From positions 432,572 to 496,571 of the forward strand of contig JANBVJ010000001.1 of the NCBI GenBank assembly GCA_024239055.1: DNA of 64,000 nucleotides. The letters run 5' to 3'. Numbering within the stretch: the first letter of the stretch is position 1; the number at the start of each line of letters is the position of its first letter. The translations under genes were made by a program, and so were the position numbers. The notes beneath the pieces are model-generated. The model was not told the origin of the DNA and did not search any database. It was given only the letters and a program-made list of their open reading frames with translations. Source of the DNA: Patescibacteria group bacterium. GTDB taxonomy: Bacteria > Patescibacteriota > Minisyncoccia > Minisyncoccales > UBA10102. Below, piece after piece: positions 1-64,000 of the stretch.

Positions 1-579
1 GTCGCCGTTACCTGTGCCTCTGGAGAAAAATCTAACAATGCTCTTATTCTTAAAAGTCCTGATGTAAAAGAAAATAAGAAGAGATGCTACAGTTATTACT
101 ATTCCCAGAGCAATATATGTAAGTTCTTTTGATGGAAGGCCAACAGATATGAAGAAGAATAAAAATCCAAATACAATAATAACAAATAATACTGTCATCT
201 CAAGCAACCTCTCAATAAGAACGGAGGCCGCTCCTTTTTGAAATGGAATATTAAAACGATCTCGAATTACATATGCCCGAAAGAGCTCCCCTCCCAAGAT
301 AAGCATTGGCATTAAAAAAGAGATTGCAAAACCAGCCAAATAAGTGGGCCAGAGTACAAGTACGGGCAGAGAGTATCCCATTCCGTCCAAGATGCGCTTA
401 AAACGTATACTGCTGACAAACCATATGGCAGTGGAGAGTAGAAAAATCAGAACCCACTTTGGCCCTGAAAGAAGAATGATGGTATCCCAAATTCCCTGCC
501 ATCCGACATTACCAATAACCACTCCGAATAGAATGACTCCTATAATTAAAGAAAAGACAGATAAAAGAAATCGTTTCAT
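1..579 (-). CDS. Flippase-like / lysyl-phosphatidylglycerol-synthase-TM-like (UPF0104-type) membrane protein; N-terminal part only, since the gene runs off the window start
   Basis: My own minus-strand translation from the ATG at 579 gives MKRFLLSVFSLIIGVILFGVVIGNVGWQGIWDTI...LGGELFRAYVIRDRF...ERLLEM. It is multi-TM with the family-like GGE..R.Y pattern and shares an ATGA start/stop overlap with the upstream HD gene. It is absent from the ORF track because no stop lies inside the window. Confidence 0.55.
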   Translation of the reverse strand, partial: MKRFLLSVFSLIIGVILFGVVIGNVGWQGIWDTIILLSGPKWVLIFLLSTAIWFVSSIRFKRILDGMGYSLPVLVLWPTYLAGFAISFLMPMLILGGELFRAYVIRDRFNIPFQKGAASVLIERLLEMTVLFVIIVFGFLFFFISVGLPSKELTYIALGIVITVASLLIFFYIRTFKNKSIVRFFSRGTGNGD

Positions 580-1271
580 GCCTTACGTACGCTTTTGGAA
601 GATAAAGGTTTTACAGGACGTTTCTTTTTCTGCGTGCGTCTGTTCTGGAATCTCTCGTCAACCTCCCGCAAAAACTCAATGAACACCGAGTCATGGAAAA
701 TCTCTTTTGCCCACCTTGCCCAGAACTTATATCGAATCTTTCCGTATTTTTTCCAGTACTCCATTCCCTGCAGATAGCTCTCCATCTTATCTGCCTGCCG
801 TACAAATCTACCCTCCTTACTCTTTCCCTGCTCAAATTCCAGCCAGAGCATCTGGAATTCTCTCTGTGATTCTTTAGGCAAAATAGCAAGAAGCTTCTGA
901 AGGCTTTTGTACTCACGAGCAAACTTCTTCTTTCCTTTCCACTTCTTATCTTCCATGGAAAAGGTTGGCCACTTATCCAGTACCTTTTCAATTTCATCAC
1001 GCTTTTTCACGTCTCTGGGAATAAGGGGGTCGTAGGGCGTTTCATCCCATGTGTATACCTCGCAGATATCATGAATGAGCGCCATTTTGAGCACCTTTTC
1101 AATATTCAATTTTCCCTTCTTCTTGGCGAGCAGCCAAACCAAAAGTGCAAGGCGGAAAGAATGGGATGCGGTCGTCTCTTTCTCTGGGATATTATGAATC
1201 AACCATCCCCTGCGCTCTCTTCCCTTCAGCTTTCCTACTTCTATAAGAAAATCAAGTATTTTTTTCATCAA
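576..1271 (-). CDS. HD-domain phosphohydrolase (YfbR-like 5'-deoxynucleotidase family)
   Basis: Motifs present: RERRGW...E.TASHSFRLALL...ALIHDICEVYTWDETPYDP. This is the typical HD_3-type metal-binding signature. Confidence 0.8.
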   Translation of the reverse strand: MMKKILDFLIEVGKLKGRERRGWLIHNIPEKETTASHSFRLALLVWLLAKKKGKLNIEKVLKMALIHDICEVYTWDETPYDPLIPRDVKKRDEIEKVLDKWPTFSMEDKKWKGKKKFAREYKSLQKLLAILPKESQREFQMLWLEFEQGKSKEGRFVRQADKMESYLQGMEYWKKYGKIRYKFWARWAKEIFHDSVFIEFLREVDERFQNRRTQKKKRPVKPLSSKSVRKA

Positions 1272-1346
1272 AAAACGGTGTTTTACTAGTATCCATCATT
1301 ATAGCGAAACACCGCCCTAAGAACAACTCAGATTCTATACCTACGT

Positions 1347-1811
1347 CTACAACTCATACCGAATCTCCATGATTGTGTACACTACCTTCACGGGAGAGGA
1401 AACCTTCACCGCATCTCCCACCTTCGCTCCCATAAACGCCCTGCCCACCAAAGACTCGTTGCTGATTCTACCCTCGGTCGGATTTGTCTCAAGAGAACCT
1501 ACAATGGTAAACGTATCCTCCTGTTCATCAACACTAAAGATAACGGTTGCTCCAATATTTACCTCGTCCCGTCTTGTCTTGGGAGGCTTTCGAATGAGCT
1601 CTACGCTCCGAAGAATCTTCTCGTACTCTGAGACTCGTGCCTCAAGCAGGCTCATGTCTTCTTGAAAGGCAAGGTACTCTGGGTTCACGTCTTCTGAATG
1701 CCAGATTGCTGGAGTCTCTCCTCTGGTTTTTGCCTCCCGAAAAGAGATAAGCTGTTTATGCTCTTTTTCTATACGTCCTAATCCTTTTTTTGTGAGATAG
1801 TATTTTTCCAT
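1347..1811 (-). CDS. greA: Transcription elongation factor GreA
   Basis: 154 aa with an N-terminal coiled-coil (LTKKGLGRIEKEHKQL). The C-terminal domain motif I...SLVGRAFMGAKVGD.V.V matches GreA/GreB (SPLGKALLGKKVGD). Confidence 0.85.
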   Translation of the reverse strand: MEKYYLTKKGLGRIEKEHKQLISFREAKTRGETPAIWHSEDVNPEYLAFQEDMSLLEARVSEYEKILRSVELIRKPPKTRRDEVNIGATVIFSVDEQEDTFTIVGSLETNPTEGRISNESLVGRAFMGAKVGDAVKVSSPVKVVYTIMEIRYEL

Positions 1812-2063
1812 TGTGGTTTTATAAAAACTGGCCTTTGGAGAAGCCAGGTTATTGATTGAAAGTGTCCATAAAATTGGAGTGTCAAGAAACCTGGTTATCG
1901 TCTCGCAAAATAATATTACAAATTACAAAATATATATAAATAATTAGAAACTATGATTGGGAAATTTTCATAAGGTCTATAGCTGTATTCTAGGTAGTTT
2001 AGTTTATCACCATCAAAGAACCTCGTCAAGGGCTAATAGTTTATTTTCTGAACAGAATCTTCT

Positions 2064-2400
2064 AAAAGAGTTTAAAATATTAACCAACCTTGCGGATACT
2101 GTTAAATGCCTAGCTTTTCTACTAGGTTGTATTATAGTTCATGGCAAGAATCCTTGTCAAGCCCTACCTTATTATTAATTGAAAAAGTGGGGAACCACTT
2201 GGGGATAAGGGGAAGTTCTCCAACGTTCACCTCTATCTGTTTTACCCCTTTCTTCTCCTGGATCTCTTTAAGGACTTTCTCCCGTCTTCAAAAAGCTCTA
2301 TTATCTCGTCTTGGAGCACACCGAATGGAAAATCAAATTTTAACTTGTTTCTCTTTGGCATGGTTCTTTGATATCTCACAGTAAGTCTTCCCGCATTACC
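2064..2400 (-). pseudogene. Collapsed remnant copy of the HisG-like/Lrp fusion gene at 5699-6862, including its 3' flank and a trace of the argH 3' end
   Basis: 2064-2091 matches 5658-5685 (aaaagaRtttaaaatattRaccaacctt). 2178-2262 matches the 3' end 5699-5785. 2270-2298 matches 6081-6110. 2299-2361 matches the 5' end 6781-6843. The minus-strand ATG at 2361 gives MPKRNKLKFDFPFGVLQDEIIELFEDGRKS followed by a frameshift and stop. Confidence 0.6.
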
Positions 2401-2547
2401 GTGAAGCCTTTAACGTTATTATTGAATTAATATTCGCTCCAAAGTTTCATGTCAAAACTAATTATCGGATACGTTTCACCCTAATACGCAGAGAAGACAA
2501 TGTCAACTTGTAAATAGATCTTGACAGATGTAGTATAAGTATATGAT

Positions 2548-3726
2548 ATGCAAAAAGTAATATTGGCATTTTCCGGAGGATTAGATACATCATTCTGTGT
2601 TCCGTATCTGATAGAACAAGGTTACAACGTAATTACAGTTACCGTAGATACGGGCGGTTTTAGCAATAAAGAGCTACGGGAAATTGCAATAAAATCAAAA
2701 AAACTTGGTGCAAGCAAGCATTATCAAATCGATGGGAAAAAATCAATATTTGAAAAAATCATCTCTTTTATCATCAAAACGAACAGTCTCTACGAAAATT
2801 CATATCCCAATATGTGTTCCGACAGATACACTATTACAGAGGAAGCAGTAAAAATTGCTAAGAAAGAAAACGCTAATGTTATAGCTCATGGATCAAGCGC
2901 AATGGGAAACGATCAGGTGCGCTTTGATGTAGCATTAATGAGTATTGCTCCGGAAATGAAAATAGTTACTCCTATCAGGGAGATAGGTGGCAGTAGAAAA
3001 AAAGAACAAGAATATTTAGAAAAAAAAGGATTCCCTGTTACATCACTAAATAAAAAATATTCTGTAAATCAAAATATTCTAGGAATTACTTATTCGGGAT
3101 CAGAAATAGATCAAGTGCAAGAACCCGATGAGTCAATGTTTTTGTGGACAAAATTGACTAAAAAGAATAGTTCATATCTTAAGTTAGAGTTTAAGAAAGG
3201 GGTTCCTGTTGCTTTAAATAATAAGAACATGTTCGGGGCAGAAATTCTTATTAAGCTCAATAAGATTGCCGGCGCCTATGGATTTGGTCGGGGGTATTAT
3301 ACGGGAAATTGCGTTATTGGGATCAAAGGACATATCGCTTTTGAAGCTCCAGGTATCCTTACGTTAATCCAAGCTCATATAGCGCTTGAACAGCTTGTTC
3401 TCACTAAGACACAGTACACTATTGGAAAATTTATTAGCGAACAATTTACGGACTTACTTTATACAGGAAAATTCTATGATCCATCTATGAAAGATATAAA
3501 GAGCTTTATTGATTCCCAACAGCAATATGTTAGTGGGAGCGTGATATTAAAACTTAGCCCTCATCAAGTTCAAGCGGTTGCAGTTACATCTCCATTCTCT
3601 CTTATTAATCCCAAAATTGCTACTTATGCACAAAGTTCTTCTTGGACCGCAAACGATGCGAAAGGATTTATCAAGCTATACGGTTTGCAAAGTAAAATTT
3701 CAGCGGAGTTGAAAAGAAAGGATTGA
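2548..3726 (+). CDS. argG: Argininosuccinate synthase (divergent ArgG)
   Basis: N-terminal ATP-pyrophosphatase motif AFSGGLDTS, then HGSSAMGNDQVRFD (canonical ATGKGNDQVRFE). The 392 aa length fits ArgG. Confidence 0.8.
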   Translation: MQKVILAFSGGLDTSFCVPYLIEQGYNVITVTVDTGGFSNKELREIAIKSKKLGASKHYQIDGKKSIFEKIISFIIKTNSLYENSYPNMCSDRYTITEEAVKIAKKENANVIAHGSSAMGNDQVRFDVALMSIAPEMKIVTPIREIGGSRKKEQEYLEKKGFPVTSLNKKYSVNQNILGITYSGSEIDQVQEPDESMFLWTKLTKKNSSYLKLEFKKGVPVALNNKNMFGAEILIKLNKIAGAYGFGRGYYTGNCVIGIKGHIAFEAPGILTLIQAHIALEQLVLTKTQYTIGKFISEQFTDLLYTGKFYDPSMKDIKSFIDSQQQYVSGSVILKLSPHQVQAVAVTSPFSLINPKIATYAQSSSWTANDAKGFIKLYGLQSKISAELKRKD

Positions 3727-3821
3727 ATTCAGGAATTGTAATCTTGACAAAAAAGCAAAGATGATGCAGACTTAAATCAGTTCTAATCTAAATCTCCTAC
3801 ACTGGATGAGGGAAAAAAATC

Positions 3822-4334
3822 ATGCAGAACCTCACCAGTTCTGGGACAGAAGTGCTCACAGAAGAACAACTGAAGCAGTTGCCTAAAGAAGAGAAGCTGG
3901 AGCTTGGGCGACAAGTAAGCGAATTAATAGCCACACACAGAGAAACTATGCTGCAGTATACTGTGCGGCAAGTGGAAGAAATAATAAATGATGGTCGCGC
4001 TATTGTGGTGGTGGATTCTTCTCAAACGTTGTGTGCATTTGCACAATTATCGCCCTGGTGTGATCAGAATGGGAAAGCAAAGGCAATAGAATTTAGAAGT
4101 TGGATATCAAATAGAAATGGTGCGGGATTACTGACTCTACAGGGCGCTATTGCTTTAAATCAAAAAAAATATCCAAGCATTCCCATGTACGCAGTAATAG
4201 AGGAAAAAAATATACGCGCACAGCAAATTGTTATCAGAGTAGGCGCAAAGGAAGTGCCAATGCCCGATTGTATGAAAGTAGTACTAAAGGCCGGCGATCA
4301 ACCGGCTCCCATAAGAACATATCATATAATTTAA
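3822..4334 (+). CDS. Hypothetical protein, possibly a GNAT-type acetyltransferase
   Basis: 170 aa. The segment NRNGAGLLTLQGA loosely resembles the GNAT acetyl-CoA motif (Q/R-x-x-G-x-G/A). It lies between arg-related genes. The assignment is weak. Confidence 0.35.
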   Translation: MQNLTSSGTEVLTEEQLKQLPKEEKLELGRQVSELIATHRETMLQYTVRQVEEIINDGRAIVVVDSSQTLCAFAQLSPWCDQNGKAKAIEFRSWISNRNGAGLLTLQGAIALNQKKYPSIPMYAVIEEKNIRAQQIVIRVGAKEVPMPDCMKVVLKAGDQPAPIRTYHII

Positions 4335-4419
4335 CTGAAATATATGATATGGGGAAAAATCTCCCAGGTCTCAATGCAACCAGCGATGAGACCTCTTTTT
4401 TTATGCTTGAAATTACAGC

Positions 4420-5523
4420 TTAAAGATGTATTGAACGCAAGAACGCCTCAAGGATATCTGCATATTGTCTAAAACTTTCAATCTCCGCATACTCGTGTTC
4501 GGCGTGCAAGCCAGCACCGCAAATTCCAAAGTCCACGCCTCCTGCATCCGCATTGGTCCAGTGTTGTACGTCACTACCATGAGGCAGTGCGAAGAAAAGA
4601 GCAGGCTTTTTCGTTACCAATTTTACCGTTTTTGATAGAAGTATAACATCAGGATGACGAGAGCTTGTGAAATGCGCTTCTCCAAAAGAAAATCTTTTTA
4701 CCAAAACTCGTTTATCAATTTTGGCAATATTATTTTGTATCATATTGGGATCGTCTTGTGGAATCCAACGGATTGACAATCTGCCCATCGCATCGGCAGG
4801 TACAATATTATTAGCGCGGTTAGTAGTTGTTATGATTGTTGGAGAACAGGTTGTTCTCCAAATACCATCTGGACCAGGATACATCTGTGCTGCCAATAAC
4901 TGTACACGTAAAACTTGAAAGAGGGCATTCTTGTCCTCACCATCATAAGCGGTATGCCCTCCTTGCGTATTTGCAGATAGCTCAAGAGTTAATAATCCCT
5001 TGTGCCGGTTGCCAATTTTTAAATTTGTTGGTTCTCCCGAAATAACAAAATCTGCTTTTACTCCTCTCTCAACCTGATATTTTGCGCCATTAAGCCCTCC
5101 AATCTCCTCGTCCGTAGTTAAAGAAAGACCGATTGGATATGGAAGTTCTTTTGCTAAATCTTTAAAAACAGAAATAAGAATAGCTGCACCAGATTTCATA
5201 TCTAGGGCGCCTCTGCCATATAATCTAGAACCTTTTAAAAACGGAATAAACTGCTTTTTATCTTGAGCCAGCACAACATCTAGATGCCCATGTAATAATA
5301 TTCGAAATTTATCTGGCCGATTTTGTTTATTAAAAAATAATATGCTTGGAATTAATTCTCCCTTTTGGTCTTTTCTTGAAAATTCCTGATAAGAATAATT
5401 AGGTAGTTCTTTTTTTGCTAGGTTTAGGACTCTGTGTAATGCATCTGGTTTCTCTTTAGTTGACGAGATTCGAATAAGCCTTCGCGTTAAATCTAATATT
5501 TTTTTATTTCGCTGATTTTGCAT
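4420..5523 (-). CDS. M20-family metallopeptidase (ArgE/DapE-type deacylase)
   Basis: Motifs LLHGHLDVV, GRGALDMKSGAA, TTDEEIGG and SGEPT are the classic M20 metal and catalytic residues. Confidence 0.8.
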   Translation of the reverse strand: MQNQRNKKILDLTRRLIRISSTKEKPDALHRVLNLAKKELPNYSYQEFSRKDQKGELIPSILFFNKQNRPDKFRILLHGHLDVVLAQDKKQFIPFLKGSRLYGRGALDMKSGAAILISVFKDLAKELPYPIGLSLTTDEEIGGLNGAKYQVERGVKADFVISGEPTNLKIGNRHKGLLTLELSANTQGGHTAYDGEDKNALFQVLRVQLLAAQMYPGPDGIWRTTCSPTIITTTNRANNIVPADAMGRLSIRWIPQDDPNMIQNNIAKIDKRVLVKRFSFGEAHFTSSRHPDVILLSKTVKLVTKKPALFFALPHGSDVQHWTNADAGGVDFGICGAGLHAEHEYAEIESFRQYADILEAFLRSIHL

Positions 5524-5698
5524 AAGATTAATGAAAGTATCAGCTTCCAGTTTCCAACTACAAAGACCTAAACCATCTTGTTGTTATCCCAACATAACAG
5601 AGAATCCCTGGAGATTTTGCAGTCTACACTCAAAGCTATAAAAAATAGTACATATCCAAAAGAATTTAAAATATTGACCAACCTTCCCTATCTTATTA

Positions 5699-6862
5699 TT
5701 AAAAAGGCGGGGGGATCCGTTTGGGGATAAGGGGAAGTTCTCCAACGCTCACCTCTATCTGTTTTACTCCATTTTTCTCCCGAATCTCTTTCGTTATAAA
5801 ACTCTCAAGATTACCCAAGTCTGAAGCAAGCACTCCCACAATAAGGTTGTATCTCCCTGAAGTTTTCACAAGCATATACACAAAGTGAAAGCGTTGGAGC
5901 TGCTCTACAAGCTCTGCTAAAGCCTTACTGTCTGCCTCCACCGCGATTGTAGCACTCATGGCATACATCTTCTCAATATTCATGAGACCCTGAATCCGTA
6001 CAATATCTTTTTGCAACAGCTTCTCTATTCTTTTTTTGACTCCAACCGAACTTAATTTTGCATCTCTGGCGATTTCGACAAAGGACTTTCTCCCGTCTTC
6101 AAAAAGCTCCCGGAGGATCCCGAGGTCAACGTCATCAAGATTAGTCGTACTCCATGGAGTATAGGGTTTCACTATCTGCTCCTGCTGAGAACGGGCTCCC
6201 CTCAGGCGGGTTGCGAGTTCTTGAATCTTCTTTTTCTTTGTGGCATCCTGCAGTGCCTTTGAGCTCGCAATCAGAATCACTGAGCTCTCAAACAAGATTT
6301 TGAGAACTTTCAGGTTGTAGGCTGCCAGCACATCCCCTCTTCTGGAAAACTCCACAATGGCATCTGCAATCACCCCCACCTTGGATTCGTTCACCAAGGT
6401 ATCAGAATACAGAATTTCAGCCTGGATCTTACTTTTCCGCAAAAACTCTTTGGTGATTTCGGGAATCCTGGTAATGATTTTCTTACCCCGAAGGCCTCTC
6501 GCGCTTGCAATCTTGGAATCCTTAGGAACCGCCAGCACCACCCTGGTCTTCCCCCAAGGGGACTTTTCATACTCAAGATTGCATACTTCTTTCACCTTCT
6601 CTGTTTTTGCCTCCATAACCGATGCTTCCGTGGAAATGCCCACATCCAAAATTCCCTTCTCAATCATGGAGGATATGGCAATTGGACGGACAAAAAGGCA
6701 TGTGATGTCAGGATCGCTGATTTCAATCTTCTGGAGCGCCTGATCAGTTTTTACCTTGTATCCTGCAGTTTCGAAAAGTTCTATTACCTCATCTTGAAGT
6801 GCACCAAGTGGAAATCCGAGTTTTAAGCTACTTTTTCTTGGCATATTTCTTTGAAATTTCAT
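5699..6862 (-). CDS. Fusion protein: HisG-like (ATP phosphoribosyltransferase fold) N-terminal domain joined to a complete Lrp/AsnC regulator (HTH plus RAM domain)
   Basis: Residues 1-215 follow the HisG pattern (LKLGFPLG.L......L...G; FVRP.AISSMIEKGILDVGIS; VVLAVPKDS; VGVIADAIVEFSRRGDVL.A..L; ILIASSKAL). Residues about 240-387 give LDDVDLGILRELFEDGRKSFVEIARDAKLSSVGVKKRIEKL plus an AsnC-type ligand domain. Confidence 0.75.
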   Translation of the reverse strand: MKFQRNMPRKSSLKLGFPLGALQDEVIELFETAGYKVKTDQALQKIEISDPDITCLFVRPIAISSMIEKGILDVGISTEASVMEAKTEKVKEVCNLEYEKSPWGKTRVVLAVPKDSKIASARGLRGKKIITRIPEITKEFLRKSKIQAEILYSDTLVNESKVGVIADAIVEFSRRGDVLAAYNLKVLKILFESSVILIASSKALQDATKKKKIQELATRLRGARSQQEQIVKPYTPWSTTNLDDVDLGILRELFEDGRKSFVEIARDAKLSSVGVKKRIEKLLQKDIVRIQGLMNIEKMYAMSATIAVEADSKALAELVEQLQRFHFVYMLVKTSGRYNLIVGVLASDLGNLESFITKEIREKNGVKQIEVSVGELPLIPKRIPPPF

Positions 6863-8012
6863 GATAAGCCTGACGGAAAGGTACTCCTTTTTTTACAAGG
6901 AGATACACCTCATTGGTTGCGTAAAGCTCAGGAATTAATCCTTGTTCACATTTCTCTTTGTTCGCCTTAAGGTTTTTTACCACAAGAGACATAATTGACA
7001 GACATTCTTTGGTTACTATAAAGCCTTTCATTACAGGGTCCTTAGTGAGTTGAGAGTCTCTGTGGTAGCCCGAAATAAGGTTGCTGGTTAGGCTTTTTAT
7101 TTGAAACTCATATGAAAGCACAAGATGATACTTTGCTCGCACAAGTTCTAAAACGTCGGGGTTTCGCTTCTGTGGCATAAGAGAGCTTCCGGTACAGAAT
7201 TCCTCTGGTATCTCAAAATATCCAAACTCGGGCATGGTAAAGAAGATGAGGTCTGAAGAAAGTTTGTTCAGATCAAACATAATCTGGGATAAAGCATGGA
7301 GAAGTGTTGATTCAAATTTCCCCCTGCTGTTTTGAACATAGATAGGATTCTCTTGTACCTTTTTGAAATTCAAGAGTTTTGCTATGTACTCTCTGTCGAT
7401 ATTTAGAGGCACGCCGTATCCTGCTCCTGTTCCTGAGGGAGACTGATTTATAAGCTCAAATGCTAAATCCAGCACCTTAAGATTATCGGCCATGGATTCT
7501 ACAAATGAATCTCCCCATAGAGCAACAGAAGAAGGCATTGCTTTCCTCGTATGGGTATAACCAGGAAACTGAACTTGCCCGTACTCTATCACAAACTTCT
7601 TGATTTCTTCCATAAACTCCTGAGTCAAGCTTCTGCAATCCTTGATCTCCTCTTTGTAATAAAGCCTGAGGGCGGTTAATACCTGATCATTTCTTGAGCG
7701 ACCTGTATGAATTTTCTTCCCCAGGTCTCCAAGGTGTCTTGTGAGATGGTTTTCAATTGCTGTGTGGCAATCCTCCTCTTCTTTCTCAATTTTGAACTCT
7801 CCCTTTTTATTGAGTTCGAGAATGTTCTGAAATTCTTTGACAATTTTCTCAACTTCTCCTTCTGTGAGCACGTTAATCTTCCCAAGCATTTTTGCATGAG
7901 CCATAGAACTTATGCAGTCATAGGAAACAAGCGTCTGGTCTAAAACATGGTCATCTCCTACGGTAAAGTTCTCGACGTCTTCATTGAGATTGTATTCGTT
8001 CCAGAGCTTCAT
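6828..8012 (-). CDS. argH: Argininosuccinate lyase (short form)
   Basis: Contains GRSRNDQV and the lyase signature GSSLMPQKRNPD. At 394 aa it is shorter than typical ArgH at the C-terminus. It overlaps the downstream fusion gene by 35 nt. Confidence 0.9.
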   Translation of the reverse strand: MKLWNEYNLNEDVENFTVGDDHVLDQTLVSYDCISSMAHAKMLGKINVLTEGEVEKIVKEFQNILELNKKGEFKIEKEEEDCHTAIENHLTRHLGDLGKKIHTGRSRNDQVLTALRLYYKEEIKDCRSLTQEFMEEIKKFVIEYGQVQFPGYTHTRKAMPSSVALWGDSFVESMADNLKVLDLAFELINQSPSGTGAGYGVPLNIDREYIAKLLNFKKVQENPIYVQNSRGKFESTLLHALSQIMFDLNKLSSDLIFFTMPEFGYFEIPEEFCTGSSLMPQKRNPDVLELVRAKYHLVLSYEFQIKSLTSNLISGYHRDSQLTKDPVMKGFIVTKECLSIMSLVVKNLKANKEKCEQGLIPELYATNEVYLLVKKGVPFRQAYHEISKKYAKKK

Positions 8013-8013
8013 A

Positions 8014-8307
8014 TTACTGCTTCATTCTCTGCTGGCGGAGTGCGTTATTAATAAGCCTAATAGCATTCACCTTGATAAATCCGATAGCATCTTTGGGGTT
8101 ATATCCTCCTGCAACATCCATGCTGGATTGAGTCTGATCGTACAACGAGGAAGAGAGTCTTCTTTCTCGTACTGCATCAAAGTCATCTTCCTGCCCAAGA
8201 TCCGCAGTAAAGGCCACAACCTCATATCCTTTGGCAATCAACCAGTATAAAATAACAGAGGTATCCAATCCTCCGCTGTAGGCTAAAATAAGTTTTCCTT
8301 TTGCCAT
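8014..8307 (-). pseudogene. argG: Argininosuccinate synthase with a large in-frame internal deletion (N-terminus joined to the extreme C-terminus)
   Basis: [39 protein letters not shown] matches the ArgG N-terminus. SLYDQ...[19 protein letters not shown] matches the ArgG C-terminal tail. The roughly 300 aa in between are absent. There is 1 nt between its stop and the argH start. Confidence 0.75.
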
Positions 8308-8383
8308 AGAAGTTTATTTTTTAACTAATTAATAATATCGTGCTTGTTATCCTATTATATGATACCACAAATGTCAATTTACT

Positions 8384-9631
8384 TTAAAACAAGCTTTTTT
8401 GTGTTATGTCTTCTCTCTGCTCCCCCTCCTTGAAAATGGATATCTTGCCATACTCCCCGTCATACCCGGGCTCAATTTGTACCTTTCCCTCCCGAATCCG
8501 CATAATCCCCTCCACCACCTCGGGCGAGGCAACATCTTTCAGTTCCAAAGGAGTTGCATCAAGCAAGACATAAAACTCATTCTTTAAAGAAGAGACAACC
8601 TTTTCATACTCCTCTTGTGTTCTCTTTGTTGCCACGCCAACACTAAAGGCCTCTGCAATAATCTCTTGCAAAGGAATCAAGTGTTTGAAAGGAACGGCAT
8701 TCTCGGGCTTCTCTCCCTCTTTTCTGTCTGCTAACTCCCCCACCCGATTTAAGACCCCAATAACCAAGGGTTTTTTGCAGGTAGGACAGATGTTATTATG
8801 TTTCTTTGATTCTGCTGGAGCAAAGCTCAATTTGCATAGGCGATGTCCGTCATAGTGATACCTTCCTTCTTCTGGAAAGAACTCAACTGTAAAAAGAAAC
8901 TTCTTGTTGTCTTTTTTCTTTAAAACATCAGAGATTCCTTTATAGGTTTTTTCTGTATCAAAAATATTAGCTTCCCTTCCAATCTTAGCTAATGAATGGG
9001 AATCGGAGTTGCTGATTAAGTTAATATCATCTAATGCAGAAAGCCGCCAGTTCATTGCGGGATCTGACGAAAGTCCTGTCTCAATAGCAGTAATATATTT
9101 TGTGTATTCGTCAAAGCACTCCTCTATGGTATCAAATCCGGACTTTGAACCAAAAATGGAGAACCATGGAGTCCAGGCGTGAGCTGGCACGATCATGCAC
9201 TCAGGGGAGGCATCAAGTGCTATTTTCAATACCTCCTTTGCATCCATGCCCAGTATTGGTCTGCCATCAGACCCAAGTTTGCCCCGAATACCGAGTTGAG
9301 CGTTTATCTTTGCCACAACAGCTAGCGATGGAGCAAAGATTAATAGATGAATCCTCCTAACCCTGTCATTCTTTGAGTAAATACAGCTTACCTCTGTGGT
9401 TAAAATAAACCTTGTCGGAAGCGTAGAACCCTTGAGCTTATACAAGCCCTGTTCTGACTCCTCTAACTTTTTAGATAACTCCTTAAACCACTCTGGATGT
9501 GTAAAGTCGGAAGCTGAAATAACGTCAATCCCTTTTTTGTGTGCCCATACATCAAGATTCTCCAGATTCATATCAGGAGAGGTGGCTCTCGCATACTTTG
9601 AGTGAATATGAAGGTCAGCAATAAATCTCAT
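8384..9631 (-). CDS. PHP-domain nuclease, endonuclease Q-like (TIGR00375-type)
   Basis: MRFIADLHIHSKYARATS is a PHP metal motif. Downstream HAWTPW and SDSHS motifs are present, plus a zinc-finger segment C-x(18)-CPTC. I chose the start at the internal ATG 9631, which forms an ATGA overlap with the upstream gene, rather than 9706. Confidence 0.7.
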   Translation of the reverse strand: MRFIADLHIHSKYARATSPDMNLENLDVWAHKKGIDVISASDFTHPEWFKELSKKLEESEQGLYKLKGSTLPTRFILTTEVSCIYSKNDRVRRIHLLIFAPSLAVVAKINAQLGIRGKLGSDGRPILGMDAKEVLKIALDASPECMIVPAHAWTPWFSIFGSKSGFDTIEECFDEYTKYITAIETGLSSDPAMNWRLSALDDINLISNSDSHSLAKIGREANIFDTEKTYKGISDVLKKKDNKKFLFTVEFFPEEGRYHYDGHRLCKLSFAPAESKKHNNICPTCKKPLVIGVLNRVGELADRKEGEKPENAVPFKHLIPLQEIIAEAFSVGVATKRTQEEYEKVVSSLKNEFYVLLDATPLELKDVASPEVVEGIMRIREGKVQIEPGYDGEYGKISIFKEGEQREDITQKSLF

Positions 9632-9957
9632 TTTCTCATTAGCTTTATGCCAAGAGAAGATATCTGAGTTCCAGCAAATATGAGTATCCCTGCAAATACA
9701 GACCATAAGCCAAAATTGAGCATACGTGGAATGGCACCAGAAGGCAGAAGATTCTCAAGCTGACTTTCTAAAAGCTCGGGAATGTTATCCAATGAAAATG
9801 CCTCCAAAGCAGCTGAAGACTTAGTAATTGGAACCATAAAGATTTCAGGAGGAATAGCTGACCCAGTGAAAAAGGTGAAAGACAAAAAGAGCGTGTAGGC
9901 AATGAGTACAAGTCCAGCAACTAGAAGTAAGATACCAATAATTTTCTCTGTAGTCAT
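9628..9957 (-). CDS. Small membrane protein (two hydrophobic helices)
   Basis: 109 aa with an N-terminal helix ILLLVAGLVLIAYTLFLSFTFF and a C-terminal helix LWSVFAGILIFAGTQISSL. It abuts its neighbours with 0-nt and -4-nt spacing. Confidence 0.5.
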   Translation of the reverse strand: MTTEKIIGILLLVAGLVLIAYTLFLSFTFFTGSAIPPEIFMVPITKSSAALEAFSLDNIPELLESQLENLLPSGAIPRMLNFGLWSVFAGILIFAGTQISSLGIKLMRK

Positions 9958-10719
9958 TTAATTCTTCGCATAATTGGGAATACGCCTGATGAACTTTTTG
10001 TTATACCACTCCCAGAGCTCTTTTGCCGCCAAGAATGCTTTAATGTCCTCCTTATATCCTTCAAGCTCTTTAAACTCCACTACGCCCTTCTTCTCAGACC
10101 ACTGATGGTTGCAGATACGCTTTCCCCCTGTCACACGCAAAACTCCCTCCTTTCCTCTTCTCTTAGCCTTACATCCCAAACACTCCTCATACTGATCAAT
10201 TCTCAAAATCCACCTTGTGGTACACTTTTCTTTCAGTCTTGCTGTCTTGTTATATGCAGAGAGGTAAGCTGCGGTCTGTAGATAATGCTCCTCCCAGATA
10301 CCAGTAGAAGTCTTTAAGTCTATAACCCCACGGGTTCCATTCACCTCTGCCACAACGTCAAGGGTACCCGCAAACATATGCTTTGTGTCCACTACTAATC
10401 TTTCAACATCTTTTTCCGGATCAGAAATTCTCATTATGTTATTTTCCCGCCACTTCTGAAAAGCCTTTATAGAAGGTATAATCTTGGCATCTGGCTTTAC
10501 AATTTCCCCCTTGAGCATACGCTCAACAACCTCATGGGTAAGGGTTCCCCACTCAGCTGCCGAATCCAGTCGCCTTTGAGCTGCAGGATAGTTGGGAGAA
10601 TCAGCAAAATAGCGATATAGATTTGGTTTGTTAAGAATAGAGGTAATGGCAGTTACCCGAGGCAACCACATCTCGTCAATCTCATACCCGCATTTTTCTT
10701 TAAAGGTATCAATTCCCAT
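9958..10719 (-). CDS. PD-(D/E)XK nuclease superfamily protein (RecB/Cas4-like core) with a Cys-rich insertion
   Basis: Ordered motifs: GTLTHEV, ERLV, GTLDVV, IDLKTS (D-x-K) and YLQTAAYLSAY (QxxxY). The insertion CLGCKAKRR...ICNH is a possible zinc ribbon. Confidence 0.7.
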   Translation of the reverse strand: MGIDTFKEKCGYEIDEMWLPRVTAITSILNKPNLYRYFADSPNYPAAQRRLDSAAEWGTLTHEVVERMLKGEIVKPDAKIIPSIKAFQKWRENNIMRISDPEKDVERLVVDTKHMFAGTLDVVAEVNGTRGVIDLKTSTGIWEEHYLQTAAYLSAYNKTARLKEKCTTRWILRIDQYEECLGCKAKRRGKEGVLRVTGGKRICNHQWSEKKGVVEFKELEGYKEDIKAFLAAKELWEWYNKKFIRRIPNYAKN

Positions 10720-11029
10720 TATTACTTGGAAGTTTAAATAATGTAGGTTTTTTCAAAATTATCTTATAGATATTCTCCAAGAAATCTCCTCCTGCATACC
10801 CAATAATCAAAGCCATGGCGGAACTTATGGTTTCAATACCAAGAAAACTCATGCCAAGCTCTCTGACTGAAAATACCGCTACTCCTCCAATGGTCCCTGA
10901 AATTACCATCATAGTGAGAAAATATGGTAGTTCAAAAGGCACCTCTTTATAAGAGTACTGATGCTTTATAAATCCAACGAGCCCTCTAATTAATCCTCCT
11001 CCAAATCCTGCAAGTAATGCAATTTCCAT
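10709..11029 (-). CDS. Small integral membrane protein
   Basis: 106 aa with three predicted hydrophobic helices and Gly-rich segments. It overlaps the downstream nuclease gene by 11 nt. Confidence 0.5.
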   Translation of the reverse strand: MEIALLAGFGGGLIRGLVGFIKHQYSYKEVPFELPYFLTMMVISGTIGGVAVFSVRELGMSFLGIETISSAMALIIGYAGGDFLENIYKIILKKPTLFKLPSNNGN

Positions 11030-11041
11030 AGGATTCTCAGA

Positions 11042-11632
11042 TTAATTCTTTTGAAATATAATCCGTGACCAATCCTCGTACACAAAGATTCCTTGTGCAA
11101 TCACTCCTCCCAAGAAACCGTAGAAAATAGATGGGGCGGTGAAAAATAGCGTAAATACAGCAGTAACAGCCAGCATGCCAAAGAAAATGAGCCAGTGATG
11201 AATGGGAATAGAGTACTTTCCGAATATAGAGACTCTTGGAATAAGATACTCTTGTTCTTTAATCTTAGCTGCTCCAAGAGAGTAAGCAAAAAAATATCCA
11301 GCGGTCACAATGGCTCCAACGAGAAACCCATAGAAAATGGGTGGAGTTGTAAATAAAAGATTAGCAAGTAGAGTAATGACCAGTGCGCCCAAAAAAATGA
11401 GCCAGTGATGCATATGAATAGTATATTTCCCAACAGGAAAGATTAGAGAGGGCGCTCTTCCCTGTGTTTTAGAACTGGAACCCGCAAAAAAACGGGCTGC
11501 AATATACCCGAATACTATACTTATACCCAACTCAAAAGAAATCAACATAAATGGTAAAACTCCCACAGATTCCTTTGGAATCCTTGTATATCTCATTCTA
11601 TTTGGAAGATATGCTAAAAGTCGTTCTTTCAT
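11042..11632 (-). CDS. Integral membrane protein with an internal duplication
   Basis: Two homologous halves: YTIHMHHWLIFLGALVITLLANLLFTTPPIFYGFLVGAIV and YSIPIHHWLIFFGMLAVTAVFTLFFTAPSIFYGFLGGVIA. Confidence 0.55.
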   Translation of the reverse strand: MKERLLAYLPNRMRYTRIPKESVGVLPFMLISFELGISIVFGYIAARFFAGSSSKTQGRAPSLIFPVGKYTIHMHHWLIFLGALVITLLANLLFTTPPIFYGFLVGAIVTAGYFFAYSLGAAKIKEQEYLIPRVSIFGKYSIPIHHWLIFFGMLAVTAVFTLFFTAPSIFYGFLGGVIAQGIFVYEDWSRIIFQKN

Positions 11633-11662
11633 ATCTATGCTGTAAAGTATACCAAAATTTGA

Positions 11663-11944
11663 TTAAAATCCAAACTCCCTAATCGTAAAGTCGTCCTCCT
11701 TGCTCTTGCACTCTTCATACTCCACTTTTACCTCTTTTACGCGAGCCATAGGTGGACCCTTATGGATAAGAGAGATGAAGGATACAAGATTCTTTTCTTT
11801 GCCTTCGCAAATAATCTCAACGTCTCCATCTAAAGTATTCTTCACCCATCCTGTAATCCCAAGCTCACGTGCCATCTCCCGGACGTACCTTCTAAATAAG
11901 ACACCCTGTACACGTCCCGTTACCACAAGATGCGCTCTTTTCAT
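11663..11944 (-). CDS. acyP: Acylphosphatase
   Basis: 93 aa with V.G.VQGV.FR...........G.TGWV.N..DG.VE, the acylphosphatase signature. Confidence 0.85.
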   Translation of the reverse strand: MKRAHLVVTGRVQGVLFRRYVREMARELGITGWVKNTLDGDVEIICEGKEKNLVSFISLIHKGPPMARVKEVKVEYEECKSKEDDFTIREFGF

Positions 11945-12054
11945 ATCTTAAAGAACGCTTTGTTCAATCTCAGGAAACATCATTCCAAATAGCCCGAATA
12001 CGGCAAAACCCAAAACTCCCAAGAATAATAAGATTGATAAACAAGGTATCCATT

Positions 12055-13197
12055 TTACAAGCTCAATAATACAGCAAATAGCCCTCCTAACGCAAGTATA
12101 ACTATTAATGGATACAACAAAAGACCCGGAAGATTAATAACATACTCTGGATCTCTTTTCCCTATCTTTTTTGCTCTCTTAAATATAAGAATAATAATAA
12201 TTCCCTCTATTACTCCAATAGCAATTCCTGCAATGGAAAGGACAGAGATAAACTCCCGAAAACCCAGAAGGAATAGGGATATAGGAACTACTACTGCAAC
12301 ACCAGCTGAGAAAAGGTATGGAATGTTAAAATCATATCGCATAGAGTTCTTAAGATAATTTCCCAAGACAAGGAAAGAAGCGGAAACCGCAATCAAGCCC
12401 AGTAGCGCTCCTAAGGCTACAACTCTTTCGCCAAGAAACGGTACTAGTCCAGATAACGCATCTTCTGAAGTATTAACTCCTGATACTCCCACAACCACAA
12501 ACGCAAAAACAGCTGAAAGAATAACTGTAATCACAGATGCAAAAATAATAATGTTTTTAAAGGAACGCCTATCTTTTCTTTGTTTGAAAAAGTCAGCAAT
12601 TTCAGGAATAGCAGACCATCCGGTCAAGGCAAAGAGTACTACCCCAAAAGGAAGAATAATATTAGGAACAGATATTGCCGTAAAATTTGCTGAATCAAGA
12701 TAGGGAGCTGCAAACAAAAAGATAATCCCCATAACCAAAAATAGGGCAATGTTCATAAAAAACTCCATCTTTGTAATTAGCTGTATACCCTGAATAATGA
12801 AAAAAGAAAGTACTGCCCAGAATATAACAGAGGCCGTAACAGAAGATACATATATAAAAGGAGAAAGGGCTGTCTGAATAAACTCTCCTCCAATAATCAC
12901 ATAAGCCAGTAAGGCTCCAAGGACTCCTACAAATGTAGAGAATACAACCAAGGCCTTGGCCCACGAACCCACGTACATTCCAGCATACCCAATAAGCCGA
13001 TGACTGCCTTTTGTTCTTAAAGTTATCTCTCCGAACATTAAATGCAAAAGTAATACTGCTCCTCCAAGTAGAAAAAAATAAAAAAGACCGGGTATTACCC
13101 CTGCCAAAGAAAGAACATATGGCAAACCAAAGATACCCGCCCCAATAATTGTTCCAACTAGAGTGGAGAGGGCAAGCAAGGCCTTATTCCTTGTCAT
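12055..13197 (-). CDS. Amino acid permease (aromatic/hydroxy amino acid transporter-like)
   Basis: 380 aa with about 11 TM helices. The N-terminal LSTLVGTIIGAGIFGLPY is typical of amino acid/H+ symporters. Confidence 0.65.
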   Translation of the reverse strand: MTRNKALLALSTLVGTIIGAGIFGLPYVLSLAGVIPGLFYFFLLGGAVLLLHLMFGEITLRTKGSHRLIGYAGMYVGSWAKALVVFSTFVGVLGALLAYVIIGGEFIQTALSPFIYVSSVTASVIFWAVLSFFIIQGIQLITKMEFFMNIALFLVMGIIFLFAAPYLDSANFTAISVPNIILPFGVVLFALTGWSAIPEIADFFKQRKDRRSFKNIIIFASVITVILSAVFAFVVVGVSGVNTSEDALSGLVPFLGERVVALGALLGLIAVSASFLVLGNYLKNSMRYDFNIPYLFSAGVAVVVPISLFLLGFREFISVLSIAGIAIGVIEGIIIILIFKRAKKIGKRDPEYVINLPGLLLYPLIVILALGGLFAVLLSL

Positions 13198-13463
13198 TGC
13201 TTGTAGACTCGGTATCCTTCTCTTACCTTTTCTTCCACCTTCATTCCAATCTCATCTCCCTTCTTTGCCTTCTCAACCTCCTCGTGCTCCTTTTGCATAG
13301 AAGAAACCTCCTGAGTAAAGTCAGTCTCTCCTCCTTCAAAGCGGACCGTATCCCCTTTTGCCAATGGAGCTGTGAGATTTATTGCAGCAACATCAATCTG
13401 TGAAAAATAGTGAGAAACCTTGCCCACCAATTTCTCTTTTGTTGTAGGTTTTTTAGTTGGCAT
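13194..13463 (-). CDS. Translation elongation factor domain-2-like small beta-barrel protein
   Basis: 89 aa. The pattern GKVSHYFSQIDVAAI.L...L.KGD.V.F.G..TDF.Q.V.SMQ..H..V..A.KGDE.G.KV recalls the small 'elongation factor-like' proteins of archaea and CPR. This is a from-memory family match. Confidence 0.5.
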   Translation of the reverse strand: MPTKKPTTKEKLVGKVSHYFSQIDVAAINLTAPLAKGDTVRFEGGETDFTQEVSSMQKEHEEVEKAKKGDEIGMKVEEKVREGYRVYKQ

Positions 13464-13464
13464 A

Positions 13465-14058
13465 TTATTTTTTCTTTTGACCTTTAATATTATCTCCTCT
13501 ATCTTTTTTAATCATTTTAATTGTCTCCCTTACAAGAATCTTAGGATCTTCAGCTCCCACAATCTTTCGTTTTCCCCTATACCCATCGTCAAACAAAGAA
13601 TCTATTCTGTCTGCTGTTCCCCCTGAACCCTCCAAGACCCCAATTGGTTTTTCATCTTCAAAGGCAACTGTGAACTCGTTTAAGGTCCCAATACGACCAC
13701 AGATAATAATAACTCCATCAGAAGCCCTTGTTAAAAGAAGGTTGCGTCCAGCATACCCAAAACCCGTGTATACCATAACATCAAACATATCTATGGGTAG
13801 ACGATAGGATTTTACATGTGCCTTTTCGGTAGCAGCAGGAGAAAACCCAATAGAAATGCCTCCTGCCTTTTTTGCTCCGACAGCAGACCAATAAGGAATT
13901 CCGGTTGTAGCTCCCGTAACAAGAACAGCTCCCTGCTTTACGATTTGCCTGCCTACCTCTATTGCATTCTTTTTTGCCGTAGGCGTACATGGATACATTT
14001 CAGCGGCTCCTGAAACGCAAACTTTATATTTGTAGTAATAACCAGGATATTTTTGCAT
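13465..14058 (-). CDS. LOG/TIGR00725-like Rossmann-fold protein (SLOG family)
   Basis: V.VSGAA......A.EVG..I...GAVLVTGATTG......GAKKAGG.SIGF.P plus GR.GTL.EF, the pattern of TIGR00725/LOG-type proteins. Confidence 0.6.
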   Translation of the reverse strand: MQKYPGYYYKYKVCVSGAAEMYPCTPTAKKNAIEVGRQIVKQGAVLVTGATTGIPYWSAVGAKKAGGISIGFSPAATEKAHVKSYRLPIDMFDVMVYTGFGYAGRNLLLTRASDGVIIICGRIGTLNEFTVAFEDEKPIGVLEGSGGTADRIDSLFDDGYRGKRKIVGAEDPKILVRETIKMIKKDRGDNIKGQKKK

Positions 14059-14091
14059 ATGTATAATTATATCAAAGAAAAGACTCCTTAG

Positions 14092-14607
14092 CTATAAAGA
14101 CAACCTTTTCTGATTAATCTCAAAAGCTGATATACCAAATGCAACGGCAACATTCAAAGACTCTTTCTTTCCTGTCATTGGAATCTCTAACAATACATCT
14201 GCTTTCTTTAACACAGATTGAGATACTCCTTTTACTTCATTCCCCACAACTAAAGCAATTGGAAACTTAGGATTAAATTTAGATAAAGAAACACTCCCCT
14301 TCCCTTGTTCCAAACAAACAACAGAAATATTTTCTTTCTGTAATTTCTCTACTAATCTCCATGATTGGGCATAATACTCCCATTCAATGCACTCCTCTGC
14401 TCCCAAAGCGGTCTTTGAAATCTTAGTATTTGGAGGAGTCCCTGTTATTCCACACAAAAAGACCTTATCTACAGACATGGCATCCGCCGTTCTAAACAAA
14501 GAACCTACGTTTTCCAAACTCCTCACATTATCAACTATGAGGTAGAATGATTTTTTCACGTTATACTCTTGAGACGCGAAGGAGACCGGAACAGGGAACA
14601 ATTTCAA
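14092..14607 (-). CDS. SpoU/TrmH-family RNA 2'-O-methyltransferase
   Basis: LIVDNVRSLENVGSLFRTADA is SpoU motif 1, followed by ALVVGNE..G......K.AD..L.IPM.G...SLNVAVA. The ATG at 14607 overlaps the upstream gene by 47 nt. An alternative GTG at 14559 would remove that overlap. Confidence 0.8.
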   Translation of the reverse strand: MKLFPVPVSFASQEYNVKKSFYLIVDNVRSLENVGSLFRTADAMSVDKVFLCGITGTPPNTKISKTALGAEECIEWEYYAQSWRLVEKLQKENISVVCLEQGKGSVSLSKFNPKFPIALVVGNEVKGVSQSVLKKADVLLEIPMTGKKESLNVAVAFGISAFEINQKRLSL

Positions 14608-15505
14608 TATTCTTCTTTTCTAATTCGTCCAAGATTAGATTCATTCCAATGGAATCAGAAGACATGTGTCCGGCAATGACTACATTAAGGTTTGCAGAGT
14701 CTGCCTCCTTTTTATGGTCTTCTGAGATGTGCATGCCAACTACTGTTCCAATACCAGCGTCTGCAATCTTCTCAAAAAGCTTTGGAGAGCCCTCTGTTCC
14801 TCCTGTAAGTTCGGTTAATGCAATCTTTCCCGCTCTGTTCTCAGGAGACCCGGCAAAGACGCGAGGACCTGAGCCCATCTTTACTGCCATTTTATATTCC
14901 TCAATACCACGCAATATCTTCATTAAATCAGATACATACTCAATATCCGTATTCTCTATCTTATCTTTTAAAAACTTAGCTGCATTGTTATCGGCTGCTG
15001 TATGAAGACAGATTAAGTTAACTCCTAGAAGCTTTGCTGCGTCCACAGCCGCCCAGTTATTACCCGGATGAGTTTTTCTTGATATTTCAGAGATACGTTC
15101 CTTCATTAATCCTTCAGCCACGTTAACAGGAACTCCGTACTGATTTAAAATATCCACCTGAAGATCCATGACTTCATGCAAGTCAGCTAGGGCTCTCCCT
15201 ATTGGATGGTGTGAGATAACCAAATCAATATCTCCTAAATGTTTTGCCATTAATATTTCGGCAGGATCAATATCTATTCCAACTAATACTTTCTTAATAT
15301 CCTTGTCCTCTGCCACATGGAGGATCCTGGAATCAGAATAGGGATTAGTTAAAGATTCTGTATCAAACTCTTCTTTTTCTTCGTCACTCAACTTATCGTA
15401 CTTTTTCTTCTTGCGCTCCAAAACTCGGTCAATCTGTTCTTTTGTCCGAAAGTCAGATGCAACTCCCATCTCTATGGCTTTATCAAAAATCTCCTGTATT
15501 GTCAT
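14561..15505 (-). CDS. NIF3-like dinuclear-metal-centre family protein
   Basis: DLVISHHP, LICLHTAADN and VIAGHMSSDSIG resemble the conserved His-containing NIF3 motifs. This is a moderate pattern match only. Confidence 0.5.
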   Translation of the reverse strand: MTIQEIFDKAIEMGVASDFRTKEQIDRVLERKKKKYDKLSDEEKEEFDTESLTNPYSDSRILHVAEDKDIKKVLVGIDIDPAEILMAKHLGDIDLVISHHPIGRALADLHEVMDLQVDILNQYGVPVNVAEGLMKERISEISRKTHPGNNWAAVDAAKLLGVNLICLHTAADNNAAKFLKDKIENTDIEYVSDLMKILRGIEEYKMAVKMGSGPRVFAGSPENRAGKIALTELTGGTEGSPKLFEKIADAGIGTVVGMHISEDHKKEADSANLNVVIAGHMSSDSIGMNLILDELEKKNIEIVPCSGLLRVSRV

Positions 15506-15684
15506 TTTACTGTTTTAGTATCTTTAGTTACCTCTTTTGACTCTAAAATAGAAATACCAAACTTTTCATAGATAGCTGTAATCTGCTTTTTCTGTTCTAT
15601 TTTGTCTGAAATATTTTTGCGTATGCGCATCTTTTCCCGGCGAATAAAGATTCGTCTGCTTTTTGAAAGCTGTTGTCGTACCAT
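15502..15684 (-). CDS. Hypothetical small basic protein
   Basis: 60-aa ORF with an ATGA overlap onto the downstream gene. I recognise no motif. Confidence 0.3.
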   Translation of the reverse strand: MVRQQLSKSRRIFIRREKMRIRKNISDKIEQKKQITAIYEKFGISILESKEVTKDTKTVK

Positions 15685-15719
15685 ATCTCATAAATTCTTT
15701 ATAATACCTGCCTACCCTA

Positions 15720-16979
15720 TCATAATTTCACCTGAGTGTCCAGTTCTTCCCTGACTACCTCCCTATCATCCCACGGAATCTTCTTGCCTCTAGCAACAGC
15801 AATTGAATCCTCTGAGCCCTTACCTGTAATAATTACAACATCTCCTTTTGAGGCTAAAGAAAGAGCTTGGGCAATTGCCTTTCTTCTGTCTATTACTACA
15901 ACTGCTTTTCCAGAAGCTCCTCCTGCAACCTGCTGAATAATTTCCTCTGGATCTTCTCCATACGGATCCTCATTAGTAATAATAACCTTTTCGCAGTGAG
16001 TTGCCGCTATTCTTCCTAAAACCGGCCTCTTCCATTTATCCCTCCCGCCACCTGCCGCTCCAAGAACACAGATAAGTTTTCCCTGCGTATTCTCTCTAAG
16101 CGTTAGATATACTTTTTCAAGAGCTGCGGGTGTAAATGCATAATCTACAAAAACACGGAAGGGGGAGGAAACAACCTCTTCCATTCTTCCCGGAACCGAC
16201 TCCATCTTTAAAAGCGCTGCTTTTGCATTCTTTAAAGAAACTCCGTGTACTATGGCTGTGGTAACAGCAGCCAAAGCATTTGAAACATTAAACTCTCCAT
16301 GAAGAGATAATAAAAATTGAGTATTCTTAATAGAGAATGAAAGTCCTTGCAAAGACATCTTAATATCATTAGCCTCCATCAACTCCCCTTTATCAAAAGT
16401 AGCTCTCTTTATGGTGTAGCCATACACCTTTTCTGCGGGAAACTGTAGGAAATAATCTGTATGCTTGTCATCCAAGTTAATAACATGAACTCTCTTGCCC
16501 ACTTTAAATAGCTTTCCTTTCTCTGCCCTATAATTCTCAAATGAGCCGTGCCGTTCAATATGTTCAGGAGATAGATTCGTAAAAACAATGGTATGAAAGT
16601 TAATAAACCTATGCCTATACTGCATAATGCCTTCTGATGTAACCTCCAGTACAACATGGGTAACTCCCTTATCTTTTGCTTTTTTTAAAAACTTCTGGAT
16701 TGCAAAACGCCCTGGCATTGTCATCTTGTATCTGTTCCTTTTCTCCTCTTCTCCAATCTGAAATCTAATGGAGGAGATAGAAGCTGATTTGATCCCAGCC
16801 TCTTGAAAGATACAGCTCAGCATCTCTACCGTAGTAGACTTACCATTTGTCCCTGTAACCCCAATAACAGTAAGGTTTCTTGAAGGGAAACCATAGATAA
16901 CAGCCGCAAAAAGCGCAAGCGTGAAATGATACCAACTCAATATAAAAGATGGGGTGATTATTCTGAGAAAATTAATCAT
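15720..16979 (-). CDS. murE: Mur ligase family protein (MurE-like UDP-MurNAc-tripeptide synthetase, short N-terminus)
   Basis: VIGVTGTNGKSTT P-loop, plus the Mur ligase middle and C-terminal domains (DYAFTP..L, GAAGGGRDKWKRP). The start is set at the internal ATG 16979 (MINFLRII...). Confidence 0.8.
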   Translation of the reverse strand: MINFLRIITPSFILSWYHFTLALFAAVIYGFPSRNLTVIGVTGTNGKSTTVEMLSCIFQEAGIKSASISSIRFQIGEEEKRNRYKMTMPGRFAIQKFLKKAKDKGVTHVVLEVTSEGIMQYRHRFINFHTIVFTNLSPEHIERHGSFENYRAEKGKLFKVGKRVHVINLDDKHTDYFLQFPAEKVYGYTIKRATFDKGELMEANDIKMSLQGLSFSIKNTQFLLSLHGEFNVSNALAAVTTAIVHGVSLKNAKAALLKMESVPGRMEEVVSSPFRVFVDYAFTPAALEKVYLTLRENTQGKLICVLGAAGGGRDKWKRPVLGRIAATHCEKVIITNEDPYGEDPEEIIQQVAGGASGKAVVVIDRRKAIAQALSLASKGDVVIITGKGSEDSIAVARGKKIPWDDREVVREELDTQVKL

Positions 16980-17118
16980 ACATATGTACTGTATACTGAA
17001 TTTAATGTAATAAAAAGGGGCAGGGGCCTCGGTATAAATACCGAAACGCCTGCCCATTGTTGAAAGTTTAAGGAATTACCCTCTTACTCTCTTCGGATCA
17101 ACTCAGAACGTTGTTACG

Positions 17119-17862
17119 TTAGAACAGTCCCCGGATGATCCTTGCTGCGGCGGTGAGACTGGGTTTAGTGCCCGACGATAGTCGTCGATGCCATCTTTCT
17201 GTAGGCGAGGATTCGCCATCCCAATGTTGCCTGGCGGTTATTCGTCCGTGCTCGGTAGTGAGACTGAACGGCGGTCGCCGTCGTGAGTACCACACCGCGA
17301 CGAACGTGGCGAGTGGCACCAGAGCGACCCATCCAAGTCCTGCTGTCTGTATACCTGTTAGGTCGTCGACCGTGTCGGCGTGTCTCGTCGAGAGAACGAT
17401 GCTTTCGCTGTCAGTGTAGTTGAAGCCAACGGCATCATCGGAACTCCGTGACGTAAAGTCGTGTTTCGTCGAAAAGGCGACTGCTTCGCTATCGGCAAAG
17501 CCAACGTCGTCATCGAGGAACCAGGTCGGAAGTCGTGACTCCTGTGTCCATGTGTCGTATGGAGTCAGAAAGGCGAACGTACCGTCGGAAGCGCCAACAT
17601 CGACTTCAAATGTCGATGTCAAGCTGATGGGTTCGTCCATTGTCGTGATCAAGTCGCCGGGGCCGATCTGTTCAACCGGTCGCGAAAGATCGCTCTGGAC
17701 TGAGAAAGCTACCGGGTCTGTGATGTCGAATCCGGCCGTCTCCTGGTCGATAGAGAATGCCGTTTCCACAGGCGGATCGCTTCCGGAAGTCATCCAGCCG
17801 ACAGCCACAACAAGCAATGCAAGTATTACAAGTGAGGCTATTAATTTCGCAGAGAGTTTCAT
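17119..17862 (-). CDS. Acidic membrane-anchored secreted-type protein of foreign composition (GC-rich island)
   Basis: Begins MKLSAKLIASLVILALLVVAVGW (signal/TM). The body is rich in D, T, S and E with repeated units (VGFADSEAVAFSTKHD / VGFNYTDSESIVLSTRHAD / AGFDITDPVAFSVQSD). A C-terminal TM GLGWVALVPLATFVAVWYSRRR is followed by a basic tail. A hand-counted 60-nt sample is about 60% GC versus about 33% in the flank. Confidence 0.5.
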   Translation of the reverse strand: MKLSAKLIASLVILALLVVAVGWMTSGSDPPVETAFSIDQETAGFDITDPVAFSVQSDLSRPVEQIGPGDLITTMDEPISLTSTFEVDVGASDGTFAFLTPYDTWTQESRLPTWFLDDDVGFADSEAVAFSTKHDFTSRSSDDAVGFNYTDSESIVLSTRHADTVDDLTGIQTAGLGWVALVPLATFVAVWYSRRRPPFSLTTEHGRITARQHWDGESSPTERWHRRLSSGTKPSLTAAARIIRGLF

Positions 17863-17938
17863 CTCTGCACCAATCCCTTCTTCCTCACTAAATTGTAAGG
17901 AACTAGTGTATGCATACACCAAAACAGGTGTTACATAA

Positions 17939-17967
17939 AATATATAAAGAAACAGGATTTCTGTCAA
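17939..17967 (-). promoter_or_regulatory. Sigma70-type promoter (TTGACA-N17-TATATT) upstream of the GC-rich ORF
   Basis: Minus-strand read: TTGACA (17967-17962), a 17-nt spacer, then TATATT (17944-17939). This lies about 75 nt upstream of the ATG at 17862. Confidence 0.45.
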
Positions 17968-18040
17968 GCAATTACTCCCCAAAACATAATTCCTGGTTCT
18001 ATTACACCTTTCTTAAATATGGTATAATAATCTGTTCAGT

Positions 18041-20068
18041 ATGGATTTTAAACTTAAATCAAAGCTAACGCCTACAGGTGATCAACCTAAGGCAATAAAA
18101 GAGCTTGTAAAGAATGTAAAATCTGGAATTCCCCGCCAGACGCTTTTGGGTGTTACGGGATCAGGAAAGACCTTTACTATGTCCAATGTAATAGCTCAGA
18201 CACAAAAACCTACACTTATTATCTCTCCAAACAAGACACTGGCTGCACAATTATATCAAGAATTTAAGGAATTCTTTCCTAATAACGCAGTACACTACTT
18301 TGTCTCATACTACGACTATTACCAGCCTGAGGCCTATATTCCCCAATCAGACACATATATTGAGAAAGATGCAAAGATTAACGAAACACTAGACCGATTA
18401 CGACATGAAGCTGCTCAAGACGTACTTTCCCAAAAAGATGTCATTGTTATAGCCTCAGTTTCCTGTATCTACAATATTGGCTCGCCTGAAGAGTACCAAT
18501 CAGCCACTCTGCATATAAAAGAAGGGCAGGAGATATCAAGAAGAGATTTTCTATCCAATCTTACATCCCTTCAGTACGTACGAAATGATATTGATTTTAA
18601 GCCCGGAACTTTTAGAGTCAGGGGAGATATTGTTGAGATATTCGTGGTTACGGGAAAAGAAATTGTAAGAGTAGAGTTTTCTTCAAACACTATATATGAG
18701 ATCTCCACCACCACAGATACCCTTACTCCCTCCTACAAAAAATATGTAGGTATGTATAACCTCTATCCGGCAAAGTTTTGGATTACCTCAGAAGAAAAGC
18801 AAAAGATTGCTCTTCGCAATATTAAAACAGAGTTAAGTGAACGTGTAGCTAAACTCAAAAAAGCAGGGAAGAACTTGGAAGCTGAGCGTCTAACGCAAAG
18901 AACTAATTATGATATTGAGATGATTGAAGAATCAGGATACTGCCATGGAATTGAAAACTACTCAAGTCATATGGAATTTAGAAAACCTGGAGAACCTCCA
19001 TTTAGCTTGGTAGATTACTTTGGTAAAGATTCCTTAATCTTTATTGATGAAAGCCATCTTACGCTTCCGCAGATAAGGGCGATGTCAGCTGGGGATAGAG
19101 CAAGAAAGCAGTCTCTTATTAACTTTGGGTTCCGACTGCCATCTGCCGTAGATAACAGGCCCTTAACCATAAATGAGTTCTTTAAACGTGCTCCACAAAT
19201 TATATATGTTTCAGCCACTCCAGGAGAGCTGGAAGAGGAAGAGTCAAAGTCTCATGTGGCCCAGCAGCTTATTCGTCCAACAGGACTGCTGGAGCCATCT
19301 ATTAAGATTCGTCCAACAGATAGTCAGATACAAGACTTGATAAAAGAAATTAAAAAGTCCGTAGTTAAAAAAGAACGAACATTGGTAATTACATTAACAA
19401 AGAGATTATCTGAAGATATTACAGAATACTTAACAAATGAGGGTATTAATGTTCAGTGGCTCCACTCTGAGATAAAAACATTGGAGCGCCCTGTTATATT
19501 GGAGGATTTTCGTCGTGGCACATATGATGTTCTTGTTGGTATTAACCTTCTGCGAGAAGGTTTGGATCTTCCAGAAGTTGCGTTAATAGCCATATTGGAT
19601 GCCGATAAAGAAGGTTTTCTGCGCAACGAAACAACCTTAATTCAAACTATGGGAAGAGCAGCTCGTCATATAAATGGAAGGGTTATTCTATATGCTGATT
19701 CAATTACAGGATCAATGCGATCAGCAATGAAAGAAGTAACCAGAAGGCGAAAAATACAGGAAGATTATAATAAAAAACATAATATTACACCCTCTCCTAT
19801 TACAAAAGAAATAACATCCTGGTCGCTCACCTCAAAAGAAGAAATCGTGACTACAGAATGGGGAGAGGTGCAAGATAAAAAGGCGCTGGAAAAAGAGATG
19901 CGGCAAGCTGCCTCAAACTTGGATTTTGAGCGTGCCACTATTCTGCGAGACTTGATTAAAAATATTAAAGATGATACAACTGTGGAGTATGGCAATAACA
20001 AGTTCAGCAAAAAAGGCTCTCCGCCAGTCAGAAAGACGAAGAGTACACAACTTAAGAATCAAGCGTAA
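18041..20068 (+). CDS. uvrB: Excinuclease ABC subunit B
   Basis: 675 aa with P.GDQP.AI, the GVTGSGKT Walker A, helicase motifs, and a C-terminal UVR motif (LDFERATILRDLIKNIK). Confidence 0.95.
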   Translation: MDFKLKSKLTPTGDQPKAIKELVKNVKSGIPRQTLLGVTGSGKTFTMSNVIAQTQKPTLIISPNKTLAAQLYQEFKEFFPNNAVHYFVSYYDYYQPEAYIPQSDTYIEKDAKINETLDRLRHEAAQDVLSQKDVIVIASVSCIYNIGSPEEYQSATLHIKEGQEISRRDFLSNLTSLQYVRNDIDFKPGTFRVRGDIVEIFVVTGKEIVRVEFSSNTIYEISTTTDTLTPSYKKYVGMYNLYPAKFWITSEEKQKIALRNIKTELSERVAKLKKAGKNLEAERLTQRTNYDIEMIEESGYCHGIENYSSHMEFRKPGEPPFSLVDYFGKDSLIFIDESHLTLPQIRAMSAGDRARKQSLINFGFRLPSAVDNRPLTINEFFKRAPQIIYVSATPGELEEEESKSHVAQQLIRPTGLLEPSIKIRPTDSQIQDLIKEIKKSVVKKERTLVITLTKRLSEDITEYLTNEGINVQWLHSEIKTLERPVILEDFRRGTYDVLVGINLLREGLDLPEVALIAILDADKEGFLRNETTLIQTMGRAARHINGRVILYADSITGSMRSAMKEVTRRRKIQEDYNKKHNITPSPITKEITSWSLTSKEEIVTTEWGEVQDKKALEKEMRQAASNLDFERATILRDLIKNIKDDTTVEYGNNKFSKKGSPPVRKTKSTQLKNQA

Positions 20069-20252
20069 TCTCAGGGACCTCATAAAAGAACTCCGTGGTT
20101 TTGTTACAGACAATCAGATAGAAAAAGCAAAAGAACTTCTTCCTAAAGCCCAGAAAGCCTTAGATAAGGCTGCCAAGACAGGCATTCTTAAAACAAACAC
20201 AGTTCGCAGAATGAAATCTAGTCTGGCAAAAGCAGTAAATCCAAAGACATAA
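19989..20252 (+). CDS. rpsT: 30S ribosomal protein S20
   Basis: MAITSSAKKALRQSERRRVHNLRIKRNLRDLIK matches the S20 N-terminus. The start is ambiguous between ATG 19971 and 19989. Either choice lies inside the uvrB 3' end. Confidence 0.8.
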   Translation: MAITSSAKKALRQSERRRVHNLRIKRNLRDLIKELRGFVTDNQIEKAKELLPKAQKALDKAAKTGILKTNTVRRMKSSLAKAVNPKT

Positions 20253-20259
20253 CAAAAGA

Positions 20260-20281
20260 ACAGCCCAATGGGTTGTTTTTT
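20260..20281. terminator. Bidirectional intrinsic terminator between convergent rpsT and holA
   Basis: Hairpin ACAGCCC-aat-GGGTTGT (one G-U pair) followed by a T-run (TTTTTT). Confidence 0.55.
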
Positions 20282-20283
20282 GC

Positions 20284-21210
20284 TTAGAGAGATAATAGAA
20301 GAGATTGGAGGGCCGACTCCATATCAGCTCTTCCGGTCTTTAGAGACAAGTCCACCTGAAAGATCTTCTCGTGAATCTCTTGCAATTCATCTTTTTTGAA
20401 TGAACGCGCTAAAGATGAACACTTTCTCGCCACAAATGGATGTAGCCCTGACTGCCTTGGAATCGAACCATAAGGAACTTTTCTTGCCTCCATATCCTTT
20501 ACTATGAGAATGTTACGAAACTGATAAGCAATCATGGATAGAAGATGCATAGGAGAATCCCCCTGATCTAAATGGCGAGCAATTAGCTCAAGTGAGCGCT
20601 TTTTATTACGAGCTGCAATAGCATCAATAGTCGGAAATATCTCAACAGACAGCTTTGAGTTTCTTAACTGAATTAAATCTTCTTTTCCTGCCTTTTTTGA
20701 ATCAGCGGTAAATGCCGCCACCTTTGCAATCTCGTTTGTACACTCCCACAAGTTATCTCCTAATTCCTGAGCCAAACTACCAACAAGTTCTGCTGTAGGC
20801 TGAATACTAAAACTAGCAAACTCAGCTAATATCCAATCACGAAGTTTCTGTCCTTTTAAACTCTCAAACTCTTCTATATCAGCTGTGCGCTTTAAAAATT
20901 TTACCAAAGAGTTTTTGGAATCCACCTTGCCTGCTTCAAAAAAAATAATAGTATGCTCTGTTTTTTTGAGAATATCTTTTAACTCAACTAGTTTTTCAGA
21001 AAGCTCATTGTTTTGCAATGAATCTTTTAAGACAAGTATCTTTAAGGCATGGAACAGGTCTTGGGATAAAAGCTCTGCCTGAATTGTATCAATATTTACA
21101 TTCTCACAATCAAAAACACGGGTCTCAATATTATCTGACTGAGTTTGTATAATCTCTTTTAATCGGCGATGAGACCTTAAAGTATCGGGTCCGTAGATGA
21201 ACACGAGCAT
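20284..21210 (-). CDS. holA: DNA polymerase III delta subunit
   Basis: 308 aa. The N-terminal IYGPD...........I and overall helical clamp-loader-like pattern fit. Called from architecture and size, with modest motif support. Confidence 0.6.
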   Translation of the reverse strand: MLVFIYGPDTLRSHRRLKEIIQTQSDNIETRVFDCENVNIDTIQAELLSQDLFHALKILVLKDSLQNNELSEKLVELKDILKKTEHTIIFFEAGKVDSKNSLVKFLKRTADIEEFESLKGQKLRDWILAEFASFSIQPTAELVGSLAQELGDNLWECTNEIAKVAAFTADSKKAGKEDLIQLRNSKLSVEIFPTIDAIAARNKKRSLELIARHLDQGDSPMHLLSMIAYQFRNILIVKDMEARKVPYGSIPRQSGLHPFVARKCSSLARSFKKDELQEIHEKIFQVDLSLKTGRADMESALQSLLLSL

Positions 21211-21233
21211 AATAGATACTCTCTTTAAAAGAA

Positions 21234-21599
21234 TTAGGCGAGAATACTTTTTATCTTCTCAATGATTTCTCCTGGAGTAAAGTGGGCTTTGATAAGAAAA
21301 CCCTTTGCCCCTAATTTCATTCCTTTCTCAATATCCTCTTTCTGCCCCAGATTAGAAAGGATAAGAACAGGTATAGAAGATAGAGTCTCATCCTCTTTTA
21401 ACTGACGCAAAACCTCAAAACCATCAATTCCAGGTAAGATAAGATCCAGCAGAATAATATCTGGCTTTTCAGCTTTTGCCTGCTTTACACCCTCCTCTCC
21501 ATCTACGGCTTCTGCAATATCATATCCGCCCTGGTCCAATTTTTGGACAATCAGCTCGCGAAGAAATGTATCGTCTTCAATAACAAGAACTTTTGCCAT
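21234..21599 (-). CDS. Single-domain response regulator (CheY-like receiver)
   Basis: VLVIEDD, DIILLDLILPGIDGFEVL and the conserved K (LIKAHF). There is no output domain. Confidence 0.9.
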   Translation of the reverse strand: MAKVLVIEDDTFLRELIVQKLDQGGYDIAEAVDGEEGVKQAKAEKPDIILLDLILPGIDGFEVLRQLKEDETLSSIPVLILSNLGQKEDIEKGMKLGAKGFLIKAHFTPGEIIEKIKSILA

Positions 21600-21634
21600 A
21601 CTTTATTTTACCTCTTTTATATATCTCAAACAAG

Positions 21635-22813
21635 TTAAAACTTCTTTAAAAACTCTCCCACCTCTTCCTTCACCGGAAGAGTAATGGTGAATGTCGTGCC
21701 CTTCTGTGCCGTTGAGATAAAGTCAACCTTTCCATCATGCGCCTCCACAATATTCTTTACTAAATACAGCCCGAGTCCTGAGCCCTCAGTATCCACGGTT
21801 TGGGCATTTGTCGCACGAAAGAACTTACCAAAGACACGGTTCTGCTGAGCTTTGGGAATTCCCATGCCAGAATCCTGAACAGAAACTTTTACTTCTTTTG
21901 AAGAACCTACCACTGAAACCGTAACCGTTCCTTTTCTAGGAGTATACTTTATTGCATTATCTATAAGATTCTGAATAGCAAGAGAAATCTTTTCCTTGTC
22001 AATCAATACACGTGGGAGCTTGCGCAGGGGTTTTTGAACTTTAAAAACAATATCCTTTCTTTTTGCGAGTTCAATATAATCTTTTACAACAACATTCACA
22101 ACATCTGTAATATGGGAAAGGACTGGCTGATATAAGTATCTTCCCTCCTCAATTTTCGTAACATTCAGAAGATCATTAATAAGATCTATCATGCGTTCGT
22201 TTGAGTTATAGGCCTTCTCTAGCATATCTTTCTGCTTGGCTTCAAGCTCACCCACATCGCCCTCTGAAAGCGCTCGAAGTATCCATTTAATCGCAGAAAG
22301 TGGTGTACGAAGCTGATGGGCGGTCAGAGATACAAACTCTGTCTTTAAACGCTCTATCTCTTTTTCCCGAGTAATATCATGGAAGATAACCATAATACCC
22401 ATAGGAGTTCTACCCAAACGAATCTGAATTTTTGTGAGTTCAGCAACAAAGGTCTCTTGAATCAACACCTCCCGACGAAATACATCTTCTTTCTCATTTA
22501 ATATCTTTAAGGAAGCCATCATGGTGGGAAACCGAACGAGCTCTTCTTTAGTTAAACCCAAAGCGTCTTCTGCCTGTATGCCGAATATCTTCTCTGCATG
22601 AGGATTTATAACGTCCAAGCGCCCATTTGGATTAAATACCAGCAACCCGTCGGAAAAATTTGTAATAATAGTCTGAATCTTATTTCTTTCCGCTTCAGCA
22701 TCCCTTCTCGCCTCTTCTGTATCCTCAAGCATGTTGAGCAAGGCAGCCCGCATTTCCTCTAATCGTTGAGTGCGGGCAATAATACTTCTTGTTGTTCTTG
22801 TTTCTTTCTCCAT
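21635..22813 (-). CDS. Cytoplasmic PAS-domain histidine kinase
   Basis: PAS-like region, HisKA H-box FVSLTAHQLRTPLSAI, and HATPase N, G1 and G2 boxes (NLIDNAIKYT, DSGMGI, GSGLGLYL). Confidence 0.9.
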   Translation of the reverse strand: MEKETRTTRSIIARTQRLEEMRAALLNMLEDTEEARRDAEAERNKIQTIITNFSDGLLVFNPNGRLDVINPHAEKIFGIQAEDALGLTKEELVRFPTMMASLKILNEKEDVFRREVLIQETFVAELTKIQIRLGRTPMGIMVIFHDITREKEIERLKTEFVSLTAHQLRTPLSAIKWILRALSEGDVGELEAKQKDMLEKAYNSNERMIDLINDLLNVTKIEEGRYLYQPVLSHITDVVNVVVKDYIELAKRKDIVFKVQKPLRKLPRVLIDKEKISLAIQNLIDNAIKYTPRKGTVTVSVVGSSKEVKVSVQDSGMGIPKAQQNRVFGKFFRATNAQTVDTEGSGLGLYLVKNIVEAHDGKVDFISTAQKGTTFTITLPVKEEVGEFLKKF

Positions 22814-23379
22814 TATACCGTTGCCTTTTTTAGGTATTGCTGAAGCTCCTCAATCTCTTTTTTCAACTCTATCATTTTTAACTCTCTGCCTACTGAAAGA
22901 TGTTGGAAGCGCTCGAGTTCTTTTATTTTTTCCTCAAGTTCTTTGGTACGCTCCTCCACCCTATCCTCTAATGTTTCTGTAAGTTCACGCAACTCCTTAG
23001 TACGTTCCTCAACAGTATCTTCTAACCCATCTTTTGCTTTTTCAACCTCGCCTCTGGCTCTCTGAATACGGGCCACCATAATATTAACTGTCTTTGCTAC
23101 TTCGCGCAGTTCTGCAGGAAATGGTCTGTCTAAATCCACACGGGTTGCAAAATTCCCCTTTCCTACCTCCCGCAAGATATCCTGAATATGGGATAAAGAA
23201 GGTAAAATACCCCTTGTAATAAGAAAGAGCAGAGTAAACACAGCTATAATGTTTACCAATGCAACCAAAAGGAGAGGGGCTGTTTCCTCCTTATCAATTG
23301 CAAAATACAGAGCAACCAAAGACGCTAAAAATAACAATGCTCCGATTATAGAAACAAAAACTTTGAGAGAGATTCGCAT
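22813..23379 (-). CDS. Membrane-anchored HAMP-domain / coiled-coil protein (detached sensor module)
   Basis: Two N-terminal TM helices, then a HAMP-like segment (PSLSHIQDILREVGKGNFATRVDL...ELREVAKTVNIMV). Repeated EERTKEL linker motifs follow. Its TAA stop overlaps the kinase ATG by 1 nt (TAATG). Confidence 0.75.
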   Translation of the reverse strand: MRISLKVFVSIIGALLFLASLVALYFAIDKEETAPLLLVALVNIIAVFTLLFLITRGILPSLSHIQDILREVGKGNFATRVDLDRPFPAELREVAKTVNIMVARIQRARGEVEKAKDGLEDTVEERTKELRELTETLEDRVEERTKELEEKIKELERFQHLSVGRELKMIELKKEIEELQQYLKKATV

Positions 23380-25577
23380 TACATTGATTTAAGATTTCCC
23401 CAAGTGCTTCCTTCCTTCACCTCTACCTCCATAACAACCCGCAGCTGCACCACTCCTTCCATAAGGGCTTTGATGCGATGGCTAACTTTTTGAATTATAT
23501 CATCTGAGCACTCGAACAACAATTCATCATGAATCTGAAGCAGCAGCCTGCAATCCCAATCTTGCTTCTTTATCTCTTCGGTAGTTTTAACCATGGACAT
23601 CTTCATTATGTCAGCTGCCGTTCCCTGCAATGGATGGTTAATAGCCATTCTTTCTCCTGCTGCTCTTAATTGTGGCGCCCTAGAATGAATTTCAGGAATA
23701 TATCTCCTTCTGCCGAATATAGTCTCTGTATACCCATTTAACTGCACAAACTCCCGCATGGCTTCAATATAGGTCAGAATTGCGGGAAACCTGGCAAAGT
23801 AATCTTCAATAAACTCTCTGGCTTCCTCACGAGATATTTTAGCGGATTTCGCGAATCCAACCTCTCCCATACCATATAAAATACCAAAGTTTAGGGCTTT
23901 AGCTCGATAGCGCATATCAGAAGTCACTTTTTCAGGAGGAATACCGAATACCACGGATGCCGTTATCCTATGAATGTCCTCTCCTTTTTCAAAGGATTCT
24001 TGCATCTGTGGTTCTTTTGCTACGTGAGCGGCCAGACGCAGCTCCATTTGTGAATAGTCAAATGAAAGAAACTTATATCCTTTTTCCGTAATAAATCCTC
24101 CTCGTATTTTACTTCCCCAATCCCCCAACACAGGAATGTTCTGAAGATTGGGGGAAAAAGAAGAAAGACGCCCTGTTGTCGTCCCCAATTGGTCAAATGT
24201 TGTATGAATCCTATCATTACTGTCTGCCATGCCGGGCAGAGGAGTAATGTAGGTCGTATAGATCTTTCTTAACTCTCGATACAAAAGTAAATCTTTTATA
24301 ATCTTATGCTCGTCCTGTAGTTTTTCCAGCTCTCCTGCTGCTATAGATACTACGCCTCCAGGTGTTTTCTTTAATCCTTTAGCAGAAAGCCCAAGCTTTT
24401 CAAATAGAATCTCAGACAACTGCTTGGAAGAGTTAATATTAAACTCACTTCCGGACTTTTTATATATCTTCTTTTCCAGCTTTGTTATCTCTTTTGAAAC
24501 CTCTTTTTCCAGTTTAGCAAAGGATTTCTTGTCTATCTTTATTCCTACGTTCTCCATGGCACGCAATATAGGAATGAGTTTCAATTCCAGTTCATATATC
24601 TCCTTTGAAAAAACCTCGTCTTCATATAATTTCTTAATGCGTTCTGAAAGATCTTCTTGAGAAATCTCCCCTGTCTTATCTCCCTTTAAATCGGAAAATC
24701 GAGATTGCAGGGTACGAAATCCCATATGACTCAAATAACTATCGGCATTCTTTGCCTTTCCAATATTCCATACAAGGTCATTTAATGGCATCTCAATTGG
24801 AACATCAAGGTCAATTGAGGCTAAGTCACGAGACATAAAAGCATCTTCCTTATGCTTGATGAGGGCAGTAAGCGCAGCTGGCCTCACGTCCTCCACCTCA
24901 CCTTTTTTTAGAGCTTTATATAAGCTCTCCATAGAACCAAACTGCAAGAGTAGGTGCACTGCGGTCTTCTCGCCCACGCCCCTAACACCTGGGATATTAT
25001 CTGAAGGATCCCCTCTGAGTCCCTTATAATCCACAACTTGCGAGGGAGTTAATCCCCCAAGACGTGCTTTCACCTCTTTCTCCCCATATAAAGAAGCATC
25101 CTGAAAACCCTTGCCCATTGTATATACCTTTGTGGTTTCATCCACCAACTGAAAAGCATCTGCGTCTCCGGTAAGAATAATGGTCTCAATTTTATTTGAC
25201 TTGGCAGTTCTTTTTGCAATGGTTCCTATAACGTCATCTGCCTCCCATCCGTCTTTTTCAAAATATGGAATACCAAAGGCATCCAGGGCTTCTTTAACCA
25301 ATGGCATCTGCTGATACAACTCATCATCCGCGCGTACTCTCGTTCCCTTATAATCTTTAAACTTCTCTACTCGCTTGGTTGGAGCTGCCGTGTCAAAAGC
25401 AGCTGCAATATAGCTTGGCTGAATTTCTTTTATTACCTTAAACAAAACTGAAAGGAATCCAAAGACCGCATTCACCTGCTGGCCCTTTGAGGTAGTAAGC
25501 GGAGGAAGCGCATGATATGCCCGATGTATTAAAGAGTTGGCATCAATAACAAGAAGGCGTTTTTTCTTAGTTTTCAT
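23379..25577 (-). CDS. polA: DNA polymerase I: 5' nuclease plus polymerase domains, with no 3'-5' exonuclease-like domain
   Basis: N-terminal LLVIDANSLIHRAYHA and GDPSDNIPGV. Polymerase motifs DYSQMELR, the RYRAKALNFGILYG region and QIHDELLFE. Only about 30 aa separate the nuclease domain from the polymerase thumb region. Confidence 0.9.
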   Translation of the reverse strand: MKTKKKRLLVIDANSLIHRAYHALPPLTTSKGQQVNAVFGFLSVLFKVIKEIQPSYIAAAFDTAAPTKRVEKFKDYKGTRVRADDELYQQMPLVKEALDAFGIPYFEKDGWEADDVIGTIAKRTAKSNKIETIILTGDADAFQLVDETTKVYTMGKGFQDASLYGEKEVKARLGGLTPSQVVDYKGLRGDPSDNIPGVRGVGEKTAVHLLLQFGSMESLYKALKKGEVEDVRPAALTALIKHKEDAFMSRDLASIDLDVPIEMPLNDLVWNIGKAKNADSYLSHMGFRTLQSRFSDLKGDKTGEISQEDLSERIKKLYEDEVFSKEIYELELKLIPILRAMENVGIKIDKKSFAKLEKEVSKEITKLEKKIYKKSGSEFNINSSKQLSEILFEKLGLSAKGLKKTPGGVVSIAAGELEKLQDEHKIIKDLLLYRELRKIYTTYITPLPGMADSNDRIHTTFDQLGTTTGRLSSFSPNLQNIPVLGDWGSKIRGGFITEKGYKFLSFDYSQMELRLAAHVAKEPQMQESFEKGEDIHRITASVVFGIPPEKVTSDMRYRAKALNFGILYGMGEVGFAKSAKISREEAREFIEDYFARFPAILTYIEAMREFVQLNGYTETIFGRRRYIPEIHSRAPQLRAAGERMAINHPLQGTAADIMKMSMVKTTEEIKKQDWDCRLLLQIHDELLFECSDDIIQKVSHRIKALMEGVVQLRVVMEVEVKEGSTWGNLKSM

Positions 25578-25585
25578 ATCTTCTA

Positions 25586-26026
25586 TTATATCACATCCAA
25601 CTCACGGCTATTCTCTCCGGTAACAAAAAAGTGTATCCATTTGGTATCCTTTGAAAGAATCTTCTTGACCCGGTCTGCCCACTCAATTACTACAATATTC
25701 TTTGGGTTGGCAACAATACTCTTAAATCCCAAATCTAAAAGCTCTTGTGAAGACTCAAGTCGATAGCAGTCAATGTGATAAAGCATGGTCTTGTTTGTAT
25801 GAGGAAGCTCAAACTCCTTTATTACTAAAAATGTCGGGCTGAGTACGCGACTCTGCACTCCAAGACCCTTAGCTAACCCCTGTACAAACGTTGTCTTGCC
25901 ACTTCCAAGCTCACCCTTTAATGCCAATACAATGGCATTGTTGGTTTCGGGCAAGGCAAGAATATCCTTTGCCATTTCTTCTCCCAGCTTCTTTGTTTGT
26001 CTTGCGCTTGTTGTTTGTCTTTTCAT
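25586..26026 (-). CDS. tsaE: tRNA threonylcarbamoyladenosine biosynthesis ATPase TsaE
   Basis: L.GELGSGKTTFVQGLAKGLG plus HIDCYRL, classic YjeE/TsaE motifs. Confidence 0.85.
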   Translation of the reverse strand: MKRQTTSARQTKKLGEEMAKDILALPETNNAIVLALKGELGSGKTTFVQGLAKGLGVQSRVLSPTFLVIKEFELPHTNKTMLYHIDCYRLESSQELLDLGFKSIVANPKNIVVIEWADRVKKILSKDTKWIHFFVTGENSRELDVI

Positions 26027-26078
26027 AAAATTGACGAATGAATACTTTTCAGATAAGGTGAAAGAAATTAACAGCTCT

Positions 26079-26891
26079 ATGAATCCTGAGGAACTCTTTG
26101 AAAAAGCGCAACATATTACTATCTCTCTACCGCCCTATCCATCAAAGGAAGAGTTTGAATCAGCCTGCCTATTTTTCAGTGCCGCAAAGAAACTCGGAAA
26201 AGATGCATCTCTCCAGGGAGCTAACTTAAATAGTCCTTTGAAAGAACCTCTGCAAGGAAAAACCTTTACTGTTTCTCTCCGCGGTCTGTCTGACGTCATC
26301 TCAAAAATTCATTATGAGAAGAGCGGAGGCGACGTCAAACTATACTTTACTCTCAGGAATGGGGAGATATCTTCCAATAATATTGCTTTGGAATCATCCC
26401 AGGCATCAAACCTTATTCTTATTGTAGGCAATAATAGTGCGAGAGACAATTCTTCTGAAATAGATAACACTTCCTCAATCCAGGGAACAAAGGATTTTCT
26501 TGATACCACCCTTTCTCTTCTCTCGCCTTTTGACGTTCCAGGCGTACAGCTTTTATCCCTGGTACTATCGCGCCTGCAAGAAAACCCTCAGAAACTTTAT
26601 ACAGCTCACGTAACAAGACAAGACTTTGTGGAAACTAAAACAACACAGCTGCACCTTAGGGAAACTGCTAATGAGATAAAAGAATACGGAGATAAAACAG
26701 CGTCTTATTTCATACTCTTTGAAACACAAAAAGAGACAAAAGGTATTCTGTGGTCAGAGAACTCCCAGATACAAAAACGCATTCTATCTCAGGGAACAGG
26801 AAGTATTAAAAATAACTGGATGGTCTGTTCATTTCCCCAGAAAAACTCAGAAGATGCACTAAATAATATTCTAAAAACTCTTAATTCATGA
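26079..26891 (+). CDS. Hypothetical protein translationally coupled to the PilB-like ATPase
   Basis: I chose the ATG at 26079 (MNPEELFEKAQHITISL...) because the track start at 25896 would overlap tsaE on the opposite strand. It has an ATGA overlap with the downstream ATPase. I recognise no motif. Confidence 0.4.
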   Translation: MNPEELFEKAQHITISLPPYPSKEEFESACLFFSAAKKLGKDASLQGANLNSPLKEPLQGKTFTVSLRGLSDVISKIHYEKSGGDVKLYFTLRNGEISSNNIALESSQASNLILIVGNNSARDNSSEIDNTSSIQGTKDFLDTTLSLLSPFDVPGVQLLSLVLSRLQENPQKLYTAHVTRQDFVETKTTQLHLRETANEIKEYGDKTASYFILFETQKETKGILWSENSQIQKRILSQGTGSIKNNWMVCSFPQKNSEDALNNILKTLNS

Positions 26892-28204
26892 GCGATATAA
26901 AAAGAACAAAGCTGACTGGAGAGGTTAAAATATCAGAAGCCGAATTTGAAAAGATTGCCTCGCAGGTAAGGGTTTCCTCAGATGTCGCTGTTGTCCTTAA
27001 AGAATACCTCACAGATAAAGATACAACCAAGGCAGTAGGCTTTCTACTAATCTCAGCCATTCTTTTGGACGCATCTGATATTCATACAGAACCCGGAGAG
27101 GAACAGGTACGGATTCGCTTTCGTATAGACGGTATTCTTCAGGATATTGCTGTTATTGAACCATCTGCTTACGAAACTCTACTCTCTCGAATAAAACTCC
27201 TTTCTGGTCTGAAATTAAATGTTTCTGATCGCCCGCAAGACGGACGTTTTTCGGTAGAAACAAAAACACCAATGGAGATTAGAACATCCTCTCTGCCATC
27301 GGAACACGGAGAGACCGTTGTTTTAAGAATATTAAATCCAGGAAGTCTTATAACACTAAAAGACCTGGGACTCAGAGATAATCTACTTAAACTATTTAAA
27401 AAGGAGATAAAAAGCCCTAACGGCATGATAGTAGTTACAGGTCCTACGGGATCTGGTAAAACAACTACGCTCTACGCTTTTTTGCAGGAGATTCAGCGCC
27501 CCGAGATTAAAGTCATTACCATAGAAGATCCTATTGAGTATCACGTGAAAGGAATATCGCAGACCCAGGTTCAATCAGACAAAGGATATGATTTTGCTAC
27601 GGGTTTAAAAGCAATTGTAAGACAAGACCCTGATGTTATTTTGGTGGGTGAGATGCGGGACCTTGAAACCGTGGAGATTGCGCTCCAGGCCGCTCTTACA
27701 GGACATCTGGTCTTTTCCACTCTTCATACCAATGATGCTGCCGGAACAATTACCAGGTTAATGTCTTTGGGAGCTAAAACCGCAAACATAGCGCCAGCGA
27801 TAAACTTAGCTATTGCACAACGCCTCATAAGGAAAGTATGTAAAAAGTCTGTAGGCAAGAGGAATGCATCTGCAGAAGAGTTAAAGGAAATAAAACAAGC
27901 GCTCAAGGCATTACCAATAAAAGAGCGTCCAAAAATCGGATCTTCATTAAGCGTTCCCGTGGCAAAAGGATGCAAGGAGTGCAATGATACAGGATACAAA
28001 GGAAGGGCTGGATTATTTGAAGCCATTGCAATTGATAACGAACTAAGTGAACTTATCTTGGAATCTCCGTCTACCATAGCAGTTCAAAGAATGGCCGAGA
28101 AAAAAGGAATGATTCCAATAAGAACAGATGGTTTATTAAGAATTATTGAAGGAATAACGACATTTGAAGAGTTAAATAGGGTAACTGAAAAAGAATCTGG
28201 GTAA
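26888..28204 (+). CDS. GspE/PilB-family secretion ATPase (short form)
   Basis: Walker A VTGPTGSGKTTT, an Asp box, Walker B DPDVILVGEMRD, His box STLHTNDA, and CKECNDTGYKGR. Confidence 0.85.
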   Translation: MSDIKRTKLTGEVKISEAEFEKIASQVRVSSDVAVVLKEYLTDKDTTKAVGFLLISAILLDASDIHTEPGEEQVRIRFRIDGILQDIAVIEPSAYETLLSRIKLLSGLKLNVSDRPQDGRFSVETKTPMEIRTSSLPSEHGETVVLRILNPGSLITLKDLGLRDNLLKLFKKEIKSPNGMIVVTGPTGSGKTTTLYAFLQEIQRPEIKVITIEDPIEYHVKGISQTQVQSDKGYDFATGLKAIVRQDPDVILVGEMRDLETVEIALQAALTGHLVFSTLHTNDAAGTITRLMSLGAKTANIAPAINLAIAQRLIRKVCKKSVGKRNASAEELKEIKQALKALPIKERPKIGSSLSVPVAKGCKECNDTGYKGRAGLFEAIAIDNELSELILESPSTIAVQRMAEKKGMIPIRTDGLLRIIEGITTFEELNRVTEKESG

Positions 28205-28216
28205 ACAAAAGAACCG

Positions 28217-28333
28217 CCTTTGCTGGGGACCAATTTGGTTATCGGAACACAAACGTAGAATTATCCTAGGGTGTAGTTCAGCATGACCCGAGCTACCCTC
28301 TAAGGAATAAATCCAGGTCCCCAGCAAAAGAGG
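28217..28333. other. Element of about 117 nt bounded by a 14-bp perfect inverted repeat (structured RNA or MITE-like)
   Basis: CTTTGCTGGGGACC (28218-28231) pairs with GGTCCCCAGCAAAG (28317-28330). Inner complementary segments CCTAGGGTGTAG / CTACCCTCTAAGG are also present. A second hairpin follows at 28343-28376. Confidence 0.35.
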
Positions 28334-28512
28334 CTCTTTTATGTCGTAAGAGAAAAAGGGGATTTCCCCTTACGACTTACGTATAATACAACATAAGGTA
28401 GTTCTTGTCAAGAGTTCTAAGAAAGAAAGTGGCTCCTGGTACTCTTTTTAGGAGATGCTTTTTTCTTTCCAGACTCTGGCAATACATCAAAAAACACGTA
28501 CAATGTAAACAT

Positions 28513-29223
28513 ATGTCAGGACACAGTCATTGGGCAGGCATAAAACATAAGAAGGGATTGGAGGACGCAAAGCGCAGCAAGATATTCTCAAAGCTTGCTC
28601 GCGAACTTACCGTGACAGCAAAAGAAGGTGGAGATCCGGATGCCAACTCAAAGCTTCGAGCTGTTATGGATAAGGCAAAAAGCGTTAATATGCCTTCAGA
28701 TAATGTCTCTCGTGCCATAAAGCGGGGCACAGGAGAAGAAAAAGGACAAGTATTAGAAGAGATTTTAGTAGAGGCCTATGGGCCAGGAGGAGTAGCTGTT
28801 TTAATTGAGGGAATTACAGATAATAAGAATCGTTCCATGGGCGAGATAAGACAGATACTGGGGAAACACGGTGGAAAACCTGTGGATGGAGGAGCAGTCC
28901 AGTGGCTCTTTGAAAGAAAGGGTATTATAACAGCCACCACTTCTCTTTCAAAAGAGGAAGCTGAGTTAGCTGCCATTGATGCTGGGGCCGAGGACGTTGA
29001 ATGGGATGAAGAGACGATAGAGCTTCAGACTAACCCCGCGGCTTTAGAGCAGTTAAGGAAATCTGCTCAGGAAAAGGAGTTTACTATAGAGTCTTCTTTT
29101 TTGGGTTGGGTGCCAAAAGAACCATTAGAGATAGACGAGAAGACAAATCAACAGACAGAAACTCTATTTGAGGCATTAGACGAGCAAGATGACGTACAGA
29201 ATATTTACTCAAACATCAAATGA
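28513..29223 (+). CDS. yebC: YebC/PmpR-family transcriptional regulator
   Basis: The MSGHSHWAGIKHKKG N-terminus is diagnostic. The start is taken at the internal ATG 28513. Confidence 0.9.
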   Translation: MSGHSHWAGIKHKKGLEDAKRSKIFSKLARELTVTAKEGGDPDANSKLRAVMDKAKSVNMPSDNVSRAIKRGTGEEKGQVLEEILVEAYGPGGVAVLIEGITDNKNRSMGEIRQILGKHGGKPVDGGAVQWLFERKGIITATTSLSKEEAELAAIDAGAEDVEWDEETIELQTNPAALEQLRKSAQEKEFTIESSFLGWVPKEPLEIDEKTNQQTETLFEALDEQDDVQNIYSNIK

Positions 29224-29708
29224 TTATTCTTGGCATTGATCCGGGGACCGCTTCCATGGGATATGGAATACTTAAAGTTAGGCCTAAAAAGAGGGGTCGT
29301 CCTGCTATTTCTCACATTCATCATGGCTGTATTACTACAAGCAAAGACCTTCCTGCATCAGAGCGCCTCCATATTATTGAAAAAGAGCTGAGGAAGATTA
29401 TGCGTGAACACAGTCCTAACCTTGTAGCAATAGAAAGCCTGTTCTTTTTTAAGAACCTTAAAACTGCAATGCCTGTTTCAGAAGCAAAAGGTGTGGTGCT
29501 CTTAATGGCTGCCAAAAACAAACTTGAGGTGCAGGAATTCTCCCCTCCCCAGATTAAGATGGCAATTACCGGCTTTGGCAGAGCAGAAAAAAAAGAGGTG
29601 CAGGAGCACGTACAAAAGATTCTCAAGCTTAAAGAACTTCCTCGTCCCAATCATGCCGCTGACGCATTGAGTGTCGCAATTATCTGTTCTCGCGGTATAA
29701 AGGGTTGA
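29220..29708 (+). CDS. ruvC: Holliday junction resolvase RuvC
   Basis: ILGIDPGTASMGYGIL, VAIESLFF and HAADALSVAI, which contain the catalytic acidic residues. Confidence 0.9.
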   Translation: MIILGIDPGTASMGYGILKVRPKKRGRPAISHIHHGCITTSKDLPASERLHIIEKELRKIMREHSPNLVAIESLFFFKNLKTAMPVSEAKGVVLLMAAKNKLEVQEFSPPQIKMAITGFGRAEKKEVQEHVQKILKLKELPRPNHAADALSVAIICSRGIKG

Positions 29709-29733
29709 CAAGGGCTTGATTCTGGAATATACT
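29705..29733 (+). promoter_or_regulatory. Sigma70-type promoter (TTGACA-N17-TATACT)
   Basis: TTGACA at 29705-29710, a 17-nt spacer, then TATACT at 29728-29733. It sits about 55 nt upstream of the acidic mini-ORF. Confidence 0.5.
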
Positions 29734-29787
29734 AATTGGGTAGCTTGAAAGGTCGCAAGAAGCGATAAACAAGAAATTTAAAAAACC

Positions 29788-30036
29788 ATGACATACGAAA
29801 AAGATGTCCTTACACCTTTTGTAGGTGACGGAGAAGAGGAAACAACTCCTGAGAGTACTCCTGAAACTCCTGAGACTACAGAAGAGACATCTTCCGACAA
29901 TGGCGATGGGGAAACAACCCCAGCTACTGAGGAAGGTGGAGAAGAGTCTACTCCAGAAGCTCCATCCGCGACTTTAGACGGAGAGGACGAAGGAGGAGAT
30001 AAAGAGTCTTCTGATGGAGGAGAGAGCACAGAATAA
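29788..30036 (+). CDS. Highly acidic low-complexity small protein (rich in T, E, P, G, D)
   Basis: 82 aa: MTYEKDVLTPFVGDGEEETTPESTPETPETTEE.... The plus strand is supported by the upstream consensus promoter and downstream terminator. An antisense ORF of similar length also exists. Confidence 0.45.
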   Translation: MTYEKDVLTPFVGDGEEETTPESTPETPETTEETSSDNGDGETTPATEEGGEESTPEAPSATLDGEDEGGDKESSDGGESTE

Positions 30037-30064
30037 ATGTAATCTCATCCTCATACGCAAAAAT

Positions 30065-30086
30065 AGCCCCATCTCGGGGCTTTTTT
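30065..30086. terminator. Bidirectional intrinsic terminator (acidic ORF / tyrS)
   Basis: AGCCCC-atctc-GGGGCT followed by TTTTTT on the plus strand. On the minus strand the same hairpin is followed by ATTTTTG. Confidence 0.7.
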
Positions 30087-30091
30087 GCTAC

Positions 30092-31270
30092 CTATGAAAT
30101 CTGTACGAATCTACGCTTACCTACCTGAATAACTACTCCTTTTTTAAATTTCACTGTGCTTTTTCCATCTTTTACAACCTCTCCGTTAATCTTCACGCCC
30201 CCCTGCGAAATAAGACGCCGTGCTTCTGACTTTGAGGATGCAAGTTTTGCTTTTATAAGAATTACCGGGAGCGTCGCGGAAGCGGAAACTTTTATCTTCT
30301 GAATATCTTTTGGGAGGTTACGTTCTTGAAATACTGAAATAAACTCTTTTCCTGCCTTCTTTGCCGCTGTCTTTGTGTGATACATCCCTACAATAGTTAT
30401 AGCCAACTTTGCCTTTATATCTCTTGGGGAGATTTTCTTTGTTTTTATATCTTTTTCCATCACCTGAATCTCTTTTAACGGAACATCCGTGCACATTGTG
30501 AAATATTCAATAATTAACTCATCTCTTAAAGACATAATCTTTCCAAACATCTCCTTTGGAGAATCTGTAAGGTTTACGGTATTTTGAGAGGTCTTACTCA
30601 TGGTCTTGCCATCAAGACCCATAATCATAGGAACGGTTAAGACAAACTTCTCTCTTTTATTCATTTTTTGCTGGAGCTGCCGACCAATAAGCATATTAAA
30701 GACCTGGTCGGTCCCGCCAACTTCTAAATCCACATCTAGATAAACAGAATCGTACCCTTGAAGCAAGGGGTACAGGGTTTCATGAGTCCAAACCGTATCT
30801 CCGCGTTTAATGCGTTCCTGAAACATATCTCTTTTAAATAGCTGGGTGGCTGAGATATTAGAAGCAATCTCGATAATCTCAGGGAGTCTAAGTTTCTTCA
30901 ACCAGTCTCCGTTCTTTTTTATCTTCACCTTTGAAAAATCCAGAATCTTGGAGGCCTGTTTTTTCCAAGTCTTCATATTCTTTGCTATCTCTTTTTCTGT
31001 GATGCGATTCCTTCCGCGCGCGTTCTGGGAAGGATCTCCTGTTAAGACCGTACCCGTGCCAATAATCAGAATAACCTCATGGCCTAAGTCTGCAAACTGC
31101 TGAATCTTTCTTAGGGGAACTGTATGGCCTAAATGAAGATTGCTTCCGGTTGGGTCAATACCTAAATACAAACGAATTCTGCGTTTTTTCATTAACGACT
31201 CCAGTCCCTTCTTTGTTGGAAGAATCTCTGCCACCTGTCGACTGAGAACCTCCTCTTTCAATTGCCTCAT
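30092..31270 (-). CDS. tyrS: Tyrosyl-tRNA synthetase
   Basis: HIGH motif (NLHLGH), KMSKT (KMSKS-type), and a C-terminal S4 domain (SKSEARRLISQGGVKING). Confidence 0.9.
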   Translation of the reverse strand: MRQLKEEVLSRQVAEILPTKKGLESLMKKRRIRLYLGIDPTGSNLHLGHTVPLRKIQQFADLGHEVILIIGTGTVLTGDPSQNARGRNRITEKEIAKNMKTWKKQASKILDFSKVKIKKNGDWLKKLRLPEIIEIASNISATQLFKRDMFQERIKRGDTVWTHETLYPLLQGYDSVYLDVDLEVGGTDQVFNMLIGRQLQQKMNKREKFVLTVPMIMGLDGKTMSKTSQNTVNLTDSPKEMFGKIMSLRDELIIEYFTMCTDVPLKEIQVMEKDIKTKKISPRDIKAKLAITIVGMYHTKTAAKKAGKEFISVFQERNLPKDIQKIKVSASATLPVILIKAKLASSKSEARRLISQGGVKINGEVVKDGKSTVKFKKGVVIQVGKRRFVQIS

Positions 31271-31351
31271 AATTATCTAGTTTATCAATGTGCAGGGAAA
31301 AGCGCAATGTATCTCGTTGAAGAAGAGAAAACGGTATGGTATTGTGGCTGA

Positions 31352-33247
31352 ATGCCGAGAAAATCATCAAAATCCAGCAAAAAGAATCTGTTTTGGCAGA
31401 TTGTACTCTTTGGTTTTCTATCTTTGTTTGTTTTAGGGCTCTTTGTTTTTATCTTCTTTGCCAGAGACCTCCCAAGACCCGAGCGTTTCGGGGAACTGCA
31501 GACCACGCGTCCAACTGAGATATATGACAGGACTGGAGAAGTTCTGCTTTTTGAGATATTTGGGGAGGAAAAGCGCAGTATGATAGCTATTGAAAACCTC
31601 CCAGGACACGTTTTAAACGCTATTATCGTAGCTGAAGACACTTCTTTCTACAAACACATTGGAATTGATCCTAAGGGTATTATCAGGTCCATACTGGCGA
31701 ATATTAGAACGGGAACGCGCGGACAAGGAGGTTCTACTATTTCCCAACAGCTAATACGCTCGTCTCTTCTCACAGCAAAAAAGACCATTGCGAGAAAGGT
31801 AAAGGAGATTATTTTGACGCTAGAGCTTGAACGGCAGTACTCAAAAGAAGAAATTCTGGAGTTCTATCTAAACCAGGTTCCTCTTGGGTCTAATGTATAT
31901 GGTGTTGGGGCTGCCTCCCAACTCTACTTTGGCAAGCGAGCTGAGGAGTTAAGTGTAGCGGAAGCGGCTATCTTGGCAGCCATGATTCAGGCTCCTACAT
32001 ACTATTCTCCATATGGAAACCAGACAAATGAACTGCATGAGAGAAAAGAATGGATTATTAATAGAATGGAGGGAGCAGGATACATTACTGAACAAGAGGC
32101 CTTGGCTGCAACAAATGAGAAACTGGAGTTTAGCCAACCATTAATTGCCATTAAGGCCCCCCACTTTGTACTGTATGTATTAGACCAGTTATTTGAGGAG
32201 TACGGAGAAGAATTTGTACGGGCAGAAGGTTTAAGAATACAAACAACCCTGGACTGGAATCTTCAGGAAAAGACCGAGGAGCTGGTTACTCAGATAAGTA
32301 AGATGAACGCAGGATTTGCAGCACACAATACCGCTGTCGTTGCTATAAATCCGCAAAACGGAGAAATTCTTACCATGGTTGGTTCAAGGAACTGGTTTGG
32401 CACCTCTTTTCCGGAAGGGTGCACCGCTGGAATAGACTGCAAGTTTGATCCAAAGGTAAATGTTGCCACCACACTTACGGGAAGACAACCGGGATCCGCC
32501 TTCAAGCCGTTTGTTTACGCCACGGCCTTTAAGAATGGGTATGATGGAAATACAACGGTTATTGATGAGGAGACAAACTTTGGGGTGTGGGGAGATAAGG
32601 AGTACATCCCGCAAAACTATGACGGAAAGTTTCGGGGCGAGGTAAACCTTAGACAAGCCCTTGCCCAATCTTTGAACATTCCCTCTATAAAGGTTCTCTT
32701 GGAATTTGCCGGCATTAAAGAAAGTATTGATACGGCAACCGAAATGGGGATTTCCACGCTCAACCGCCCGCTCTCTGATTACGGCCCTTCCCTTGTGCTG
32801 GGTGGAGGAGAAGTCCGGCTTCTGGATCTTGTTTCCGCTTACGGAGTCTTTGCCTCAGAAGGCAGGAGGACTCCGCCAATTAGTATCACAAGTGTAAAAA
32901 GATCCGATGGCAAGGTAATAAGACGTTATGAAAAGTCATCTATTCAGGTTCTCTCTCCTGTAGCTGCAAAAGAAGTTACTAGTATTCTTTCCGATAATGA
33001 AGCCCGGTCTGCGATGTTTGGTTCCCATTCACTTCTCTACTTTCCTGAATATGGGGTTTCAGCCAAGACCGGAACGACCCAGGAATTCCGAGATGCCTGG
33101 ACTATAGGATATACGGCAAATGTTACGGTTGGAGTATGGGTTGGCAATAACGACAACACCCCTATGGCAGAAGAGCCAGGGGTGGTCTTGGCAGGTCCCT
33201 TATGGAATGGTGTTATGACAAAGGCTTTGGAGCTCCTTACGCCTTAA
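31352..33247 (+). CDS. Bifunctional class A penicillin-binding protein (glycosyltransferase plus transpeptidase)
   Basis: N-terminal TM. GT51 motifs EDTSFYKH.GID, GGSTISQQL and RKVKE. Transpeptidase motifs SAFKP, SLN and KTGTT. Confidence 0.9.
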   Translation: MPRKSSKSSKKNLFWQIVLFGFLSLFVLGLFVFIFFARDLPRPERFGELQTTRPTEIYDRTGEVLLFEIFGEEKRSMIAIENLPGHVLNAIIVAEDTSFYKHIGIDPKGIIRSILANIRTGTRGQGGSTISQQLIRSSLLTAKKTIARKVKEIILTLELERQYSKEEILEFYLNQVPLGSNVYGVGAASQLYFGKRAEELSVAEAAILAAMIQAPTYYSPYGNQTNELHERKEWIINRMEGAGYITEQEALAATNEKLEFSQPLIAIKAPHFVLYVLDQLFEEYGEEFVRAEGLRIQTTLDWNLQEKTEELVTQISKMNAGFAAHNTAVVAINPQNGEILTMVGSRNWFGTSFPEGCTAGIDCKFDPKVNVATTLTGRQPGSAFKPFVYATAFKNGYDGNTTVIDEETNFGVWGDKEYIPQNYDGKFRGEVNLRQALAQSLNIPSIKVLLEFAGIKESIDTATEMGISTLNRPLSDYGPSLVLGGGEVRLLDLVSAYGVFASEGRRTPPISITSVKRSDGKVIRRYEKSSIQVLSPVAAKEVTSILSDNEARSAMFGSHSLLYFPEYGVSAKTGTTQEFRDAWTIGYTANVTVGVWVGNNDNTPMAEEPGVVLAGPLWNGVMTKALELLTP

Positions 33248-34367
33248 TCGGCATTAAGACATATAAATACCCCTCTTTACTTCCCGCAGCTTTAATAACA
33301 GCGGCTCCCTCTTCTCCGTTCATGCCAATCTCAACCCGGTCTTCTCTCACCTGAGAGACGCCCTCTAAAAAGAATCTCCAGTTAAAAGAAGCTGTTGCCT
33401 TTTCTCCTTCTCCCTCAATTTCAAGAGAGGAAGAGTGAGATCCAAGATCTGTATTTTCCGAGACAATCTCAGCTTTCTTTATTTTTGGATCCAATGAAAA
33501 ACGAAGTTCTTGCATCTTATTGGCAAAAATAGAGGCTGCGCGAATTTGGTTAATAAGTGCATTTTTATCTAATGTGGCTTTCGTCTCTGTCTGCTTTGGA
33601 ATAACCTCCTGATAATTAGGATACTCCCCGTCAATAACGCGAGATACAATCTCAATATGAAGCTGAGACGGGCTGTTTTCTCCTTCGTATCTAAAGGTAA
33701 CCTGATTGGAGGAAATGTAAATCTTCATTTTTCCCGGCTTATCTCCCAAGATAGCAACTAGTTCTCGCGCGGTCTTCTGAGGAAGAATAAAAGTGTGTTC
33801 AGAGCCATTCTCCTTTCCAAGCAACAATGTTGCCTCAGCTAAACGAAAAGAGTCTGTAGCAACGATTTTAACGGCGTTTTTACCAAAAGAAATATATACT
33901 CCTGTAATTTCTGGCCTTGTCTGGCTCTGGCTTGTAACACCGACTACCTGGCCAATAGCCTGACAAAAGTCTTGAGCGGAAACCTCAATGGCATTTTTCT
34001 CGTTTTGGGTTGTTGGAATAATAGGAAAGTCATCGGGGTTTAGCGCCTTGATTTCCGTATGATGATTCTTCGAGTTCACCACTAAGGTCTTTTCGCTTCC
34101 TTCTAAGGTAATTTGGGAATCGGATAAAAGCCCAATAAAATTTGATAGGAATTTTGCTGGAACTACAACACCCCCTTCTCCGTCGTTTTTAGCTAAAATC
34201 CTATAACGAATTCCCATTTCAAGATCGGTAGCTGATAATTCAAGAATATTTTTTGCCGTGGTAATAAGAATATTATTTAAAATTGGAAGAGAGATTGATT
34301 TTACAGCAATCCTTTCCACAACAGAGAGTCCTTCTTTTAAGTTTTCCTTTAGTATAATAGATTTCAT
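33237..34367 (-). CDS. dnaN: DNA polymerase III beta sliding clamp
   Basis: 376 aa, immediately downstream of dnaA. The N-terminal pattern L..V......S.LPIL.N.L..... is typical of DnaN. Confidence 0.9.
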   Translation of the reverse strand: MKSIILKENLKEGLSVVERIAVKSISLPILNNILITTAKNILELSATDLEMGIRYRILAKNDGEGGVVVPAKFLSNFIGLLSDSQITLEGSEKTLVVNSKNHHTEIKALNPDDFPIIPTTQNEKNAIEVSAQDFCQAIGQVVGVTSQSQTRPEITGVYISFGKNAVKIVATDSFRLAEATLLLGKENGSEHTFILPQKTARELVAILGDKPGKMKIYISSNQVTFRYEGENSPSQLHIEIVSRVIDGEYPNYQEVIPKQTETKATLDKNALINQIRAASIFANKMQELRFSLDPKIKKAEIVSENTDLGSHSSSLEIEGEGEKATASFNWRFFLEGVSQVREDRVEIGMNGEEGAAVIKAAGSKEGYLYVLMPIKA

Positions 34368-34513
34368 ATTATATATACTTTATTACTGTACTTAGGGGTG
34401 TGAATTAAGGTTTGTTTATTCGTATTTTATTCTTAAATAATATGTGTATGTGTGTGGGGATAGGAGAGAGGAATAAATTGTGAATATCTTTCTTTAATAT
34501 TTCATCCCTTGAG
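34368..34513. promoter_or_regulatory. AT-rich dnaA-dnaN spacer with degenerate DnaA-box-like 9-mers (candidate oriC half)
   Basis: TGTGAATTA (34399-34407) and TGTGAATAT (34479-34487) each carry 2 mismatches to TGTGGATAA. The tract at 34368-34445 is very AT-rich. Confidence 0.4.
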
Positions 34514-35872
34514 TTATGCACTATATATTCTCTGTTTTATTAAGTTAATTTCATCAGCTAAGAATTCTGATTCTTCGATTTCCTTACTAACCTTTCCACA
34601 AGCATAAATTGCTGTTGTATGGTCTTTTCCTCCGAACTTCTTTCCAATGAAAGGATAGGAAGATTTTAGTTCTTCCCGCAGTAAAAACATGGCAATCTGG
34701 CGGGGCCTAACAATTTCTTTTTTACGGGAAGTTGAGATAAAATCTTTTTCTTTAATGTCGTAGAACTCAGCTACAGCCTGCATAATCTTCTTTGGATTTA
34801 CTGCTTTTGAAGGATTATGAATAATGGAGCGCAAAAGAGTTTTGGCTTCCGCTAAAGATAGATCTTTTCCAGTTAGTCGCCTAGAAGCAAGAAGGCGATT
34901 GAGCGCTCCTTCTAATTCTCGAATATTCCGCTGGATGTTGTTTGCAAGATATTCATGTATTTCGTCTGCTATCTCTAATTCCAGCCCCTGAGCCTTTGTC
35001 TTTAAGATGGCAAGCCGGGTTTCATAATCAGGAGCTGAGACGTCAGCTACCATACCACCCTCAAAACGCGAGCGGAGGCGTTCTTCTAGCGCAGGAATCG
35101 CCTTTGGCGGACGGTCTGAGGAAAAGATAATCTGCTTTCCTTTCTCATATAAAGTATTAAAGACGTGAAAGAGCTCTTCCTGGGTTTTTTCCTTGCCTGC
35201 CAAGAACTGTACATCGTCTAAGATGAAAATATCGGCTTCTCTGTATGTTGCCCGAAGATTGTCCATGCTTCGATTCTGGATAGCTGAAACAAAGTTTGAG
35301 GTAAAAGCTTCAGAAGAGATATATTTGATATTCTTTCTTGGAAAATCCTTTGCTATCTGGTTACCAGCGGCCTGCAGGAGATGGGTTTTACCCAAACCAG
35401 TGCCTCCATATATAAAGAGAGGGTTGTAGACGAGTCCGGGATTCTTAATAATTCCCAGAACTGCTGCATGAGCCAACTCGTTAAACGGACCCACAATATA
35501 ACCTTCTAAAGTGTAACGGGAGTTGAGGTTAGTTGTACGGTCTATATTAAGAGCCTGAAAGTCCATCTGAGCCTCTTGGGCGGCAATTCTAGGGGCAGGA
35601 GAGGGTGTTGAGGGGCGCTTCTTGGCAGCGCGTTCCACTGTATATTTTACCTCTTTAATCTCTCCGTCCAGGTCATGGAGGATTTTAAAGATGAGTTTGT
35701 TGTATTTATTCTCTAACCACTCTTTTGAAAAGGAGTTGGGGACTGAAATAATTAATTCAGATCCTTTTTTTTCAAGAATGTATGTGTTTTTCAGCCAAGT
35801 TGCAAAGTTTGCCTTTGAGATATGGAATTGTACCTGGGCTAGTGCCGCTTCCCAGAGTTCATTGTTTGCCAT
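34514..35872 (-). CDS. dnaA: Chromosomal replication initiator DnaA
   Basis: GGTGLGKTHLL Walker A, ILDDVQF, the sensor region, and a C-terminal DNA-binding helix (HTTAIYA). Confidence 0.95.
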   Translation of the reverse strand: MANNELWEAALAQVQFHISKANFATWLKNTYILEKKGSELIISVPNSFSKEWLENKYNKLIFKILHDLDGEIKEVKYTVERAAKKRPSTPSPAPRIAAQEAQMDFQALNIDRTTNLNSRYTLEGYIVGPFNELAHAAVLGIIKNPGLVYNPLFIYGGTGLGKTHLLQAAGNQIAKDFPRKNIKYISSEAFTSNFVSAIQNRSMDNLRATYREADIFILDDVQFLAGKEKTQEELFHVFNTLYEKGKQIIFSSDRPPKAIPALEERLRSRFEGGMVADVSAPDYETRLAILKTKAQGLELEIADEIHEYLANNIQRNIRELEGALNRLLASRRLTGKDLSLAEAKTLLRSIIHNPSKAVNPKKIMQAVAEFYDIKEKDFISTSRKKEIVRPRQIAMFLLREELKSSYPFIGKKFGGKDHTTAIYACGKVSKEIEESEFLADEINLIKQRIYSA

Positions 35873-35947
35873 AAGTGTTCTGATTGATGTGTAAGCATTA
35901 TAACAAGTAGAGGGGCGAGGTCAAAATACGCTTAATATGCCAAGGGG

Positions 35948-35967
35948 TGTGCATAATGTGTGGAAAA
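35948..35967. promoter_or_regulatory. Two tandem near-consensus DnaA boxes in the dnaA-rpmH intergenic region
   Basis: TGTGCATAA (35948-35956) and TGTGGAAAA (35959-35967) each have 1 mismatch to TGTGGATAA. Confidence 0.5.
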
Positions 35968-36026
35968 CATGGGAAGAAGACCCAAGTCTTGAAAAAATAA
36001 AAGATGAAGAGTATACTTCATATCAT

Positions 36027-36161
36027 ATGAGCATAACCTATCAACCAAAAAAACGAAAACGAAAGCGCTCACACGGATTCCTGAAGCGATCTCGTACCGC
36101 CCAAGGAAGACGGACCATACAGAGACGAAGACAGAAAGGAAGAAAGAAGTTAACTGTATAA
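36027..36161 (+). CDS. rpmH: 50S ribosomal protein L34
   Basis: [44 protein letters not shown]; the start is at the internal ATG 36027. Confidence 0.9.
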
Positions 36162-36162
36162 T

Positions 36163-36504
36163 ATGCTGGCGGCTGAGAATCGACTCTCAAAAAAGAACGA
36201 CTTTGATGCGGTGATGCAGGGAAAGCAACGCTTTGGAACCAAGGTTTTGTATATGAAAGCAAGGCCTAATAAGAGAGATGCAAGCAGAATCGGTATTATG
36301 ATTTCAAAGAAGGTTGCAAAGTCAGCCGTTGCGAGAAATCGAATAAGAAGAGTCATAAGAGAGGAAATAGGAGAGCATCTCAAAGATATGAGAAGAGGAT
36401 GTGATATGGTCTTTGTGGCTCTGCCGGGACTGGAAAAGCTCTCGTCCACTGAAATCAGAGAAACGGTTGCAAAACTTATTAAAGAAGCTCGTACATTGTG
36501 TTAG
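36163..36504 (+). CDS. rnpA: Ribonuclease P protein component
   Basis: LSKKNDFD.V.......G and the RNR motif (KSAVARNRIRRVIRE). Canonical position after rpmH. Confidence 0.85.
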   Translation: MLAAENRLSKKNDFDAVMQGKQRFGTKVLYMKARPNKRDASRIGIMISKKVAKSAVARNRIRRVIREEIGEHLKDMRRGCDMVFVALPGLEKLSSTEIRETVAKLIKEARTLC

Positions 36505-37256
36505 AAATTATCGTAAACAGTTATAATCTTGTTATTTACCAGCCGCTATTTAACGCGTTGGTTCTTTTTTATGAAGTTATTCCAGGCAGGGACTTCGGGG
36601 TTGCTGTTATCCTGCTTACTTTACTGGTTCGGGTTATCTTTTATCCCCTCTCAGCTAAGGGTATGGTGGCTCAGAAAAAGCTTTCAGCGCTCCAGCCAAA
36701 GATAAAAGAGCTGCAAGAGAAATTTAAACAAGACAGAGAGCGCCAGGCAAAGGAGACCATGGCTTTATATAAGAAGTCGGGGGTTAATCCGTTTGCCGGA
36801 TTCCTGCCTCTTCTAGTACAGCTTCCTATTCTCTTTGCTCTCTACCGTTTGTTTTTAGTGGGATTAGGATCAGATCAACTTTCATTTCTCTACAGCTTTA
36901 TTCCAAACCCCGGTTCCATTGACCCTTCCTTCTTTGGTATCTTGGACTTAAGTCAGACTTCTATTATCCTTGCATTAGTAGCAGGAGCTGCTCAGTTTTG
37001 GCAGACAAGGTATTCTTTTAAAAGCTCAAAACAGACAAAAGGGACAGATTTTGCCTCACGAATGCAAAAGCAGATGATGTACTTCTTCCCAATTATTACC
37101 GTTCTTATTGTTTCCAGATTCCCAGCCGCTATTGGATTATACTGGATAGTTACTTCCCTATTCTCGGTCTTTCAGCAGTATCGCGTAAACAAACATGATT
37201 TGGAAGTGAATATAGTTAAAAACGATGATATCACAAGAAACGAAAACAATAATTGA
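36498..37256 (+). CDS. yidC: Membrane protein insertase YidC (short form)
   Basis: YidC/Oxa1 core: G.AIILLT..VR....PL.....S..KM..LQP....LQ.K......Q.E.M.LYK..GVNP..G.LP.L.Q.PI..ALY. Confidence 0.85.
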   Translation: MLEIIVNSYNLVIYQPLFNALVLFYEVIPGRDFGVAVILLTLLVRVIFYPLSAKGMVAQKKLSALQPKIKELQEKFKQDRERQAKETMALYKKSGVNPFAGFLPLLVQLPILFALYRLFLVGLGSDQLSFLYSFIPNPGSIDPSFFGILDLSQTSIILALVAGAAQFWQTRYSFKSSKQTKGTDFASRMQKQMMYFFPIITVLIVSRFPAAIGLYWIVTSLFSVFQQYRVNKHDLEVNIVKNDDITRNENNN

Positions 37257-37689
37257 GACCACCGCGAAAGAGTTTTTGGATAAACTGGGAGCGGGAGCTA
37301 GAATTCATAATGTTTCAGCTGACGACTCAACGGTTTCAGTTGAGGTTACTATGGAAGATGCTCAGGTCTTTATTGGAGACCGAGGGAGAACGCTTTTAGA
37401 GATTCAACATCTTTTACAAGCTATGGCTAGAAAAAAGATAGATGAGCGCTTCTATATCTCGTTAGACATTAATGACTACAAAAAAAGGAAAGAAGAGTAT
37501 TTAAGGGATCTTGCAAAAACCACAGCTGACGAGGTTGTTTTGTTAAAGCAGGCGAAAGAACTTCCCCCAATGCCAGCGGCAGAAAGGAGGATTATTCACT
37601 TAGCTCTTCAAGAGAGAGAGGATATTGTAACAGATAGCATGGGAGATGGAGATAGTAGGAGGGTTGTGGTGAAGTTAGGCGTTAAGTAA
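37225..37689 (+). CDS. jag: Jag/SpoIIIJ-associated RNA-binding protein (KH plus R3H)
   Basis: A KH-like segment (FIGDRGRTLLEIQHLL) and R3H (ERRIIHLALQ). Canonical position after yidC. Confidence 0.8.
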   Translation: MISQETKTIIETTAKEFLDKLGAGARIHNVSADDSTVSVEVTMEDAQVFIGDRGRTLLEIQHLLQAMARKKIDERFYISLDINDYKKRKEEYLRDLAKTTADEVVLLKQAKELPPMPAAERRIIHLALQEREDIVTDSMGDGDSRRVVVKLGVK

Positions 37690-37732
37690 TTTGACTCTCT
37701 GCGCGGTAGCTCCAATTATTAACAATGGGATA

Positions 37733-39532
37733 TTATTCTTCCTTTTTAATCTCTCTTTGTTCTAATATTTCCTTTGGCGAGGTAGTAACAATTTCATGTT
37801 CTGTCGGAGATGCAACTACTTTTATTGCTACTCTTTTTTGTCCTGCAAAGAATATACCCTCTCCTATACCTGTCTCCAAAAGAAGATTTTTTTCTTCGTC
37901 AGTAAGATTGAAGGTTTTTTGAACAAGATCTATAGTTGCAGGAGATTGCTTCATTAGAAGTTGAATTGAGGAGTTGGTAATAATTGGTTTTCCATATTCT
38001 GATTTCATAAAATCACTTACATCTTGAGTGATAGTTGTAACTCCTAGATAGTATTTTCTTGCTCGTTTTGCTATTCCAAAAAGGAATGAAGCACCATTTT
38101 CAGATTTCATAATCCACCAAGCTTCATCTACCACCAATAGTCTTCGTTTTAACTCAGAGCGTACCTTATTCCATATATATCGCATGATGATATACATTGC
38201 CATAGGACGCAGTCCCTCCTCCATATCTCTTATTCCAAAGGATATAAACTTTTTGTCCATTGAAATATTAGTGGGTGAATTAAAGAAGTTAGCATAGGTT
38301 CCTACGGTGAATTTTCTTAATCTTCTTGTTAGAGAATCTGCTCCCTCCATACCTCTTAATACAGTTTCTAAGTCTTCCATTAAAGGAACACTGTCTCCCC
38401 ATGCTTTAGGGTCTGAGGAGACGGTTATATCTTTTGCAGCATAGGTTTCTGTTAAAGCTTGGTCCATAATTGAATCTTCTTCAGGCGTGAGCCCTCCAAG
38501 CATAATACGCATTAATCCAACTAGGTTTATTATATTTGAGCGCAAGACATCTTCTGGGCGTTCGTCTTCTCTGGGTTTTGGTAGGTCAAAGGGATTAATA
38601 TGATTTTGAGAACTTAAAGATATATTAAAGAAAGAGCCACCTACTGCCTTAGACAAATTTTTATACTCGTTCTCCGGGTCCAAAACAATAGTATCCACAC
38701 CAGTCATCAAAGATCTTAGTATTTGAATTTTTACATAGTAACTTTTTCCTGCACCAGATTTTGCAAAGACAACTTCATTTGCATTCTCTAAAGAAAATCT
38801 ATCAAAGAGAATAAGTGAATTATTATGGCGATTTAGACCATATAAAATTCCTTCATTTGAACTTAAGTCAAAAGATACAAAAGGAAAGATTGAGGAAAGA
38901 GGAGCTGTGTTCATTGATGTGTGCACCCCTATTAAATCTTTTCCATAAGGAATTCCTGAGTTAAATCCTTCAGATTGCTGATACAAAGCAGGTTTTATGT
39001 AAAGTAGACGTGATTCAAAGATAGAGCGAATTGTAGTTTCAATCTTTCTCAATTCTTCTGGCGTTTCTCCATAGATAGTTATATATAAACCAACACGAAA
39101 CATCTTTTCTTGAGCGGTTTGCAAGCGATCGCGAAGAGTTTCTAAATCTTGAAAACCTGTTTCAAGGATTGGATCTCGAACTAATCCCTTTGCCTGTTTT
39201 TCAATTAACTCTGATTGAACCTCTGTTACTTTTCTTCTAAGTTGTTTTAACACGCGTTCTGTTTTTACAGGATGAATAAATAGAGAAATATCCATTGGAA
39301 CATCTAAATTGATAATTGGAGATAACCAGGCAGCTGTAAGATATCTTGGATAGGAAAATATAAAGAATGATTTTGCTAAGCGTCCTGACATATCTATATT
39401 GTCTGAGTTTACGTGAATTGATGCAGGAGCAATAATATCTTTTAAAGTCATGCGAGTGGTATCAAAAAGTTGTTCGTCTCCAGGTAACGATCTTTTCTTT
39501 GAAAGGAATGGTATTTTAATCTTTAGTGCCAT
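37733..39532 (-). CDS. VirB4/TrbE/TraE-type type IV secretion ATPase (Gram-positive-like, 599 aa)
   Basis: Walker A AKSGAGKS, Walker B RRLLVVDEAWWIM and GVTTITQ. The N-terminal domain pattern fits VirB4-type ATPases (SYPRYL...WL..I......D.S..I.P). Confidence 0.85.
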   Translation of the reverse strand: MALKIKIPFLSKKRSLPGDEQLFDTTRMTLKDIIAPASIHVNSDNIDMSGRLAKSFFIFSYPRYLTAAWLSPIINLDVPMDISLFIHPVKTERVLKQLRRKVTEVQSELIEKQAKGLVRDPILETGFQDLETLRDRLQTAQEKMFRVGLYITIYGETPEELRKIETTIRSIFESRLLYIKPALYQQSEGFNSGIPYGKDLIGVHTSMNTAPLSSIFPFVSFDLSSNEGILYGLNRHNNSLILFDRFSLENANEVVFAKSGAGKSYYVKIQILRSLMTGVDTIVLDPENEYKNLSKAVGGSFFNISLSSQNHINPFDLPKPREDERPEDVLRSNIINLVGLMRIMLGGLTPEEDSIMDQALTETYAAKDITVSSDPKAWGDSVPLMEDLETVLRGMEGADSLTRRLRKFTVGTYANFFNSPTNISMDKKFISFGIRDMEEGLRPMAMYIIMRYIWNKVRSELKRRLLVVDEAWWIMKSENGASFLFGIAKRARKYYLGVTTITQDVSDFMKSEYGKPIITNSSIQLLMKQSPATIDLVQKTFNLTDEEKNLLLETGIGEGIFFAGQKRVAIKVVASPTEHEIVTTSPKEILEQREIKKEE

Positions 39533-39533
39533 A

Positions 39534-40178
39534 TTATTTTAACATCTCTGGTGGTATTTCAGGGTAGTATCCGACCTCAGCTTCCTTGGGGTGATGCCAG
39601 CTCCAAAAAAGCTCAATTAATTCTTCAGTATTTAATGGAATTGTTTGAAGTCCCGCTCTTCGCAATCCTAGAGCTACAAACTCCATTCTCTGCCATAGTT
39701 GATTGCGCATGCGCTGAAACTCTTCTTCTGAAAACTTTCCCCCCTTAACCTTTACATTACTAAACTTACTTTTTCCACCTGCTGGAAGAGATTCTATTAG
39801 AGAGAAGGGAACCGTTACAAAGAATGTTTTTGACATAATGGAGCCTCCTCCAATGAGTTTTTCTATAAATTGACGATAATCATTAGTCTGCTTTTTTAGT
39901 AATGGATTTTCTTGCGCTTCTCCAAGTTTCTTTAGATTATCTATATATCCTGTAATATTTAGCCTTCTGGATTGAATTGAAATTTGAATTGGAAAATCTA
40001 AAGAGTTTAAAAAGTTTTGAAATTGAAAAATAATTGCTTGCTGCTCTTCTTCTGATTTCAATGCAAAGTTTTGAGAAGAAACCATTAGTATTCCTCTTAC
40101 TGCATTATCTTTTAAGATCAACATACCTTCCCTTATTTCTTCTACCTGCAAAAATTGTTGTGTTGTAGATACTGCCAT
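39534..40178 (-). CDS. Hypothetical soluble protein of the T4SS-like operon (possibly a VirB4 N-terminal-domain-like accessory)
   Basis: 214 aa with no TM. The pattern GIL.V...NF.LKSEEEQ..I...FQNFLNSLDFPIQI loosely resembles the N-terminal region of VirB4/TrbE proteins. There is 1 nt to virB4 and 0 nt to the upstream gene. Confidence 0.35.
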   Translation of the reverse strand: MAVSTTQQFLQVEEIREGMLILKDNAVRGILMVSSQNFALKSEEEQQAIIFQFQNFLNSLDFPIQISIQSRRLNITGYIDNLKKLGEAQENPLLKKQTNDYRQFIEKLIGGGSIMSKTFFVTVPFSLIESLPAGGKSKFSNVKVKGGKFSEEEFQRMRNQLWQRMEFVALGLRRAGLQTIPLNTEELIELFWSWHHPKEAEVGYYPEIPPEMLK

Positions 40179-40586
40179 TTATTTTTTTGTTTCTACTTTC
40201 ATTGAAAGAGTTTTTATCTTACTGTCTTTTTGGAGTTTTAGATTTTTATCTGGTCTTTCTGATTGATCATCTTGCTTGTATGTAGTTTGCTCTGTCTTTT
40301 TTATATTATTTCCTTTTTGCCATGTGTAATGCTTGGGTTTTATAAAAAAACCTACTGCTCCCATAAGAAATCCTGGAAGAGATCGTCCACCAGCTTTTAT
40401 AAAGGCAAGTATTGCTCCTATTCCTCCTAAAACAATAGTAATGGATATAAAAACATAGAAAGGTGCTAGGAAGTAAAAAAAGAACCCCACTGCTGCTGGT
40501 ACTCCAAGGTAAATAAATTGGCGGAATGTTAGAGGTCCAATTACTTTAGCTTCATGTTCTATAAATTGAGGTACTTGAAAACGCAT
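40179..40586 (-). CDS. PrgI/VirB3-like small membrane protein
   Basis: MRFQVPQFIEHEAKVIGPLTFRQFIYLGVPAAVGFFFY followed by two TM helices. This is the PrgI-family N-terminal pattern, and the gene precedes virB4. Confidence 0.6.
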   Translation of the reverse strand: MRFQVPQFIEHEAKVIGPLTFRQFIYLGVPAAVGFFFYFLAPFYVFISITIVLGGIGAILAFIKAGGRSLPGFLMGAVGFFIKPKHYTWQKGNNIKKTEQTTYKQDDQSERPDKNLKLQKDSKIKTLSMKVETKK

Positions 40587-40589
40587 AGA

Positions 40590-41051
40590 TTATTCTTCAT
40601 CATCATTAGCAGATTCACGGTAAGGATCTTTTACGCCTGGAAGTGAAGTAGATTTTTTTAATCCTTTATTTGGAGCTATTGTCTTTTTTATAGTTCTTTG
40701 AGTTACTACTTGTCCTCCCTCTTTAGTTTCTGGCATCTGATAAAGTTGCTCCAGTGCTGGTTTAACAGGATAAAATGCAAAGCGATTTATTCCCCGAGCA
40801 ATTTTATCAGCAACATCTTTTTTAATCTTAAGCCCCTGTAGGGCTTTTGAGAAATCTTGAGAGGGTAGTAATCCTACTAAAACCTGTCCTACTAATTCCA
40901 CAATTTCTTCAAGATGATTTCCGACATCATTAGCGATACATATTTCATATATATCATTTCCCATCTCTTCGTCAAAAAGAGCATCCTTTAATTCTCGAGG
41001 TAGTTTTTCATAAAGTTTCCAGAATTGTTTTTTACTATATTGTTGCGGCAT
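40590..41051 (-). CDS. Hypothetical protein of the T4SS-like operon
   Basis: 153 aa, soluble, with an acidic C-terminus. I recognise no motif. Spacing within the operon is tight (3 nt and 26 nt). Confidence 0.4.
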   Translation of the reverse strand: MPQQYSKKQFWKLYEKLPRELKDALFDEEMGNDIYEICIANDVGNHLEEIVELVGQVLVGLLPSQDFSKALQGLKIKKDVADKIARGINRFAFYPVKPALEQLYQMPETKEGGQVVTQRTIKKTIAPNKGLKKSTSLPGVKDPYRESANDDEE

Positions 41052-41077
41052 GATATTTTGTATAACTTATTTTATCC

Positions 41078-43816
41078 TTACCAAGGGAAACCTTTTCTAG
41101 TTAGGTTGTCAAAGGCCGTGTCCACGGACTTTGCCCAATTAGGCTTTGGCGAGTTTGGTTTCGTATTCTTTAAACGAGCAATGTGTACTTCTTTTACTTC
41201 GGCAACGAGTGCTTCTAGATTTTTCTCATTTGCTATAAGTCCTTCTTGATTTTTTCTTCTAGCCCAATTTTTCACACTATTGAGTGGAGTTATTATACTT
41301 TCTTGAGGAGGTTTTGGTGTTCTTGCAGGTCTCGCCTGAGCCTTACCGGGCGTTGTTGTTTCATCATCATAGGGTGGTGAAGTAGAAGATGGTGGAGGTG
41401 TTCCGCCAGAAGGTGGTGGAGTAGAAGATGGTGGGGGTGTTCCGCCAGAAGGTGGCGGAGTAGAAGATGGTGGGGGTGTAGTTGTTCCACCAGAAGGAGG
41501 TGAAGGTGCATGCCATTTCCAACCCTCTGGAGCTGGAGTTTCTTTAGACCAACCTGGGGGTGGATTCCCAGGAGTTGGTTGTTTAGTAGGATGACTCCAT
41601 GTTCCTTTATCTAGCCAATCTTTTCTGTATTCATCAAAATGTTCTGTAGGCTTTATTGATCCTGCCTCTGTCATTATGCGCATATGGCCCCTTCCTTCAA
41701 ATGGAAGTTGTTGTCCTGCAGCAGTATTTACGAATGAGCGAAAGAGTGAAGGATTTTGCCAGTAAAACTTATCTGATTTATCAGGATTGTTTGCCATTGT
41801 GTTTATTCCTCCAATACCATTAAATATTTTATCTTCAATTTCTGAGTCAAAATTCTCGTGTATTCTCTGGAAGGCACCTAGTATCTGTTTATGTAAACCA
41901 ATACGCACTCCAAGAGATCCTACTGATTCTTTCTGCATGGAGTCAAATTTATTAGCTTTGAGTCCACGAGAGTGTACCATAGCGGTAGCAGCGTTTTCTA
42001 TAAATGCATCTTCTTCTCCAGCTCCCATACTACGTTGAGCTTTCAGTATTGCATTATTGCGATTGGTGGCCACATAGTCTTCTGTTATGTATTTTAGTTT
42101 AAGTGCAGTCTCAATAGTTATGTCATCTGGGTCATCAATTTTATCTCTAAGTTCATTTTCTGCTGCTTCAATTTTCTTTTTCATCTTCGTCTGAGAATCT
42201 CCATCAACCTCAAACATAATCTTCATATCTTTACTTATTCTATCTGGAGCATAATCCATCCATGCCGCTACTTCAGCTCTGAAGTATGGGATCTGACTCT
42301 CATTTTTAACAAGAGCTTCCGCATCTTTCTCTGTTATGTCTTCAGCTTCAGGGCTAAATTTCATGGTGTCGTTTTTAATCATTCTTGCTGAAATTTTTAG
42401 ACGATCTCCATCTTTTCTCTGGAGTTTTAGGAAATCTGTTTGTTCATCACTGCTCATTCCGTCAAATTCTGGAGGAATCGTAAACTGACGACTCCTTGCA
42501 GAATAGCGAAGTAGTTGTGAGCCAACTAAGCGATTTGGTAAACTTGATGCGATTTGAGCTGGTCGTGATTTTCCTTCTCCCCACTCTGAAACATCTTTTA
42601 ATTTATTACGCAAACCTTCAGCTGCTCTTCCAGTAGTTTTCATTTTTAATCCCGCTCGCGTAGCTTGACCAATTAACGCACCTCCTTGTTGCATAATTAT
42701 ATTTGCTCCTTGTGGAACAAATTTTTTACTAACAAAGAACGCAACCGCCATGTACACAATAAGAAATATATAGCTAAAGGCAAGAGGAGGGGATCCAGTG
42801 GTTATTGCTATAAAAGGAGTTTCTGAGGCAAATGTAGAGAATAATTTTAGTCCAAGTCCTATAAGAAAGAAAGCAACAACTCCTATGAGTGACCAAGAAA
42901 GAAGATATTTAAACCAACTTTTAAAATATTTTTCTGTTGCGGGTAAAATAAAGGCCATAAAAGCCAAGGGTGCAGAAATTGCCAGAATCCAAATAATAAC
43001 AACTCTAAATAAGAAAAGAACAAAATACATCAAGAAAATTGTTCCGACAAGAAAATTTACGACAATTAGAGTTAGGATATTTGCAATATGGCCCATTGAG
43101 AGGATGTCATTTAATGCAAATATGCCAATACCTATAAGGGAAATTACGTTCACATAAGGAATACTAGATAAAGCTAAATAGCCTAATGGAATAGCTGCAA
43201 GCCATACGGCAACACTGCTAAGACTTGCTTTCAATGGTTCAATAGCTTGATTAACAAAGTTTCCACCGAATGCATTGCTTAATGTATTTTGTAGAATAGT
43301 GCCGATATCAACTATAATGCCTACAAATAGCAGACTAAAATTTACAAGGAGTGCGATAATAATTAACCTTGGAAGAGCCTTTTTCGCACTAAATGTTTCA
43401 AGACGGAGTATTGAGGAGAGCGCAATAAAGCTGAAAATGAGGATAAACATAATATTGACAATCCCGCGAGTAAATTCCCAACCCATAGTTACTAATAGAT
43501 TGTCTTTGAGCTCAATAGGAAAGTTGACTGCCCATTGTAAAAGTGCTGCGCTGACTACTATAAATACCTCTGATTCAGCTACTAGAACCAATATAAAAAT
43601 AATCATGCGAATAATTACATTCTCTACAAAATCAAGAGCATCTAACTGTATAGCTGCAAGATCGAATATTCCAAAATCTGCAACTCCAAAGAGAGCATGC
43701 GCGGGCGTTACGAAAAGAAAAAGTCCAACAAAGACAAAGGAAGAAATAACAATTTTCTTACAGTCTTTTTGTAAAATTTGGTAGAGATGCTGCATGATTC
43801 TTTTTTGTATGTTCAT
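41078..43816 (-). CDS. Giant polytopic VirB6/TrbL-like membrane protein with a C-terminal soluble extension of about 520 aa
   Basis: 912 aa. The N-terminal 385 aa or so contain roughly 8-10 TM helices, the position and architecture expected for VirB6/ConG. The C-terminal region has no recognisable motif and ends in a Pro/Ser/Thr/Gly repeat tract. Confidence 0.55.
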   Translation of the reverse strand: MNIQKRIMQHLYQILQKDCKKIVISSFVFVGLFLFVTPAHALFGVADFGIFDLAAIQLDALDFVENVIIRMIIFILVLVAESEVFIVVSAALLQWAVNFPIELKDNLLVTMGWEFTRGIVNIMFILIFSFIALSSILRLETFSAKKALPRLIIIALLVNFSLLFVGIIVDIGTILQNTLSNAFGGNFVNQAIEPLKASLSSVAVWLAAIPLGYLALSSIPYVNVISLIGIGIFALNDILSMGHIANILTLIVVNFLVGTIFLMYFVLFLFRVVIIWILAISAPLAFMAFILPATEKYFKSWFKYLLSWSLIGVVAFFLIGLGLKLFSTFASETPFIAITTGSPPLAFSYIFLIVYMAVAFFVSKKFVPQGANIIMQQGGALIGQATRAGLKMKTTGRAAEGLRNKLKDVSEWGEGKSRPAQIASSLPNRLVGSQLLRYSARSRQFTIPPEFDGMSSDEQTDFLKLQRKDGDRLKISARMIKNDTMKFSPEAEDITEKDAEALVKNESQIPYFRAEVAAWMDYAPDRISKDMKIMFEVDGDSQTKMKKKIEAAENELRDKIDDPDDITIETALKLKYITEDYVATNRNNAILKAQRSMGAGEEDAFIENAATAMVHSRGLKANKFDSMQKESVGSLGVRIGLHKQILGAFQRIHENFDSEIEDKIFNGIGGINTMANNPDKSDKFYWQNPSLFRSFVNTAAGQQLPFEGRGHMRIMTEAGSIKPTEHFDEYRKDWLDKGTWSHPTKQPTPGNPPPGWSKETPAPEGWKWHAPSPPSGGTTTPPPSSTPPPSGGTPPPSSTPPPSGGTPPPSSTSPPYDDETTTPGKAQARPARTPKPPQESIITPLNSVKNWARRKNQEGLIANEKNLEALVAEVKEVHIARLKNTKPNSPKPNWAKSVDTAFDNLTRKGFPW
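41381..41497. repeat. Tandem 39-nt repeat (3 units) encoding PPPSSTPPPSGGT
   Basis: The unit agtagaagatggtggRggtgttccgccagaaggtggYgg starts at 41381, 41420 and 41459. The third unit is degenerate. Confidence 0.8.
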
Positions 43817-43822
43817 TTACTA

Positions 43823-44602
43823 TTATAAAGGTGATTCTACAGATATGCATTCAATGTCAGCAATTTGATCATTTGAGAGTCCAGTGTTAGCAAGGTATAT
43901 GTCTGGGGTATTTGTAGAGAGCGTCCCCTTAGCATCCCCAGCGCAATTAATATTAGTGTATAGATTCACTAAACACACTCCTTCTACGTCAAATGCGACG
44001 GGCTTCCAATCAATGTTCCCTGTACCAAATGCTCTATCTTTGCCGGGGGTAAGAATCGCGACGATAGGGTCATTCTGATTATTTTCCAACTCCCCATCTT
44101 TGAAAGCCTTTAAAATCTCAGATGAAGAGGATATAGTTACTTTCTCGCAGGGTCCTAAAATATTGGACTCTTCAAAGAGTATCGCTGGAATATCTTTACC
44201 TATGGTAGTAGTAAATTCTGGAGTTTTTAGAATTGTAAGTTCAGGATTTACAATATTTAATATTAAAAATGAAGATAGTAAAAGAAGAAGGCCACCTATA
44301 GCTGAAGTAATCATATCTTTTGCTCCTTTGATTTTTCCTGGATCTCCAGATGATGTAAGATATTGGGTTCCAGCAAATACAATAACACTAAATGCTGCAA
44401 GTCCGCCGATTGCGATCATCCATTCATATAGATATCTAATAAGAATAGATAGTGTACTATTTTCATCTAGTGAAGTTCCAACTGGAGAAGATGGCCACTT
44501 AGTCTCAAAAGCAAAAACATTAGAACTAACTATAAGCGTACCAAAGAAAATTAAGAACAATACAGCAATAAACTTTTTGTTTGATTGTACAATAGATATC
44601 AT
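43823..44602 (-). CDS. VirB2/TrbC-like two-helix pilin module (N-terminal) plus a Cys-containing C-terminal domain
   Basis: Signal/TM, then ...AAFSVIVFAGTQYLTSSGDPGKIKGAKDMITSAIGGLLLLLSSFLILNIVNP (helix, G-D-P-x-K loop, helix). A domain of about 135 aa with 4 Cys follows. Confidence 0.55.
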   Translation of the reverse strand: MISIVQSNKKFIAVLFLIFFGTLIVSSNVFAFETKWPSSPVGTSLDENSTLSILIRYLYEWMIAIGGLAAFSVIVFAGTQYLTSSGDPGKIKGAKDMITSAIGGLLLLLSSFLILNIVNPELTILKTPEFTTTIGKDIPAILFEESNILGPCEKVTISSSSEILKAFKDGELENNQNDPIVAILTPGKDRAFGTGNIDWKPVAFDVEGVCLVNLYTNINCAGDAKGTLSTNTPDIYLANTGLSNDQIADIECISVESPL

Positions 44603-44649
44603 ATTCTTTAAAATATTATACCATAATCTTTTATATGATGTATATTTTG

Positions 44650-45315
44650 TTATTCAATTAGTTGAGCTGAATTAATAACATCTTCAGCTTCTTTTTTTAA
44701 TTCAATCCATTCTTCCTCAAATGCAATAAAAGCAATAAGATAGAATTTTGTTTCTTGATCTTTTTCTTCAAGTATTATTATTTTTTCTTTAGAACGGAAG
44801 TTATTAGTTGATCCTTGATAGATAGCATCAAATACAGCTTCTTTTTCTTGAATAGAAGAGTTAATTATTTCCATAGTCCATTCTTGCTTGAGATTTGCTT
44901 CTTTCATTTTTTCAATAATCTCTTCAATATTTTGATCTACAAAATTAAGCCTATATATTACTAATTGAGTGAATCCTTTTGCAGAGATTTTTTGAGCTGC
45001 AAAGAGAGTTTCGGGATTATATATTTTTTGTTCTTCTTCAAAGGCAGATTTTAAATCTTGACTTTGCATTTTTATCCAATCTGCAGAATAGTTCATTTTT
45101 AGCTTTGAGTCAGGCGAGATAAATTCTTTATATTCAATCTCATTTAGTTGCACTTTTGTTTTGTTAAGTACAGGAGGCTTTAGTTGAGAAAGAATGTCTT
45201 GAGGTATTTGTTGGCTAATTTTTGATCCTTGTTGTTCAATAAAATATCCAAAAACCCATGAGATTAAGTATATAGTCCCAATAAGTATTATAAGAATAAA
45301 GATAATTTTACGCAT
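44650..45315 (-). CDS. N-terminally membrane-anchored hypothetical protein of the T4SS-like operon
   Basis: 221 aa with a single N-terminal TM (IIFILIILIGTIYLISWVFGYF). The ectodomain carries no motif I recognise. Confidence 0.45.
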   Translation of the reverse strand: MRKIIFILIILIGTIYLISWVFGYFIEQQGSKISQQIPQDILSQLKPPVLNKTKVQLNEIEYKEFISPDSKLKMNYSADWIKMQSQDLKSAFEEEQKIYNPETLFAAQKISAKGFTQLVIYRLNFVDQNIEEIIEKMKEANLKQEWTMEIINSSIQEKEAVFDAIYQGSTNNFRSKEKIIILEEKDQETKFYLIAFIAFEEEWIELKKEAEDVINSAQLIE

Positions 45316-45340
45316 TTATATATTAATTGAAGTTTTTAAA

Positions 45341-46024
45341 TTAAATAGCCCACCATTGAAATTTAAATCCAAAAAAGTCCAATATAACATTTATTGCAAG
45401 CCATGATAAAAGCATTACAAGATACCCAATTAGAATATATTTCCAAGCGGCTTTTATTTGAATAAGAATTTCAGGAGAACCAAAGGAAAGATATGACATA
45501 GTTGCAGTAATAACAGCCATAACTCCAATAATAAGTAGTCCTAATTTCCATAATGCAAAGTTAAGCAGGTTGTTTAAAAGGAGAAATAGATGAGGAATAC
45601 TACATGGCTCACTTTCATTATTTAGCGTATCGGGATTATCGTACTCGGTTCCGCAAATAACAAGACCACTAGATGTTCCTGATGGAGCCATAATTATATT
45701 AAATGTTTGTGAGTCACTCCAGCTTCCGCAATTTGTGTCTTCACAAGAACGTACAGCCCAATTATATGTTCCAATCTCAAGATCATATGTTGAAATTGAT
45801 GAAGTAGATATAATTTTATCTAATGCTGTGCCATTCGGAAGGTTTATATGGTATTGAGATAATTCTGTTTCAGTGTTATTCCATTTAAACTCTATTACCC
45901 CCTTCCATATAGGAGAATCACTATCTGTTGGATATAGAAGATCTGGAGCCGCATTTATATAGATAAACGGAGAGAACAAAAGAACAAAGAGCGCGATTAC
46001 GAAAAAGTATCCCCTGTAATTCAT
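45341..46024 (-). CDS. Signal peptide plus beta-sandwich-like domain plus C-terminal pilin-like two-helix module
   Basis: The N-domain LLYP.D.....GVIEFKW....E.SQYHINL.....YNWAVRSCE...CGSWS.SQTFNI is paralogous to the 62856-63554 protein. The C-terminus LIIGVMAVITATMSYLSFGSPEILIQIKAAWKYILIGYLVMLLSWLAINVI is the pilin-like module. It has an ATGA overlap with rsmA. Confidence 0.5.
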   Translation of the reverse strand: MNYRGYFFVIALFVLLFSPFIYINAAPDLLYPTDSDSPIWKGVIEFKWNNTETELSQYHINLPNGTALDKIISTSSISTYDLEIGTYNWAVRSCEDTNCGSWSDSQTFNIIMAPSGTSSGLVICGTEYDNPDTLNNESEPCSIPHLFLLLNNLLNFALWKLGLLIIGVMAVITATMSYLSFGSPEILIQIKAAWKYILIGYLVMLLSWLAINVILDFFGFKFQWWAI

Positions 46025-46842
46025 TTATTAATTGTATACTTCTCAGATAGATTTATCCAATCTTCTATAGAGAGTGTTTCAGCTCTCTGTTTTATATTGA
46101 TATTAGATTTATCCAACCATAAACTTACTTTCTCTGATGTAAGATCTAATCCTTCCTTTAGGTTATTGATGAGTTGGCGTCTCGGATGCAGGAATCCAGC
46201 TTTCACAACTTTAAAGAAGTGCTTTGGTAGTTTTGTATTATAAAGCTTTAAATGAACAATAGATGAATTGACCTTGGGAGCCGGCCAGAAGGAACCCGGG
46301 CGTATATTTCCTACAATTGTAGCTTTAGCATACGCTTGTACGGCTACGGAGATTAAGTGCATACGGGGAGTAGAGGCTGTTATTCTTTCAGCCACCTCTT
46401 TTTGCAAGAGCAAGGTCATAGATGTGGGTTTGTTCTCCATGTCTTCTAAAAATCTTCTTATAAAGGCAGCTGATATATAGTAGGGTAGGTTTGCAACAAC
46501 CTTGTAGTTCTTTGGGAGTTTTTCAGGGGACATCTTGAGAATATCATCCTGGATAATAGTAATATTTGGAATATCCTTTAGTTCTTCTTTTAGGATACCA
46601 ACCATATTCCAGTCTTTTTCAACAGCAATAACTTCTTTTACCTTTGTTGCGAGCTCTTTTGTAAGAGTGCCTAATCCCGGACCAACCTCAAGCACAGTGT
46701 CACTCTTTTTTAGATTGGCTGATTCAATAATCTTTACAAGCACTCCTTTATTGATAAGGAAGTTCTGACCAAACCCTTTTTTAGGGATGATGTTGTGCTT
46801 ATTAAGCAGTTCTTTTATTTGTGTTGGAGTTAGTATATTCAT
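46021..46842 (-). CDS. rsmA: 16S rRNA (adenine1518/1519-N6)-dimethyltransferase RsmA/KsgA
   Basis: GQNFL.....L..I, LEVGPGLGTLT and VANLPYYIS motifs. Confidence 0.9.
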   Translation of the reverse strand: MNILTPTQIKELLNKHNIIPKKGFGQNFLINKGVLVKIIESANLKKSDTVLEVGPGLGTLTKELATKVKEVIAVEKDWNMVGILKEELKDIPNITIIQDDILKMSPEKLPKNYKVVANLPYYISAAFIRRFLEDMENKPTSMTLLLQKEVAERITASTPRMHLISVAVQAYAKATIVGNIRPGSFWPAPKVNSSIVHLKLYNTKLPKHFFKVVKAGFLHPRRQLINNLKEGLDLTSEKVSLWLDKSNINIKQRAETLSIEDWINLSEKYTINK

Positions 46843-46878
46843 GGGGATAATAAGCTTGACTGGGAGAAAATTAAAGGT

Positions 46879-47910
46879 ATGATAGAGTCATTCGGTATGA
46901 ATATTGAACCTGGAGATAATCCATTAAAACGTTCTAGGAATCCACTTATATTCGTGGCTCTTGGAGTCATTTTTCTATTTGTGCTTTTGGGTTTAAGAAG
47001 CGGGGGTGAGGATACTTCAGCTTTTTTGCTGCCTGACGTAGAAAATAGCATGTTTGCCGCTCAAGTCATAGGAGCATTTGGTGAAACTCCAGAGCTTATT
47101 TTGGTGGGGGAAAAAGGAGTCTTGGCGGCCACCCCTCCCGTGACCGTCACCCCACAGATTTTGGGAGCTATTATAGGAGGTTTTGATTCAGATATTTCAG
47201 CTGAGATTATTAAGTACGTAGTGGAAGATAAAGATACTATATCCTCCATTTCTGAACAGTTTAACATTTCTGTTAATACCATTCTATGGGCAAATGATCT
47301 AAACTCCAATTCAGCATTGAGAAAGGGACAGATTTTGACCGTCCTCCCTGTTTCGGGAGCTCTGCACTTAGTCCGCCCTTCCGACACCCTTTCTGAGATA
47401 GCTGGTTGGTATAAGGCTGACGCAGATAACATAGTTTCCTTTAATGGATTAGCTTCAGCTGCTGAAATATATGCGGGTGACCTTATTGTAATCCCAGACG
47501 GTATTCAACCAAAGGTTCTTCCAAGTGGACGTCTGACTCCAATTCCAAATTCTTACTTTATTTATCCAGTTCCCGCTCCCTATCGTATGACTCAGGGTTT
47601 GCATCCATATAACGCAGTTGACTTTAGTAACGGTAAGTGTTCAGAGTCTGTGTATGCGGCTGCCGGCGGGACTATTCAGAAGACAGGATATACTTCTATT
47701 GGTGGAAGGTATGTGAGAATTCTTCATCCTAATGGAGTTGTAACGTACTATGGACACTTGTCAGCTACCTTAGTGAAGCCGGGAGATAGAATCTTTCAGG
47801 GACAGATTGTTGGATATACAGGAAGTACAGGATATACAATTCCTGCGGGTTCTGCTGGATGCCATCTGCACTTTGAGGTTAGGGGAGCTGTTAACCCATT
47901 CAATAAATAA
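46879..47910 (+). CDS. LysM-domain M23 peptidoglycan endopeptidase
   Basis: N-terminal TM and two LysM repeats (ISSISEQFNISVNTILWANDL; LSEIAGWYKADADNIVSFNGL). M23 motifs HP.NAVDF and GYTGSTGY......CHLHFEV. Confidence 0.85.
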   Translation: MIESFGMNIEPGDNPLKRSRNPLIFVALGVIFLFVLLGLRSGGEDTSAFLLPDVENSMFAAQVIGAFGETPELILVGEKGVLAATPPVTVTPQILGAIIGGFDSDISAEIIKYVVEDKDTISSISEQFNISVNTILWANDLNSNSALRKGQILTVLPVSGALHLVRPSDTLSEIAGWYKADADNIVSFNGLASAAEIYAGDLIVIPDGIQPKVLPSGRLTPIPNSYFIYPVPAPYRMTQGLHPYNAVDFSNGKCSESVYAAAGGTIQKTGYTSIGGRYVRILHPNGVVTYYGHLSATLVKPGDRIFQGQIVGYTGSTGYTIPAGSAGCHLHFEVRGAVNPFNK

Positions 47911-47913
47911 GAA

Positions 47914-47940
47914 CACCGGGATAAACCCCGGTGCTTTTTT
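47914..47940. terminator. Bidirectional intrinsic terminator (M23 peptidase / dksA-like)
   Basis: CACCGGG-ataaac-CCCGGTG followed by CTTTTTT. Confidence 0.65.
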
Positions 47941-48295
47941 ATGCTTTACAATCAATACAAGTTGTAGCTTCAGGAGATGCTTTTAGGCGTTCAAGGTTGA
48001 TATTCTTTTTGCACTTCTCACACTTTCCATACGTTCCTTTCTTAATGCGCTCTAAGGCCGCATCTACGTCTTGTAACTGCTTTTCCAGACTAAACTCAAT
48101 GTGAAGATTAGTGGTGTACTCTTCTACTTCGTCCGCTGCCTCTTCCAAGTTTCCTTCGGGAACCCGAGGCATCTTGGCATTCCAATCCCCTTTAATCTTT
48201 GGATCTTTTTCTGCAAGAGAAGAAAGCTCTTGTTCTAGGTGTTTCTTTTTTTCAAGTAAATCTTCCTTAAGCGTAGTGGTTATTTCTTTGTTCAT
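47939..48295 (-). CDS. DksA/TraR-family C4 zinc-finger protein
   Basis: An N-terminal coiled coil and the C-terminal YGKCEKCKK.I...RL.A.P.ATTCIDCK. Confidence 0.75.
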   Translation of the reverse strand: MNKEITTTLKEDLLEKKKHLEQELSSLAEKDPKIKGDWNAKMPRVPEGNLEEAADEVEEYTTNLHIEFSLEKQLQDVDAALERIKKGTYGKCEKCKKNINLERLKASPEATTCIDCKA

Positions 48296-48322
48296 TATTA
48301 ATTATAGTTTTTATGGTGATAT

Positions 48323-49315
48323 TTATTCAAGAAGTGAGCGGAAGAAATCCCAATCAAAGTTCCAGGGATCTGTTTTTCTAGTAGGGGATATTTCTTGATG
48401 CCCAAGAATATTTTTGGATGGAACGGCATACTTAGCGCTTAACTCTTTAACGAGTTGCGCAAGCGTTTGATACTGGATATCTGTGGGGGATGCGGTCTGA
48501 AGGTAGACTAGGTCAATTCCAATAGAGAAGAGGCTGATGTTTATCCTGCCGTCAGGCATACTGCTTGCTCCTGCATGATAGGCAATATCCTCATCTTTTA
48601 CTAGGTGGTACACTATTCCCTCTTGGGAGATGAGATAATGAGGGGAGACTCCAAAGATTTTGAATTCATCAATCATGCTGTCTATATTTAGAGAATTATT
48701 CTGCAATAATGGGGCGTGCGCAGAGTGGATGATAATGGTGTCAATGGATCGAGGGGCGTCTGGAATCTCAAAGCCAAAAGAAAGAGGACGATCAATAATC
48801 TCAAGTGGTTGGATTGTAATTTCAGATGGAGGAGTTGGTTCTTCTTTAACAGGAAGGGTTGGTTGTTGTATTGGTACTGTCTGCTCTATGGGTTCCTGTG
48901 GAACAGCTTCCTTGATAAAGTACCAGTAAACGAATAACCCTGCATTTACCAGAAGGAAGACAATAATGAATCCAATAACAAGACGAATAATAACTTTTTG
49001 CGTATGGGAGAGTGGTTTTGGTACTGAGATGTTTGGAGTCTTAGCTTCCGGGGCAAGAGAGATTTGAGCTTTGTCCATTGCAGGTAAGTTAGGCTCTTCT
49101 TCCTTTATTGGTAATTGAGGCTGTTCTTCTTTTATAGGTTGTTGAGGTTTCTCCTCTTTTTTTCTCTTCTGTTCTATTTTAATATCAGCTATTCGTTTTC
49201 TTTCTTTTTCTACCTCTTCACGTCGAAGCTTGGCAATATCCTTTGCCATTGTGCGAACCTCCTCTCGTTTTAGAAAGTCGAGTTTTTCTTTATCCCCTTG
49301 GGGCTGTTCTGCCAT
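48323..49315 (-). CDS. Membrane-anchored N-acetylmuramoyl-L-alanine amidase (Amidase_2/PGRP-like)
   Basis: The charged N-terminus has repeated PQQPIKEEQP / PQLPIKEEEP, followed by a TM. The C-terminal domain carries IIIHSAH, PHYLISQEGIVY.LV....AYHAG and GHQEISPTRKTDP. Confidence 0.75.
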   Translation of the reverse strand: MAEQPQGDKEKLDFLKREEVRTMAKDIAKLRREEVEKERKRIADIKIEQKRKKEEKPQQPIKEEQPQLPIKEEEPNLPAMDKAQISLAPEAKTPNISVPKPLSHTQKVIIRLVIGFIIVFLLVNAGLFVYWYFIKEAVPQEPIEQTVPIQQPTLPVKEEPTPPSEITIQPLEIIDRPLSFGFEIPDAPRSIDTIIIHSAHAPLLQNNSLNIDSMIDEFKIFGVSPHYLISQEGIVYHLVKDEDIAYHAGASSMPDGRINISLFSIGIDLVYLQTASPTDIQYQTLAQLVKELSAKYAVPSKNILGHQEISPTRKTDPWNFDWDFFRSLLE

Positions 49316-49317
49316 AG

Positions 49318-51408
49318 TTATTTTTTAGCGTCTTTGAGTGAAAGATCTATTCTTCCCTGTTCATCAATTTTAATGACTTTTACAGGAATCACGTCTCCTA
49401 TTTTTACTATATCTTCTACTTTATCTACGTGCCTTTCAGCTAACTTTGAGATATGAACTAATCCTTCCTGGCCTGGTAGAATTTCAACAAAGGCTCCAAA
49501 GTCCAAGATGCGTTTGACTGGTCCCTCAAACTGTTCTCCAACTTCTACTGTTCTTGTGATTCCCTCTATCTTTTCAACAGCTTTTTTTCCATTGTCTTCG
49601 TTATTCGCGGTTACATAGACCTGTCCATCTTCTTCAACATCAATCTGAACGTCATAGGTCTCAGTCAACTCTCTAATGTTCTTTCCTCCGGGCCCTATGA
49701 GATCTCCAATTTTATCTTTGTTGATTTGTAAGGTGTAAATGCGCGGTGCCCACTTAGATAATTCCTTTCTTGGTTCTGGGAGTACCTTTGCCATAACATC
49801 ATCTAATATCTGATAACGAGCTATCTTTGCGCCCGCAAGGGCTTCTGCAAATATAGAAGCGGTAATTCCTAAAATCTTCACATCCATTTGAATTGCGGTA
49901 ATTCCCTTTTTTGTTCCCGCTGCCTTAAAGTCCATGCCTCCGTGATGGTCTTCTGGTCCTTGAATGTCAGTTAATATCTTATAGGCACCTTCTTTATCAG
50001 TCATCATTCCCATTGCAATTCCCGCAACAGGTGAGGTAATTGGAACCCCTGCGTCCATTAGGACTAAGGACGAGGAACAGGCAGCTGCCATGGAGGTTGA
50101 ACCATTAGAGGCAACTGATTCTGTTACTATTCGAATGGTATAAGGAAAATCCTCTGTGTTTGGAAGTACGGGTAGCAGAGCTTTTTCAGCTAGCATCCCA
50201 TGTCCTATCTCTCTTCTATTAGGGCTTCGCATTGGCTTTGTTTCACCAGAGGAATATGGAGGGAAGTTGTAATGATGCATGTAACGCTTTTTTTCAAGCC
50301 CTTCCATGTTTTCTGAAAGTTTGTAGTCCCCCGGAGTTCCTAGGGTAAGAACTGAGAGTGTTTTTGTCTGTCCTCTTGTGAATAGTGCGCTACCGTGAGT
50401 TCTTGGCAGGAGTCCTACTTCTCCAGATAGATTTCTTATCTCATCCATCTTTCTTCCATCTACACGGAGATTCTTTTTTGTTGCCCCCTCATTCACCATA
50501 CGGTCAATCTCATCTTCAAAGAATTTAGCTGCGTATTCTTCTTTTTCTGTTTCAGGGTATTTGCCTTCAATGTATGAGATAAGCTCTGACTTTAATTCAT
50601 TCATCTCATGTAAACGGTTCTCAAATAAAGTCTTTTCCAAGCGTTCTCCAATGTATTCTTTAATCTCGCCTTCCAAACCGGCATCCACTGGAGAATCCTC
50701 CAATACTATCTTTTCCTTCCCAACTTCCTTTATAATCTTTCTCTGCAAAGAAATGAGTTGTTTTAAAAAGGGTTCTGCGTACTGCCATGCTTCTTCATAT
50801 ATATCTTCTCCTACTTCTTGCGATTCAGCTTCAATCATATTGATGACCAATTCCCCATCTTTTTCTGTTCCTGCAACCACAAAGTCTATTTCAGACTTCT
50901 CCCTTTCTTCATACGTTGGGTTGATAATAAATTTGTTATCAACGCGTCCTATCCGCACAACTCCTACAGGTCCGTTCCACGGAATATCAGAGATAGATAG
51001 GGCAAGAGATGAACCTAATAGTCCGATGATATCAGCGTCGTTTTCTTCATCCCAGGAAAGACATGTGTTCACAATTTGTATCTCGCCTTTCATGTGTTTT
51101 TCAAAGAGCGGGCGAACAGCTCTGTCAATAAGACGGGCAGTAACGATGGCGTCGTCTGATGCACGCCCTTCTCTTCTCATAAATCTAGAACCTAATATTT
51201 TTCCTGCAGCATAAAATCTCTCCTCGTACTCTATGGTAAGAGGAAAGAAATCAAGTCCTTCTCTGCCTTTTGATAATGTGGCAGCAGATAAGATAACTGT
51301 GTCTCCTATCTGCACTACAACGTTTCCATTTGCCTGATTAGCCCAATCCTTTAATTTAAAAGTAATGGTGCGTTCTCCAAGCTTTATCTCAAAATTTTTA
51401 TTGGCCAT
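49318..51408 (-). CDS. pnp: Polyribonucleotide nucleotidyltransferase (PNPase)
   Basis: 696 aa with two RNase PH domains, KH (IGPGGKNIREL) and S1 (GAFVEILPGQEGLVHIS). Confidence 0.95.
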   Translation of the reverse strand: MANKNFEIKLGERTITFKLKDWANQANGNVVVQIGDTVILSAATLSKGREGLDFFPLTIEYEERFYAAGKILGSRFMRREGRASDDAIVTARLIDRAVRPLFEKHMKGEIQIVNTCLSWDEENDADIIGLLGSSLALSISDIPWNGPVGVVRIGRVDNKFIINPTYEEREKSEIDFVVAGTEKDGELVINMIEAESQEVGEDIYEEAWQYAEPFLKQLISLQRKIIKEVGKEKIVLEDSPVDAGLEGEIKEYIGERLEKTLFENRLHEMNELKSELISYIEGKYPETEKEEYAAKFFEDEIDRMVNEGATKKNLRVDGRKMDEIRNLSGEVGLLPRTHGSALFTRGQTKTLSVLTLGTPGDYKLSENMEGLEKKRYMHHYNFPPYSSGETKPMRSPNRREIGHGMLAEKALLPVLPNTEDFPYTIRIVTESVASNGSTSMAAACSSSLVLMDAGVPITSPVAGIAMGMMTDKEGAYKILTDIQGPEDHHGGMDFKAAGTKKGITAIQMDVKILGITASIFAEALAGAKIARYQILDDVMAKVLPEPRKELSKWAPRIYTLQINKDKIGDLIGPGGKNIRELTETYDVQIDVEEDGQVYVTANNEDNGKKAVEKIEGITRTVEVGEQFEGPVKRILDFGAFVEILPGQEGLVHISKLAERHVDKVEDIVKIGDVIPVKVIKIDEQGRIDLSLKDAKK

Positions 51409-51914
51409 TCACGTTTTTTTAGTAAATATTTATCTGGACTCTCTGATAAGTCTATAAACTCATTAACCTGATCTTTTAATTTGGAAGAGGTTGATTTTCC
51501 AAAAGCAATTGCCTCAACTCGTTTTCCCTGGTTTTGCAGGTATTCTACGAGAGGTTGGTAATCTCCGTCTCCTGATACTAAGACAACTACATCTACACCG
51601 GGGGCGGTTTTAATAGCATCTACCGCAATTCCCACATCCCAATCTGCTTTTTTCAATCCTCCATAATACTCTTGCAGGTCCTTTACCCTTGTCTCTATTC
51701 CCAGTTTGATAAGCGCATCAAAAAACGGCTTTTCTTCGCCGGTCTTAGTGCGAACTACGTAGGCGTATGCCCAGATGAGTTTGCGAGATGCTACTCCGGT
51801 CTTGAGAATCTCAGCGAAATTCACTCTTGCCTGATACAGATTCTTAGCTGAATGATAGAGATTCTGAACGTCTATGAAGATAGCAACACGCTGATCTTTG
51901 TTTTTTACACTCAT
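51384..51914 (-). CDS. NYN-domain (LabA-like) protein
   Basis: VAIFIDVQNLY and VVLVSGDGDY.PLV..L...G..V. It overlaps the pnp start by 25 nt. Confidence 0.8.
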   Translation of the reverse strand: MSVKNKDQRVAIFIDVQNLYHSAKNLYQARVNFAEILKTGVASRKLIWAYAYVVRTKTGEEKPFFDALIKLGIETRVKDLQEYYGGLKKADWDVGIAVDAIKTAPGVDVVVLVSGDGDYQPLVEYLQNQGKRVEAIAFGKSTSSKLKDQVNEFIDLSESPDKYLLKKREWPIKILR

Positions 51915-51916
51915 TA

Positions 51917-52183
51917 TTATCTTTTTAATCCAATCTTCCTCACTAATGCATTATAACGCCTTGTATCTTCCGATTGAAGATAGCGAAGGTGATTTCTTCT
52001 TTGAGCAACCATTTGAAGGAGCCCACGCTTGGAGTGAACATCCTTTGGGTGCGTTCTTAGGTGTGAGAGAAGTCGGTTTATCTCCTCAGACAATAAGGCT
52101 ACCTGAACCTCGGGGGAACCCGTATCTCCTTCTTTTGTCTGATGCGCTGTGATAATTCTCTCTTTATCTTTCGTTGTAAGCAT
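51917..52183 (-). CDS. rpsO: 30S ribosomal protein S15
   Basis: MLTTKDKERII...GDTGSPEVQVALLSEEI..L..HL..H.KD.HS.RGLL.MV..RR..L.YL; the start is at the internal ATG 52183. Confidence 0.9.
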   Translation of the reverse strand: MLTTKDKERIITAHQTKEGDTGSPEVQVALLSEEINRLLSHLRTHPKDVHSKRGLLQMVAQRRNHLRYLQSEDTRRYNALVRKIGLKR

Positions 52184-52233
52184 AAATGCATTATACGGGT
52201 AAATAGAAAAAACGCAAGGTACAAAGTGCACTC

Positions 52234-52509
52234 TTAAAAGTATTTCTTTATGCGGTCAATATGTTTTTTCTCAATGCGGTCTCTTTTGTTTTTTAGCATC
52301 TCCTTTAGTCCTTGATTAAACTCTTTTTCGGTGATACCTCTGCTGTATCTGGGTTCGTCAAACTTTTCCATTACCCGTTCCACATACTCTTTTCTCCACG
52401 ATTGCAAGGGCACGCGCTTTAAACGCTGCTCAAACTGCTTTTTTGTGATCTTACCTCCATGTTTGCCAAATGGGCTGTATTTTTTGTTTGTATAGCGAAA
52501 GAGAGCCAT
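52234..52509 (-). CDS. Hypothetical small basic protein
   Basis: 91-aa ORF between tRNA-Lys and rpsO. I recognise no motif. Confidence 0.4.
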   Translation of the reverse strand: MALFRYTNKKYSPFGKHGGKITKKQFEQRLKRVPLQSWRKEYVERVMEKFDEPRYSRGITEKEFNQGLKEMLKNKRDRIEKKHIDRIKKYF

Positions 52510-52522
52510 ATTATTTATTTAG

Positions 52523-52594
52523 TACCCCGCATAGGATTCGAACCTATAACCAATTGCTTAAGAGGCAACTGCTCTACCGTTGAGCTAGCGGGGC
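52523..52594 (-). tRNA. tRNA-Lys (anticodon CTT), no encoded CCA
   Basis: Hand-folded cloverleaf: GCCCCGC-TA-GCTC-AACGGTA-GAGC-A-GTTGC-CTCTTAA-GCAAT-TGGTT-ATAGG-TTCGAAT-CCTAT-GCGGGGT-A. Confidence 0.85.
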
Positions 52595-52598
52595 CCAC

Positions 52599-53066
52599 CT
52601 AGATACCACACTGAATCTGCCACCAACTCCCCAATCCTGTCCATGAGGCTACTCCGAGGAACGCAAGGAAGGTGTTCACAAATATCCATGCAGTGTACAC
52701 TATTAGGAGGCCAATTACAACAGAAGTAAGTGTCTTTTTGCCTTTTTCGTGAAGCGTAGGATTTCCAGCTCCAACAAGCAGATATATTCCTCCTACTGCG
52801 AGTAATAGGCCTGCTAGTGATGGTACAACCGCAAATCCTCCATTCAAATCTCCAGAAGGAAAGAGAAAGAAGGTAATAACATTATGTCCTAGTTGGAATA
52901 TATTGCAGAATCCACATGGTTGGTCTTCAATAATATTTGTACCCACAATATCTTCAGAGAGTCCACACTGAACAAGTCCAGCATCTGCTTGAAATGGTAT
53001 CAAGAATAATCCAAGTATTAGTATAATACCTCCTCCAAGTAATATTTTTTGTGATATGTTTCGCAT
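52599..53066 (-). CDS. Pilin-like two-helix membrane protein with a Cys-containing N-terminal segment
   Basis: Signal/TM, then CG...C.FC, then LLAVGGIYLLVGAGNPTLHEKGKKTLTSVVIGLLIVYTAWIFVNTF. This has the same helix-loop-helix layout as the T4SS-operon pilin-like modules. Confidence 0.5.
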   Translation of the reverse strand: MRNISQKILLGGGIILILGLFLIPFQADAGLVQCGLSEDIVGTNIIEDQPCGFCNIFQLGHNVITFFLFPSGDLNGGFAVVPSLAGLLLAVGGIYLLVGAGNPTLHEKGKKTLTSVVIGLLIVYTAWIFVNTFLAFLGVASWTGLGSWWQIQCGI

Positions 53067-53072
53067 ATTTTG

Positions 53073-53146
53073 TACGCCTGGCAGGACTCGAACCCACAGC
53101 CTTCTCGTCCGAAGCGAGACGCTCTATCCAGTTGAGCTACAGGCGC
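53073..53146 (-). tRNA. tRNA-Arg (anticodon TCG), no encoded CCA
   Basis: GCGCCTG-TA-GCTC-AACTGGATA-GAGC-G-TCTCG-CTTCGGA-CGAGA-AGGCT-GTGGG-TTCGAGT-CCTGC-CAGGCGT-A. Confidence 0.85.
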
Positions 53147-53206
53147 TATGTCGTAAATTGTAGCATAAAAATTGAAAAATTCAATCAATTCAGATAACAT
53201 ATATAT

Positions 53207-54658
53207 ATGAAGCAAATTCCCTCTCACGTAAAGAAAATCATTACGACTTTGCAGGATGCCCGATTCGACGCATATATTGTTGGCGGCTGTGTTCGGGACC
53301 TTTTATTAAATAAAGAGCCAAAGGATTGGGATGTTACTACGTCAGCCAAGCCAAAGGAGGTGCAGAAGCTCTTTAAAGACAGTTTTTATGAAAATGAGTT
53401 CTTTACCGTCACTGTACTCACCAAGTCAAAAAAAGAGTCAGAAAAGCAGGTTGAGGTGACAACTTTCCGTTCTGATATTACGTATAAGGATATGCGGCAT
53501 CCCGAAGAGTTTCGGTATGCCAAAACCTTAGACGAAGATTTGTCCCGGCGTGACTTTACTATGAACGCTATTGCTCTTGATTCTAAAGGGAATATTCAGG
53601 ATCCTTTTAATGGAAAGAAAGATATTGAAAAGAAGTTGGTAAAAGCAGTTGGAGATCCAAAGGAACGTTTCTCAGAAGACGCTCTTCGCATGATGCGCGC
53701 AGTTCGTCTTGCAAGCCAACTTGAGTTTTCCATAGAAGAGGAGACAAAGGTAGCAATACAAGATGTAGCCTCACTCTTAAAGAAGATTTCACAAGAGCGA
53801 ATCCGAGACGAGTTTATAAAGATTATCATGACAAAAGACGCTATGGAAGGTGTTGAGTTACTGCGTGATACGGGGTTGTTGCGGTATATAGTTCCCGAAC
53901 TGGAGGAGGGATATGGTATTGAACAGAATAAGCATCATATATATACTGTATGGGAGCATAACCTTTTAGCTCTTCAGTATGCAGTAAAGAATAACTGGAG
54001 TCTGGAGGTAAGAATAGCTTCTCTGTTTCATGATATTGGAAAGCCAAGGGTAAAAGAGGGAAAGGGAGAGAACTCTACCTTTTACGCGCACGAGGTGGTG
54101 GGAGGAAAGATGACCCGGGATATTCTCATACGTCTTAAGTTTTCGGGTAATCAGGTAAAGAAGATTTCAAAGCTCGTGCGCTACCATCTTTTTTACTATA
54201 ATGTGGATGAGGTTTCAGAATCCTCGGTTAGACGTCTGGTTCGCAAGGTGGGAGCACAAGATATGGAGGATCTCCTGCAGCTTCGCATGGCAGACAGGAT
54301 TGGTTCTGGTGTTCCAAAGGCTGAACCCTACAAGCTTCGTCATTTAAGATACATTATTGAGCGAGCAGGAAAGGCACCTATTACATCCTCCATGTTAAAG
54401 ACAGACGGTTCAAATATTATGAATCAGTTACAACTGGAGCCAGGTCCTCAGGTTGGCTCAATCCTCTCTATTTTACTGGAAGAGGTGGTGGAGGATCCAA
54501 AGCTCAACACCAAAAAGTATCTTGTAGAAAGAACAGGGGAGCTTGGTAAGTTAAAAAAACAGGAGTTAGAAAAGTTGGCCGAGAAAGCCAAGGTTAGGAT
54601 TGAACAGGTGGAGAACAAGGAAGATAGTATGATAAAACAGAAATACTGGGTGTCGTAA
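53207..54658 (+). CDS. cca: CCA-adding tRNA nucleotidyltransferase with HD domain
   Basis: YIVGGCVRDLLL...PKDWDV, RDFT.NA, and an HD region (LFHDIGKP). Confidence 0.85.
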   Translation: MKQIPSHVKKIITTLQDARFDAYIVGGCVRDLLLNKEPKDWDVTTSAKPKEVQKLFKDSFYENEFFTVTVLTKSKKESEKQVEVTTFRSDITYKDMRHPEEFRYAKTLDEDLSRRDFTMNAIALDSKGNIQDPFNGKKDIEKKLVKAVGDPKERFSEDALRMMRAVRLASQLEFSIEEETKVAIQDVASLLKKISQERIRDEFIKIIMTKDAMEGVELLRDTGLLRYIVPELEEGYGIEQNKHHIYTVWEHNLLALQYAVKNNWSLEVRIASLFHDIGKPRVKEGKGENSTFYAHEVVGGKMTRDILIRLKFSGNQVKKISKLVRYHLFYYNVDEVSESSVRRLVRKVGAQDMEDLLQLRMADRIGSGVPKAEPYKLRHLRYIIERAGKAPITSSMLKTDGSNIMNQLQLEPGPQVGSILSILLEEVVEDPKLNTKKYLVERTGELGKLKKQELEKLAEKAKVRIEQVENKEDSMIKQKYWVS

Positions 54659-54659
54659 T

Positions 54660-55238
54660 ATGAAAGAAGCATCAGAATCATATGGCTTTATCTTTGAGAT
54701 AGATTTCTTGTGGGCAGACCCTGTCTTAAAGAAACTCAATGTGCGTTCTGGTGAGCGTGTGCTTGAGATAGGGTGTAATAAGGGAATGCTTTTACGTAAG
54801 CTACAGAAACGGAATGTTGACGCCATTGGGATTGATGTGAATAAAAAAGCAGTACAAAAAAAGGTGGTAGATGAGGTTTATGAAATGAATGCAGAGAATC
54901 TGAAGTTTAAGAACGAATCCTTTGACAAAATTTATTCAGTTCATACCATAGAGCACATTCCTAATCTTAAGAAAGCCTTCAAAGAGATGGATAGGGTATT
55001 GAAACCAGGAGGAAGGATTGTACTGATTTATCCTGCTGAACCCATTCGTGGACTCTTTGTTGTACTGCGTGCTTTATTTGTCTATGGAAATCCTTTAAAA
55101 GCACGAAAGATACATTTACATAAGTTAAATCCTAAAAAGATAAAAGGGTATATTAAAGGCACAAAGTTAAAGTATATAGAGAGTGGATTCCCTATTCCAT
55201 TAACGCCTCAGTATTTAACAGTGTTGGAGAAAGAGTAA
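54660..55238 (+). CDS. Class I SAM-dependent methyltransferase
   Basis: VLEIGCNKG (motif I), FDKIYS.H..EH, and LKPGGRIVLIYP. Confidence 0.8.
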   Translation: MKEASESYGFIFEIDFLWADPVLKKLNVRSGERVLEIGCNKGMLLRKLQKRNVDAIGIDVNKKAVQKKVVDEVYEMNAENLKFKNESFDKIYSVHTIEHIPNLKKAFKEMDRVLKPGGRIVLIYPAEPIRGLFVVLRALFVYGNPLKARKIHLHKLNPKKIKGYIKGTKLKYIESGFPIPLTPQYLTVLEKE

Positions 55239-55241
55239 TCA

Positions 55242-55315
55242 GGGCCCGTAGCTCAGTTGGCCAGAGCGCTGCACTCGCATTGCAGAGGTCAGGAGTTCGA
55301 TTCTCCTCGGGTCCA
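55242..55315 (+). tRNA. tRNA-Ala (anticodon CGC), no encoded CCA
   Basis: GGGCCCG-TA-GCTC-AGTTGGCCA-GAGC-G-CTGCA-CTCGCAT-TGCAG-AGGTC-AGGAG-TTCGATT-CTCCT-CGGGTCC-A. The G3:U70 alanine identity pair is present. Confidence 0.9.
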
Positions 55316-55429
55316 CACTGATTTTATAGGTTTAACAGAAGCAGAAAATAGTGCTATACTTGATTTAGCTTTTTGAACTATTGCGGTTTGAAGTAATATA
55401 TTTCAACCCAAAGAACTGAGGTGAGAATA

Positions 55430-55777
55430 ATGAGTCAGAGGGTTTTCTTCCTTCCCGGTTACGAAGAGATGTACCGGCGTTTATTGGAAGTAGACGACGG
55501 TTCTGATTCCGATATGCAAGAGGAGTTCTGCCAGATTTTACTGAGGTCTGCTGGGCGGGGGTGCACCGCATGGTACGTCGTCATGATGCTCTCGCTTGCT
55601 ATAAACAGATACATCAAGGGGAAGCCATCAACAAACATGGCAGACCTGATGCACATGGAGGCACCCCGATTCGTCGACGCCCTCCTTGTTGATGATCCGG
55701 AGTTTGCAGAGGAGACGAAAGCTATTATGGAAAGAGTAGTCTCTGTGAAGCGTGAAGTAAGATGTGGGTGTGTATAA
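55430..55777 (+). CDS. Hypothetical protein in a compositionally atypical islet
   Basis: GAGGTG Shine-Dalgarno at 55417-55422, then an ATG at 55430. The 115-aa product has no recognised motif. Hand-counted samples are about 47-58% GC. Confidence 0.4.
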   Translation: MSQRVFFLPGYEEMYRRLLEVDDGSDSDMQEEFCQILLRSAGRGCTAWYVVMMLSLAINRYIKGKPSTNMADLMHMEAPRFVDALLVDDPEFAEETKAIMERVVSVKREVRCGCV

Positions 55778-55854
55778 CGCACTGGAGCCCCAAATGGATT
55801 TCAATCTACGAGGGGCTTTTTATTTTATAAATAGAGTCTTATAATAAATTAATT

Positions 55855-56364
55855 ATGTACATCCCTATTATCTTGGGAACAGCTCGTGAGGGTAGGCAGT
55901 CAGAAAAGGTTGCCTATTATATAGAAGATAAGGTGAAGGAAGCTGGTATTACAACCAAGATTTTGGATGTGAGAGATTTTCGTATAGAAGCTACTACAAC
56001 AGAGGGAGCTATCGTTAAGAGGTATAAGAACGAGATTACAAAAGCAGAGGCCTTAATTATTGTGAGTCCTGAGTATAATCATGCGTATCCCGGTGAGTTA
56101 AAGATGATGTTGGATATGGCGTATAACGAATACTCAGGAAAGCCGGTAGGTATCTGCGGGGTTTCGGCAGGAGGATTGGGAGGAGCGCGTGTTGTTGAAC
56201 AGTTGCGCCTTGTGCTTGCGGCCTTTGGAATGATTCAGATAAAAGAATCTCTGTACTTTTCCAATGTGGAAAGTCTATTTGATACAAAAGGTACAATACA
56301 GGATGCTTCGTATGACGAGCGTGTTGTAAAGTTTCTTAAACAACTCAAGGAGGGTGTAAAATAA
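55855..56364 (+). CDS. NAD(P)H-dependent FMN reductase family protein
   Basis: ILGTAREGRQSEKVA and ALIIVSPEYNHAYPGELKMMLD, typical of NADPH-dependent FMN reductases. Confidence 0.8.
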   Translation: MYIPIILGTAREGRQSEKVAYYIEDKVKEAGITTKILDVRDFRIEATTTEGAIVKRYKNEITKAEALIIVSPEYNHAYPGELKMMLDMAYNEYSGKPVGICGVSAGGLGGARVVEQLRLVLAAFGMIQIKESLYFSNVESLFDTKGTIQDASYDERVVKFLKQLKEGVK

Positions 56365-56365
56365 T

Positions 56366-58798
56366 ATGTCAGCGGAAGCTATTACTTGGATTTTCTGGAG
56401 TTACTTTGTTGGTTCTCTTCCTTTTGGATACTGGATTACAAAACTTACCTCAAAGAAGAATCTTCTTTCCATTGGGTATAAGAAAAGTTCTGGTTCCAAT
56501 GTAATAAAGTATGTAGGTAAGGCGCAGGGAGTCTCCACTATTCTATTAGATGTTGGTAAAGGATTTTTAGTCGTCTTTTTGGCACAACAACTTGGACTGG
56601 CAGATTGGGTTTTAATTGCCTCTGGCCTCGCTGTTGTAATTGGACACAACTGGTCTCCATTCCTTAGTTTTGCAGGAGGAAGAGGCATTGCTTCCTTAAT
56701 GGGTGTACTCCTCGCCTTTTCTTTTCCTATTACATTTTTATCCCTACTTTTGTTTGTAGCTGTATTTGCAGTATGGGATGCCTCCATTGGTACCTTATTA
56801 GTATTCCCTACAGTAATGCTTCTTTCATATATGAGAGGAGAGTTTGAGACTATTGGAATATTTGCCTTATTAGTTCTTATTCCAGTGCTATTAAAGAGAT
56901 TAACTCCGTTCAGTGAAATATTAAATATTAATCTTTTTGTAAGATATTTATTGCGCGATGGGGATGACGCAGTCTTTGATTTTCGTATTGTTAGAAGATA
57001 TCCTTTAATATTTAATCGTATAAAAGGCAAGGTTCCTCCAGTTCTGTCTCTATCTGCGCAAGATATGGCAGAGATTCTTTCAGCATCTGCCCATAAGATT
57101 ATAGTTCATCAGGAGGAAGTGAACCAAATTAATGTTTTTCCTGTGGCTGACAAAGATACGGGATACAATTTATCTGCTACAACTATTGGTATTGAGAGCG
57201 CTATTGCAAAAAAAGAGTATAAGACATTCAGGAGTCTTGCCAAAGATGTTCGTCTCGCTGCCGTCAGATCAGCAAGAGGGAATGCAGGCATGATTTATGT
57301 TGGCTTTCTTCTGGGTTTGTTTGAGCGTCTTGAGAAAGAGAAAACCAAGATAGATGCAGATACTTTTGCTGAGGCTCTTAAGGTTTCAGTTGCTCAAGCA
57401 AGGTCTGCAATTCATAATCCGGTGGACGGGACTATGTTAGATGTTATTTCAGCCACAGCACGGGGGGCTGAGAATTATGTAAAAGAAGGGAACAATATTA
57501 TTGAGCTTTTAGAACACTCTCATAAGGAAGCCAGAAAAGCCTTAAAAGAGACCACAGAAAAGTTAGAGGTCTTAAAGAAAAATAATGTTGTTGATGCAGG
57601 AGCCCTTGGATTTGTAAGAATATTAGAGTCTTTCATTGAGAGTACAAGAGGAGATGTACCTACTGTTTCCATAATGGCTCCTATAAATCTTGCAACAGAA
57701 CAACCACCCCCAAAGTACCGTTACTGTCTTCAGATTGGATTTGATAAAAAGGGAGGAGATATTCAACAACTCAAAGAAGACCTCTCTTTACTAGGTAATA
57801 GTATGGAGGTTATTGAAGCTGAAGGCAGAGTAAGATTACATATTCATTGTGACAGTCCGGAATCAGTAAAGGCAGAACTCTCTTTTGCAAAAGATATTAA
57901 TATACATATTGAAGATATGAGAGCTCAGGTAGTGAGTACTGCTGTAAAGCCTCTAGGTCTTCTTGTCGGAGATACAGCTTCCCTTCCCAGAGCATTTATT
58001 GAGAAGAATAATATTACAGAGATTCCATTTACCGCACAATTTCCTAATGGAGAAAAGGTTACAAAGGAAAACGCATATAAGAAGATGAGAGAAGCTTTAG
58101 AGAACGGAACTCCTTTGCCAACAACCTCCCAACCCGCAATAGGAGTTTTACAGTCTTCTTTTGATGAAGCCTTAAATAAACACAAGGAAGTTATTGCTCT
58201 TACATTGTCCGCCGAGCTATCTGGCACGTATGGTTCTCTTCGTGTTGCGCGCTCCATGCTTTCTAATAAAACACGACTTACAATATTTGATACAGGTATT
58301 ATTGATGCTGGGGAGGCATTAGTAGTTTATAAGGCTCAAGAACTTATTAATCAGGGAAAAGATGCAAAAGAAGTAATTAATCTTTTAAGTTCATATTCAC
58401 CAAAGGTAAAGCTTATTGGAATTCCACAAGATATTAGGTATGTATTAAGATCAGGACGTATTAATCCACCTAAAGCTGTTATTCCTCTTCTATTATTTAC
58501 TCAAAAACTAGGATTTCATATTGTTTTGGCAATGAAAGGAAAGAAGCTAAAGTTAAATGGAGTGGTGTGGGGAAATAATATCTCAGATCTTATTGTAAAA
58601 GAGTTTCAAAAGAGAAAGTCTTCTAATAGAACCAGAGTAGTTCTTACTCATGCAGATAATGAGAAAGGACTAAAAGAACTGGAAGAAAAGATTAAAGGAA
58701 TAAATAATACAAATATTCTTCATACAGCTTTAGTTTCTACAGTTGTTGGCGTATATATAGGACCAGATTCTCTAATCATTGGATTTGTTGAGGAGTAA
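56366..58798 (+). CDS. plsY: Triple fusion: PlsY acyl-phosphate:glycerol-3-phosphate acyltransferase, plus a FakA-like Dak2 kinase domain and middle domain, plus a DegV (FakB-like) fatty-acid-binding domain
   Basis: Residues 1-190: GSLPFGYWI, LLDVGKG, GHNWSPFLSFAGGRGIAS (PlsY). Residues about 250-440: INVFPVADKDTGYNL (compare DGDTGTNM of Dak2/YloV). Residues about 450-520: YRYCLQI...LGNSMEVIE..GRVRLHIHCD.P...IHIEDMR (YloV middle domain). Residues about 525-810: TSQPAIG, LSAELSGTYGSLRVA (DegV). Confidence 0.8.
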   Translation: MSAEAITWIFWSYFVGSLPFGYWITKLTSKKNLLSIGYKKSSGSNVIKYVGKAQGVSTILLDVGKGFLVVFLAQQLGLADWVLIASGLAVVIGHNWSPFLSFAGGRGIASLMGVLLAFSFPITFLSLLLFVAVFAVWDASIGTLLVFPTVMLLSYMRGEFETIGIFALLVLIPVLLKRLTPFSEILNINLFVRYLLRDGDDAVFDFRIVRRYPLIFNRIKGKVPPVLSLSAQDMAEILSASAHKIIVHQEEVNQINVFPVADKDTGYNLSATTIGIESAIAKKEYKTFRSLAKDVRLAAVRSARGNAGMIYVGFLLGLFERLEKEKTKIDADTFAEALKVSVAQARSAIHNPVDGTMLDVISATARGAENYVKEGNNIIELLEHSHKEARKALKETTEKLEVLKKNNVVDAGALGFVRILESFIESTRGDVPTVSIMAPINLATEQPPPKYRYCLQIGFDKKGGDIQQLKEDLSLLGNSMEVIEAEGRVRLHIHCDSPESVKAELSFAKDINIHIEDMRAQVVSTAVKPLGLLVGDTASLPRAFIEKNNITEIPFTAQFPNGEKVTKENAYKKMREALENGTPLPTTSQPAIGVLQSSFDEALNKHKEVIALTLSAELSGTYGSLRVARSMLSNKTRLTIFDTGIIDAGEALVVYKAQELINQGKDAKEVINLLSSYSPKVKLIGIPQDIRYVLRSGRINPPKAVIPLLLFTQKLGFHIVLAMKGKKLKLNGVVWGNNISDLIVKEFQKRKSSNRTRVVLTHADNEKGLKELEEKIKGINNTNILHTALVSTVVGVYIGPDSLIIGFVEE

Positions 58799-58801
58799 TT
58801 C

Positions 58802-58830
58802 TTGACATTTAATATGGAATTGAATATAAT
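58802..58830 (+). promoter_or_regulatory. Consensus sigma70 promoter (TTGACA-N17-TATAAT) for nusA
   Basis: TTGACA at 58802-58807, a 17-nt spacer, then TATAAT at 58825-58830. Confidence 0.55.
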
Positions 58831-58843
58831 AGATATATTGAGG

Positions 58844-58862
58844 TGTCCGTTACGAACGGACA
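58844..58862 (+). promoter_or_regulatory. Leader hairpin followed by a U-rich tract (possible attenuator) upstream of nusA
   Basis: TGTCCGTT-acg-AACGGACA (8 bp) followed by TTATTTATT, located between the promoter and the nusA ATG (58886). Confidence 0.4.
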
Positions 58863-58885
58863 TTATTTATTAACTAATTACAATT

Positions 58886-60124
58886 ATGGTAGATCTCAAA
58901 AACTTTGTTCTGTTAATCGAACAGATTGCAGAAGAAAAAGGCATAGATAAAGATCGTGTCATTGATACGATTCAGCAAGCGATTGCTGCGGCCTACAAAA
59001 AAGAGTATGGAGAGCGCGGACAAAATATCCGGGCGGTTATTAATATGAAGACAGGAAAGATGGAATTCTTTCAAATAAAGGATGTAGTTTCACAAGACAT
59101 GCTGTATACAGAGGAGGAGCTGGAAGATATTAAAGAAAAAAGAGAAGCAGGAGAGGATATCAAAGAAGATGAGGATGACAAGAAAATACGATTTAATCCA
59201 GAGCGCCATGTTTTGTTGGAAGACGCCAAAAAGAAGAAAAAGACTATTAAGGTTGGGGACGAGATTGAACAAAAACTTCCTGTAAAAGAGGAATATGGCA
59301 GGATTGCAGCTCAAACAGCAAAGCAGGTTATTCTACAGAAAATCAGGGAAGCTGAAAGAGATGCGGTTATGGAGGAGTTCAAATCCAAAGAGGGAGAATT
59401 GGTTTCAGGTATAGTTCAACGTGTTGAGGGGAGCACAGTCTTCTTTGATGTAGGAAAGACATTAGGAGTTATGCCTCGGGAAGAACAGGTTCCAGGAGAG
59501 TTTTATCGTACAGGACAGAGATTACGTTTGTTTGTTATGCGCGTGGAAGATTCAAATAGAGGTCCTTCCATATATCTTTCTCGTGCCTATCCAAAGTTTG
59601 TCTCAAAACTCTTTGAGTTGGAGGTGCCAGAGATTGGGGCTGGAACAGTGGAGATAAAGGCTATTGCAAGAGAACCTGGCTCACGCTCCAAAGTCGCAGT
59701 ATTTTCGGATACAGAAGGCGTAGATCCCGTAGGTTCTATGGTTGGTCAGAGGGGAACCAGGGTATCTGCTGTTATTAACGAACTTGGGGGTGAGAAGATA
59801 GATGTTATTGAATGGGCAGATGACCCCGAGTTTTATATTGCAAATTCACTCTCTCCTGCAAAGGTTTTGCAGGTTGAGATAGAAGATAAGAACAAAGCGA
59901 CAGCCGTGGTCCCAGAAGACCAGCTATCCTTGGCAATTGGAAGGGATGGCCAGAACGTTAGACTTGCAGCAAAGCTCACCGGATGGAAGATAGACGTGAA
60001 GACTCCGGATGGAGAGACTGTTGATGTGGAGGATATTAAGTCAGAAGAGAAAAAGGAAGATAGTCCTGAGATACCAAAGGATATTGAAGACAAAGAAGAG
60101 TCAAAAACAACAAAAAAAGAATGA
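58886..60124 (+). CDS. nusA: Transcription termination/antitermination factor NusA
   Basis: N-terminal domain, S1 (GELVSGIVQRVEGSTVFFDVG) and two KH domains (VGQRGTRV; AIGRDGQNVRLAAKLTGWKIDV). An acidic insertion lies at aa 75-100. Confidence 0.9.
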   Translation: MVDLKNFVLLIEQIAEEKGIDKDRVIDTIQQAIAAAYKKEYGERGQNIRAVINMKTGKMEFFQIKDVVSQDMLYTEEELEDIKEKREAGEDIKEDEDDKKIRFNPERHVLLEDAKKKKKTIKVGDEIEQKLPVKEEYGRIAAQTAKQVILQKIREAERDAVMEEFKSKEGELVSGIVQRVEGSTVFFDVGKTLGVMPREEQVPGEFYRTGQRLRLFVMRVEDSNRGPSIYLSRAYPKFVSKLFELEVPEIGAGTVEIKAIAREPGSRSKVAVFSDTEGVDPVGSMVGQRGTRVSAVINELGGEKIDVIEWADDPEFYIANSLSPAKVLQVEIEDKNKATAVVPEDQLSLAIGRDGQNVRLAAKLTGWKIDVKTPDGETVDVEDIKSEEKKEDSPEIPKDIEDKEESKTTKKE

Positions 60125-61137
60125 AATATACAGTAAAACAGGCTCCAGAATCTAAGGTAGAAATTGAGTTTGAGATGCCAGCCGACGAATTTCAGGAATA
60201 TGTAGAAAAGGCCACCAAAGAACTTGGCAAGGATGTTTCAGTCAAGGGATTCAGGCCCGGTCACGCACCAGATCAGGCGGTTAAACAGAATGTTGGTTCT
60301 GAAAATGTTTTAATGCAAGCAGCTCAACTTGCTGTAAACGCATCTTACATTGAGGCGGCAACCAAAGAGAAGTTGGAAGTAGTGGAGCAACCAAATATAG
60401 AAGTGTTAAAACTGGCTCCTCAGAATCCATTCCTTTTCCGTGCAACCGTAACATTGGTTCCCAAGATAACTTTATCTGATTACAAGGTGATTGCGGCAAC
60501 CTGCGTAAGAAAAGAGGTAAAGGTTGAGGATGATGAGGTTAATAAAACCTTAGATTGGATTCGTGAGAGTAGAAAGGGTAAAGAGGATAAGGTTCCTGAG
60601 CTTACTGATGAGTTTGCCTCTTCATTAGGAAACTTTAAGAATGTTGAGGAGTTAAAGAAAAGTATTCTTGATGGATTGGAGCAGGAGAAAAAGACACAGG
60701 AGACTCAACGGCTTCGTCAGGAGATATTAGACAAGATAGCTAAGGATTCAAAGATGGATATTCCCCAAGCTCTTGTTGAGCGGGAAAAGGACTCTATGCT
60801 TCAGAATATTAAGACGGGAGTGCAGAGTACGCTCAATACTAAGTTTGAAGATTATTTAACACAAACAAAGAAAACAGAGCAAGAACTCCGAGATTCCTTT
60901 ACAAAGGAAGCTGAAGGGCGTGTCAGAAATTCCTTGGTATTAAGAGCAGTATCAAAAGAAGAGAACTTAACTCCATCAACACAAGAGATTGAAGAAGAGA
61001 TAAACAACACTTTAAAGCGCTATCCTTCCAAAGAGGAGGCTAAAAAGACAGTTGACTTGGCTCGTTTGAGAGAGTATACTGAGGTCGTCTTAATCAATGA
61101 AAAAACCCTCAAATTCTTAGAGGATCTTGCGAAATAA
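60121..61137 (+). CDS. tig: Trigger factor lacking the PPIase domain
   Basis: The N-terminal ribosome-binding domain (GFRPGHAP) is joined directly to the C-terminal arm domain ([22 protein letters not shown]). No FKBP-type segment is present. 338 aa. Confidence 0.8.
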
Positions 61138-61139
61138 TT

Positions 61140-61721
61140 ATGAATCTTATTCCAACAGTCATTGAAAAATCTCAGTATGGAGAGCGTGCATACGATATTT
61201 ATTCCCGTCTCCTAAAAGATAGGATTATATTTCTTGGAGCTCCTGTGAGTGATTTAACCTCAAACGCTGTTATTGCTCAGATGTTGCATTTGGCTTCCCA
61301 AGACTCAAAGAAAGATATTCAGTTTTATATTAATTCACCCGGTGGTTCGGTTACCGCGGGTCTTGCTATCTATGATACCATGCAGTATGTGAAGTGTCCT
61401 ATCTCAACTGTTTGTGTTGGAATGGCAGCTTCCATGGGAGCTGTATTGCTGGCCGCAGGCCAGAAAGGAAAGAGATATATACTTCCTAATGCACAGATTA
61501 TGCTTCATCAGCCAGCTGGCGGGGTAACAGGACAGGCCACAGAGATTGAGATTACCGCAAATCAAATTGTAAAGATAAAAGATCTTTTAAACCAGATACT
61601 GGCAAAACACACAGGACAGGATATGGAGAAAGTTCAGACAGATACAGATAGAGATTTCTATCTAAATGCCATGGAAGCAAAAGAGTATGGGATTGTAGAC
61701 AAGGTGATTGGTGGAAAGTAA
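61140..61721 (+). CDS. clpP: ATP-dependent Clp protease proteolytic subunit
   Basis: [24 protein letters not shown] (catalytic Ser) and MLHQP (His). Confidence 0.95.
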
Positions 61722-61742
61722 TTAATAAGAAGAAATACAAGG

Positions 61743-61766
61743 GCACGCCAAAGGGCGTGCTTTTGT
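61743..61766 (+). terminator. Intrinsic terminator after clpP
   Basis: GCACGCC-aaag-GGCGTGC followed by TTTTGTGTT. Confidence 0.7.
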
Positions 61767-61780
61767 GTTAGAATGGAGTA

Positions 61781-62836
61781 ATGGATGTGATAAAAACACT
61801 TGTCAAAAAGCCATTATTCCAGATTGGAATACTTCTTTTCGCAGGAGGTATTCTATTCTTATTCTTTACATCGAAACCATCTTCGTATGTAATTCCAGAG
61901 AGAGAAGATGTGAGATCTCAATCTATCTCTACCGCAGTTATTTCTCCTCAAAGGGGTTTATGGCAGAGAGAAACCTTTATTGCAGAGATTCGCGATTCGG
62001 TACTTCGCTCGGAGCTCGCTTCATTTGTTCCAGAAGTCGATGGATGTGAATATATTATTCAAGACCTTGGAACAAAGACAGCCGCTGGTGGATTAAGAGA
62101 ATGTGGCAGCTCTCTTATTCGTGTAACAGTAGGAGAGAGTGGTGTATGCTCTTCTTCTTATCAAGCAGATGATGCTTCTTATGGAAAGTGTCGGGTGAGT
62201 ACACGAGCGTTTAATACAGAAGGAGAGAACTCTGGCTGGAGTAGTCGTACATTTCAAGTAGATACAATTAGTCCTGTGGTATCTATAGTTGATTCTCTTC
62301 CTGATGTTATTTCGCCAAATATAGCATATCCAATTCAGGCTAGCGTCTCAGATAATAATCACATTATAGGTTGTCAGTTATTTGTGAATAGGGAGGCAGT
62401 TTCTGTTTCTGTAATTCAACCCGTTCCTTGCGAGGATGGAAATGAATGTACCATAGCTGTTGCATATACTTTTGAGAATCCTGGAACGCACGAAGTTTTG
62501 TTTGGATGCTTAGATACTGCGGGTAATAACGGATATGGGGAGGCATTCTATGCCACTGTATTCATTAACCATCCTCCTGAGATTTCATCCTGCAGGGTAA
62601 CTCCAACGCGAGGAGGAGTGTCTGCTCTATTTCAGTTTTCAGTTCAGGCATCAGATCCTGATAATGATGAGTTATCCTACCTTTGGGATTTTGGAGACGG
62701 TAATACTTCTACTCAATTCTCTCCGTTTCACGAGTATAATCAATCAGGGACATATACGCCAAAGGTGAGCGTGGAGGATGTGGATGGTGAGAGTTCAACC
62801 TGCAGTACTGCCTGGGTAGTTGTAGAGGACGAATAA
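61781..62836 (+). CDS. Membrane-anchored PKD-domain surface protein
   Basis: N-terminal TM, Ig-like regions, and a C-terminal PKD signature (YLWDFGDGNTS......H.Y...GTYTPKVSVED). Confidence 0.7.
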   Translation: MDVIKTLVKKPLFQIGILLFAGGILFLFFTSKPSSYVIPEREDVRSQSISTAVISPQRGLWQRETFIAEIRDSVLRSELASFVPEVDGCEYIIQDLGTKTAAGGLRECGSSLIRVTVGESGVCSSSYQADDASYGKCRVSTRAFNTEGENSGWSSRTFQVDTISPVVSIVDSLPDVISPNIAYPIQASVSDNNHIIGCQLFVNREAVSVSVIQPVPCEDGNECTIAVAYTFENPGTHEVLFGCLDTAGNNGYGEAFYATVFINHPPEISSCRVTPTRGGVSALFQFSVQASDPDNDELSYLWDFGDGNTSTQFSPFHEYNQSGTYTPKVSVEDVDGESSTCSTAWVVVEDE

Positions 62837-62855
62837 ACAAGTGTATAATAAGCAA

Positions 62856-63554
62856 ATGATACGCATCTTTCTTATAGTAAGTATCCTACTTCTTCCTTTG
62901 GGTTCTGCATTTGCGGCAGATTTTAATCTTATATCTCCTTTAGACGAGGCTTCGAATGTAGATGTGGGAGATGAGATTTTTTCATGGGAACATTCTCTAG
63001 GAGGAGCAACTTATTATAAGCTTCAACTCCATAAACCAGGAAACCCTTGGATAAATGAGAACATTCCATTATTTTTTTGTGGTGATAATAAGTGTGAGAT
63101 TCAACCTACTGCTTTTAATGTAGTGAATCTTAATTATTCTGATAAGTATGACTGGAAGATTGTGGCATATAATTCTGCTGATAATCCCATTGGAAATTCA
63201 CAGGAGTGGAGTTTTACTACAAAACAAGCACCAACTCAAATAATTTCTCCATCAGATCCAGATCCTGGACCAGGACCAGTTAATCCTCCTGCATCAGGTA
63301 TCTTTCAGATTGAGAATCCTATTTCTTCCAATACCCTGCCTGAACTCATAGGAAAGCTTCTAAACTTTGTCTTTGGACTCTCCATCGTTATAGCTCCTCT
63401 TGTGGTACTGTATGCGGGGTTCTTGATGTTAACCGCAGCTGGTGACTCCGCAAAGATTCAAAAAGCAAGAAGTATACTTATATGGACTGTTGTTGCCTTT
63501 GCTATTATTCTTGTGGCAAAAGGGGCTCCGGATGTCATTCGTTCAATCCTTTGA
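62856..63554 (+). CDS. Signal peptide plus beta-sandwich-like domain plus Pro-rich linker plus C-terminal pilin-like two-helix module
   Basis: MIRIFLIVSILLLPLGSAFA signal; the track start is the GTG at 62841. The N-domain is paralogous to 45341-46024. The C-terminus is APLVVLYAGFLMLTAAGDSAKIQKARSILIWTVVAFAIILVA. Confidence 0.5.
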   Translation: MIRIFLIVSILLLPLGSAFAADFNLISPLDEASNVDVGDEIFSWEHSLGGATYYKLQLHKPGNPWINENIPLFFCGDNKCEIQPTAFNVVNLNYSDKYDWKIVAYNSADNPIGNSQEWSFTTKQAPTQIISPSDPDPGPGPVNPPASGIFQIENPISSNTLPELIGKLLNFVFGLSIVIAPLVVLYAGFLMLTAAGDSAKIQKARSILIWTVVAFAIILVAKGAPDVIRSIL

Positions 63555-63639
63555 CAAGTTTTACAATAGGTGGTATTATGAATACATATTAATTTATGTA
63601 ATATTTGGATGTTTAGCGAAGTCCAATTCTTAAACACTT

Positions 63640-64000
63640 ATGGAACAGTTAACCTTACCCATCGTGGGTGTTCTTGTGTTGATCGTTGGAGCTGTTATAG
63701 GGTATATTGCCAGACAACTCTTAGTCTCCAAACGCGCGGGAACTATAGAACAGAAGATTGCCAACCAGCTATCACAAGCTGAAAAAGAGAAAGAAAAGCT
63801 TGTAGATAAGGCAAAAGACGAGGCCAAACAATTACTAGAAAAAGCAAAGTCTGAGGAGGACGAACGCCGTCAGGCTGTCTTAAAGTCAGAACAGCTGCTT
63901 TTAAAACGCGAGAGTATTTTAGAAGAGAGGCTTTTGGAACAGGAGACTTCAAAAACAGAGTTTAAAAAAAAGGTGAGTCGTCTAGGGGAAATAGAGAAAG
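63640..64000 (+). CDS. rny: Ribonuclease Y, N-terminal part (runs off the window end)
   Basis: My own translation from the ATG at 63640: MEQLTLPIVGVLVLIVGAVIGYIARQLLVSKRAGTIEQKI...AKDEAKQLLEKAKSEEDERR.... It has an N-terminal TM plus a charged coiled coil, typical of RNase Y. It is not in the ORF track because there is no stop in the window. Confidence 0.7.
   Translation, partial: MEQLTLPIVGVLVLIVGAVIGYIARQLLVSKRAGTIEQKIANQLSQAEKEKEKLVDKAKDEAKQLLEKAKSEEDERRQAVLKSEQLLLKRESILEERLLEQETSKTEFKKKVSRLGEIEK

Follow-up and report, generated by a model that had tools for sequence, protein, structure and literature searches.

How did a domain of the ATP phosphoribosyltransferase (HisG) type come to be joined to a complete Lrp/AsnC regulator inside an arginine-gene cluster of a patescibacterial genome, and does the product work as an enzyme or as a regulator? 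This question is raised by a single gene in the window, that is, the whole stretch of 64,000 nucleotides that was analysed. The gene lies on the minus strand, which the first-pass annotation had left out, and an ATG at 6844 (Met7) may be its true start. The gene and its parts are as follows.

5699..6862, minus strand: HisG-A::Lrp fusion gene, 387 aa (open reading frame, translation, domains, homologues, purifying selection)
6248..6826, minus strand: HisG-type two-domain core, aa 13-205, of the HisG-A paralogue (profiles, fold, signature changes, tree clade)
6797-6814, minus strand: altered N-terminal loop FPLGAL in the HisG core (signature comparison)
6326-6367, minus strand: altered PRPP loop ADAIVEFSRRGDVL in the HisG core (signature comparison)
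6140..6244, minus strand: long connecting helix (aa 207-231) and disordered linker (AF2 model, linker comparison)
6149-6163, minus strand: YTPWS in the linker, a mark of the fusion junction and remnant of the PRT-domain end in the ancestral PRT-Lrp gene
5996..6139, minus strand: AsnC-type winged HTH, aa 242-289 (Pfam, PDB sequence search, linker comparison)
6017-6052, minus strand: HTH recognition helix SSVGVKKRIEKL (Pfam, PDB sequence search, comparison)
5741..5959, minus strand: RAM (Lrp/AsnC ligand-binding) domain, aa 302-374 (Pfam, PDB search, AF2 model)

The protein consists of a divergent HisG-A two-domain core, an AsnC-type winged HTH and a RAM domain, and both the HisG pattern and the complete Lrp/AsnC module that had been read from the sequence were borne out. 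All three families of this architecture scored above their thresholds: PF01634 (HisG) on aa 60-222 with 87.9 bits against a gathering score of 25.5, PF13404 (HTH_AsnC-type) on aa 242-282 with 40.8 bits against 27, and PF01037 (AsnC_trans_reg) on aa 308-373 with 31.4 bits against 25. A second HTH profile, PF13412, gave 33.9 bits against 21.9 in the HTH region (aa 242-289), and the NCBIfam model TIGR00070 (hisG) gave 99.8 bits on aa 13-199 against a cut-off of 75.75. In PDB sequence searches the protein matched HisG 2vd3 (E=7e-17), and the Lrp-type protein PH0140 matched aa 239-373 (E=5e-16); solved Lrp structures matched both the HTH and the RAM parts. The AF2 model (mean pLDDT 80) had ATP phosphoribosyltransferases as all 50 of its best Foldseek PDB matches, with the catalytic cores aligned at TM 0.78-0.83 and rmsd 2.8-3.4 Å over ~220 columns (5ub9: TM 0.83, 2.8 Å, 225 columns). 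Because the best fold matches are all of this one enzyme, the core is HisG rather than a generic substrate-binding protein, for which the competing Pfam family Phosphonate-bd reached a sub-threshold 17 bits. The HTH region is modelled as three helices, and the RAM domain (aa 302-374) shows the order E-H-E-E-H-E at pLDDT 80-90. HisG_C, the usual C-terminal domain of long-form HisG, is absent from the fusion, which has HTH and RAM instead, and Foldseek laid the RAM domain over HisG_C.

The same three-domain architecture was present in ~33 protein clusters, all from Patescibacteria and 47-99% identical, which come from independent ENA, JGI, NCBI and Logan assemblies. Because of this recurrence the read-through between the two halves is genuine. 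An assembly error, which the first-pass annotation had named as an alternative, is ruled out by it together with the low dN/dS of both halves (window versus L001, 0.18 in the HisG part and 0.25 in the Lrp part; L004 versus L013, 0.05 in each half). Moreover, 84 positions are invariant among 14 diverse members. A search of 185,579 species genomes returned only two fusion loci, and among 1.84 billion cluster representatives only one covers both halves. One assembly with the fusion is GCA_022563395.1 (671-kb contig JADFNM010000001.1). Literature on HisG-Lrp fusions, on RAM with HisG and on HisG in the Candidate Phyla Radiation yielded no relevant description, in keeping with the earlier remark that no described example was known.

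The surroundings of the gene are given below.

8349..8377, minus strand: promoter-like site TTGACA-17-TAGGAT, 5′ of argG relic-argH-fusion (consensus match only)
8014..8307, minus strand: argG relic of 97 aa, made of the N-terminal ~50 aa and a piece of the C-terminus; first in the operon (profile searches)
6828..8012, minus strand: argH, short form of 394 aa (TIGR00838, 291 bits against a cut-off of 279.5; adjacency conserved in relatives)
4420..5523, minus strand: M20 ArgE/DapE-family deacylase, downstream of the fusion (profile searches)
2548..3726, plus strand: intact argG (profile searches)
2189..2379, minus strand: decayed second copy of the fusion gene, directly upstream of greA in the ancestral position (tblastn, sequence, open reading frames)
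1347..1811, minus strand: greA (Pfam; locus comparison)
576-1271: HD_3 hydrolase gene, after greA (Pfam)

As had been noted, argH overlaps the start of the fusion gene by 35 nt, and the two are probably co-transcribed. The argG-like and M20 neighbours were likewise recovered; the open reading frame at 3822-4334, earlier called GNAT-like, gave no family match in profile searches, so that label is unsupported. The M20 gene is not a conserved neighbour in relatives, and greA is the conserved downstream neighbour in every Lrp-carrying version of the locus. In the decayed copy, the N-terminal ~30 aa are joined to ‘DGRKS’ and the C-terminal ~30 aa; this copy is shattered and the one at 5699..6862 is intact, so that real decay is seen side by side with an intact gene. 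The earlier statement that no other histidine genes lie nearby was upheld: when nine proteins of the his pathway and prs, taken from related Patescibacteria, served as tblastn queries, neither the 64-kb window nor the 10-kb flanks of L001-L008, which are fusion loci and argGH-linked long-form loci, gave any hisA/H/F/I/D/B/C/N, prs or canonical hisG. None of the 120 closest HisD proteins was on a long fusion-bearing contig (a weak negative), and profile searches of the fusion neighbourhood showed no HisZ-like gene.

The origin of the fusion can be read from related Parcubacteria, in which the order is hisA-(hisH)-hisF-hisI-HisG-A-HisG-B-hisD-hisB-hisC-hisN-[PRT-like domain + Lrp]-greA; hisG is thus present there in tandem, as the divergent paralogue HisG-A followed by the canonical HisG-B. 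This full operon, with the terminal PRT-Lrp gene before greA, is found in L017, L009/L010, L018 and L019; the order argG-argH-HisG-A(long)-stand-alone HisG_C-greA in L014, L015 and L007; and argH-argG-fusion-greA-HD_3 in L004, L012 and L013, where L012 has a hisA relic upstream of argH. The uncharacterised Parcubacteria PRT-Lrp proteins (~290 aa, P0054-P0120, for example P0061 and P0087) carry an orthologous Lrp module, 55-70% identical to the Lrp half of the fusion, behind an N-terminal PRPP-fold domain, and occupy the same position immediately 5′ of greA-HD_3. Thus the nearest Lrp relatives of the fusion are N-terminal fusions too. They differ from it in that their N-terminal domain is not HisG but a small type-I phosphoribosyltransferase-like domain (PF00156, 26.6 bits), and in that the gene closes an intact his operon, overlapping hisN. 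It is well supported that an in-frame deletion, reaching from the C-terminal regulatory domain of HisG-A through the PRT-like domain, joined the HisG-A core to the terminal Lrp module. Of the two readings offered in the first-pass annotation, that of a HisG with an exchanged regulatory domain therefore holds as history: the comparison supports a long-form HisG that lost HisG_C, with an Lrp module taking over this place through the in-frame deletion inside the his operon.

Moreover, the fusion probably occurred twice, because the junctions differ between the two subgroups: group 1 keeps ‘Y-T-P-W-S’, which matches the PRT-domain end (‘YAPWS’) with the same spacing, and in group 2 the first HisG_C strand, ‘LMLH’, is retained. 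In neighbour-joining trees, in which the branching order of subgroups had weak support, the HisG-A clade received 97% bootstrap, and the two fusion groups were jointly monophyletic in 48% of the bootstrap replicates for HisG and in 0/300 for Lrp. Hence a single origin is disfavoured, because of the two different junctions and the absence of bootstrap support in the Lrp tree.

Although the core is HisG by identity, it is not a canonical one. Against 2vd3 the HisG part of the window protein scored 65 bits and the canonical tandem partner HisG-B 136 bits; on the HisG profile HisG-B reached 149.5 bits and the window protein approximately half of that, and HisG-A stays at about half the score of HisG-B across HisG profiles and structures. 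Compared with canonical sequences (E. coli numbering), HisG-A carries K13 to L/I, P59 to A/S, G73 to T, G153 to T and D169 to E, each a position at which 8-9 of 9 canonical sequences agree. The PRPP-loop signature D-[LIV]-x(2)-[ST]-G-x-[TS]-[LM], PROSITE PS01316, which was compared with nine canonical sequences, is not matched by the window loop E-F-S-R-R-G-D-V-L (EFSRRGDVL). In this loop the Asp is Glu in all fusions, the first Thr is I/R/V in the group of the window (P-loop Thr173 reads I/R/V there), and V/I stands in place of the last Thr/Ser in the members displayed from the two fusion groups. In the window, the ‘P-K-G-[RS]-L’ loop near the N-terminus reads F-P-L-G-A-L, with loss of its basic residues, and the equivalent of E. 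coli K13 is L/I in all fusions. Residue roles were taken from PMC9734150 and PMC10795190 and from conserved-column analysis. In Psychrobacter arcticus HisG, Arg32 and Arg56 are the leaving-group arginines (PMC9734150), and the equivalent positions of the window protein, mapped by alignment offset only, carry no Arg; the Arg equivalent to Arg73 is retained as R59. In the proposed check of HisG catalytic and PRPP-binding residues, the PRPP loop and K13 were lost and R54, D68, G70, E79, T129, D165 and G174 (E. coli numbering) kept. Conservation within the family is strong in the cleft loops, of which SD-x3-NESKVG and GKKIITRIP, for example, are invariant. Because many HisG residues are kept and the cleft loops are so conserved, residual or altered catalysis is possible. 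A canonical HisG-B adjoins HisG-A wherever the his pathway exists. In the long forms of HisG-A the regulatory domain is better conserved than the core (73% versus 52%), which favours a non-catalytic role. Because the HisG part of the fusion comes from a divergent paralogue, lacks signature positions and lies at a site from which the his operon is gone, it is more plausibly a sensor. A second sensor of a regulator is thus likelier than an enzyme, and in functional terms the other early reading, a transcription factor that recruited a HisG-type sensor, is the likelier one.

Judged from sequence and model, we give an even chance to the reading that the fusion protein is a one-component regulator of the Lrp family with a HisG-derived, non-catalytic sensor. 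The HisG-A core would no longer produce PR-ATP for histidine synthesis and would bind a ligand in its inter-domain cleft, most likely one that HisG already binds, such as an adenine nucleotide, PRPP or a related phosphoribosyl compound. The RAM domain, structurally in place of HisG_C, would provide oligomerisation and a second, amino-acid-type effector site, and the HTH would set the transcription of the argH/argG-fusion operon and/or of the adjacent greA region. The HisG-A core would in this way functionally substitute for the PRT-like sensor domain of the ancestral regulator. A fuller version is less likely: HisG-A may already be a pseudoenzyme sensor, the regulatory paralogue of HisG-B, in Parcubacteria with a his operon, and may have been welded to Lrp twice, independently, as genome reduction collapsed the operon, in a swap of a type-I for a type-IV PRT-like sensor, giving a factor responsive to PRPP or adenylate and to amino acids that acts on argH/argG and/or greA in salvage-dependent organisms.

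Several known systems resemble parts of this regulator. The long-form HisG-L enzymes (Methanothermobacter thermautotrophicus 2vd3, Campylobacter jejuni 4yb5, E. coli 1h3d) have a homologous two-domain core (TM ~0.8) and a long helix leading into a C-terminal ferredoxin-like effector domain, HisG_C, whose place the RAM domain appears to occupy in the modelled fusion. Unlike them, the fusion has HTH and RAM for HisG_C, a divergent core, no nearby his genes and linkage to argH/argG. Lrp/AsnC regulators (PH0140, Pyrococcus furiosus LrpA 1i1g, E. coli AsnC 2cg4) share a normal-length HTH_AsnC and RAM, aa 239-373 of the fusion, but are typically stand-alone proteins of ~150 aa, whereas the fusion bears a 230-aa N-terminal enzyme-derived domain. 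Bacillus subtilis PurR combines a winged-helix DNA-binding domain with a PRT-fold effector domain that senses PRPP. PurR and PyrR offer an analogy only, a PRT fold re-used as a non- or weakly catalytic sensor tied to nucleic-acid binding, without homology to the fusion: type I PRT as opposed to HisG type IV, another DNA-binding family and another domain order. LysR-type regulators join a winged HTH to a type-II periplasmic-binding-protein-like effector domain, the fold class of the HisG core; their domain order is opposite, their HTH family is another, and the extra RAM domain occurs only in the fusion. Finally, HisZ, a catalytically dead HisRS paralogue, regulates short-form HisG and senses histidine (PMC9734150, PMC10795190). 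It is a precedent for an enzyme paralogue as a regulatory ATP-PRT partner, to which HisG-A beside HisG-B may be comparable, although HisZ derives from a tRNA synthetase and HisG-A is a paralogue of the enzyme itself, and a HisG-A/HisG-B complex is conjectural.

From PRT-Lrp to the two fusion groups, the HTH and its recognition helix have stayed intact and conserved. The first-pass annotation had suggested a search for palindromic operators in the flanking spacers, and nothing convincing emerged: inverted-repeat scans of the operon's upstream spacer and of the spacer that separates the Lrp gene from greA, compared over 8-12 loci, gave no shared palindrome or operator better than chance. The spacer scans returned only sigma-70-like promoters, with promoter-like sites no commoner than in shuffled sequence, and an AT-rich element AATATTTTAAAYTCTT, common to L001 and the two copies present in the window. 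A recurring CTTGACAAGG..CTTG motif was rejected as an Lrp operator; it is not Lrp-specific, because L014, which has no Lrp, has it too. An Rfam scan of the greA leader region gave no match.

Rather unlikely, in our estimate, is a trigger enzyme comparable to BirA, NadR or PutA, in which the HisG-A core would still catalyse phosphoribosyl transfer (as an ATP-PRT or onto a new acceptor), the RAM domain would have replaced HisG_C as the allosteric feedback site, and the HTH would be an added means of repression. Such an enzyme fits a core that has the HisG fold, exceeds curated hisG thresholds and has a low dN/dS, as it fits the invariant cleft loops and the superposition of RAM on HisG_C; but signature positions, among them the Thr/Ser of the PRPP loop and the basic loop at the N-terminus, are lost and differ from subclade to subclade, every HisG-A that occurs with the pathway has a canonical HisG-B at its side, the neighbourhood encodes no downstream his enzymes, and the offset-mapped Arg32/Arg56 equivalents (PMC9734150) are not Arg. 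HisG-A in the sister lineage L007, L014 and L015 lies beside argG/argH without any DNA-binding domain, so HisG-A has some function independent of the HTH, a point that counts against the reading as a one-component regulator. This adjacency, which recurs in three lineages with differing gene orders, invites a reading that we consider improbable, namely that HisG-A, with HisG_C or with Lrp/RAM, is a subunit that senses metabolites and regulates ArgG/ArgH or some other enzyme by protein contacts, with the Lrp module mainly a scaffold and DNA binding vestigial. The regulatory domain is indeed the most conserved part of HisG-A (73% versus 52% for the core in the long forms) and stand-alone HisG_C reading frames are retained; against this, purifying selection acts on the HTH as it does on the remainder of the protein, the recognition helix shows the conservation described above, and a complex of HisG with ArgG/ArgH has no known precedent. 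That the fused protein is a leftover of operon loss or of chimeric assembly with no selected role is very improbable, for in spite of decay elsewhere in the locus (the argG relic at 8014-8307, the fusion relic at 2189-2379, the hisA relic in L012) and a chimeric-looking long-form sequence, P0034, on a 1.2-kb contig, it is effectively refuted by reading frames intact in the independently assembled clusters down to 47% identity, by dN/dS of 0.05-0.25 in both halves and by the 84 invariant positions, and the relic copy in the window is shattered as opposed to the intact fusion.

Hence the fusion is most likely a metabolite-sensing regulator, rather than an enzyme, that is kept by selection beside arginine genes. 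It is a natural case of a new multidomain regulator born of deletion and not of gene shuffling: as genomes were reduced, an entire biosynthetic operon was lost, its two end pieces were joined in frame, and selection kept the product, apparently twice. The locus also brings to light three undescribed features of Patescibacteria, namely tandem hisG genes of which one is canonical and one divergent, a phosphoribosyltransferase-Lrp regulator family that closes the his operon, and a HisG-like protein kept beside argG/argH after histidine synthesis was lost. The database label ‘ATP phosphoribosyltransferase’ would wrongly assign one step of histidine biosynthesis to such reduced genomes. Should the sensor reading be true, the fusion would offer a handle on how the few retained biosynthetic genes are regulated in these largely uncultured, host-dependent bacteria.

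The HisG-Lrp fusion is a 387-aa ORF whose N-terminal part matches HisG in Pfam (aa 60–222, 87.9 bits; gathering score 25.5) and in NCBIfam (TIGR00070 hisG, 99.8 bits, cut-off 75.75), and whose HTH_AsnC-type (aa 242–282) and AsnC_trans_reg (aa 308–373) domains both lie above the Pfam threshold. In a PDB sequence search, HisG structures matched aa 13–230 and Lrp-type regulators aa 239–373. An AlphaFold2 model (input alignment of 45 sequences, mean pLDDT 80) contains a confident two-domain core at aa 13–205, a long helix at 207–231 and a disordered linker, followed by a three-helix HTH and a RAM domain of the order beta-alpha-beta-beta-alpha-beta. All 50 of its best Foldseek PDB matches were ATP phosphoribosyltransferases, catalytic cores reaching a TM of 0.83 at an rmsd of 2.8 Å. 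Because long-form HisG chains (HisG with its C-terminal regulatory domain, HisG_C) align over ~370 columns, the RAM domain falls at the place of HisG_C. The first-pass annotation had proposed just such a HisG-type domain and complete Lrp/AsnC module, and both stand; by these profile, PDB-sequence and fold matches, a generic binding protein as the identity of the core is ruled out. Judged by homology, the protein is chimeric, part long-form HisG and part Lrp/AsnC family. Its start codon is uncertain between ATG at 6862 and ATG at 6844 (Met7): an AAGGAG lies ~21 nt upstream of the former, too distant for a start there, and the N-termini of the closest homologues agree with the latter. With either start, the gene overlaps the end of argH.

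A search of 5.8 billion proteins returned ~33 clusters with the three-domain architecture (47–99% identity), from independent assemblies and from Patescibacteria wherever a source is named. Among 185,579 species (one representative genome each) the fusion occurred at two loci only, and related long forms at six; of the best 150 hits among 1.84 billion representatives at 50% identity, a single one spanned both halves, the remainder matching the HisG or the Lrp part alone. Purifying selection acts on both halves: dN/dS (Nei-Gojobori) between the window and relative L001 was 0.18 in the HisG part and 0.25 in the Lrp part (dS 0.36–0.39), and between relatives L004 and L013 it was 0.05 in each. Thus the read-through between the halves is genuine and not an assembly error. 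A long-form HisG on a 1,175-bp JGI contig (P0034) is nearly identical over its first ~200 aa to a fusion protein (P0016) and ends in a HisG_C resembling P0035, which points either to a chimeric contig or to a domain swap by recent recombination.

The arginine-gene setting described in the first-pass annotation was confirmed, including the 35-nt overlap with argH; the neighbour called GNAT-like (3822–4334, plus strand, 170 aa) had no match in Pfam or NCBIfam. The features of the window locus are as follows.

1347–1811, greA
2189–2379, minus, shattered second fusion copy just upstream of greA, the ancestral position (tblastn and sequence/ORFs)
2548–3726, plus, intact argG
4420–5523, minus, M20 deacylase
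5699–6862, minus, HisG-Lrp fusion (ORF translation)
6828–8012, minus, argH
8014–8307, minus, argG relic of 97 aa, adjoining argH on its upstream side and made up of ~50 N-terminal aa and a fragment of the C-terminus
8377–8349, minus, promoter-like site
8384–9706, minus, TIGR00375-family gene

The argG relic and the intact argG on the opposite strand point to local rearrangement or replacement. ArgH is short (392–401 aa) throughout the clade (also L004:7585–8790 and L007:8817–9995), and in the window it covers positions 21–385 of the 455-position argH model, missing the usual C-terminal ~70 residues. The shattered copy retains the N-terminal ~30 aa, ‘DGRKS’ and the C-terminal ~30 aa, reading MRYQRTMPKRNKLKFDFPFGVLQDEIIELFE, DGRKS, a frameshift and then KGVKQIEVNVGELPLIPKW, and one of its deletions is bounded by two ‘ELFE’ microhomologies. 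An AT-rich element, GGTTGGTYAATATTTTAAAYTCTTTT, occurs in the 3′ flank of the intact fusion (5655–5685), in the flank of this relic and in L001. The relic at the ancestral position and the common flank element indicate that the locus was rearranged, leaving one intact and one decayed fusion copy.

The closest relatives of the two halves differ: for the N-terminal half they are long-form HisG proteins (50–66% identity), for the C-terminal half ~290-aa PRT-Lrp proteins (~56%). The latter form a widespread family of >60 clusters in which a small type-I phosphoribosyltransferase-like domain is fused to Lrp/AsnC. Features of the relatives' loci (L numbers) that bear on the origin are listed here.

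L009:1434–3203; L010:7931–9700; L017:10013–11772; L018:10070–11748; L019:10019–11786, tandem long-form hisG genes, divergent HisG-A then canonical HisG-B
L011:8001–8882; L017:17655–18521; L009:10838–11167 (cut), PRT-Lrp genes
L007:10884–11150; L014:10988–11236; L015:5245–5499, stand-alone HisG_C ORFs of 82–88 aa directly after long-form HisG-A
L012:7043–7236, frameshifted hisA relic upstream of argH (~70 aa, identity to L010 hisA 73%)
window 1812–2188; L001:11156–11519; L004:11150–11375; L017:18522–18913, spacer before greA

A full his operon is carried by Ca. Paceibacter normanii (L017), L009/L010, L018 and L019, in the order prs (minus), hisA, (hisH), hisF, hisI, the two hisG genes, hisD ... 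hisB, hisC, hisN; it ends with PRT-Lrp, which overlaps hisN by ~40 nt, then greA and an HD_3 gene. PRT-Lrp is thus the operon's last gene and a candidate PRPP- or histidine-responsive regulator of his. Loci L007/L008, L014 and L015 hold argG-argH with HisG-A and a stand-alone HisG_C, followed in L014 by greA. The closest match of these HisG_C ORFs is the C-domain of HisG-B, as if HisG-B had kept its regulatory domain only, and the genomes conserving them (L007, L014, L015) have lost the rest of the operon. The fusion loci L004–L006, L012 and L013 read argH-argG-fusion-greA-HD_3, and the hisA relic in fusion-bearing L012 is direct evidence of his-operon decay. This gene-context series indicates that in the fusion the HisG-A core has been joined to the Lrp module that belonged to the last gene of the operon, the intervening DNA having been removed. 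A tblastn search with the proteins of his operons from related Patescibacteria found no other his gene, either in the 64-kb window or within the 10-kb flanks of L001–L008 (fusion and argGH-linked long-form loci), which bears out the earlier remark that histidine genes are absent nearby. The 120 closest HisD proteins (61–80% identity) are from Patescibacteria where a source is named, one on L017's contig; as weak negative evidence, long fusion-bearing contigs carry none of them.

Two fusion groups are well supported, fus1 with the window (97%) and fus2 (89%). In fus1 the HisG helix stops at ‘...AQE’ and continues as ‘Y-T-P-W-S-x3-L-D-D-I-D-L’, a linker that matches the end of the PRT domain of PRT-Lrp (‘Y-A-P-W-S-L-E-K-L-D-G-I-D-L’) with identical spacing. 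The fus2 junction continues into ‘L-M-L-H’, the first HisG_C strand (‘G-L-M-L-H-A-S’ in long forms), and Y-x-P-W is not present in its linker. Joint monophyly of the groups had 48% support in the tree of cores. In the Lrp tree it had 0/300, and fus1 there tends to group with PRT-Lrp. Junctions and trees suggest, at roughly two chances in three, that the fusion was born by two independent in-frame deletions; one event with later gene conversion may instead account for the pattern.

HisG-A and HisG-B form separate clades in a neighbour-joining core tree (97 and 87% bootstrap), the former taking in every fusion and every argGH-linked long form, the latter sitting towards characterised enzymes. 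Against 2vd3, HisG-B reaches 136 bits and HisG-A members 65 bits; against PF01634 the respective values are 149.5 and 85–96 bits. At signature columns, conserved in at least eight of nine canonical sequences (five solved enzymes and four HisG-B), HisG-A shows K13 to L/I/G, P59 to A/S/V, G73 to T/S, G153 to T/A and D169 to E (E. coli numbering), and retains the family positions R54, D68, G70, E79, T129, D165 and G174. P-loop Thr173 is kept in some HisG-A subclades; the window's group has I/R/V there, giving a PRPP loop that reads EFSRRGDVL in the window. By approximate alignment-offset mapping, the fusion has no Arg at the positions of P. arcticus HisG Arg32 and Arg56, which stabilise the departing pyrophosphate (PMC9734150), and has one at that of the ATP gamma-phosphate-binding Arg73 (PMC10795190). 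In long-form HisG-A, mean identity is 73% in the regulatory C-domain versus 52% in the core; conservation of the HisG-B C-domain is not above that of its core. Tree, scores, lost positions and C-domain conservation point to HisG-A as a putative regulatory or sensing paralogue and not a pathway enzyme, and the tandem may be a catalytic/regulatory pair by analogy with HisG/HisZ. Two public sources label the fusion an ATP phosphoribosyltransferase. It should not be filed as one, since several hallmarks that define a functional HisG are lacking: in the sequence, the PRPP-loop signature and the basic loop at the N-terminus; beyond it, a regulatory partner and the setting of the pathway. A trigger enzyme whose core is still active is an unlikely reading.

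Beyond architecture, homology, selection, origin and context, what we infer is the mechanism. We hold the chance about even that the fusion is a one-component Lrp-family regulator with a non-catalytic HisG-A sensor core. The core would sense a ligand in the inter-domain cleft, the binding site of ATP, AMP/ADP and PRPP in canonical HisG, and the RAM domain, substituting for HisG_C, would provide oligomerisation and an amino-acid-type effector site. The ancestral PRT-Lrp likewise bore a PRPP-fold domain, exchanged, apparently twice, for another PRPP/nucleotide-binding fold, which suggests the conjecture that the sensor was functionally substituted. The recognition helix S-[SP]-V-G-V-K-[KN]-R-[IV]-E-K-L is conserved across PRT-Lrp, fus1 and fus2, and a conserved DNA target is therefore expected. 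All these loci have just one stretch of non-coding DNA in common, the spacer before greA, and this spacer or the operon's own promoter is the candidate target; an operator search of the flanking spacers identified none. The spacer holds two strong sigma-70-like promoters, one a 12/12 match at window 2160–2131. Several loci add a small ORF and, immediately ahead of greA, a G+C-rich hairpin with a T-run, possibly a leader or attenuator. That the protein regulates ArgG/ArgH at the protein level with a vestigial HTH is a reading prompted by lineages in which a HisG-A devoid of a DNA-binding domain is retained next to argG/argH, and we regard it as quite improbable; a neutral leftover, contradicted by purifying selection, is scarcely credible.

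The putative one-component regulator has partial parallels. B. subtilis PurR combines a PRT-fold sensor with a DNA-binding domain, in HisZ a paralogue of an enzyme has become a regulator, and LysR-type regulators join an HTH to a PBP-like sensor; the fusion resembles each by analogy. Literature searches returned no description of a HisG-Lrp fusion, tandem hisG paralogues or PRT-Lrp proteins, and to our knowledge tandem HisG-A/HisG-B in Parcubacterial his operons have not been described. The fusion has the sequence and fold of the Lrp/AsnC family, and we would class it, on a function that we infer, with one-component regulators having enzyme-derived sensors. What is unusual, and well documented here, is its architecture and its birth by operon collapse, probably repeated.
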